In this document: positions 1 to 32,000 of the stretch, piece by piece
Layout of the letters: every line of letters starts with the position of its first letter
Position numbering within the stretch: position 1 is the first letter of the stretch
Assembly (NCBI RefSeq): GCF_001306055.1
Contig: NZ_LGHJ01000012.1
Span: 210,001-242,000, forward strand
Length of the DNA stretch: 32,000 nt
Direction of reading: 5' to 3'
DNA from: Bellilinea caldifistulae
GTDB taxonomy: Bacteria; Chloroflexota; Anaerolineae; Anaerolineales; Anaerolineaceae
Position numbers and translations under genes: made by a program
The notes under the pieces: model-generated
Database searches by the model: none
What the model was told of the DNA's origin: nothing
The model's input: the letters and a program-made list of their open reading frames with translations, nothing else

Positions 1-750
1 GGTCACGCGCACGCCCTTTTCGGTGGTTTCCACCGACTGGACTTTGTGACTGGTCAACATTTGAATGCCGCGCTTTTGGAAGGCTTTGGCCAGTTCCGTG
101 CTGACTTCTTCATCCTCCAACGGCACAATTCGCGGCAGCATTTCAACCAGTGTAACCTGCGTGCCGTAGGAATTCCAGATGGTAGCAAATTCCACCCCAA
201 TCGCTCCCGCGCCAATAATCACCACCGACTCCGGGCGGCGGGTTTGCAAAATTGCCTCCCAGTAGGTCAGCACCTTTTCACCATCCGGCTTGACACCCGG
301 AATCATCGCGGCATGCGCGCCGGTGGCAATGATGATATTCTTTGCCGTAAAGGTTTGGGTCTTACCTTCCGCATCGGTCACCTGAACCGAATCACGGGCT
401 GTCAGCCGGGCGATCCCCATGTGAACATCAATTTTGTTCTTCTTCATTAAAAAGCCGACACCCTGAACCAGCCGCTTGGAAACCTTTCGGCTGCGGTCAA
501 CCGCAACGGCATAATCCAGTTTCAGGTTATCAAAGGAGAAACCAAATTCGGCAGTACGCTCCCGCAAGATATGCGCCAGCTCGGCATTTCGGAGCAGCGA
601 TTTGGAGGGAATGCAGCCCACATTCAGGCACACCCCGCCCAGAAATTCTTTTTCGACCACGGCGGTTTTCAAGCCCAACTGGGCAGCACGAATGGCTGCC
701 ACATAGCCGCCCGGCCCGGCACCAATTACGATTACATCATAGTCACTCAT
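1..750 (-). CDS. lpdA: dihydrolipoyl dehydrogenase (E3), first 250 codons; 3' end runs off the window
   Basis: Absent from the ORF track because there is no in-window stop. Reverse complement from ATG at 750-748 reads MSDYDVIVIGAGPGGYVAAIRAAQLGLKTAVVEKEFLGGVCLNVGCIPSK... This shows the FAD GxGxxG motif, the CLNVGC redox-active disulfide and a second GAGAIGVE dinucleotide site. The frame stays open to position 1. Confidence 0.93.
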   Translation of the reverse strand, partial: MSDYDVIVIGAGPGGYVAAIRAAQLGLKTAVVEKEFLGGVCLNVGCIPSKSLLRNAELAHILRERTAEFGFSFDNLKLDYAVAVDRSRKVSKRLVQGVGFLMKKNKIDVHMGIARLTARDSVQVTDAEGKTQTFTAKNIIIATGAHAAMIPGVKPDGEKVLTYWEAILQTRRPESVVIIGAGAIGVEFATIWNSYGTQVTLVEMLPRIVPLEDEEVSTELAKAFQKRGIQMLTSHKVQSVETTEKGVRVT

Positions 751-893
751 CGTTCCATCCTCTTTGATCCAGTTTTTGGCTGAGCTGATTTATGCCAGCC
801 CGATTTTCCTGTTTTATCACCCCTACGATTTTACCCGCAGGAAGCGAGTTAAGGGGCTTTGTGTACCACAAATCGAACATTTGTTAGAAGGGC

Positions 894-2210
894 TCAGACG
901 CTCCAATTTTGCAGAGTTTCGACCACCTTGCCTAAGAAGCCGTCGGCAGATGCGCCGTCTAATATTCGATGATCGAAGGTAAAGGAAAGATACACCATTG
1001 GGCGCACCGCAATGGCATCCCCTTCCACAACCACCGCTCGCTTTTGAATGGCACCCACGCCCAGAATCCCGCACTGCGGCTGGTTGATGACCGGTGTGGC
1101 GAACAATGATCCGCCAATGCCGTGATTGGTGATTGAGAAGGTGCCACCCTTCACCTCATCCGGCAGCAGACGATGCGCCCGCGCTCGATGGGCCAGGTCG
1201 TTAATCGCCCGCGCCAGCCCCAGCAAGGAAAGACCATCCGCACGGCGAATCACCGGCACAATCAGTCCCTCCTCACCCAGCGAAACGGCAATGCCGAGAT
1301 GGATTTCCGAATGCAGGATCAACCCCTCCTCGCTCCATGAGGAATTGACCTGTGGAAAGGCTTTGAGCGCGGCAATGACAGCGGCAGCAAAGTAAGCCGT
1401 GTAGGTCAGGTTAACGCCGTCACGGGCAAACAGGGCTTTATTCGCCTCGCGGTGAGCCACCACCTGCTTGAGGTCAGCCTCCATCACCGTGGTCACGTGC
1501 GGGGCTGTCCGCTTGCTGAAGACCATGTGTTCGGCAATGCTGCGGCGCATTTTGGTATGCGGGATCAAACGGCTGCCGGGGGGAAGGTCTCCGGGCTGTT
1601 GAACCGGCGGAACTGGTTTGGTTTCCATCGCCGGCTGACTGCCGGGGAACATCAATTCGGTCGGGCGAAACAAATCGCCTTCACCCGGCGTTTCCCAAAT
1701 AGCCGGCTGCTCAGCCACGGGTTGTTGTTCTCGCTGTTCAAGGTAAGCCAGCACATCTTTCTTGGTAATCCGCCCGCCTTGCCCGCTGCCCCGAATCTGG
1801 CTCAGGTCAACCTGATATTCCTGCGCCAGCCGCGCCACCACCGGGGAGATAAATCCCAGATCGCGATCCCGCCCCGGTGCGGGGACGGCCACAGCCGATT
1901 CGGGCTGGGCTTGTTTCGGCTTTTCCGCTGCCGACGGGTGTACAGCGCCTACCTCATCCGGGATGCTTTCTCCCGGCTCACCGATCCACGCAATTACCGT
2001 ACCGGCTTTGACCGTTTCACCCTCCGGCACCACAATTTTCAAAAGTGTGCCCGCCGCCGGACTGGGAATCTCCGAATCGACCTTATCGGTGTTCACTTCC
2101 AGCAGCGATTCGAACTCCTCGACCATTTCGCCCTCTTGCTTCAACCAGCGGGTGACGGTACCTTCCACAACCGATTCACCCAACTGGGGCATGATCACTT
2201 TGGTAGCCAT
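894..2210 (-). CDS. dihydrolipoamide acyltransferase (E2) of a 2-oxo acid dehydrogenase complex
   Basis: Track ORF 894..2336. I chose the ATG at 2210 (MATKVIMPQLGESV) because GAGGAGG lies just upstream. It has a lipoyl domain with the TDKV lipoyl-lysine, a peripheral subunit-binding segment (ISPVVARLAQEYQVDL..GSGQGGRITKKDV) and a catalytic DHRILDG motif near the C-terminus. Confidence 0.93.
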   Translation of the reverse strand: MATKVIMPQLGESVVEGTVTRWLKQEGEMVEEFESLLEVNTDKVDSEIPSPAAGTLLKIVVPEGETVKAGTVIAWIGEPGESIPDEVGAVHPSAAEKPKQAQPESAVAVPAPGRDRDLGFISPVVARLAQEYQVDLSQIRGSGQGGRITKKDVLAYLEQREQQPVAEQPAIWETPGEGDLFRPTELMFPGSQPAMETKPVPPVQQPGDLPPGSRLIPHTKMRRSIAEHMVFSKRTAPHVTTVMEADLKQVVAHREANKALFARDGVNLTYTAYFAAAVIAALKAFPQVNSSWSEEGLILHSEIHLGIAVSLGEEGLIVPVIRRADGLSLLGLARAINDLAHRARAHRLLPDEVKGGTFSITNHGIGGSLFATPVINQPQCGILGVGAIQKRAVVVEGDAIAVRPMVYLSFTFDHRILDGASADGFLGKVVETLQNWSV

Positions 2211-2227
2211 GGCTCCTCCTCTCAAAC

Positions 2228-3214
2228 CTAAAAAGCCGCCAGTTCGCGGATGGCTTGCAGAATCTTCTGCGGATTTGGCATGAACCACTCCTGCATCGGG
2301 TGGCTGAACGGCACCGCCGGCACATCCGGCCCGCACAACCGGCGCACCGGCGCATCCAGGTCGGTAAAAGCCCCTTCGGCAATCGTGGCGGCAACCTCTG
2401 CCCCGTAACCCCCGCTCAGATTATCCTCGTGGACGATCAACGCCTTACCGGTCTTACGGACGGAGGTCAAAATCGTTTCACGGTCAACCGGGTAGAGTGT
2501 CCGCAGGTCAACCACCTCCACGTCAATGCCTTCCTCGGCGGCTTTTTGGGCGGCTTGAAGGGCGTAATAATGCATCATCCCGTAGGCGAACAGACTCAGG
2601 TCACTTCCCTGCCGGCTAACCCTCGCCGGGCCAATCGGCACCAGAATCTCCTCGTCCTGCGGCACCTCGCCGCGAATCAGGCGGTAACCTTTCTTGGGTT
2701 CCAGAAAGATGACCGGATTCGGGTCACGCACCGCCGATTTGAGCAGCCCTTTGGCGTCATACGGGTTGGACGGTATGACCACCTTCAGGCCCGGCACATG
2801 CGCAAAGAAAGCCTCCACACTTTGCGAGTGGTACAAACCTCCACCAATACCGCCACCATAAGGAGCACGAATGACCATCGGCACCGTCCATTCGCCGTTC
2901 GAACGGTAGCACATTTTAGCCGCTTCGCTGACAATTTGATTGAAAGCCGGGTAAATGAAATCCGCAAATTGAATTTCACAAATCGGGCGCATCCCATACA
3001 GCGCTGCGCCAATCCCCACTCCGACGATGGAGAGTTCAGCCAGCGGTGAGTCAATCACCCGTTCTTCCCCGTACTTTTCAAACAAGCCAACCGTTGCCCG
3101 AAAGACGCCACCGCGCTTGCCGACATCTTCACCTACGATGAACACCCGTTCATCGCGTGCCAGCTCCTCATCCATTGCCTGCCGGATGGCTTCCACCAGG
3201 GTAATTTCAGTCAT
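2228..3214 (-). CDS. 2-oxo acid dehydrogenase E1 component, beta subunit
   Basis: Track ORF 2228..3298. The start is set at ATG 3214 (MTEITLVEAIRQAMDEE...), typical of E1-beta/transketolase-like pyrimidine-binding proteins. It overlaps the E1-alpha stop by 8 nt (ATGACTGA). Confidence 0.92.
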   Translation of the reverse strand: MTEITLVEAIRQAMDEELARDERVFIVGEDVGKRGGVFRATVGLFEKYGEERVIDSPLAELSIVGVGIGAALYGMRPICEIQFADFIYPAFNQIVSEAAKMCYRSNGEWTVPMVIRAPYGGGIGGGLYHSQSVEAFFAHVPGLKVVIPSNPYDAKGLLKSAVRDPNPVIFLEPKKGYRLIRGEVPQDEEILVPIGPARVSRQGSDLSLFAYGMMHYYALQAAQKAAEEGIDVEVVDLRTLYPVDRETILTSVRKTGKALIVHEDNLSGGYGAEVAATIAEGAFTDLDAPVRRLCGPDVPAVPFSHPMQEWFMPNPQKILQAIRELAAF

Positions 3215-4190
3215 GGCGCACCTCCTCGGCATACACCGGATAAGCCGCTTCCTCCGCGGCGGGATAGGGCGCCTGTTCGGCGTATTGAACGGCTTCATCC
3301 ACCATCTTTTTGGCGCGGCTTTCCATCTCCTCCAAACGGGAAGCAGTCAGCAGACCGTCCCTTTCCAGAATGCGCCGGTTGACCAGCAGCGGATCGCGCT
3401 TTTTATGCTCCTCGACCTCTTCCCGCGAGCGGTAGGTGCGGTCGTCATCATCCGAGGAATGCGGCGTGATGCGGTACATTTTCGCCTCAATTAACGTGGG
3501 ACCTTTGCCGCTGCGTGCCAGTTCAACCGCTTCTGTAAAGGCCTGATGCACGGCGAACACATCGCTTCCGTCTACAGCCACGCCGCGCAAGCCCAACCCG
3601 CAGGCGCGGTCAGCCGCGCTGGGTACCGCCATCTGCTTTTCCACAGGCACCGAAATGGCGTACTGGTTGTTTTCCACCAGAAAGATGACCGGCAGTTGAT
3701 GCACCGCCGCCCAGTTAACCGCCTCGTACCACTCGCCTTGTGAGGTTGAGCCCTCGCCAAGACTGGCAAGCACCACTTTATCTTCACGGCGCATTTTGAT
3801 CGCCAGCCCAATGCCGGTTGCGTGGGAGCATTGGGTTGCCACCACCGCCGAGTGGCTGACCACATTGGCGCGCCTCAGGCTCCAGTGGCTGGGCATCTGC
3901 CGCCCGCCGGAACTGGGCTCTTCACGCTTGCCCATCAGGCTCAGCATGAATTCGCGCGGTTCGTAGCCCAAACATAGCATCAATGCCAGATCGCGGTAGT
4001 AGGGGGCGACCCAATCGTATCCCCGCCGCAGGGCATACGCCGCCCCAACCTGAGCAGCCTCCTGTCCGATGCCCGAAATGTGAAAAGCAATTTTGCCCTG
4101 CCGGTGCAGCACCCAGGCGCGTTCATCTAACCGGCGGGACAGCAGCATCATCCAGTACATTTCCAGACGAGTTTCGTCACTTAATGTCAT
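3207..4190 (-). CDS. 2-oxo acid dehydrogenase E1 component, alpha subunit (TPP-dependent)
   Basis: Track ORF 3207..4199. AAAGGAGG abuts the first ATG (4199) with zero spacing but sits 9 nt before the ATG at 4190, so 4190 is preferred. A TPP-binding-type motif is present: GEGSTSQGEWYEAVNWAAVHQLPVIFLVENN. Confidence 0.9.
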   Translation of the reverse strand: MTLSDETRLEMYWMMLLSRRLDERAWVLHRQGKIAFHISGIGQEAAQVGAAYALRRGYDWVAPYYRDLALMLCLGYEPREFMLSLMGKREEPSSGGRQMPSHWSLRRANVVSHSAVVATQCSHATGIGLAIKMRREDKVVLASLGEGSTSQGEWYEAVNWAAVHQLPVIFLVENNQYAISVPVEKQMAVPSAADRACGLGLRGVAVDGSDVFAVHQAFTEAVELARSGKGPTLIEAKMYRITPHSSDDDDRTYRSREEVEEHKKRDPLLVNRRILERDGLLTASRLEEMESRAKKMVDEAVQYAEQAPYPAAEEAAYPVYAEEVRHD

Positions 4191-4217
4191 TCGGTTCATC
4201 CTCCTTTGGCGAAATAA

Positions 4218-4262
4218 AACGGACGGGGAGAATACGCTGATTTTTCTTCACACCCGCCCGTT
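4218..4262 (-). terminator. possible stem-loop downstream of the flavoprotein gene
   Basis: On the minus-strand RNA, AACGGGCGGG pairs with CCCGUCCGUU (10 bp including one G-U). The loop is about 25 nt and is followed by UUAUUU. The long loop makes this a weak call. Confidence 0.3.
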
Positions 4263-4290
4263 ACAACCCAATTCACGGCGACCTCCACAC

Positions 4291-5637
4291 TCAGGATACC
4301 GCCTTAAGCAAGCCCATCACTTCCAGCATTTCTTGATTGGAGGCAAACTTGAAATCCTCCACCCCCAGTTCCTGCATTTTTGCCTGTTCGGCGGCTTCCA
4401 GTAATTTGAGCGCATCGCGGGTAACCACCGGATGCGGCAGGCGACTGAGGGTTTCCTGAACTTTGGGTAAAACATCCGGCGCAGCCGGCGGCAATCCGGC
4501 TAAATACTGTAACACCGCCCGCGCTCCATTGACGCCGTCTTTGCGCGCCACCCCCACCAGTCCGCTGGAAGCCTTGCGTGACCAGCCCTCCACAAAAACA
4601 CCTTCGATGGGTTCGTCTTTTTCGCTGTCGTAGGCTTCGTAGGATTCGCCCTCGATTGGAAAACGCGGATTTGGATTTTTATCGAAGGCAAAGTTATGCA
4701 CCGGTAACCCCAGATTTTCATCCACCCTATCGCCAATCGCAAAAATGACCGTGTCCACATCGAAAACATGAAATTGCCCCAAACCGCGCGCCTTGACCTC
4801 TCCACCTTCCAGCACCAGATGAGTATCCTCAATCTCCAGTCCGCCAACCCGCCCGCTGCCGTCATCCAGAATGCGGCTCGGTGAGGAAAGAAAACGAATC
4901 CAGAACAGGGTGTGGCTCTGCATCCACACCCCACGAGCGGCGGCGGAGTGTATGAACTCTCTGGCAACCTCAGGATGCTGTCCAATGGCGCGCATCTCTT
5001 TGGCTACCCGCTCAATTTCGCGGTCGAAAGCCGCCAGATCCAGGTTGGCAACCACCGCTTCGAGCTCTTTTCGATCGAACTTGATCTCCGCCGGCCCGCG
5101 CCGGGCAAAAGCAACCACTTCATCCACCTTACGCACCGAAATCAAATAGCGGGCAATATCCATCATCACATTGCCTACCCCGATAATTGCCACCCGCTTG
5201 CCGATTTCCAAATGCTGCTGGCTGAAGGGCGGCAGTTTGTTGTAATGATAGACCACATCCTTGGCGTGATACACCCCGCGCAGATGCTCCCCCGGCAAAC
5301 CCAGCCATTTTGTCCCCTGCGCTCCGGCTGCCACCAGAATGGCCTGAAATCCCAGCCGACGCAAGTCATCCAGCGTCAAATCCCCCTGCTGACCGATCAG
5401 CACATTGCCAAAATACTCGACATCGGGCAACTCCAAAATCTGCCGGAATTGAGCCCGCAGACCGGTTTTCATTTTAATTTTATCCGGGTAAATGCCGTAT
5501 TCTGCCAGCCCGCCGGGTTTAATGTCCCGGTTGAACAGCACCACTTGTACACCCTGACTTGCCAGTTCTCGTGCGGCAAATAACCCCGCCGGTCCCGCAC
5601 CTACAATTGCCACAATGTGGCGGTCAGATTGATCCAT
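4291..5637 (-). CDS. FAD/NADPH-dependent ferredoxin (adrenodoxin)-reductase-like oxidoreductase, FprA-like
   Basis: 448 aa. It has an N-terminal IVAIVGAGPAGLFAA FAD site, a second VAIIGVGNVMMDIARYL NADP site, and a C-terminal GWSRKASSGLVGVARKDG segment like the GWIKRGPTGVIGTNKKD of mycobacterial FprA (recalled from memory). Confidence 0.75.
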   Translation of the reverse strand: MDQSDRHIVAIVGAGPAGLFAARELASQGVQVVLFNRDIKPGGLAEYGIYPDKIKMKTGLRAQFRQILELPDVEYFGNVLIGQQGDLTLDDLRRLGFQAILVAAGAQGTKWLGLPGEHLRGVYHAKDVVYHYNKLPPFSQQHLEIGKRVAIIGVGNVMMDIARYLISVRKVDEVVAFARRGPAEIKFDRKELEAVVANLDLAAFDREIERVAKEMRAIGQHPEVAREFIHSAAARGVWMQSHTLFWIRFLSSPSRILDDGSGRVGGLEIEDTHLVLEGGEVKARGLGQFHVFDVDTVIFAIGDRVDENLGLPVHNFAFDKNPNPRFPIEGESYEAYDSEKDEPIEGVFVEGWSRKASSGLVGVARKDGVNGARAVLQYLAGLPPAAPDVLPKVQETLSRLPHPVVTRDALKLLEAAEQAKMQELGVEDFKFASNQEMLEVMGLLKAVS

Positions 5638-5713
5638 GTATCGTACCCCGGTGGAGAAAGATGACGAGCCGAATTAATTATACCCCGTTTTGTCCGCTTC
5701 TTTTTCAAGCCTG

Positions 5714-5722
5714 TGCTATAGT
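5714..5722 (+). promoter_or_regulatory. candidate extended -10 promoter element (TGcTATAGT)
   Basis: TGCTATAGT lies 19 nt upstream of the ATG at 5741, leaving room for a short leader carrying AGGTGA. No convincing -35 was found. Confidence 0.3.
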
Positions 5723-5740
5723 GGTATACAAGGTGAAGTC

Positions 5741-6400
5741 ATGGAAACAGCATCCCCCAATTCCGCCCAACCCCCTGCTACCCGGCGGCGAATGCTACGC
5801 CCAAATCAGTTACTGCCTTCTTTCTGGACGATTACCGGCATCCTTTCGCTGATTGTCAACGCCATCCTGATCGCCGTGTTGATCGGTGTGGGAAGTCAAC
5901 TCTTTACGCTCAAGCGCCTTCTATCCGAACAATTGATTGAAGGGCTGTATCAAAATTTTGTGCGGATGGACGAAGCCCACATCCGCACGGTCATACCGGT
6001 TCGGGATCAGAAAGTGCGCGCCAACTTCACACTCCACATCAAGACCCCCACGACGGTCACCCTCGCCGAGGATACCCTGCTGCCCAACGCCCAGGTGCTG
6101 CGCCTGAACACCGGCGGTTTGACAATCTACAATGCCCCAGCCGACATCGTTCTCAAAGCCGGCACCGACCTGCCCATCTTTTTGGACCTGGAAGTGCCGG
6201 TAGATCAGGAAATTCCCGTCAATCTGGATGTGAATGTGGACATCCCGCTGCGGGAAACCGACCTGCACGAACCTTTTACCGGTTTACAAGAAGTCGTGCT
6301 GCCTTACCGGGAACTGTTGAACCAGACCCCCAATTCGTGGTCTGAGGCGTTGTGTGGCAACCCACCTCTGCCGCTTTGCCGCTGGTTATTTGGAGAATAA
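5741..6400 (+). CDS. hypothetical single-pass membrane protein
   Basis: Track ORF 5690..6400. The ATG at 5741 is preceded by AGGTGA. One N-terminal TM helix (FWTITGILSLIVNAILIAVLIGVG) is followed by a beta-rich extracytoplasmic region. I recognised no family. The gene ends 15 nt before the M16 peptidase gene. Confidence 0.65.
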   Translation: METASPNSAQPPATRRRMLRPNQLLPSFWTITGILSLIVNAILIAVLIGVGSQLFTLKRLLSEQLIEGLYQNFVRMDEAHIRTVIPVRDQKVRANFTLHIKTPTTVTLAEDTLLPNAQVLRLNTGGLTIYNAPADIVLKAGTDLPIFLDLEVPVDQEIPVNLDVNVDIPLRETDLHEPFTGLQEVVLPYRELLNQTPNSWSEALCGNPPLPLCRWLFGE

Positions 6401-6415
6401 TCGAGCATTCAACCC

Positions 6416-7708
6416 ATGGCTGATGACATCTTGCGCGCGCAACTCCCCAACGGTCTAACCGTCCAATTGAAAGAAATCCACACTGCCCCGCTGATCAGTC
6501 ATTGGGTCTGGTATCGGGTTGGCTCGCGCTACGAACAGAACGGAAAGCGTGGCATATCGCATTGGGTCGAGCACATGCAATTCAAAGGAACACCCCGGTT
6601 TCCGGCCGGTGTACCGGATAAAGCCATTGCCCGTACCGGCGGAACCTGGAATGCCTTCACTCACATGGATTGGACAACCTATTTTGAAACCCTGCCAGCG
6701 GATCACCTGTCCCTGGCGTTGGAGATTGAATCCGACCGGATGGTCAACAGCCTGTTTGACCCCAAAGAAGTCGAAGCCGAACGGACGGTCATTCTCTCGG
6801 AACTGGCTGGCAACCTGAACGAACCGCTCTTCCTGCTCAGCGATGCCGTCCAGAAAGCCTCTTTTGAGCAACATCCCTACCGCAACGAGGTGATCGGCAC
6901 ACCCGAAGACCTGCAAAACATCCGCCGTGATGACCTGTTTGAGTACTACCGGCATTACTACCACCCCGCCAATGCGCTGGTAGCCATCGCCGGAGATTTT
7001 GACGCCGGCCAAATCCTGCGGCAAATCGAAGACCGCTACGGGGCGATCCCCCCCGGCAAGCCGGCCCAAAACCCAACCACACCCGAACCCCCGGTTGCAG
7101 AAGAGCGCCATCTCGCCGTCAGCGGACCCGGCGAAACGGTTTACCTGCAAATTGCTTACCGCTCGCCAGCCGCCGCCGATGCTGACTTTTTCTCCATGAC
7201 GGTGCTGGATTCGCTGCTGGCAGGCCCCACCAGCCTGAACATGTTTGGCGGCGGCGGAATTTCTAACAAGACCAGCCGTTTGTACCGTGCCCTGGTGGAA
7301 AACGAATGGGCTGTCGGTATTTCAGGCGGCATGCAGGCAACCTTTGATCCATTCCTGTACGACCTGACCATCACACTGCGGCCGGACCGCAACCCGGATG
7401 AAGTTCTGGCGGTGGTGGATGACGAGATCAAGCGATTGCAAGATGCTCCTGTCAGCGAGCAAGAAATTCAACGCGCCATCAAACAGGCGCGTGCCATGTT
7501 TGCCTACGGCAGTGAAAATATCACCAATCAAGCCTTCTGGCTGGGCTTTGCCGAGATGTTCGCAGATTACGGCTGGTTCAGCGGCTACCTGACCCGTCTT
7601 GCCGAAGTAACCCCCGCCGATGTCCAGCGGGCTGCCCAGCGCTGGTTGCCTTCCAACCAACGAGTGGTGGGTGTGTATTATCCCCTCAACGGAGGGCCAG
7701 GCGCATGA
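6416..7708 (+). CDS. M16 (pitrilysin/insulinase) family zinc peptidase, catalytic subunit
   Basis: 430 aa with the inverted zinc motif HxxEH in GISHWVEHMQFKGT, and typical M16 N- and C-domains. Confidence 0.9.
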   Translation: MADDILRAQLPNGLTVQLKEIHTAPLISHWVWYRVGSRYEQNGKRGISHWVEHMQFKGTPRFPAGVPDKAIARTGGTWNAFTHMDWTTYFETLPADHLSLALEIESDRMVNSLFDPKEVEAERTVILSELAGNLNEPLFLLSDAVQKASFEQHPYRNEVIGTPEDLQNIRRDDLFEYYRHYYHPANALVAIAGDFDAGQILRQIEDRYGAIPPGKPAQNPTTPEPPVAEERHLAVSGPGETVYLQIAYRSPAAADADFFSMTVLDSLLAGPTSLNMFGGGGISNKTSRLYRALVENEWAVGISGGMQATFDPFLYDLTITLRPDRNPDEVLAVVDDEIKRLQDAPVSEQEIQRAIKQARAMFAYGSENITNQAFWLGFAEMFADYGWFSGYLTRLAEVTPADVQRAAQRWLPSNQRVVGVYYPLNGGPGA

Positions 7709-9006
7709 AGAGGCGCAACTCGCAATCCCTGCATGCCCTGCCGGGGGCCGATGACATCCAGCGGGTTGAACTGGAAAACGGGATTACCCTGTTAATGCGC
7801 TGTAATCCCTTCAGCCCCTCGGTGGTGATAAGCGGTTACCTGCCAGCCGGCAGTCAGTACGATCCGCCGGAAAAACTGGGGCTGGCTTATTTAACCGCTC
7901 TGGGGTTGACCCGCGGAACCCAGCGCAGGAATTTTCAACAAATTTTTGACACGCTTGAAACCGCCGGAGCCAGTTTGGGGTTTGCCGGCAGCGTTCACAC
8001 CGTCAGTTTTGGCGGACGCTGTCTGGTGGAAGACCTGCCCATGCTGCTGGAACTCCTCAGCGAGGTTCTTTCCCAGCCCACCTTTCCACCGGATCAGGTT
8101 GAGCGTCTCCGGGTTCAGCACCTGACCGGCCTGGCAATCCGCGCGCAGGATACCGCCGAAATGGCCTCACTGGTTTTCGATGAAATCCTCTTCAACAATC
8201 ACCCCTACGGCAAACCGGAGGACGGCTACCCGGAGAGCATTCAAAACATCCGGCGTGAGGATCTGCTCGATTTTCATCAAAGGTATTATTCCCCTGCCGG
8301 CATGGTATTAGCGGTGGTGGGCGGCATTGAACCGGCTAAGGTACTGGACTGGGTGAATCACCATCTCGGTTGGTGGCAAACCCCAACCGTACCCCCAGCG
8401 GTGGTCTATCCGCCTCTGAAACCGCCCGCGCAGGACATCCGCCGGCATGTTTCCATTGACGGCAAAAGCCAGTGCGATCTGGTGGTTGGCACTTTTGGCC
8501 CGCGCCGCACTGACCCGGATTTCTTCCCGGCCATCATCGGCAACAACATCCTCGGACAATTGGGAATGATGGGGCGGATTGGAGAAATCATCCGCGAGCA
8601 GTACGGGCTGGCTTATTACGCCGCCGCAAATCTGGTGGCTTCGACCGCCGCCGGCTCGTGGGAAGTTTCGGCCGGGGTTGACCCGCAAAATCTGCAGCGG
8701 GTAATTGACCTGATTCGCGACGAAATTGCCTGCTTCACTCACCAACCGGTCAGCGAGGAAGAACTGGCCGACAGCAAAGCCAATCTGATTGGACGCCTGC
8801 CGCTGGCGTTGGAGTCCAATTCCGGTGTGGCCGGTGCTCTGCTGAACATTGAACGCTACGGGCTGGGGCTGGACTATTACCGCCGTTACCCTTCAATCAT
8901 CGAAAATGTCAGCCGGGACGAGGTGCTGGAAACCGCGCGGCGTTACCTGAACGGCAGCGGTATGGTCATCGTCAGCGCCGGCCCGGATGGGAGCGCAGAA
9001 ACATGA
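7705..9006 (+). CDS. M16 family peptidase-like protein, predicted non-catalytic partner
   Basis: 433 aa with M16 architecture. The position equivalent to HxxEH reads LGLAYLTALGLTRGT, with no His or Glu ligands. Its start overlaps the previous stop as ATGA. Confidence 0.85.
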   Translation: MKRRNSQSLHALPGADDIQRVELENGITLLMRCNPFSPSVVISGYLPAGSQYDPPEKLGLAYLTALGLTRGTQRRNFQQIFDTLETAGASLGFAGSVHTVSFGGRCLVEDLPMLLELLSEVLSQPTFPPDQVERLRVQHLTGLAIRAQDTAEMASLVFDEILFNNHPYGKPEDGYPESIQNIRREDLLDFHQRYYSPAGMVLAVVGGIEPAKVLDWVNHHLGWWQTPTVPPAVVYPPLKPPAQDIRRHVSIDGKSQCDLVVGTFGPRRTDPDFFPAIIGNNILGQLGMMGRIGEIIREQYGLAYYAAANLVASTAAGSWEVSAGVDPQNLQRVIDLIRDEIACFTHQPVSEEELADSKANLIGRLPLALESNSGVAGALLNIERYGLGLDYYRRYPSIIENVSRDEVLETARRYLNGSGMVIVSAGPDGSAET

Positions 9007-9425
9007 TTTTGCGTACCGGCGTTGATCTCGTGGAAATTGAGCGCCTGGATGCGGTCAAGCCGTCCATCCGTGAGCGTTTTTTGAAGAGAGTGTTCACCCC
9101 GGCAGAACTGGCCGAATCGAATAATCAAACCGAGTACCTCGGCGGCCGATTTGCCGTCAAGGAAGCCGTCTCCAAGGCTCTCGGCACCGGCATCGGTTTT
9201 GTCCGCTGGCAGGATATTGAATGCCTGGATGGTCAACGCGGCGAACCCGTCCTTTACTTGCACGGAAATGCTGCTAAAATTGCTAAGTACCTCGGTTTAG
9301 AGCAGTGGTCGGTCAGCATCAGTCACACCCGCACCCATGCCGTTGCCATTGCCGTGGCCCTGGGCAGCAGCCCTGAACGTCCTTTTCCCCAACGGGAGCA
9401 GGAAACCGATGCCGGTCTGGAATGA
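9003..9425 (+). CDS. acpS: holo-[acyl-carrier-protein] synthase (4'-phosphopantetheinyl transferase)
   Basis: GVDLVEIERL...RVFTPAEL...GRFAVKEAVSKALGTG...ISHTRTHAVAIAVAL is the classic AcpS pattern. There are ATGA overlaps at both ends. Confidence 0.88.
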   Translation: MILRTGVDLVEIERLDAVKPSIRERFLKRVFTPAELAESNNQTEYLGGRFAVKEAVSKALGTGIGFVRWQDIECLDGQRGEPVLYLHGNAAKIAKYLGLEQWSVSISHTRTHAVAIAVALGSSPERPFPQREQETDAGLE

Positions 9426-10114
9426 ACATCCTTGCAGTCAGTGATATTGAACTGGGATTTATCTACAACGTTCAAATTGGACAGCGTTTCAAGAACGTTG
9501 ATTTTGTCATCAGTTGCGGAGACCTTCCATATTACTACTTGGAATTCATTATCAGCGTGCTTGACCGGCCGCTCTACTACGTGCGCGGCAACCACGCCAG
9601 CAAAGTAGAAATCACCACCGCTGGTGAACGGAGTTCTCCATGGGGGGCGGTTGATCTGCACCGCCGGGCTGTCTGCTCCCCGCAGGGAGTTTTGCTGGCC
9701 GGCATTGAGGGAAGCCTGCGTTACAATTACGGCCCGCATCAATACACCCAGGCCGAAATGTGGTGGATGGTGCTGGGTCTAACCCCGGCGCTGATGCTGA
9801 ACAAGCTCCGTTTTGGGCGGTATCTGGACATTTTCTTAACCCATGCGCCGCCGTGGGGTATTCATGACATGGATGATTTACCGCACCGTGGGATTAAGGC
9901 TTTCAACTGGTTGATTCAGGTATTCCAGCCCACCTACCACCTGCATGGGCATATTCACGTCTATCGCAATGATACCGAGATAGAAACCCGAGTCGGCAGC
10001 ACAACCGTCATCAATTGCTACGGTTATCGCGAAATTCAATTCAATTTTCAAGAAGTCAATCGGCCGCTGCCCGATATGCAATCCAGCTTTGGGCGGAGGA
10101 TCAAATATGAGTGA
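9422..10114 (+). CDS. calcineurin-like metallophosphoesterase
   Basis: Motifs CGDLPYY (GD), VRGNHA (GNH), THAPPWG and LHGHIH are present. Motif I reads SDIEL instead of the usual DxH. Confidence 0.8.
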   Translation: MNILAVSDIELGFIYNVQIGQRFKNVDFVISCGDLPYYYLEFIISVLDRPLYYVRGNHASKVEITTAGERSSPWGAVDLHRRAVCSPQGVLLAGIEGSLRYNYGPHQYTQAEMWWMVLGLTPALMLNKLRFGRYLDIFLTHAPPWGIHDMDDLPHRGIKAFNWLIQVFQPTYHLHGHIHVYRNDTEIETRVGSTTVINCYGYREIQFNFQEVNRPLPDMQSSFGRRIKYE

Positions 10115-11153
10115 TTCAATCAATTCATCGTTTTTCGAGAAGATTGCCCGCGAGGACTTTGAACAGGCTCTTCGCAAGGGTTTCTGGCGTTCGGTGTTAG
10201 GCTGGTTTAATAAATCAACCAACCAATTACTGGCTTTTGACGAAGTCCGCAAATACCTGCCAATACGCGGACAGTACGATGTGGGGGTACGCCAGATTCC
10301 GATTGACAAAATCGTCGGGAGTGTCGGCCGCTATAACGATTTTGACCGAGCATTCTTGCCCCGCCACCGTCACATCCGCTCCCGTTGGGTGAGTATTGAT
10401 GTGGCAAAAATGAAGGAAATTGAACTACCACCCATCGAGGTTTATAAAATCGGGGATGTGTATTTTGTCAAGGATGGCAACCACCGTGTTTCGGTGGCTC
10501 GTGAAAAAGGGCAAAAGTACATTGATGCTTACATCACCGAAATCGTAACCGACATTCCAATTGACGAAAACACCGACATCAACTGGCTGGTGCGGATGCA
10601 CGAAAAATCGGAGTTTTACCAGAAAACCCGCCTGCACGAATTGCGTCCCGATGCCAACATCGAATTGACCCTGCCGGGTATGTACCCCAAGTTATTGGAA
10701 CACATTCAGGTGCACCGCTGGTACATGGGAGAAAAACGAGGAAGCGAAGTGCCTTTTGAGGAGGCCGTCGCCTCCTGGTATGATGAGGTTTATTCCCCGC
10801 TGGTCAAAGTCATTCAAGAATTGGGGATTTGCAAAGAGTTCCCCGGACGTACCTCGGCCGATTTGTATTTATGGATCATCGAACACCTCTATTATCTGCG
10901 AGAAGAATTCCGCCAGGAAATCAAGTTGGAGGATGCCGCGCGGAGTTTTGCCGAGGGGTATTCACCCAATCCGGTCCGCAAGTTGATCAACCTTTTTCGC
11001 AAGTTGACTCGCCTGGTTGCAGAGGGATTGGAGGATGCCTCAGAACTCGAATTGGGCATCCTCCCCGAAGAAATGATGCTGGATGTGGACGAAGTCAAAC
11101 CGGAGGACAATCCGAATCAGCCGGAGAGCGAAGACAAAGACTTGACCGACTGA
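10107..11153 (+). CDS. ParB/sulfiredoxin-like N-terminal domain protein with a conserved C-terminal domain of unknown function and an acidic tail
   Basis: Track ORF 10089..11153. The ATG at 10107 lies 7 nt after GGAGGA. The segment PPIEVYKIGDVYFVKDGNHRVSVAREKG matches the ParB/Srx DGxHR-type core. The C-terminal half (HRWYMGEKRG...WYDEVYSPL...DLYLWIIEH) resembles what I recall being annotated as DUF4032; this is unverified. Confidence 0.7.
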   Translation: MSDSINSSFFEKIAREDFEQALRKGFWRSVLGWFNKSTNQLLAFDEVRKYLPIRGQYDVGVRQIPIDKIVGSVGRYNDFDRAFLPRHRHIRSRWVSIDVAKMKEIELPPIEVYKIGDVYFVKDGNHRVSVAREKGQKYIDAYITEIVTDIPIDENTDINWLVRMHEKSEFYQKTRLHELRPDANIELTLPGMYPKLLEHIQVHRWYMGEKRGSEVPFEEAVASWYDEVYSPLVKVIQELGICKEFPGRTSADLYLWIIEHLYYLREEFRQEIKLEDAARSFAEGYSPNPVRKLINLFRKLTRLVAEGLEDASELELGILPEEMMLDVDEVKPEDNPNQPESEDKDLTD

Positions 11154-11374
11154 TCCTGTACACCCAGCCAGAAATGATTGGGTAAAATGCGTCGGTTGGT
11201 TTTGATAAGAATCCCGTTTCGTTGAAGGGTATCCTCGTTAACCATGCTGGGATGAACAAAACACACATCCGGTCGAACGCCGTATTTTTTCTCGTAATAA
11301 TCGGCAGCGCGTTTGATTTTGGAAGATAAATCGGTTTTTTGATCGTTGTCGAACCATAACATTCCGATGTTCAT
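11117..11374 (-). CDS. small hypothetical protein (85 aa), second gene of the AT-rich cassette
   Basis: Track ORF 11117..11446. The ATG at 11374 is preceded by GGAGGTCTGTATC and starts 19 nt after the upstream gene's stop. Sequence: MNIGMLWFDNDQKTDLSSKIKRAADYYEKKYGVRPDVCFVHPSMV... No TM segment and no family I can name. Confidence 0.6.
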   Translation of the reverse strand: MNIGMLWFDNDQKTDLSSKIKRAADYYEKKYGVRPDVCFVHPSMVNEDTLQRNGILIKTNRRILPNHFWLGVQDQSVKSLSSLSG

Positions 11375-11393
11375 GATACAGACCTCCAAAAAA

Positions 11394-12215
11394 TTAGATC
11401 GAATCGGGGAGGTAAAAATGGTGTTCTCGTTGACCAATCTGGACAACGAATTCCTTACCGTTGATGAGAGTGTTGGAATTCAACCCGGAAAGATTTGAAA
11501 GAGTGGATGCCAGGCGATGATCCTTCATTTTGCCGATGATGCGGGTCTTAAATTTTTCCACCCATTTTTTTTGCTCGGCAGCAGTGCGACTGTCCATGAT
11601 CACAATCGGCCAGATTTCATAGAAAGGGCCTTCTTCCAGCAGCCATTCAAAATTCAACCGAACATCAAAATCCATATATGGTAAAGTATCAAAACCATCC
11701 AAAATGATTAACCGGCACTCCCCCTCATTCCTGCCGTGCTGTCGGCTTTCAACCCGATCGGCTTCGTCCAGAATGGCTTTGCCTGCCGGATGGTCATAAT
11801 TGTTTGTAAAATGAGAAAAATAATTTTTGTAACGATCGTACTCAAATTTCCACAGGCTGGTTCGTGCGCTGATCAGGGAAAATTGAATTTCATAAACCGG
11901 GTTGGTAAGAATCAATGAGTACATCAAAGTTTTCACCAGACGCATCTTTCCTGCCTCAGGGTCGGAGATGATCAAAATTGAACCCGGACGAGGATCCATC
12001 AAATCAAACAACAGGGGATTTTCATCAGAATCGACCCCCAAAAAACCCGTCCGCAAAGGAAGGGGCAACAAAGAATTCAGGTAATTGCGTAACCCGTACT
12101 CAGGAATGGGTTTTGAGGATGAAGGATTACCTTTTGGGGAAGACCATTGAGGAAGATCAACCTCAATCGCTTCTTTTTGATTGACCGGTATATCCACAAT
12201 CGGTAGGGAAATCAT
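11394..12215 (-). CDS. stand-alone FtsK/SpoIIIE/HerA-like P-loop domain protein with degenerate Walker motifs
   Basis: 273 aa, with AAAGGAG 5 nt before the ATG. The layout matches the FtsK motor core: GFLGVDSDENPLLFDLMDPRPGSILIISDPEAGKM (Walker A position), CRLIILDGFDTL (Walker B position) and IVIMDSRTAAEQ...TRIIGKM (ATQRPS/arginine-finger region). Confidence 0.6.
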   Translation of the reverse strand: MISLPIVDIPVNQKEAIEVDLPQWSSPKGNPSSSKPIPEYGLRNYLNSLLPLPLRTGFLGVDSDENPLLFDLMDPRPGSILIISDPEAGKMRLVKTLMYSLILTNPVYEIQFSLISARTSLWKFEYDRYKNYFSHFTNNYDHPAGKAILDEADRVESRQHGRNEGECRLIILDGFDTLPYMDFDVRLNFEWLLEEGPFYEIWPIVIMDSRTAAEQKKWVEKFKTRIIGKMKDHRLASTLSNLSGLNSNTLINGKEFVVQIGQREHHFYLPDSI

Positions 12216-12242
12216 GGCTTACTCCTTTGGTAACTTTACTTG

Positions 12243-12271
12243 ATTATAGAACATATGTACTATTTTGTCAA
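12243..12271 (-). promoter_or_regulatory. consensus sigma-70 type promoter TTGACA-17 nt-TATAAT for the FtsK-like cassette
   Basis: The minus strand reads TTGACAaaatagtacatatgttcTATAAT, with both hexamers perfect and a 17-nt spacer. The ATG at 12215 lies 26 nt downstream of the -10 and has an AAAGGAG SD. Confidence 0.65.
12248..12261. promoter_or_regulatory. LexA (Cheo-box)-like operator candidate AGAACATATGTACT inside the promoter spacer
   Basis: GAAC-ATAT-GTAC compares with the Gram-positive-type LexA consensus GAAC-N4-GTTC, with one mismatch in a conserved half-site. The central ACATATGT is a perfect palindrome. The box sits exactly between the -35 and -10. Confidence 0.35.
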
Positions 12272-12381
12272 TAAACCAATAAAATATTTAATCTGTGGTA
12301 TTTTTTGCTATTTTGCGGTATCCTTAACACACCACTACTTTATGCAGGCTGATATTTCATTCATCTGACAAGGAGGTTGCG

Positions 12382-12939
12382 GTGATTAAAGAAACTGTCA
12401 AAGATGCCGAAAATCGCATGAAAGGCGCAATCCAATCCCTGGAAGAAGACCTGGCAGGCATACGCACCGGGAGGGCAACCCCTGCACTGATCGAAAAACT
12501 GCCGGTGGAATACTACGGCGTCCCGACACCCTTGATGCAACTTGCCTCCATCAGCGTACCCGATGCGCGCACGTTGCTCATCAAACCCTTCGACGCATCC
12601 GGTCTCAAAGCCATTGAACGCGCCATCATCACTTCCAACCTCGGCCTGACACCCAATAACGACGGGAAAACCCTGCGGCTCAACCTCCCTCCACTGACCG
12701 AAGAACGCCGGCGCGATCTGGTCAAAGTGGTCAATCAACGTTTGGAAGAAGCCAAGGTCGCCATCCGAAATGTCCGCCGTGACATCCTCAAAGACCTGCG
12801 CGATTTTGAAAAAGAAAAACTGATCTCCGAAGACGAACTCAAAAAAGGTGAAGACGAACTTCAAAAACTGACCGATAAAATGATCAGCGAGATTGACCGG
12901 ATCGGAGAAATCAAGCAAAAAGAAATTATGGAGTTTTAA
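12382..12939 (+). CDS. frr: ribosome recycling factor
   Basis: GTG start 6 nt after AAGGAGG. The 185-aa protein reads ...GIRTGRATPALIEKLPVEYYGVPTPLMQLASISVPDARTLLIKPFD...LPPLTEERRRDLVK..., a full-length Frr pattern. Confidence 0.95.
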   Translation: MIKETVKDAENRMKGAIQSLEEDLAGIRTGRATPALIEKLPVEYYGVPTPLMQLASISVPDARTLLIKPFDASGLKAIERAIITSNLGLTPNNDGKTLRLNLPPLTEERRRDLVKVVNQRLEEAKVAIRNVRRDILKDLRDFEKEKLISEDELKKGEDELQKLTDKMISEIDRIGEIKQKEIMEF

Positions 12940-12947
12940 GACTACTG

Positions 12948-13688
12948 ATGAATGAATCAGAGGCAATCGCCTCTCCCCCTCTCACCAAAATCCCCGTCCA
13001 TGTAGCCATCATCATGGATGGCAATGGACGCTGGGCTGCTGCACGCGGTTTACCGCGTCTGGCCGGCCATCGCGCCGGGACAGAAAATCTACGCACCATC
13101 ATTCGCGCCTGTGTCGAGTTCAATGTCAAAATCCTGACGATTTACGCTTTCTCCACCGAAAACTGGGGCAGGCCAGCCGAAGAAGTCGAAGGGCTGATGA
13201 TGATTCTCGAAGATGTGATTGACCGGGAATTGGGTGAACTCCATCAGGAGGGTGTACAGCTTCACCACATCGGTCATCTCGACCGGCTTCCGGAACGGCT
13301 GCAAGAAAAAGTCAAACGCGCTGTTGAACTCACCAAAGACAATCATCGGTTAATTCTCAACATTGCCTGGAATTACGGCGGTCGGGATGAAATCGTCTGT
13401 GCCATTCGTTCAATTGTCAAAGACGGCATTCCCCCGGAAGAAATTAACGACGAACTGGTCAGCCGCTATTTATTCACTGCCGGTATTCCTGATCCGGATT
13501 TAATCATCCGAACATCCGGCGAGATGCGCATCTCCAACTTTTTGATCTGGCAGTCCGCCTATGCAGAATGGTACATCACCCAAACCCTCTGGCCTGACTT
13601 CAACCGGGAAGAGTTTTACAAAGCCCTACAAGAGTATAGCCAGCGGGAAAGACGATTTGGAAAACTCTCCGATCAGGGCTGCTGCTGA
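12948..13688 (+). CDS. uppS: isoprenyl transferase / undecaprenyl diphosphate synthase
   Basis: HVAIIMDGNGRWA...GHRAGTENL...LTIYAFSTENWGRP...RTSGEMRISNFLIWQSAYAE are cis-prenyltransferase signatures. Confidence 0.94.
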   Translation: MNESEAIASPPLTKIPVHVAIIMDGNGRWAAARGLPRLAGHRAGTENLRTIIRACVEFNVKILTIYAFSTENWGRPAEEVEGLMMILEDVIDRELGELHQEGVQLHHIGHLDRLPERLQEKVKRAVELTKDNHRLILNIAWNYGGRDEIVCAIRSIVKDGIPPEEINDELVSRYLFTAGIPDPDLIIRTSGEMRISNFLIWQSAYAEWYITQTLWPDFNREEFYKALQEYSQRERRFGKLSDQGCC

Positions 13689-14508
13689 AAGCAGTGGGGT
13701 CAGCCTGCGCAGCCGCCTGCTGGTGGCCATCATTCTTATTCTGGTCGGAGTCACCTTCGTCCTGCTGGGTGGATTAGCCTACACCGTATTCATTGGTCTT
13801 TTACTTGCCATAGCCGCCTGGGAATACTGGCGGCTTTTTACTCACGGGGGCTATTTCCCGTCCGCCGTCATGCTGATCGGTGGAACGCTCATTCTGGCCT
13901 TCAGCCGCTATTTTTGGGGGTTTGAATCGAGTGATTTACTGCTGGCCGGCCTGATTCTGTCCAGCATGGCTGCCCACATTTTTACCTGCCAGCACGGCTG
14001 CACCACCGCCGGAATGGATTTCACCATCACCCTGACCGGCATTCTCTACATCGGATGGATGGGCTCTTACCTCATCTCCCTGCGTTTTCTACCGGATGGG
14101 TTGTGGTGGCTGATGCTCACCATCCCCACCATTGCAGTCGGCGATGCCGGTGCATTCTTCATCGGACGAGCATGGGGGAAAACCCCGCTTGCACCGCGAA
14201 TCAGCCCCAATAAAACCAGAGAAGGGTATTTTGGCGGACTGCTATTTTCCATCGCCGGTGGACTGTTGTTTGCCTTCCTGTGGGGATTACGCTCCCCGTT
14301 GATTACGCCCATGCACGGCTTGTTTTTGGGGCTGGCACTGGGATTACTCAGCCCGCTGGGAGATTTGGGCGAGAGCATGCTCAAGCGTCAGTTCAACATC
14401 AAGGATTCGGGACGCTTATTAGCCGCTCACGGCGGCGTGTTGGATCGGATCGATTCGTGGCTGTGGGGGGCAGCCATTGGCTACTACCTGATTCTTTGGC
14501 TTTGGTAA
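13657..14508 (+). CDS. cdsA: phosphatidate cytidylyltransferase; start uncertain
   Basis: Track ORF 13561..14508. Multi-TM protein with the CDS signature [28 protein letters not shown]. The ATG at 13561 would overlap uppS by 128 nt. TTG at 13657 (after GGGAAAG) or GTG at 13723 are more plausible starts. Confidence 0.85.
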
Positions 14509-14557
14509 GCGGATTGACCCATCTCTATACCCCATTTTCAAAAGGAGGAACAGCTCG

Positions 14558-15544
14558 ATGATCGACTCCAAACCCACCCGAAACCTTGCATTGGAACTGG
14601 TGCGCGTTACAGAAGCAGCCGCACTGGCTGCCGGTCGCTACGTTGGCAGGGGCGATAAAATCGCTGCTGACCGCGCCGCGGTGGACGCCATGCGGTTGGT
14701 GCTCAACACCATCCAGATGGACGGTGTGATTGTGATTGGTGAAGGTGAAAAAGATGAAGCGCCCATGCTTTACAACGGGGAGCGCCTGGGAACCGGAGAA
14801 CCCCCTCAGGTGGATATCGCAGTTGATCCGATTGACGGGACACGCCCGACGGCTTTCGGTTTACCCAATGCAATTGCTACGGTGGCGCTGGCCCCGCGCG
14901 GCACCATGTTCAACCCCGGTCCAATCGTCTATATGGACAAAATTGCAGTCGGTCCTGAGGCGCGGGATGTGATTGACATTGAAGCGCCGGTGGAGGACAA
15001 TCTGCGTAAAATTGCCAGAGCCAAAGGCGGTAATGTCGAAGACCTGACCTGCGTCATTCTCGACCGCCCGCGTCACGAAGAACTCATCAAGCGCGTGCGG
15101 CGGGTTGGCGCCCGCATTATTTTGATCCCGGACGGGGACGTGGCCGGTGCGTTGATGGCTTCTCTACCGGAAACCGGCATTGATGTGCTGCTGGGAATCG
15201 GTGGAACGCCGGAAGGCGTTTTGGCAGCCTGCGCTTTGCGCTGCACCGGCGGAATGATTCAAGGAAAACTGCATCCCCGGAATGAAGAAGAGCGGCGCAA
15301 AGGTGAGGAATTGGGGTACGACTTTAACCGCGTGCTAACGATTGATGATCTGGTTTCATCCGAGGATGTTTTCTTCGCCGCCACCGGCATCACCAACGGC
15401 GAACTGCTCAAAGGGGTAGATTATTACCCCGGCGGAGCTACAACCGACAGCATCGTGCTGCGCGGCTTGACCGGCACCAGCCGGCGCATCATCTCCACCC
15501 ACCGGCTGACCAAACTTTCCAAAATCAGCGCAATTCACTATTGA
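14558..15544 (+). CDS. glpX: class II fructose-1,6-bisphosphatase (GlpX-type)
   Basis: AAAGGAGGAA lies 8 nt upstream. [16 protein letters not shown]...AAVDAMR...[23 protein letters not shown]... is the GlpX pattern. Confidence 0.93.
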
Positions 15545-15566
15545 TGGAAATACGCTTTCCATAAGC

Positions 15567-15605
15567 AACCGCCCCCCGTTTTGTTCCGCAAAACGGGGGG
15601 CGGTT
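15567..15605. terminator. bidirectional intrinsic terminator between convergent glpX and the SIMPL gene
   Basis: AACCGCCCCCCGTTTT-gttccgc-AAAACGGGGGGCGGTT forms a perfect 16-bp GC-rich stem with a 7-nt loop. The A/T runs are at the loop end of the stem, so there is no external U tract on either strand. Confidence 0.7.
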
Positions 15606-15644
15606 CTGAACTGTTTGCTTGACCTTGCCGCAGGTCGGGATGGA

Positions 15645-16355
15645 TTACTTGATTTCGTAACTCAGGTTGGCGTCCGCCTGAATGACCAGCTGCCCGGCAG
15701 CAATCGGCACACTGGATGATGCCGCCATTCCGCCTTTAGCCTCATAAACCGGCATGGGGCCACCGCTGGAGTACACATTGATGTTTTGCAGCGCTCCAAG
15801 GGTCACACCCGCAAGCCCGGCAATTTCATTGGCTTTGGCTTTGGCATCTTCCACTGCCAGCCGGCGGGCTTCCGCTTCAGCCGCAGCGCGATCCGCAACA
15901 TCAAAACTGATGCCATTGATCGTATTTGCGCCGCCTTCGACCACGGCATTCAGAATCTCACCCAGTTTTTGCAGTTCACGCACTTTGACGAACACGGTGT
16001 TTTCGACCACATAAGTGATCTTACTCGGCGTGCCATCCTGGTTGTATTCCTGCATCGGATAGACATTGAAAGCCGTCGTCTGAATATCCTCGGCAGCAAT
16101 GCCCTGCCGCTGGAGAGTATCGGCAATTGCCTGCGCCTGTCGGTTGTTTTGTCCAAGCGCGGTGGCTACATCGTCTGCCTGACTGCGCACACCAATATAG
16201 ATGTAAGCAATATCCGGTACCACATACACCTTACCGGTGCCAGTCACATTAATCTGCCGTATCGGTTGATTGGCGGCCGGCGCCGTTCCAGCACAGGCAG
16301 CCAGCAAACTGGCGGCCAGAACAACAATAATGAGCAAAGTCCAACGCGTTTTCAT
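15645..16355 (-). CDS. SIMPL (DUF541, BP26/Omp28-like) domain lipoprotein
   Basis: TAAGGAGGAACC precedes the ATG. The signal peptide has a lipobox, LLAAC. VTGTGKVYVVPDIAYIYIGV...and...EAEARRLAVEDAKAKANEIAGLAGVTLG match the SIMPL family pattern. Confidence 0.85.
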   Translation of the reverse strand: MKTRWTLLIIVVLAASLLAACAGTAPAANQPIRQINVTGTGKVYVVPDIAYIYIGVRSQADDVATALGQNNRQAQAIADTLQRQGIAAEDIQTTAFNVYPMQEYNQDGTPSKITYVVENTVFVKVRELQKLGEILNAVVEGGANTINGISFDVADRAAAEAEARRLAVEDAKAKANEIAGLAGVTLGALQNINVYSSGGPMPVYEAKGGMAASSSVPIAAGQLVIQADANLSYEIK

Positions 16356-16432
16356 GGTTCCTCCTTATCGAACCCAATCATAGATTTGTTACATCTTTCA
16401 AGACGCTGCTCCCCCAAAAAAGTTCCCAGGTA

Positions 16433-16469
16433 TGAAAACCGGGAGAGGATGGATCATCACCCTCTCCCG
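16433..16469 (-). terminator. intrinsic terminator after the toastrack operon
   Basis: Minus strand: CGGGAGAGG-12 nt loop-CCUCUCCCG followed by GUUUUC, starting 28 nt after the stop at 16497. Confidence 0.55.
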
Positions 16470-16496
16470 CCTCAACTGGAATGTTATTGCCCGTTC

Positions 16497-17567
16497 TCAG
16501 GGAAGCAGACGCAAGTTAAGTACCCCAATGGGCTGCTCAACCTTCAAGCGAATCCGGGCATTTTGGGCATCCGCACCCGGCGAATACAGATACTCCCCCT
16601 CAGTCCGAAACTCACCGGCCGGGATATTGCGCATCGTGATAGCCGTATCTGCGTGAATTTCCACCAACGCCCCGCGCGGAATTTCGATGGTCAGGCTGCC
16701 AATCGGGTTGCTGATCACCCCTTCAAACGCATCTTCGGACGACAGACGCACCGTCAACTGCCCCACCGCCACCGAGGCGTTCAACCGTTCCAGGTCCAAT
16801 CCGTCCAAGTCCAATATCTGATCGCCGGCGCCGGTGTTGGTTTCCAGGGCAATCGGCACCTCTCCGCTCAGTTTGATCTGCCAGTTCGGGGATTGAAAAC
16901 TGCCCGCCCAGGGCAGGTACACCACCCCGGAACTGCCCAGTGAATAACTCCCCAGCCCATTTTGAACCACGTAGCGGTCATCCAGCTCCTGCTGCCGCGC
17001 CAGAATGACCTGGCCCTCAGCCAGTAATTGAGAACTTGCCGTACCTTGCACCATCAATCCACCGGCCGGGTTGGAAAGACGCACAATCGCCCGCTCGGCA
17101 CCTTGTAGAGGTTGGGAGATGGCAACCACCTGTCCACCCATCAAACCCTGATTTCCTGCCGCCAGCCAGAAGACCGCCCCCACCACCAGAAGTGTGAGAA
17201 GCACGGCCGCCAGTGTTACCCAGCGCGAACTACCGCGCAGGATGATGTCCAACCCGATGACAATCAAAAACAACGGCCACAAGCGTAGTAGCATATTCAG
17301 GGCATTCCCGGGCAAGGCGCCGAAATTACTCAGCAAAAAGACCGTCCCCAAACCAATCGAGAAGATGCCCCACACCCAGCCTTCCCCTCGCAAAATGTGA
17401 TCAATCCCGCCGATCAAAAAAATCAACGGCCACAGACGCAGCAAAGTTGCCCACACATCGCCCGGCAGGGCACCCAACGTGTTCAACAATAAAATCACCC
17501 CCAGGACGATCAACATCAACGGCCAGAAAATACTACGCCGAGGATGAACCGGTTTGTACTCACTCAT
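16497..17567 (-). CDS. LiaF-like membrane protein: duplicated LiaI/LiaF-type TM hairpin plus C-terminal toastrack (DUF2154/DUF4097-like) domain
   Basis: Track ORF 16497..17612. The ATG at 17567 is preceded by GAGGAGGGGATC. There are two copies of the LGALPG..LLRLWPL..G.D.ILRG hairpin. The C-terminus has repeating beta-strand units (ETNTGAGDQILDLDGLDLERLNASVAVGQLTVRL...). Confidence 0.75.
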   Translation of the reverse strand: MSEYKPVHPRRSIFWPLMLIVLGVILLLNTLGALPGDVWATLLRLWPLIFLIGGIDHILRGEGWVWGIFSIGLGTVFLLSNFGALPGNALNMLLRLWPLFLIVIGLDIILRGSSRWVTLAAVLLTLLVVGAVFWLAAGNQGLMGGQVVAISQPLQGAERAIVRLSNPAGGLMVQGTASSQLLAEGQVILARQQELDDRYVVQNGLGSYSLGSSGVVYLPWAGSFQSPNWQIKLSGEVPIALETNTGAGDQILDLDGLDLERLNASVAVGQLTVRLSSEDAFEGVISNPIGSLTIEIPRGALVEIHADTAITMRNIPAGEFRTEGEYLYSPGADAQNARIRLKVEQPIGVLNLRLLP

Positions 17568-17577
17568 GATCCCCTCC

Positions 17578-18213
17578 TCATCCGCGCCGCAGCGCGCGCA
17601 CAAACAACACAATGCCCGCCAGAATCATCAACGCGGGAATGGCATATGCTGCCCATTCCACACTGACGCCCATGACAATCAGGGAAATGACCACCATCAC
17701 CCCTGCCGGCCAGAGTGCCCATTCCATGCGCTCTCCACCCGGTGTGGGCAGCAGGTAAACCAACCCAAAGGTAGCCGCCAGACCAAGCAGAAAGATCCAG
17801 GCAATCGACTCGCCGAAAACCGGCTCAAGCACCAGCATGACCACCAGACTGGCCATTACCCCCGCCGGGATGATTGCCCACCAGAAGTTACGGTTAAGGA
17901 TGTAAACCACGATGAAGCTCAGTCCAATCCCGCCCAGCACAATGGCGCCGCCGATCTGATCGGTAGCGGCTGGGGCAAGCCGGCTCAAACCGATCAGTGC
18001 CCCAATCCCCAGCAGGGTGAAGCCGGGGATGGCTGCCCACCACTGATTGCGGTCATTGGCCAGAACTGCCAGAAAGGCAGCCCCACCCAGCAGGAATAAA
18101 AACGACCAGAGCAAACCGCTCAATTCAACCTGAAAGACGGCATCCAGCAGGGCAATCACTCCCATGAGGATTAACCCGCCTCCCGCCAGAATACGCCAAT
18201 TCCACCTCGACAT
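17578..18213 (-). CDS. polytopic membrane protein with three internal W-W-A-x-I-P-x-G type repeats
   Basis: AAGGAGAG precedes the ATG at 18213. 211 aa, almost entirely hydrophobic. The recurring motifs are NQWWAAIPGF, RNFWWAIIPAG and RMEWALWPAG. Confidence 0.7.
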   Translation of the reverse strand: MSRWNWRILAGGGLILMGVIALLDAVFQVELSGLLWSFLFLLGGAAFLAVLANDRNQWWAAIPGFTLLGIGALIGLSRLAPAATDQIGGAIVLGGIGLSFIVVYILNRNFWWAIIPAGVMASLVVMLVLEPVFGESIAWIFLLGLAATFGLVYLLPTPGGERMEWALWPAGVMVVISLIVMGVSVEWAAYAIPALMILAGIVLFVRALRRG

Positions 18214-18238
18214 GATTTCTCTCCTTGATTTTGAGAAT

Positions 18239-19045
18239 TTATCCGCTGGTTATCTCAATTGAACCCAGCCCTGCTTCGACTTTGATTTCCACCCGGCGTT
18301 CTGCCAGATCATAACCGGGTGTTTCATAGGTTGTGCCGTTGAAAGGGAAGCGCTGCGGGTCAATTTTGCTGCCCACCAGGCCGCTCTCCATCTCAATTCG
18401 TCCGGCTACGCCATCGGGGACGCGTAAAACGACCGAGGCTGCCCCGGCGCGTACAACCACCCGGCAGAATGGCGACTGAGCCGGCAGGGTGATTTCGCTC
18501 GAACTCGCCCCGGTTTCCAGCACCACCCGCTTCACACTCAAATCGCGCAGATTGATGCGGTTTTCACCCGCCCCGGTATGAAAGGTCAGATCCAGTGGCA
18601 CTTCGCGGCTGAGTTTGACATCCCAGCGCAGCCCTTCTTCACCCGACCAGGGTATATCCAGCGGGGTCAATACCGGGTCTGCACTCAAGGTCACCCGCGC
18701 CAGTGTGCCTTCCTGTTGTACCGAGTGGCGTACACCACCCACAAACGAACCTTCCAGCAGTTGTCCCGGAGCTGCGTCGCCGCTGACCAGCAACCGCCCG
18801 GCTCCGTGGTTGAATTCGATGCTGGATTCGCCGGCGGTTTGCAGCGGAATGGCAAGATTTTCCACTTCCAGCGATTGTTTACCTGCCAGTCGCGGACGCA
18901 GCAAGATCCACGCTCCCAGCAGAATCAAAACCAAAGGCCAGAAATAGGTCCATACGCTCCACGCCAGCACACCCAGCGTCTGCAAGAGGAATAATGTCCC
19001 CAGCAGAATGAGAATAAGCCCCCCAAACAAACGATTACGATGCAT
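18239..19045 (-). CDS. LiaF-like membrane protein: one LiaI/LiaF-type TM hairpin plus C-terminal toastrack domain
   Basis: Track ORF 18239..19141. The ATG at 19045 is preceded by AAGGAGAGTTAAA. The N-terminus reads LFGGLILILLGTLFLLQTLGVLAWSVWTYFWPLVLILLGAWILLRP. The C-terminus reads ...TFHTGAGENRINLRDLSVKRVVLETGASSSEITLP...VVVRAGAASVVLRVP... Confidence 0.75.
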   Translation of the reverse strand: MHRNRLFGGLILILLGTLFLLQTLGVLAWSVWTYFWPLVLILLGAWILLRPRLAGKQSLEVENLAIPLQTAGESSIEFNHGAGRLLVSGDAAPGQLLEGSFVGGVRHSVQQEGTLARVTLSADPVLTPLDIPWSGEEGLRWDVKLSREVPLDLTFHTGAGENRINLRDLSVKRVVLETGASSSEITLPAQSPFCRVVVRAGAASVVLRVPDGVAGRIEMESGLVGSKIDPQRFPFNGTTYETPGYDLAERRVEIKVEAGLGSIEITSG

Positions 19046-19059
19046 TTTAACTCTCCTTA

Positions 19060-19566
19060 TTATCGAAACCGAAAACTCGTCAGCAAAAGGCTGGCGTTGG
19101 ATAACCACTCCGGTTGATTCCACGAATTGCTCACCAGCCACACCAGCGACGGCAGAAGGTAAGCCGCCGCTACCAGCAAAACACAGCCAGTCAACAGCCC
19201 GCGAATTTGCTGTAAGGTAAATTCCCAGCCACTGCCGGTCAGTTTGTCAACGCCAATCGTCAAACCGACCAGCGCCAGAATGAAGGCAGCCGCCAGAACA
19301 ATACTCTGCCAGATATCCGCTTCATAACGAAACACCATCAGGATGCTGAACAAGACCAGCGAAAGGGTGAGAAGCGCCACAAAGGTTCGGGCCGACATTA
19401 GACTGACACACGTGCGCAGCAAATAGATGGCTGCCAGTGTGACCAGACCGCCCAGTACAATTCCGTTGACCATCCCAACCTCGTTACGAATGACCCAGGT
19501 CAACCAGCCGGCAGTCAACCAGAGGATGCCTGTCAGGCTTACAAACGGAAGCAGTAAGCGTTTCAT
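19060..19566 (-). CDS. polytopic membrane protein, first gene of the toastrack operon
   Basis: Track ORF 19060..19620. The ATG at 19566 (MKRLLLPFVSLTGILWL...) follows GGGGAGATGCGCG. About 5 hydrophobic helices are visible. It ends 14 nt before the next start. Confidence 0.6.
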   Translation of the reverse strand: MKRLLLPFVSLTGILWLTAGWLTWVIRNEVGMVNGIVLGGLVTLAAIYLLRTCVSLMSARTFVALLTLSLVLFSILMVFRYEADIWQSIVLAAAFILALVGLTIGVDKLTGSGWEFTLQQIRGLLTGCVLLVAAAYLLPSLVWLVSNSWNQPEWLSNASLLLTSFRFR

Positions 19567-19699
19567 CGCGCATCTCCCCAAACCGCCCGATACGGATTGA
19601 AATTCTGCCGGCAAAGCCAACCTTGGACGATTAAATAATACCGCATGGTCATGCTTAACATACGCAGGAAATGGAGATTAGTTGCATCACCCCAAATTA

Positions 19700-19725
19700 A
19701 TCGCGCCGCCTTGCGGCGGCGCGAT
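19700..19725 (-). terminator. intrinsic terminator after the DUF3048 gene
   Basis: ATCGCGCCGCC-ttgc-GGCGGCGCGAT forms a perfect 11-bp GC stem, 39 nt past the stop at 19764. The minus-strand RNA continues UAAUUUGG. Confidence 0.65.
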
Positions 19726-19763
19726 ATTTTCCAAAATTCAGTAAAATGGGCAGAGCCGGCAAT

Positions 19764-20999
19764 TTACCAATCGCTCACAAAGCGAAACCGCCATACCGCC
19801 CCATCCTGAGCAACCGTCGTATTGACCGTCATCACCTCAAACCAGGTTTTACCCGGTTTGAAAGCCACTGGTTTGCCCTCTCCATCCACCAACGTGAGCA
19901 CGTCGCTTTCGGTCAATCGCTGCCACTTGACTTCAAACATCCGCCCATCGCGGAACAAATAAGCCGGGCCGCTGCCGAGAATGCTCATGTCCAGCACCTC
20001 TACATCCGGGCGCGGGTCAACTTCATTGTGCCGCACCTGAATGATGACCAGATTATCCGCAGCGATCTGCTGCTTGGTGAGGGCATCGGTCAGCGGTGCG
20101 TACTCGGCAGCGTTCCCATCGGGATCATTGCGGGTTTCGGAAAAGCGCAGGTAACGGCCGCTGGCGGCATCATAATCCCAGCGGTTGTAAATAGCCGCCG
20201 AAAAACGCACAAACACCTGCTCGGCCGGTTTACCCCCTGCGGGAAGCGTGTAATTGAAGGCCATCCCGTCCAGATTTGGGCGGGTATTGTCAATCCCACG
20301 GGCTTTAATCAGGTTTTGCAGTTCAATGGTATTGGCAGCCAGATAATTCTTTCCGCGCGGGTCAACCCGGCATACCGCCGGGCAGGATGCGCCGCTTTCC
20401 AGCACCAGCCGGCTGCTGAACTCGGAATTGACCAGCCGCTGGAACACCGGTGCATAGGCGTAGCCAAAAACAAAGATGGGTTTGTACATGCGAATCAGAT
20501 TCACATCCGAATAACGCGCCGAGCGTATCGGCATGACCTGCTCGGCGTCCTGCCCGTAGAACAACGCGGCAAAGCGGGTGGTGCCGTACTCGGTGTAAAA
20601 CTCATAGACAATATCCGCCAGCGAAAGTCCGGATTGCGGCCGGTCATCCCGTGGCAGATTCTGAACTTTGATCAGAATGGGGCGGCGGTTGAGGATTTGC
20701 GGGTCGGTCACCTTCAAACCGGTTAGAGGATTGACATCCGCCGGGAAATTGGTCGGGCCGTAACCCTCGGCCGGATAATCCAGCGTAGGGGTGAGGGTGG
20801 GCGCTGGCGTTTCGGTGGCGGTTGGCGCCGGTGTATTGGTAGCAGGCAGGAAGGGGGTATCCAGCGCTTTGCGGGTGGCCGTCGCCTCCAGATCAATGAC
20901 TGTGGTTGGTTGAGCAGTTGGTTGAGGGGTATTGGTCTGGCAGGCGGCCAGCCCCAGCAACACGATCAGCAATGCAAGCATAAATCCGATTTTCTTCAT
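19764..20999 (-). CDS. DUF3048 (YerB-like) domain lipoprotein
   Basis: Track ORF 19764..21032. The ATG at 20999 gives MKKIGFMLALLIVLLGLAAC (lipobox), then a Thr/Pro-rich linker, then RPILIKVQNLPRDDRPQSGLSLADIVYEFYTEYGTTRFAALFY, the DUF3048 core as I recall it. Confidence 0.8.
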   Translation of the reverse strand: MKKIGFMLALLIVLLGLAACQTNTPQPTAQPTTVIDLEATATRKALDTPFLPATNTPAPTATETPAPTLTPTLDYPAEGYGPTNFPADVNPLTGLKVTDPQILNRRPILIKVQNLPRDDRPQSGLSLADIVYEFYTEYGTTRFAALFYGQDAEQVMPIRSARYSDVNLIRMYKPIFVFGYAYAPVFQRLVNSEFSSRLVLESGASCPAVCRVDPRGKNYLAANTIELQNLIKARGIDNTRPNLDGMAFNYTLPAGGKPAEQVFVRFSAAIYNRWDYDAASGRYLRFSETRNDPDGNAAEYAPLTDALTKQQIAADNLVIIQVRHNEVDPRPDVEVLDMSILGSGPAYLFRDGRMFEVKWQRLTESDVLTLVDGEGKPVAFKPGKTWFEVMTVNTTVAQDGAVWRFRFVSDW

Positions 21000-21084
21000 G
21001 GTTGGAACACGCCTCCGGCAAACAAAATCCATAGCCGATGATACTTCAATAAGCGCTTATTTGTACAGGTTTATTTTTCCCTGC

Positions 21085-21093
21085 TGTTATAAT
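21085..21093 (+). promoter_or_regulatory. extended -10 promoter element TGtTATAAT
   Basis: TG-T-TATAAT is a perfect extended -10. The in-frame ATG at 21101 begins 8 nt after the hexamer, consistent with a leaderless or near-leaderless transcript. Confidence 0.45.
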
Positions 21094-21100
21094 GGCTGGC

Positions 21101-21913
21101 ATGAGGATCATCCGGCGCATCGGGCCAAAGGGACAAATTTATTTGAAAAGTGGTCTGGCAGGATTTGCCCTGGTGGTATTGACCATCTGGCTGGCGCTCA
21201 CTCCGCCCGGCATACTTGGCAAGGCCGATGCCATTGGCTATGCCGTCTGCCACCGCATCGAGCTGCGTTCCTTCTGGATTGGCGACCGCCCAACGCCGCT
21301 GTGCGCGCGCTGTTCGGGGATGTATCTGGGCATGCTGACCGGCTTCATCTTTCAATGGGCGCAGGGAAAACGCTCGGCGCTGCCGCCGCTGCGCATCAGC
21401 ATTCCGCTCAGTGTCTTTTTGATCACCTTTGGGGTGGACGGGCTGAATTCTTACCTGCACTTTTTCCCGCAGGCGCCCACCCTTTACCCGCCCAGTAACC
21501 TGCTGCGGCTGGCCACCGGCAGTGGACTGGGGGTGTTGGTAGCGGTCATCTTTCTGCCTTTGTTCAATCAATACTTCTGGATTGAGCCCGACCCGCGCCC
21601 GGCGCTGGCGAGTTACCGGCAGGTCTTCCTGCTTCTGCTGCTGGTCGGGTTGGTTTCGGCAGCCATGTACCTGCAAATTCCGGTGCTGATCACCGTACTG
21701 GCCGTCCTCAGCGCTGTTACCGTCTGGCTGGTTTTGGGCATGTGTTACAGCCTGTTGTGGATGACCATTTTTCATCAGGAAAATTCAATGGACACTTTAA
21801 AGAGCGGCTGGGTGATCCTGACAGCCGGCTTCACCACCGCACTATTGCAGATTGGTGCGGTGGACTGGTTGCGCTATACTTTAACCGGAACATGGTCGGG
21901 GTTTATTTTCTAA
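21101..21913 (+). CDS. DUF2085 family membrane protein
   Basis: Track ORF 21092..21913. The ATG at 21092 is embedded in the TATAAT, so 21101 is preferred. The motif CHRIELRSFWIGDRPTPLCARCSGMYLG (CH..R.F...CARC.G) is followed by several TM helices. Confidence 0.75.
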   Translation: MRIIRRIGPKGQIYLKSGLAGFALVVLTIWLALTPPGILGKADAIGYAVCHRIELRSFWIGDRPTPLCARCSGMYLGMLTGFIFQWAQGKRSALPPLRISIPLSVFLITFGVDGLNSYLHFFPQAPTLYPPSNLLRLATGSGLGVLVAVIFLPLFNQYFWIEPDPRPALASYRQVFLLLLLVGLVSAAMYLQIPVLITVLAVLSAVTVWLVLGMCYSLLWMTIFHQENSMDTLKSGWVILTAGFTTALLQIGAVDWLRYTLTGTWSGFIF

Positions 21914-21935
21914 GCACTCGACCGGGGAGATTCGC

Positions 21936-22505
21936 ATGATGGAATTGCTGGGAGTATTCACTGCTTTTGGGTTATCGGCCAGCGCCGGTTTGAACGCCTA
22001 CATTCCCCTGCTGGTGGTTGCGCTGCTGGCAAAATTTACCGACCTGCTCACCCTGCGCCCGCCGTGGGATGCGCTCGAATCCTGGTGGATCATCGGCTTG
22101 CTGGTGGTTCTCTCGCTGATCGAATTCTTCGCCGATAAAGTACCGGCTGTCAACCACATTAACGATTTGATTCAGACCTTCATCCGTCCTACTGCCGGGG
22201 CAATTGCCTTTGCCGCCAGCGCCAATGTGATCACCGATGTGCATCCGGTTTTATCGCTGGGTCTGGGTTTGCTGGTAGCCGGGGGGGTTCATGCCGTAAA
22301 AACCCTGGCCGTCCGCCCGGCGGTGACCGCCACCACCGGCGGAGCCGGTAATGTGCCGGTCAGCATCGCCGAGGATGTGGTTTCCACCATTTTTTCCATT
22401 CTGGCTGTAGTCGTACCGGTTGTGATCGCCTGCCTGCTGGTGCTGATAACCGCCTATATCATCTGGCGTTGGTACCGCAAGGCAAAACGCCTAAACACCG
22501 TTTAG
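21936..22505 (+). CDS. DUF4126 family membrane protein
   Basis: GGGGAGA lies upstream. FGLSASAGLNAYIPLLVVALLAKFT...FFADKVPAVNHIND... is the pattern I recall for DUF4126. Four to five TM helices. Confidence 0.7.
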   Translation: MMELLGVFTAFGLSASAGLNAYIPLLVVALLAKFTDLLTLRPPWDALESWWIIGLLVVLSLIEFFADKVPAVNHINDLIQTFIRPTAGAIAFAASANVITDVHPVLSLGLGLLVAGGVHAVKTLAVRPAVTATTGGAGNVPVSIAEDVVSTIFSILAVVVPVVIACLLVLITAYIIWRWYRKAKRLNTV

Positions 22506-23267
22506 GGTTTGTTTGGAATTGCGCCGGCGGGTCAGGTAACCGGTCAAGGCCATAACACCAAGCAAGCCGGCAATTGCGATCAAGCCGAGGGGACTGTAAT
22601 AGGACAATTGACCATCATCGCGTAAATTGTAGTAAGCCCGCCAGTCCCACGTCAGGCTGTTGATCAGATCCACAATCACCACACCGGCCGCGCCACCAAC
22701 AAGCACCAACGCGCGGGCAAGCGGGTTTTGCAGGCGGGAATAAAACCATACAGCCGTCACCAACAGGAAGGTGGCCACCAGAATGAAGCCGTAAAGAAAG
22801 GGGTGATGGTTTTCATCGAACAGCACCACAAACCAGCCGATGAACGTAAAAAAGCCAAACGCCAGCAACGTCCAATCCCGCCACAAGCCCGCCAGCATCC
22901 TCTTCAGCGGCTGAGTGGAGCGGCGCAGCAACACTCCGCTTACAAGCGCCACCGGCACCGCCACCCATAATGACCTTGCCAGTAAAACCCCATCCGCCCT
23001 CATTCCCGCAAGCCACCAGCCGGTGATCATCGCCCAGAAGAGGAAGGCATACGCCCAACGGGGAAAACCAAGCATCACCCCCACCAGCAGACCGGTCAAG
23101 ACCAGCCCGTAGAAAATCAAAATCGGATTAAGCCAGAATGGAAAGGAGGGGAGGAATCGCGGATAATGGAAAGCCAGGCTGAGCAGTCCATAAGCCGCAA
23201 ACGGCAGCGCCGCCAGCCAGCCACCCCCACCGGCAAGTGCACCTCGCACGGATTGGTTGCCCATCAT
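22491..23267 (-). CDS. hypothetical polytopic membrane protein
   Basis: 258 aa with about 8 hydrophobic helices and a weak AAAGGA SD. It converges on the DUF4126 gene with a 15-nt 3' overlap. No recognised family. Confidence 0.6.
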   Translation of the reverse strand: MMGNQSVRGALAGGGGWLAALPFAAYGLLSLAFHYPRFLPSFPFWLNPILIFYGLVLTGLLVGVMLGFPRWAYAFLFWAMITGWWLAGMRADGVLLARSLWVAVPVALVSGVLLRRSTQPLKRMLAGLWRDWTLLAFGFFTFIGWFVVLFDENHHPFLYGFILVATFLLVTAVWFYSRLQNPLARALVLVGGAAGVVIVDLINSLTWDWRAYYNLRDDGQLSYYSPLGLIAIAGLLGVMALTGYLTRRRNSKQTLNGV

Positions 23268-23301
23268 CTTTTAAAATCCTTTCTGCGAACCCGACAAAAC
23301 A

Positions 23302-23345
23302 AACCCAAAATTGTGACCATTAGTATAGTAGCACAATTTTGGGTT
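23302..23345. repeat. perfect 14-bp inverted repeat with 16-nt spacer in the arsM / membrane-protein intergenic region
   Basis: AACCCAAAATTGTG-accattagtatagtag-CACAATTTTGGGTT. On the minus strand it lies 38 nt after the arsM stop and is followed by UGUUUUGU. The spacer carries TGcTACTAT (extended -10-like) pointing at the gene that starts at 23267. Confidence 0.55.
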
Positions 23346-23382
23346 GAGCGTTCCTTCGATTTTCTAATTTTGGGGCAGAGTA

Positions 23383-24192
23383 CTAAGCAGAAGGTTTTCT
23401 GGCTTCGATAACTGCCGAAACCACATAATCCTCAATTTTACTCCCCGGCGACCAGTCCCGGATAAAAGATTTACTCTCATCCTTCGGTTGAATCCGAATT
23501 TCCACGAACCCCGCTTTCTGTAAAAAGCGTTCCAGCTCTTGTATGGTGGCTGCACCGGCTGCGCAGGAGGTATAAAGGCTCATGTCCTCTTTGAAGATCG
23601 CCGGTAATTCTGCAATCGCCACCACATCCGAAACTGCCAGTCGCCCGCCCGGTTTGAGCGCCCGGAAAGCCTCGCGAAAAACCTCCTCCTTGTCCGGGGA
23701 AAGATTGATCACGCAATTCGAAATGATCACATCCACACTGCCATCCCCTACCGGCAAATGTTCGATTTCGCCAAGCCGAAACTCCACATTGGTAAAACCG
23801 CCCTTTTGCGCGTTCCGCCTTGCACGGCTGATCATCTCGGGCGACATATCCACACCAATCACCCGCCCCTGCGACCCGACCGCCTTCGCTGCCAGGAAAC
23901 AATCCAACCCGCCGCCGCTGCCGAGATCAAGAACCGTTTCACCGGGTTTGAGCGCAGCAATCGCCTGCGGATTGCCACATCCCAGACCGAGATTGGCACC
24001 ATCCGGCACATTGATCAGATCTTCAGCCGAGTAACCCAGCGAGAGAGAAATATCCACCACCCTCCCGTCATCAGCCGAACTGCAACAGCCACCCGAAGAA
24101 GAGCAACCACATCCACTGCTGCCAGTGGCACCGATCTTTCCGTAATTTTCCCGCACCGCCGTGCGAAGAATCTCTTTACGATTGTCGTCCAT
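23383..24192 (-). CDS. arsM: arsenite S-adenosylmethionine methyltransferase-like protein
   Basis: GGAGGAATTTA precedes the ATG. VRENYGKI..., an N-terminal Cys cluster, LGLGCGNP, the SAM motif VLDLGSGGGLD, DVIISNCVINLSPDK, LKPGGRLAVSDVV and YTSCAAGA all match ArsM as I recall it from Rhodopseudomonas. Confidence 0.85.
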   Translation of the reverse strand: MDDNRKEILRTAVRENYGKIGATGSSGCGCSSSGGCCSSADDGRVVDISLSLGYSAEDLINVPDGANLGLGCGNPQAIAALKPGETVLDLGSGGGLDCFLAAKAVGSQGRVIGVDMSPEMISRARRNAQKGGFTNVEFRLGEIEHLPVGDGSVDVIISNCVINLSPDKEEVFREAFRALKPGGRLAVSDVVAIAELPAIFKEDMSLYTSCAAGAATIQELERFLQKAGFVEIRIQPKDESKSFIRDWSPGSKIEDYVVSAVIEARKPSA

Positions 24193-24265
24193 TAAATTCC
24201 TCCAAAAGTGAGTTTGTACTACTAATTAAAGACGGAAGAAACTTGAAATGGACGCAAACGGAATC

Positions 24266-24838
24266 TCACGCCTTTTCGCCGCAGTCATTGCATTTTGGTT
24301 CATAAAACATCAACGTGCCGCGCACGTCGTAAACAAAGCGACAACAATCCTCAAACATCTTTTTCAGCATCCGCCTGCCGCGCTGTACCCGCGATTTGAC
24401 CGCGGATGGGGAAATTTGCTGGCTTTGCGCAATTTTACTTTGCGCAATTCCCTCGATTTCAGCCAGCAGGATGGCCTCACGGTACTTCTCAGGCAATTCG
24501 TCAATCATTGGCAGCAGACAACAGGCCAGTTCTTTCTCAACGCTTTGCTCTTCCTCTGTCGGCAGCGCGACCAGCCACTCCGGCAAGGGCTGAGAGGGAC
24601 GTTTGGCGCGGTAATAATCCACAATTGCGTTACGGGTGATCTGATAAATCCAGCCTTGCAACCGGGTAGCGTCCTTCAAGGAAGGCAGATTCGAATAAAT
24701 GCGCAGGAAGACCTCTTGCAGAATGTCCTCACTGGTCATCCTGTCCCCCACCCGCTTTTGAATGAAATCCAGCAAGCGGCTTTTATAGGTTGCCCACACA
24801 GTTTCAAACAGGCTCTCAGTGGTCATCTCATTATTCAC
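24266..24838 (-). CDS. ECF-type RNA polymerase sigma factor with C-terminal Cys-rich extension (SigZ/CorE-like)
   Basis: Region 2 (DILQEVFLRIY...WIYQITRNAIVDYYR) and region 4 (LPEKYREAILLAEIEGIAQSKIAQSQQISPSAVKSRVQRGRRML) are present. The tail reads EDCCRFVYDVRGTLMFYEPKCNDCGEKA. The track start at 24838 is GTG; an ATG at 24826 is the alternative. Confidence 0.85.
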   Translation of the reverse strand: MNNEMTTESLFETVWATYKSRLLDFIQKRVGDRMTSEDILQEVFLRIYSNLPSLKDATRLQGWIYQITRNAIVDYYRAKRPSQPLPEWLVALPTEEEQSVEKELACCLLPMIDELPEKYREAILLAEIEGIAQSKIAQSQQISPSAVKSRVQRGRRMLKKMFEDCCRFVYDVRGTLMFYEPKCNDCGEKA

Positions 24839-27800
24839 ACATGCAGGCGGATCGTTTTTATCTCAAACGGGCGAAAATCCAGTTGAATTTCACCGTTTGC
24901 AAAATCGAGCGGTTGGGCACCCTCTTCCAGCAGGTTGGTCTGGCTGGCGGCCTGTACCGGCAGAGCCGTTTTCAACGTGCAACGGGTAGCCGTGCGCATA
25001 CCCTCGTACAAGCGCAGGATGATATCCCCGCTGCCATCCTCCGCCGGTTTGACCGTCTCGATGACGATGTTTTCCTGATCCAGCCTGAACAGGGATACCG
25101 GTTCGGCAGCGGAGGTGCCTTCCACCACCAGCGGCGGCACATTCAAATCATAGGCCTCGCGCAATAAACCGCTTTCCAGCAGACTGCCGTTCCAGTAATA
25201 CACGGCGTAGGTAAAAGTTTGCAAACCGCGGTCGGCGTTCATGTCCGGCGCCATTGCCGATTTCAGCAAACTCAAGTTGATGGTATTACCGCGGGCGCTC
25301 AGGCCGTATTTGCTGTCGTTCAGCACGGCCGCACCGCGCCCTTCTTCAACCAGCGCACTCCATTTGTGATTGCAGATCTCAAAGCGGTCGGCGTCGTACT
25401 GACGCGAGCGGTGATTGGGACGGCGTAAATGCCCAAATTGAATCTCGCTGACTACTTCATTGGTATGCAGGTTGAATGGGAAGGCAACTTTGAGCAGTTT
25501 GTGTCGCTCCTGCCAGTCCACGCAGGTAGCAAAATCAATCCGTCGGCTGCCCCGGCGCAGGGTGATCACCTGTTCGACCGTCGAATGATGCAGCCGGCGG
25601 CGCAGACGCAAACGGGCAGCCAGTCCGCCCTCAGTGAGAACTTCCATTTCAACTGGTTCATCCGTCGCTACCGGCAGCAGTTCGGTCATGCTGTCCAGGT
25701 CCCAGGCATCCCACTTCGTAGGAACATCTTTATAAAGGCACAGGCGGTTAGCCGGCCCGGCCAGTACTTCGCGCCCGGTCTCCTTATCCCACAGGCTGAT
25801 CAGTTCTCCGCGCCGGTTGAAGCGGGCGGTAAGCAGCTCATTTTCCAGCCCAAAACCATCCGCTGCTTTGAAGGCACGTGCCGAAGGGGCTGGGCTTGCA
25901 TCCGCTGGCTGATTGGGAATGGCTGCCCAGCCACAGGGTGGCAATTCAACCTCCACCTCACCTTGCGGAGTGGCAAACAGCGCCCGGCGCGGCCAGGGAA
26001 GCGAGTTGAACGCCGTCCGGCCGGCCCCGCTGCCGCTCAGCAACCGGGCAGCCTGTTGTGCGGTTTGACCGGCAGCCGCCAGAATCTCGGCATAGGCGGC
26101 TTCGGCTTCCTCATAGACGCGGGCAATGGAGGAACCCGGCAGAATATCGTGGAACTGGTGGAGCAGCAGGTTGCGCCACTGCTCCCACAGGGATTGAGGC
26201 GTAAAATCAAAGCCTTGCAGAGCACGAGCCGCACATCCCCACATTTCGGCCTCACGCAGGGCAAATTCACTGCGCCGGTTACCGCGTTTGGTGCGCGCTT
26301 GCGAGGTATAGGTGCCGCGGTGCGCCTGAAAATACAACTCACCCACATAACGTTCTCTGGGCAGACCATGCGCGAATAAATCCTCAAAAAATTCTGCCGG
26401 CGATGCCATCCGCACCCGCGGCAGGCCTTCCAGGTCCTGCACCCGGCGGTAGAATTCCAGATGATCGCGGGTCGGGCCGCCGCCGCCATCCCCCCATCCA
26501 AAGGATTGAATCATCGAATGGATGCCGTTCGCCTGCAGGCGGGTATTCCAACGCTCCATCAGGTTGCGCGGACGCATTTCGCTATTGTAATCGGTGAAGA
26601 TGTGCGCCGGTATGGCGCTGCCGTCAATTCCCTCCCACCAGAAGATGTTATATGGAAACTGCTCACCGCCGTTGTAGGCCCAGGTGATCTTCTGGGTGGC
26701 AAAGCCGATCATGCCGCAGCCCTTGAGGATTTGGGGCAATGCGCCGGAATAACCGAAGACATCCGGCAGCCACAACACGCGGCTGTCCACCCCCAATTCG
26801 TCGCGGAAGAAAGCCCGCCCGTAGAGAATCTGGCGGATCAAACTCTCACCGCCGCTCAGGTTGGTATCGGCCTCCACCCACATACCACCGTCGGCAATTA
26901 CCCGACCTTCACGCACAGCCTGTTTGAAGCGCGCGTAAATCTCCGGGTAATATTGTTGCAGCATCCAGTAAAGGTGCGGCTGGCTCTGTAAAAAGCGAAA
27001 TTCGGGGTATTCCTCAAACAAGGCCAGTTGATTGAGGACGGTTGCAGCCATTTTACGCTGTGTATGCACCAGCGGCCACAGCCAGGCCACGTCAATGTGG
27101 GCGTGTCCAAAGGCGAACAGGGTCGGCATCGTCGGGCCATTGCGCTTTTCCAGCACGGGGCGCATTCGCTCACGTCCGGCACGGATAGTTTCCAGCATCT
27201 CTTCTTCGGGTAATTCCGGGTCAATCAGCAGGGTTGCGTCCATCAGGGCTTCGTCAATCTGACAGGCGCGCAGGCTGCGCGGATCGAGAAGCTGGCTGAG
27301 ATCGAACAGCGTGGAAAAGTCCACCGCCGCCTGATAAATTTCCTCCCGCCAGATACCCACGCTCGAATCGCCCACCACACACTGGGTCGGGCCCGGCTCC
27401 GGTACCGATTCGACCCCATCCGGGTAGGGGCCATCCCCCACCGTAATGTGACCATGGCCGGCGTAGGATTCGAGCAATATCTCAAAGCGCTGACCGGCGG
27501 CTGCCTGCCGAGTCAGGGTGATTTCGGTGTGTCCCCACCCAAACGACCCGGCCGGCTGACCGTTGATCCACACCACACTCTCCACCCCGCCGGTATTAAT
27601 GCGAATGACCACCCGCTTGCCCTCCGCTTCGGGTGATATGGTTACCAGCGTGCGAAACCAGCCGTACTCCCACTTGGCGCCCCACGCCGTGCCGGGAGGC
27701 ATGGGGGAAAAGGTACGCTGCAGGGCCTGCTGAGGGGTGAGATGCTCGGTTGTGGCAAAACCCTCTAAATACAGGGTTTGAAGGGGGCGGTAACAGGCAT

Positions 27801-27858
27801 TCCACAGGGCTTTTTCCCACAATTCGATACGGTGTTTCCACTCAATTGTCAGCGCCAT
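24835..27858 (-). CDS. glycoside hydrolase family 38 alpha-mannosidase
   Basis: Track ORF 24835..27885 starts with TTG. The ATG at 27858 follows GAGGAG by 9 nt. About 1007 aa, with the GH38 N-terminal catalytic pattern (FAFGHAHIDVAWLWP...), a central domain (HDILPGSSI) and a C-terminal beta-sandwich region. Confidence 0.9.
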   Translation of the reverse strand: MALTIEWKHRIELWEKALWNACYRPLQTLYLEGFATTEHLTPQQALQRTFSPMPPGTAWGAKWEYGWFRTLVTISPEAEGKRVVIRINTGGVESVVWINGQPAGSFGWGHTEITLTRQAAAGQRFEILLESYAGHGHITVGDGPYPDGVESVPEPGPTQCVVGDSSVGIWREEIYQAAVDFSTLFDLSQLLDPRSLRACQIDEALMDATLLIDPELPEEEMLETIRAGRERMRPVLEKRNGPTMPTLFAFGHAHIDVAWLWPLVHTQRKMAATVLNQLALFEEYPEFRFLQSQPHLYWMLQQYYPEIYARFKQAVREGRVIADGGMWVEADTNLSGGESLIRQILYGRAFFRDELGVDSRVLWLPDVFGYSGALPQILKGCGMIGFATQKITWAYNGGEQFPYNIFWWEGIDGSAIPAHIFTDYNSEMRPRNLMERWNTRLQANGIHSMIQSFGWGDGGGGPTRDHLEFYRRVQDLEGLPRVRMASPAEFFEDLFAHGLPRERYVGELYFQAHRGTYTSQARTKRGNRRSEFALREAEMWGCAARALQGFDFTPQSLWEQWRNLLLHQFHDILPGSSIARVYEEAEAAYAEILAAAGQTAQQAARLLSGSGAGRTAFNSLPWPRRALFATPQGEVEVELPPCGWAAIPNQPADASPAPSARAFKAADGFGLENELLTARFNRRGELISLWDKETGREVLAGPANRLCLYKDVPTKWDAWDLDSMTELLPVATDEPVEMEVLTEGGLAARLRLRRRLHHSTVEQVITLRRGSRRIDFATCVDWQERHKLLKVAFPFNLHTNEVVSEIQFGHLRRPNHRSRQYDADRFEICNHKWSALVEEGRGAAVLNDSKYGLSARGNTINLSLLKSAMAPDMNADRGLQTFTYAVYYWNGSLLESGLLREAYDLNVPPLVVEGTSAAEPVSLFRLDQENIVIETVKPAEDGSGDIILRLYEGMRTATRCTLKTALPVQAASQTNLLEEGAQPLDFANGEIQLDFRPFEIKTIRLHV

Positions 27859-28045
27859 GCCAAAAGTCTCCTCGGAAGGTATCAATAACCCCGATTATAC
27901 CGGTTGGACTGGAAAACCGTCAAAACCCATCGAAAAATTCCCGCACCTTTGCAGCCCGCTGTGGATAAAGAGTCAACCACAGGTGACCGATGAGGATTCC
28001 GAAATCACCCCCTATGGATTAGAAAACCTTAATCTTTCTCTTGTA

Positions 28046-28062
28046 TTGAAAATCATTTTCAA
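28046..28062. promoter_or_regulatory. Zur box upstream of zur (perfect 8-1-8 palindrome)
   Basis: TTGAAAAT-C-ATTTTCAA. The core TGAAAATCATTTTCA is the palindrome type I recall for actinobacterial Zur operators. It fills the spacer of a candidate promoter, TTGTAT(28041-46)-17-TAAAAT(28064-69). Confidence 0.6.
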
Positions 28063-28078
28063 TTAAAATGATACCGTT

Positions 28079-28510
28079 ATGCAAACTTCTGATCTGATCA
28101 AAAACTGGCTGGAACAATTGCAGGCTTCCGGCTACCGCGTGACCGAACCGCGCCGCGCGATTGTCGAGCTGGTCGCCACGGCAGACCACGCCCTCAGCCC
28201 AATTGAGATCTACGACAGCGGCCGCAGGGAATATCCCCGGCTGGGGCTGGTAACCGTTTATCGCACGCTGGAACGGCTGGAAGAACTGGGGCTGGTTCAG
28301 CGCGTCCACAGCCCGGATGGCTGCCACCGCTACCTGCGCGCCTTTGAAGGCCACCAGCACTTGTTAATCTGCACGCGCTGCGGGCGGGTGGAGATGTTTG
28401 CGGGGGATGATCTTGATCCGCTGGCACGCCGGGTTGAACAGGCAACCGGTTATCAGGTGGAGGAACACTGGCTGCAATTGTTTGGTGTTTGTCCGCTCTG
28501 TCATGCCTGA
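28079..28510 (+). CDS. zur: Fur-family transcriptional regulator, probably zinc uptake regulator
   Basis: 143 aa with a winged-helix N-domain (RVTEPRRAIVELV...VTVYRTLERLEELGLV), metal sites HxH, CTRCG and CPLCH, and position directly upstream of znuACB. Confidence 0.85.
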   Translation: MQTSDLIKNWLEQLQASGYRVTEPRRAIVELVATADHALSPIEIYDSGRREYPRLGLVTVYRTLERLEELGLVQRVHSPDGCHRYLRAFEGHQHLLICTRCGRVEMFAGDDLDPLARRVEQATGYQVEEHWLQLFGVCPLCHA

Positions 28511-28530
28511 TTTTTTTATATGCCACTAAA

Positions 28531-28557
28531 TGAAAATGATTATCATTACTATTTTCA
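28531..28557. promoter_or_regulatory. Zur box region upstream of znuA
   Basis: TGAAAATGATTATCA (28531-45) matches the palindrome TGAAAAT-N-ATTTTCA at 14 of 15 positions. It contains the perfect palindrome AATGAT-T-ATCATT (28535-47). An outer TGAAAAT...ATTTTCA inverted pair ends at 28557. The region lies 18-44 nt upstream of the znuA start. Confidence 0.55.
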
Positions 28558-28574
28558 ATCAAGGAGAGAACGCG

Positions 28575-29549
28575 ATGAAACAGATTCTATTACCCCTTCT
28601 GCTCGTTCTGACGCTTGCGCTGAGCGCCTGCACACCGGCTGCCACATCCACTCCTCCACCGGCGGCTGGTCAGCCGCAACCCTTTCAAGTGGTGGCGACC
28701 ACTTCGATTGTCGCCGATGTGGTCAAAAACGTCGGCGGAGAGCGCGTTTCGGTGACTACGCTGCTGCCCATCGGAAGCGATGTCCACACCTACGAACCAA
28801 CTCCCCAGGATCTGGCTAAAGTGGCCGATGCCCAACTGGTGTTTGTCAACGGCGCCGGCCTGGAGGAATTTCTGAACGTCCTGATCGAGAATGCCGGTTC
28901 AGCCGACAGGGTGGTGGAAGTTTCGCACGGGATCGAACTGAAAGATTTCGGCGCACACGATCATGAACACGGCGACGAAGGTGAAGATCATGCTCACGAA
29001 GGTGAAGATCACGCTCACGAGGGCGGTGACCCGCACACCTGGACAGATCCCAATCTTGTCAAAATATGGGTGGAAAACATCCGCGCTGCGCTGACGGCAG
29101 CCGACCCGGCCAATGAAGCGGCTTACCGCGCCAATGCCGAAGCCTACCTCAAGCAGCTCGATGAGATTGACGCCTGGATTCGCGAACAGGTTGCCCAGAT
29201 TCCTCTCGAAAACCGCAAACTGGTCACCGATCACTTGCTGTTCGGTTATTTTGCAGAGCGCTACGGCTTTGAGCAAATTGGCGCAATCATCCCCGGTTAC
29301 AGCACCGCCGCCCAGCCCACCGCCCAGGAAATCGCCGCCATTGAGGATGCCATTCGCGAATTTGGGGTGAAAGCCGTCTTTGTCGGGAAAACCGTGAATC
29401 CCAATCTTGCTCAGCGGGTTGCCGAAGACACCGGCATTCAGCTGGTTGGCCTGTATCACGGATCGCTCTCCCAACCCGGCGGGGAGGCGGCGACTTATCT
29501 GGATTACTTACGGTATAATGTAAGCCAGATGGTCAACGCTTTAAAGTGA
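28575..29549 (+). CDS. znuA: zinc ABC transporter substrate-binding lipoprotein with His/acidic-rich loop
   Basis: Track ORF 28530..29549. The ATG at 28575 follows AAGGAGAG. The signal peptide has a lipobox, LALSAC. It has the cluster-9 (TroA/ZnuA) fold pattern and the loop HDHEHGDEGEDHAHEGEDHAHEGGDPH. Confidence 0.88.
   Translation: MKQILLPLLLVLTLALSACTPAATSTPPPAAGQPQPFQVVATTSIVADVVKNVGGERVSVTTLLPIGSDVHTYEPTPQDLAKVADAQLVFVNGAGLEEFLNVLIENAGSADRVVEVSHGIELKDFGAHDHEHGDEGEDHAHEGEDHAHEGGDPHTWTDPNLVKIWVENIRAALTAADPANEAAYRANAEAYLKQLDEIDAWIREQVAQIPLENRKLVTDHLLFGYFAERYGFEQIGAIIPGYSTAAQPTAQEIAAIEDAIREFGVKAVFVGKTVNPNLAQRVAEDTGIQLVGLYHGSLSQPGGEAATYLDYLRYNVSQMVNALK
28977..29018 (+). repeat. in-frame tandem duplication, 2 x 21 bp, encoding EGEDHAH twice
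   Basis: gaaggtgaagatcatgctcac followed by gaaggtgaagatcacgctcac, with one synonymous difference, inside the ZnuA His-rich loop. Confidence 0.85.
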
Positions 29550-29560
29550 AAGCCGCTTGA

Positions 29561-30415
29561 ATGGGTCTGTTTCGTAATTTAGAGAAGTCAAAACTGGTCA
29601 TCCTGCCCCGGCTTCATGCCCATGAAGCCGGGAAACCAATTTTGCGCCTGCAAAATGTGACCGTTCAGTATGAATCCGGTCGGGCATTGGATGACATCAC
29701 CTTTGAACTGCGGCGTGGTGAGCGGTTGGCGGTGCTCGGCCCGAACGGAGCGGGTAAAAGCACCCTCTTCAAGGTGATTGCCGGTGTACTGCGCCCCACC
29801 AACGGTGTGGTCGAGGTGGCCGGTTCCGAACCGGATGGCCACATCTGCATTGCCTATGTTCCGCAGCGCAGTCAGGTGGATTGGAACTTTCCGCTGCGGG
29901 TCAGCGATGTGGTGATGATGGGGCGGGTTGGTAAAATCGGTTTGCTGCGCCGTCCCACGGCGGCTGACCGGCAGATTGTCAAACGCGCTCTCGAAACAGT
30001 CGGTATGCAGGAGCTCGCAAACCGTCAAATTGGCCAGCTTTCCGGCGGACAGCAGCAGCGCATGTTCATTGCCCGCGCCCTGGCGCAGGAAGCCGAATTG
30101 ATGTTGATGGATGAACCGTTCACCGGACTGGATCTGCCGGCACAGGAAGAACTCTTCCGCATTCTGGACGCTCTACGCGGTCAGGGTGTGACCGTTATGG
30201 TCGCCCTGCATGATTTGCAAACCGCTGCTGAACGGTTCGACCGCGTCATGCTGCTCAACCGCCGGTTGATCGGCCTTGGAACCGCCGAACAAATCTTCAC
30301 TCCCGAACATCTGTTGACGGCTTACGGCGGTCATCTCCGCCTGATTCCATCGCGGGAAGGGTTGATCGCACTGGGGGATACCTGCTGCGACGAGGGAGAG
30401 CATGACCATCTTTGA
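29561..30415 (+). CDS. znuC: zinc/manganese ABC transporter ATP-binding protein
   Basis: Walker A GPNGAGKST, signature LSGGQQQR, Walker B LMLMDEP and H-loop ALHD. The N-terminal ~25 aa extension makes the exact start uncertain. Confidence 0.88.
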   Translation: MGLFRNLEKSKLVILPRLHAHEAGKPILRLQNVTVQYESGRALDDITFELRRGERLAVLGPNGAGKSTLFKVIAGVLRPTNGVVEVAGSEPDGHICIAYVPQRSQVDWNFPLRVSDVVMMGRVGKIGLLRRPTAADRQIVKRALETVGMQELANRQIGQLSGGQQQRMFIARALAQEAELMLMDEPFTGLDLPAQEELFRILDALRGQGVTVMVALHDLQTAAERFDRVMLLNRRLIGLGTAEQIFTPEHLLTAYGGHLRLIPSREGLIALGDTCCDEGEHDHL

Positions 30416-31247
30416 AATCTTGCTGCAACCCTTGCAGTACGCCTTTATGCAGCGCGGCATGCTGGCCGCTGTGCTGGTGGGGATCGTCTGCGCGGTGGTG
30501 GGTGTGTTTGTTGTCCTGCGCGGCATGGCTTTCTTTGGTGATGCCCTCGCCCATGCCATTTTACCGGGCGTTGCCGTCGGCTACCTGCTCGGCGGGGGGG
30601 CACGCGGGCCGCTCTTCTGGTGGGGGCTGCTGACCGGCGTTTTTGCCGCCCTCGGAATTGGCACCATCAGCCGCAGCGCACGGATTAAGGAAGACACGGC
30701 AATTGGAATCATCTTTGCCGGAATGTTTGCGCTCGGCATTGCCCTGATCTCCTCGGTGCGCAGTTACACGGCTGACCTCGCCCATTTCCTGTTTGGGGAT
30801 GTCCTGGGCGTGCGTACACCCGACCTGCTCCTGACCGCCGCCTTTGGAGCCGCCATCCTGCTGATCATCTTTTTGCTGTACAAGGAATTTGTCGTCCTCT
30901 CCTTTGACCCCGTCCTGGCAGCCACCCTGCGCCTCCCGGCTCGTCTGCTGGATTATCTGCTGATGGTGCTGATTGCGATTGCCATTGTGGTTTCCCTGCA
31001 AACTGTGGGGGTCGCCCTGATGGTCGCCATGCTGGTCACCCCGGCGGCGGCCGCCTCACTGCTCACCCGTCGCCTGCCGGTGATGATGGCTCTGGCAGCC
31101 CTGATCGCTTCACTTTCCGGCATCACTGGGCTGTATCTCTCGTACTACCTCAACATTGCCTCCGGCGCGGCAATTGTTTTAACCTGCACCGCTTTCTTTG
31201 GGATCGTGTGGATCATCACCGGGCTGGGGCGCAAAAGCCTTCAGTAG
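30402..31247 (+). CDS. znuB: zinc/manganese ABC transporter permease
   Basis: 281 aa with about 8 TM helices and the ABC-3 family pattern (FMQRGMLAA..., FFGDALAHAILPGVA). It overlaps znuC by 14 nt. Confidence 0.88.
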   Translation: MTIFEILLQPLQYAFMQRGMLAAVLVGIVCAVVGVFVVLRGMAFFGDALAHAILPGVAVGYLLGGGARGPLFWWGLLTGVFAALGIGTISRSARIKEDTAIGIIFAGMFALGIALISSVRSYTADLAHFLFGDVLGVRTPDLLLTAAFGAAILLIIFLLYKEFVVLSFDPVLAATLRLPARLLDYLLMVLIAIAIVVSLQTVGVALMVAMLVTPAAAASLLTRRLPVMMALAALIASLSGITGLYLSYYLNIASGAAIVLTCTAFFGIVWIITGLGRKSLQ

Positions 31248-31354
31248 GCAAAATTGTTCCTGAACAGGGGCGGGGAAAATTTCCCCCCTGCCGAGGAAAA
31301 GTCCATCTGTAGACCAACTTTCTCCATATTCATCAAGGAATTGACCCGCCCGCC

Positions 31355-32000
31355 TTGTCCGCCAGCCTGATCACCGTCCCCTATTGCGTGCCGTATTACG
31401 CCCAAATTGCCAGCCCATGGCTGGCGAATGCCTTTTTTGAAAAAGGTCTGAACCGGGCCCTCGACCCCCACTGGGGCGAAAGCGGTGCATACACATTGGA
31501 AGAATACCTTTACTGGACAAACCGCGCCTGCGGAGCCGCCTGTGTCAAAATGGCGGTCGAGGCTCTGGGGGGTGAACGGCAGCCGCTGATCGAATGGGCA
31601 AGGCGCGGCGTCCGCCTGGGCGGCTACCTGAGCGAAAAACGACCGGATGGCAGCCGTGCCGAACGTGGCTGGCTGCACACCGCCCTGTCCGAACTCATCC
31701 GCCGGGCAGGCTTCTTTGCCGAAGCCCGGCCGCTCACCCTCAAAGAGTTTTTAGCCATCCTCGCTGGCGGCGGGATGATCATTGCCTCGGTTTCCCATGA
31801 AATCGGAACAAACCGGACCATCACCCAACGCGGCGGTCATCTCGTGCTGGTGTTTGGCGCATGGGTGGAAGAAAACGATGTGGCTGCGCTGGTACTGCAC
31901 AACCCCTCCGGGCGCACACCGGCACTGCAGGTCGCGGCTCAAATCCCGGCAGAACGTTTTGCTACGGCTTACACCGGACGGGGGATTGCCATCCGCTCCA
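31355..32000 (+). CDS. peptidase C39-like (papain-fold) domain protein, truncated by the window end; start uncertain
   Basis: Absent from the ORF track because there is no in-window stop. The frame is open from the TAG at 31308-31310 to the window end. It reads ...VPYCVPYYAQIASPWLANAFF...YWTNRACGAACVKMAVEALGG...GGHLVLVFGAWVE..., giving Q / CGxAC / GH spacing like C39_2-type peptidases. There is no in-frame ATG near the 5' end; candidate starts are TTG 31355 and GTG 31388. Confidence 0.6.
   Translation, partial: MSASLITVPYCVPYYAQIASPWLANAFFEKGLNRALDPHWGESGAYTLEEYLYWTNRACGAACVKMAVEALGGERQPLIEWARRGVRLGGYLSEKRPDGSRAERGWLHTALSELIRRAGFFAEARPLTLKEFLAILAGGGMIIASVSHEIGTNRTITQRGGHLVLVFGAWVEENDVAALVLHNPSGRTPALQVAAQIPAERFATAYTGRGIAIRS

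Follow-up and report, generated by a model that had tools for sequence, protein, structure and literature searches.

SftA of Bacillus subtilis is a soluble FtsK-like translocase that clears DNA from closing septa, and its mutants are sensitive to DNA damage; it is not known to be under LexA control or to have a small partner. SulA and ImuA are LexA-regulated, inert derivatives of RecA-like P-loop proteins that act by binding partners (FtsZ and ImuB/RecA, respectively). In the type VII secretion ATPases EccC and EssC (4n1a, 4nh0, 5fv0, 6tv1), the catalysis-impaired FtsK-like domains D2 and D3 serve in regulation or in the docking of a small protein of ~100 aa. SmeA is a small membrane protein encoded beside, and coupled with, the active FtsK-like translocase SffA in a filamentous multicellular bacterium, where the pair is under developmental control. 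For E. coli, PMC4080785 (citing Wang & Lutkenhaus 1998; Dorazi & Dewar 2000) describes dinH as the promoter by which the SOS response induces ftsK. In addition, YneA, SosA, and ChiZ are presented in a section of another article as small SOS division inhibitors encoded beside lexA (PMC9380542).

Our results indicate that two adjacent genes, here called geneA and geneB (Table 1), are very probably an undescribed part of the SOS response of Anaerolineae, which are filamentous bacteria. As the first-pass annotation had stated, neither protein could be assigned to a described system, and searches of Pfam, NCBIfam, PADLOC, structures, phages, and plasmids concurred on this point; in particular, no homology of the pair to SulA, DinI, or YneA-type proteins was detected in Pfam or NCBIfam, or for geneB in PDB and BFVD at E <=1e-3. 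Similar to the E. coli ftsK/dinH arrangement, a LexA-controlled promoter (predicted here) would drive an FtsK-family protein and thereby link the damage response to translocation at division. However, the E. coli protein is an active motor of large size that is anchored in the membrane and comprises alpha, beta, and gamma domains, whereas the geneA product is a soluble beta-core of 273 aa lacking the Walker B glutamate, and its co-transcribed small partner has no E. coli counterpart. The D2/D3 domains of EccC/EssC provide the best structural matches of geneA, but they lie in tandem within one membrane secretion protein, whereas geneA stands alone without secretion genes and its partner is not WXG100-like. 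SftA exemplifies soluble FtsK-family chromosome clearance, the role that we propose for the lexA-linked short FtsK protein from which geneA may derive; unlike geneA it is catalytically active, and the two are homologous at the family level only. SulA and ImuA resemble geneA as catalytically inert, SOS-induced (for geneA, predicted) derivatives of ASCE/RecA-type NTPase folds, but they belong to the RecA-like branch of the fold rather than to the FtsK/HerA branch and have no sequence or Pfam match to it. The SmeA/SffA pair differs in the membrane location of SmeA, the activity of SffA, and its developmental rather than SOS control, and no homology was detected.

Table 1. Genes and expression signals of the locus, numbered from the first letter of the window (the whole 32-kb stretch of DNA that was analysed).
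Feature	Position	Strand	Description
-35 hexamer TTGACA	12266-12271	minus	half of the window's only 12/12 consensus promoter
Predicted LexA operator TAGTACATATGTTCTA	12247-12262	minus	16-bp palindrome, Cheo-box type
-10 hexamer TATAAT	12243-12248	minus	17-nt spacer from the -35 hexamer
geneA Shine-Dalgarno AAGGAG	12222-12227	minus	6 nt 5' of the ATG; read off the sequence
geneA	11394-12215	minus	273 aa, ATG start
geneB Shine-Dalgarno GGAGG	11383-11387	minus	inside the geneA-geneB gap; read off the sequence
geneB	11117-11374	minus	85 aa, soluble alpha/beta protein, fold without a known match

The perfect TTGACA-17-TATAAT promoter with a palindrome in its spacer, reported at first pass, was confirmed and is unique in the window, being the sole 12/12 match in 32 kb, with 0 in 100 shuffles. 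The predicted operator TAGTACATATGTTCTA takes up the spacer and shares 2 nt with the -10 hexamer. Within the spacer, GTACATATGTTC has one core mismatch (GTAC for GAAC) to GAAC-N4-GTTC, and the palindrome is the only site in the 32 kb with no more than one mismatch to AGAAC-N4-GTTCT. Its left half-site carries a T at position 4 that is rare among the orthologous sites (3/76), so repression could be weaker here. Of the 81 distinct upstream regions of orthologous loci, 76 contain TAGAAC-N4-GTTCTA (<=2 mismatches), compared with 1 of 3061 control windows. Perfect GAAC-N4-GTTC sites numbered 62 in 750 kb of loci against ~11 expected, and ~52 of these 62 were located in the geneA/geneB promoter. In most orthologous loci, the first gene is likewise preceded by the conserved -35 hexamer. 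The box abuts either the -10 or the -35 hexamer or follows shortly after the -10 hexamer; given this shifting register, it is conserved independently of the hexamers. Some loci carry two or three copies, and a lone long-form geneA is also preceded by a box. An Rfam search of the region returned a spurious sub-threshold lncRNA match as its sole result.

The same layout, TTGACA-[C/TAGAAC-N4-GTTCT]-TATAAT, together with a second box, was observed at lexA promoters of MAGs named as Anaerolineae or Chloroflexi. One or two boxes lie in a TTGACA/TATAAT promoter before lexA in L212, L214, L216, L132, L101, and L248, MAG or metagenome contigs whose assignment to Anaerolineae/Chloroflexi is by depositor names or shared synteny only. 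In addition, recA is preceded by a box in two metagenomic contigs (L092, L193). A tblastn search with LexA and RecA of E. coli as queries detected neither lexA nor recA in the window or the 91 loci, and the genes just upstream of the promoter (coding for TetR, a metallo-beta-lactamase-fold protein, Dus, a methyltransferase, and a glycosyltransferase) include no SOS gene. The LexA-type gating suggested at first pass is supported as a prediction, because the operator persists among orthologues and also occurs at lexA promoters within this lineage. Alternatively, the palindrome might be the operator of another dimeric repressor and the unit might lie outside the DNA-damage response, considering that the LexA role is predicted from sequence and that the site in the window has one core mismatch. 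This seems highly improbable to us, since experiments have established GAAC-N4-GTTC as the motif that LexA recognises in Gram-positive bacteria (PMC3323433), and since the same promoter layout precedes lexA in related MAGs and the box precedes recA elsewhere.

The first-pass description of geneA as a stand-alone FtsK-like domain of 273 aa with non-canonical catalytic motifs agrees with its fold, its Walker A, and its Walker B. In the AF2 model (pLDDT 84, pTM 0.81), a RecA-like core of the FtsK beta type spans residues ~40-273. The N-terminus is disordered (residues 1-33, pLDDT <50) and opens with the conserved motif MISLPIVD (residues 1-8). The match to Pfam FtsK_SpoIIIE (PF01580) reached 16.1 bits, under the 24-bit cutoff and over residues 59-116 only, and two distant family members (P0017, P0018) have a weak precomputed match to the same model. 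No FtsK_alpha or FtsK_gamma domain was found with Pfam, and no Pfam domain was found in the N-terminal extensions of the long forms, which consist of low-complexity sequence with much Pro, Asn, and Gly. The Walker A motif of geneA, SDPEAGKM, retains the Gly-Lys of GxxxxGK[ST] and has lost the first Gly and the Ser/Thr; the motif is degenerate throughout the clade of the window. In the family, this motif ranges from canonical (P0017-P0019, P0142, P0143, P0150) to devoid of any GK (P0159, P0163, P0165, P0183). The Walker B motif is LIILDG, without the Glu; all 19 aligned sequences share D173-G174, and neither they nor the nine further members that were read have the Glu, the distant ones having D-G, D-D, or D-T and never D-E. 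For both geneA and geneB, pN is far below pS (synonymous sites being saturated), indicating strong purifying selection on each of them.

Four short FtsK proteins linked to lexA were aligned by the geneA family profile over almost their entire length (E 5e-13 to 2e-10). The lexA-linked relatives retain the Walker B Glu (IDELADL), and by this profile comparison the closest active relative of geneA is a short soluble FtsK-like ATPase that has an FtsK_alpha domain and is encoded directly 3' of lexA. With the FtsK-like protein of mobile elements, no meaningful alignment was obtained by hhalign, and hmmsearch was concordant. The structural matches bear on another reading, a minimal type VII-like pair in which geneA would be the equivalent of degenerate EccC/EssC D2-D3 domains and geneB a small secreted or docked substrate. 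The best Foldseek match of the geneA model is a structure of EccC ATPases 2-3 with a signal peptide (4n1a, 4.8e-11), the family profile matches EccC 4nh0 (E 1e-5), the NCBIfam EccCb model gives a weak 15 bits against a cutoff of 346, and geneB is small with a variable C-terminal tail. However, FtsK (6t8g/2ius, 1e-10 to 5e-10) and TcpA (6o1w, 1e-9) match geneA equally well, the query-normalised TM-scores of the matches being 0.6-0.68. Moreover, geneA consists of one domain only and lacks TM, FHA, and tandem ATPase domains, its nearest active relative is the soluble protein with FtsK_alpha, geneB is alpha/beta rather than a WXG100 helical hairpin, and membrane genes of the EccB/D/E or EssA/B type occur in none of the loci. 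The type VII reading thus has next to no likelihood. The earlier remark that secretion and conjugation partners are absent holds for both the window and the syntenic loci.

The product of geneB is the older and more widespread part of the pair, with ~548 matches in a one-genome-per-species collection. Its homologues are highly conserved proteins of 75-90 aa that vary in the C-terminal tail and share the invariant motifs GMLWFDN, KYG..P..C, and H.W.G. All of them begin with MNIGMLWFDND, and the start was therefore set at the ATG rather than at an upstream TTG. The small soluble partner with its own Shine-Dalgarno sequence and a 19-nt gap to geneA (11375-11393) was found where the first-pass annotation had placed it, and the last 37 nt of geneB overlap the convergent DUF4032 gene. 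No hydrophobic segment or TM is visible in the sequence. The AF2 model is of moderate quality (pLDDT 78), with the order beta-alpha-beta-beta-beta-alpha. Its best structural matches, all weaker than E 1e-3 (best E 0.57 in PDB and 0.03 in BFVD), are unnamed or uncharacterised phage proteins, while a profile search against PDB sequences gave nothing, Pfam and NCBIfam gave no family match, and PHROGs, PLSDB plasmids, and INPHARED phages gave no matches. A PD-(D/E)XK nuclease was considered and rejected, as the Pfam match is sub-threshold (E 0.044, 14 bits) and nothing else favours it. A metal site of Cys38/His41/His67 was also rejected, because His41 and Asp11 vary in mobile-element copies. The invariant residues of geneB are common to chromosomal and mobile-element copies.

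These features of geneB are relevant to a second account of the SOS operon, in which geneB would act on recombination or repair as a DinI-like modulator of the RecA filament or of a polymerase, and geneA would be an unrelated accessory. A soluble alpha/beta protein of ~80 aa with this order of elements resembles DinI. Like DinI-type genes, geneB occurs both under (predicted) LexA control on chromosomes and on mobile elements, and it is far more widely distributed than geneA, often standing alone behind a LexA box. However, geneB has no match to DinI or to repair proteins in Pfam, NCBIfam, PDB, or BFVD, and this account leaves its adjacency to three kinds of FtsK-like gene unexplained; we consider it unlikely.

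The three settings of that adjacency are the geneA-geneB pair, the lexA operon with its short FtsK gene and geneB, and the mobile-element order FtsK-geneB-ParA. In L248, the gene order is lexA, short FtsK, an 82-aa gene, a 134-aa gene, and geneB. Among 28 IMG/VR contigs, an active membrane-anchored FtsK-like gene lies within ~0.9 kb upstream of the geneB-like gene in 8, with ParA following in 7 of these; for the other 20 geneB-like genes, no FtsK-like gene could be recognised within 3 kb. Both a geneA-like and a geneB-like gene are present in L247. The link to FtsK and chromosome segregation suggested at first pass gains indirect support, at the level of sequence and gene order, from the lexA-operon relative of geneA and from the recurrence of geneB beside FtsK-like genes. 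The claim of a two-gene module was borne out in part. Of 80 species-level loci, 37 have the two genes side by side, in two contexts (frr and holA), but the pairing is not obligate: geneB lacks geneA in about half of the loci, often behind a LexA box, and in other loci a long-form geneA occupies the same site without geneB. Thus the genes separate freely, and a strict one-to-one complex is not required.

Across Anaerolineae, in many genera, the locus lies between frr and the DUF4032/metallophosphatase genes. The pair is also present in the cultivated Anaerolinea thermolimosa (L066). The order, with frr pointing away from geneA-geneB and the genes for DUF4032, metallophosphatase, ACPS, and M16 peptidases pointing towards it, holds down to 43% geneA identity; uppS, cdsA, and glpX are further neighbours in the window and syntenic loci. 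The GC content of the locus is 0.43-0.45, compared with 0.556 for the whole window, and the GC of geneB is lower than that of its surroundings in 97% of loci, so that low GC is a property of the gene itself. The drop in GC noted at first pass is real, but the foreign origin read into it does not stand: a foreign island was ruled out by the conserved frr-DUF4032 synteny and the low GC of geneB everywhere. By its synteny, the locus is vertically inherited and core-syntenic in Anaerolineae.

This position also bears on the earlier suggestion of a defence or addiction element, developed here as a domesticated mobile-element toxin/addiction or abortive-defence module that LexA would silence and whose firing upon DNA damage or phage infection would halt the cell. 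Several observations are consistent with it. Genes similar to geneA and geneB occur on IMG/VR contigs beside integrases, ParA/ParB, and RHH proteins. A full-consensus promoter implies that tight repression is needed, and the composition is AT-rich in the clade of the window. FtsK/HerA-type ATPases are part of known defence systems, and the Foldseek list of geneA includes SIR2/HerA (8woc). However, PADLOC returned no significant match (mad8 for geneA, E 0.021, 12.3 bits; none for geneB), and the pair keeps a fixed core position, next to frr-DUF4032/metallophosphatase or holA, across many genera. The purifying selection on both genes, the absence of flanking integrases or repeats save one unrelated rve insertion (L001), and the lack of a LexA box at the mobile-element copies argue in the same direction, and such a module is quite improbable.

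We propose that geneA and geneB form a LexA-repressed SOS operon of the Anaerolineae core genome and that their products act with FtsK-type translocases, an explanation to which we give about an even chance. In uninduced cells, LexA bound to the 16-bp spacer operator would keep the full-consensus sigma-70 promoter off, and upon DNA damage the RecA-stimulated self-cleavage of LexA would free it. The two genes would then be co-expressed from one short-leader mRNA, each through its own Shine-Dalgarno sequence. In this mechanism, geneB would be the ancient and near-universal component, a small soluble protein working with FtsK-type DNA translocases. The geneA product would be a catalytically disabled descendant of the lexA-operon short soluble FtsK-like ATPase, keeping the fold and the scaffold motifs without the Walker B Glu. 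It might serve as a regulatory or docking subunit that joins or caps an active FtsK-like hexamer, or that presents geneB, and the two proteins may contact each other or FtsK-like motors. During repair, the cell could in this way regulate the translocation of DNA, the clearance of the chromosome, or the closing of the septum. A bolder version appears doubtful: geneB would found a new family of small FtsK-translocase partners, and the pair together with the lexA-encoded short FtsK would constitute a hitherto undescribed SOS checkpoint of filamentous, multicellular Chloroflexota, in which the pseudo-ATPase paralogue would join or cap the motor and control DNA clearance and septum closure.

Our literature search found no paper on the SOS regulon of Chloroflexota, which seems to be essentially uncharted. 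How DNA damage is coupled to chromosome handling and septation in filamentous multicellular bacteria is a gap that this locus touches, and it is a gap in Streptomyces too (PMC9380542). The locus provides a lineage-wide, easily scored operator signature and a putative LexA target without a homologue in model organisms. In addition, the FtsK-like proteins form a natural gradation between active and completely degenerate members, which may help to explain how ring motors are regulated by pseudo-ATPases, and geneB is a highly conserved small protein found repeatedly beside FtsK-like genes on chromosomes and mobile elements. Like YneA, SosA, and ChiZ, geneB would be a small LexA-controlled effector, and in L248 it lies in the lexA operon itself; those inhibitors, however, are membrane proteins with a TM and with or without LysM, whereas geneB is soluble and has no TM. 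The 134-aa protein encoded in the same L248 operon has two TM segments and fits the description of YneA, SosA, and ChiZ better than geneB does.

The gene for an FtsK-like pseudo-ATPase (geneA) and the gene for its small partner (geneB) lie between frr and a gene for a DUF4032 protein. A gap of 19 nt with GGAGG inside separates the two, and AAGGAG precedes geneA. The ATG at 11374 was taken as the start of geneB because every homologue starts with MNIGMLWFDND; an upstream TTG in the ORF is a possible alternative. The promoter TTGACA-17-TATAAT is the sole 12/12 consensus promoter within the 32-kb window (0 in 100 shuffles), and the palindrome in its spacer is the sole window site with at most 1 mismatch from AGAAC-N4-GTTCT. 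The GC content of the geneA/geneB region is 0.43-0.45 vs 0.556 for the whole window, and an Rfam search of the region returned nothing relevant. Thus, the first-pass annotation was accurate in its description of the genes, gap, Shine-Dalgarno sequences, promoter, palindrome, and low GC. The 3' ends of geneB and the DUF4032 gene share 37 nt (window 11117-11153). A ParB/Srx-like motif (FVKDGNHRVSVA) was spotted by eye in the DUF4032 protein, for which Pfam gave DUF4032 alone. The window has just one further near-consensus promoter, TTGACG-18-TATAAT (11/12; 27894-27923, minus strand), immediately 5' of a 1016-aa ORF at 24835-27885.

Coordinates of the geneA/geneB locus in the window and of the loci carrying lexA followed by a short FtsK gene
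Feature	Position	Strand	Remarks
DUF4032 gene	10089-11153	+	convergent with geneB
geneB	11117-11374	-	85 aa
geneA	11394-12215	-	273 aa
frr	12382-12939	+	divergent from geneA; followed by uppS, cdsA, glpX
-35 TTGACA	12271-12266	-	17-nt spacer to -10
-10 TATAAT	12248-12243	-	full-consensus promoter of geneA/geneB
palindrome TAGTACATATGTTCTA	12262-12247	-	inside promoter spacer
lexA-short FtsK	L132:211-2228		behind 1-2 LexA boxes
lexA-short FtsK	L212:3001-4793		behind 1-2 LexA boxes
lexA-short FtsK	L216:3001-4713		behind 1-2 LexA boxes
lexA-short FtsK	L248:2788-4586		behind 1-2 LexA boxes

With the upstream regions aligned on the best-matching promoter of each, almost all showed a promoter at or near full consensus, together with the 16-bp palindrome TAGAAC-N4-GTTCTA. 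Allowing up to 2/12 mismatches and a distance of at most 200 nt from the first gene, 76 of 81 distinct upstream regions have this box; of 3061 control windows of 200 nt taken from these loci, 1 has it. Perfect GAAC-N4-GTTC sites numbered 62 in 750 kb of loci vs about 11 expected, and about 52 of them are in the geneA/geneB promoter. The register of the box varies: it touches the -10 in some loci, touches the -35 in others, and in others lies just after the -10, and some loci carry 2-3 copies; its conservation is thus independent of the hexamers. In Dehalococcoides, which belongs to the Chloroflexota, GAAC-N4-GTTC has been shown to be the LexA motif. The LexA of Gram-positive bacteria uses this motif as well (PMC3323433).

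To test this in the lineage itself, metagenomes were scanned for TAGAACANATGTTCT, and the box was found directly 5' of recA (L092, L193) and of lexA (L132, L101, L125). A profile from two such LexA proteins retrieved LexA sequences named Anaerolineae or Chloroflexi by their depositors, and the lexA loci found in this way had the promoter architecture of geneA/geneB, namely CTTGACACAGAACGCATGTTCTGGTATAAT...CAGAACGTGTGTTCTA in L212 and TTGACAAATAGAAAAAATGTTCTATAATAGAACAAAGGTTCTA in L216, which the lexA promoters of L214 and L248 resemble. As the box precedes lexA, an autoregulated gene, it very probably serves these bacteria as the LexA operator. The predicted operator of the window has a T at position 4, a rarer variant (3/76 sites); half-sites at lexA itself are degenerate too (GAAA, GAAT), indicating that imperfect left halves are tolerated. 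The LexA gating proposed in the first-pass annotation is well supported by the frequency of the box and by the same layout before lexA, and judging from these sequences the geneA/geneB unit is very probably under LexA control. A repressor other than LexA at this palindrome is a rival reading, against which the shared layout of the lexA promoter speaks. The regulatory logic of the operon is classical SOS: with a LexA box on a promoter of maximal strength, the genes would be expected to stay off in undamaged cells and to be highly expressed once DNA is damaged.

The pair is at home in the Anaerolineae. The 21 close clusters of geneA are all from Anaerolineae/Chloroflexota MAGs, such as Bellilinea; for geneB, more than 306 clusters were found at 54-95% identity. 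A one-genome-per-species scan gave about 548 geneB loci, the best 80 of which are all from Anaerolineae or unclassified Chloroflexota MAGs; carriers listed among these 80 include Anaerolinea thermolimosa IMO-1, Longilinea, Levilinea, Brevefilum, and Bellilinea. A. thermolimosa IMO-1 has both geneA and geneB (L066). The gene order frr, geneA, geneB, DUF4032, metallophosphatase, ACPS, M16, M16, with frr divergent from the pair and the genes from DUF4032 onward converging on it, is kept in relatives down to 43% geneA identity. In 97% of loci the GC of geneB is below that of the remaining locus (mean difference, 5.6 points) because its conserved residues include many Lys, Asn, Tyr, and Phe, and the AT-richness of geneA is confined to the window's clade. 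A foreign origin, which the AT-rich composition had suggested at first, was therefore not borne out. For both genes pN is far below pS, which is saturated, indicating that both are functional. In locus L001, on the 4.87-Mb MAG chromosome OY969938.1 to which L016 also belongs, a gene for an rve-family transposase is inserted between frr and geneA (L001:6338-7480), and a weakened promoter with the box (TTGACT...TAGTAATTATGTTCTATACT) still adjoins geneA. MAG MFD00709.bin.2.142 has two geneB loci on different contigs (L081 and L082), each with a TTGACA-TAGAACAAATGTTCTG promoter.

Among the best 80 of the approximately 548 geneB loci, a geneA homologue detected with the geneA-family HMM lies directly upstream of geneB in 37 species-level loci. 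The identities of these homologues span 24% to 77%, so the evolution of geneA is much faster than that of geneB. Two chromosomal contexts hold the pair, one beside frr/DUF4032 and one converging on holA/DUF6391, which favours a functional link over a frozen accident. In about half of the loci geneB stands without geneA behind the same promoter, and a long-form geneA (~440 aa), with a low-complexity N-terminal extension rich in Pro, Asn, and Gly, was found alone at the frr/metallophosphatase site. Thus, the two-gene module initially proposed stands as a frequent association and not as an obligatory one. In two loci of the holA context (L025:3457-3960 and L028:3334-3939), a different conserved gene replaces geneA between the box and geneB; its 167-201 aa product has the motif ...MIWVSWPKK.SG...DL.EN.IR...LVDVKVAAID..WSGLKLVIR and no Pfam match.

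Foldseek matched the AF2 model of GeneA (pLDDT 84, and below 50 for residues 1-33) to EccC ATPase domains 2-3, the FtsK motor domain, TcpA, EccCb1-D2, and EssC-D3 (E 5e-11 to 3e-7). The geneA profile reached EccC at E 1e-5 among PDB sequences, and the Pfam match of GeneA is below threshold. The Walker A of the window's protein reads SDPEAGKM; the canonical GxxxxGKT occurs in members at 43-45% identity, and the motif is wholly absent in many more distant ones. At the acidic pair of Walker B, all members read have D-G, D-D, or D-T, never D-E. These results uphold the FtsK-like domain with altered nucleotide motifs described in the first-pass annotation. The scaffold motifs E-S-R-Q-H-G-R before Walker B, F-x-T-R-I-x-G, and the C-terminal G-x-E-F are kept in the family, which comprises 595 representative clusters at E ≤1e-10 in an exhaustive profile search. 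Residues 1-8 (window 12192-12215) hold a conserved MISLPIV ahead of a variable, disordered linker of ~30 aa, and the long-form relatives P0165, P0169, and P0183 have an RPPLxVP-type start followed by a 200-470 aa linker rich in Pro, Asn, and Gly; this N-terminal motif looks like a tethered docking peptide for a partner.

In all lexA loci with downstream DNA (L132, L212, L216, L248), lexA is followed by a gene for a soluble 350-410 aa FtsK_alpha + FtsK_SpoIIIE protein with intact Walker A and B, no TM segment, and no gamma domain; the two genes apparently form one operon behind LexA boxes. The geneA-family HMM aligned with all four short FtsK proteins over nearly the full length of the HMM (E 5e-13 to 2e-10), and BLASTP gave 23% identity over 221 aa (E 4e-8). 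This match is better than that to any PDB FtsK or EccC sequence, and the mobile-element FtsK was not matched at all. A T7SS-like pair, which the EccC and EssC structural matches might suggest, is an unlikely rival that this closer relative speaks against. Most simply, geneA would be a duplicate of the SOS FtsK-like ATPase that has degenerated, or a gene that replaced it. In L248 the order is lexA, short FtsK, an 82-aa gene, a 134-aa two-TM gene, and geneB (A2 HMM, E 4e-28), and this operon converges on holA/DUF6391, elsewhere the context of geneA-geneB or of lone geneB.

The AF2 model of GeneB is a small alpha/beta domain (pLDDT 78) with no PDB or BFVD match at E ≤1e-3, and no match was found in PDB sequences, Pfam, NCBIfam, PHROGs, PADLOC, PLSDB, or INPHARED. 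GeneB-like genes were found on 28 IMG/VR contigs (36-59% identity). In 8 of the 28, a membrane-anchored, catalytically intact FtsK/SpoIIIE-like gene lies up to ~0.9 kb upstream, and in 7 of these 8 a ParA gene follows or overlaps the geneB-like gene. ParB, tyrosine integrase, RHH proteins, a Cas4-like nuclease, and DUF5131 are also encoded nearby. A domesticated mobile-element or defence module is a less likely alternative that such neighbours would suit; the geneB-like genes of the 28 contigs lack the LexA box and host synteny. On contig L247, a geneA-like gene occurs as well as a geneB-like one. Residues G4, M5, L6, W7, F8, D9, K19, A23, K30, Y31, G32, P35, C38, P42, H67, W69, and G71 are invariant in chromosomal and mobile copies. 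The FtsK/SpoIIIE-like, geneB-like, and ParA genes recur together as a block (L219:941-4022; also L220, L221, L231, L232, L236-L238), and the contigs with it may be Chloroflexota integrative/conjugative elements or plasmid-like prophages and not lytic phages.

FtsK-type motors are the recurring theme, and geneB keeps to the neighbourhood of FtsK-like genes in three independent arrangements. E. coli ftsK is reported to be under SOS control (PMC4080785), and degenerate FtsK-like domains, as GeneA likewise is, serve as docking or regulatory modules in EccC/EssC structures. Together with the likely descent of geneA from an SOS FtsK-like ATPase, these points favour an SOS-induced accessory module that would modulate or target FtsK-type DNA translocation, and so might affect chromosome clearance and septation. 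We propose this mechanism tentatively, at somewhat less than even chances; a DinI-like repair modulator would also suit SOS induction, and the FtsK-like neighbours speak for the FtsK-linked module. In the databases and literature searched, no description was found of either protein family, their pairing, the lineage-wide LexA control, or the lexA-short FtsK link, in agreement with the initial failure to assign the genes to a described system. There is a realistic chance that geneB is the first of a new family of small proteins partnering FtsK-like motors.

The 82-aa and 134-aa genes between short FtsK and geneB occupy L248:4583-5280, the latter coding for two predicted TM helices; the equivalent position in L216 holds a 126-aa gene and a DUF6504 gene. 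Small membrane proteins encoded beside lexA, such as YneA, SosA, and ChiZ, are reported as typical SOS division inhibitors (PMC9380542), and by this analogy the 134-aa protein is a candidate division inhibitor.
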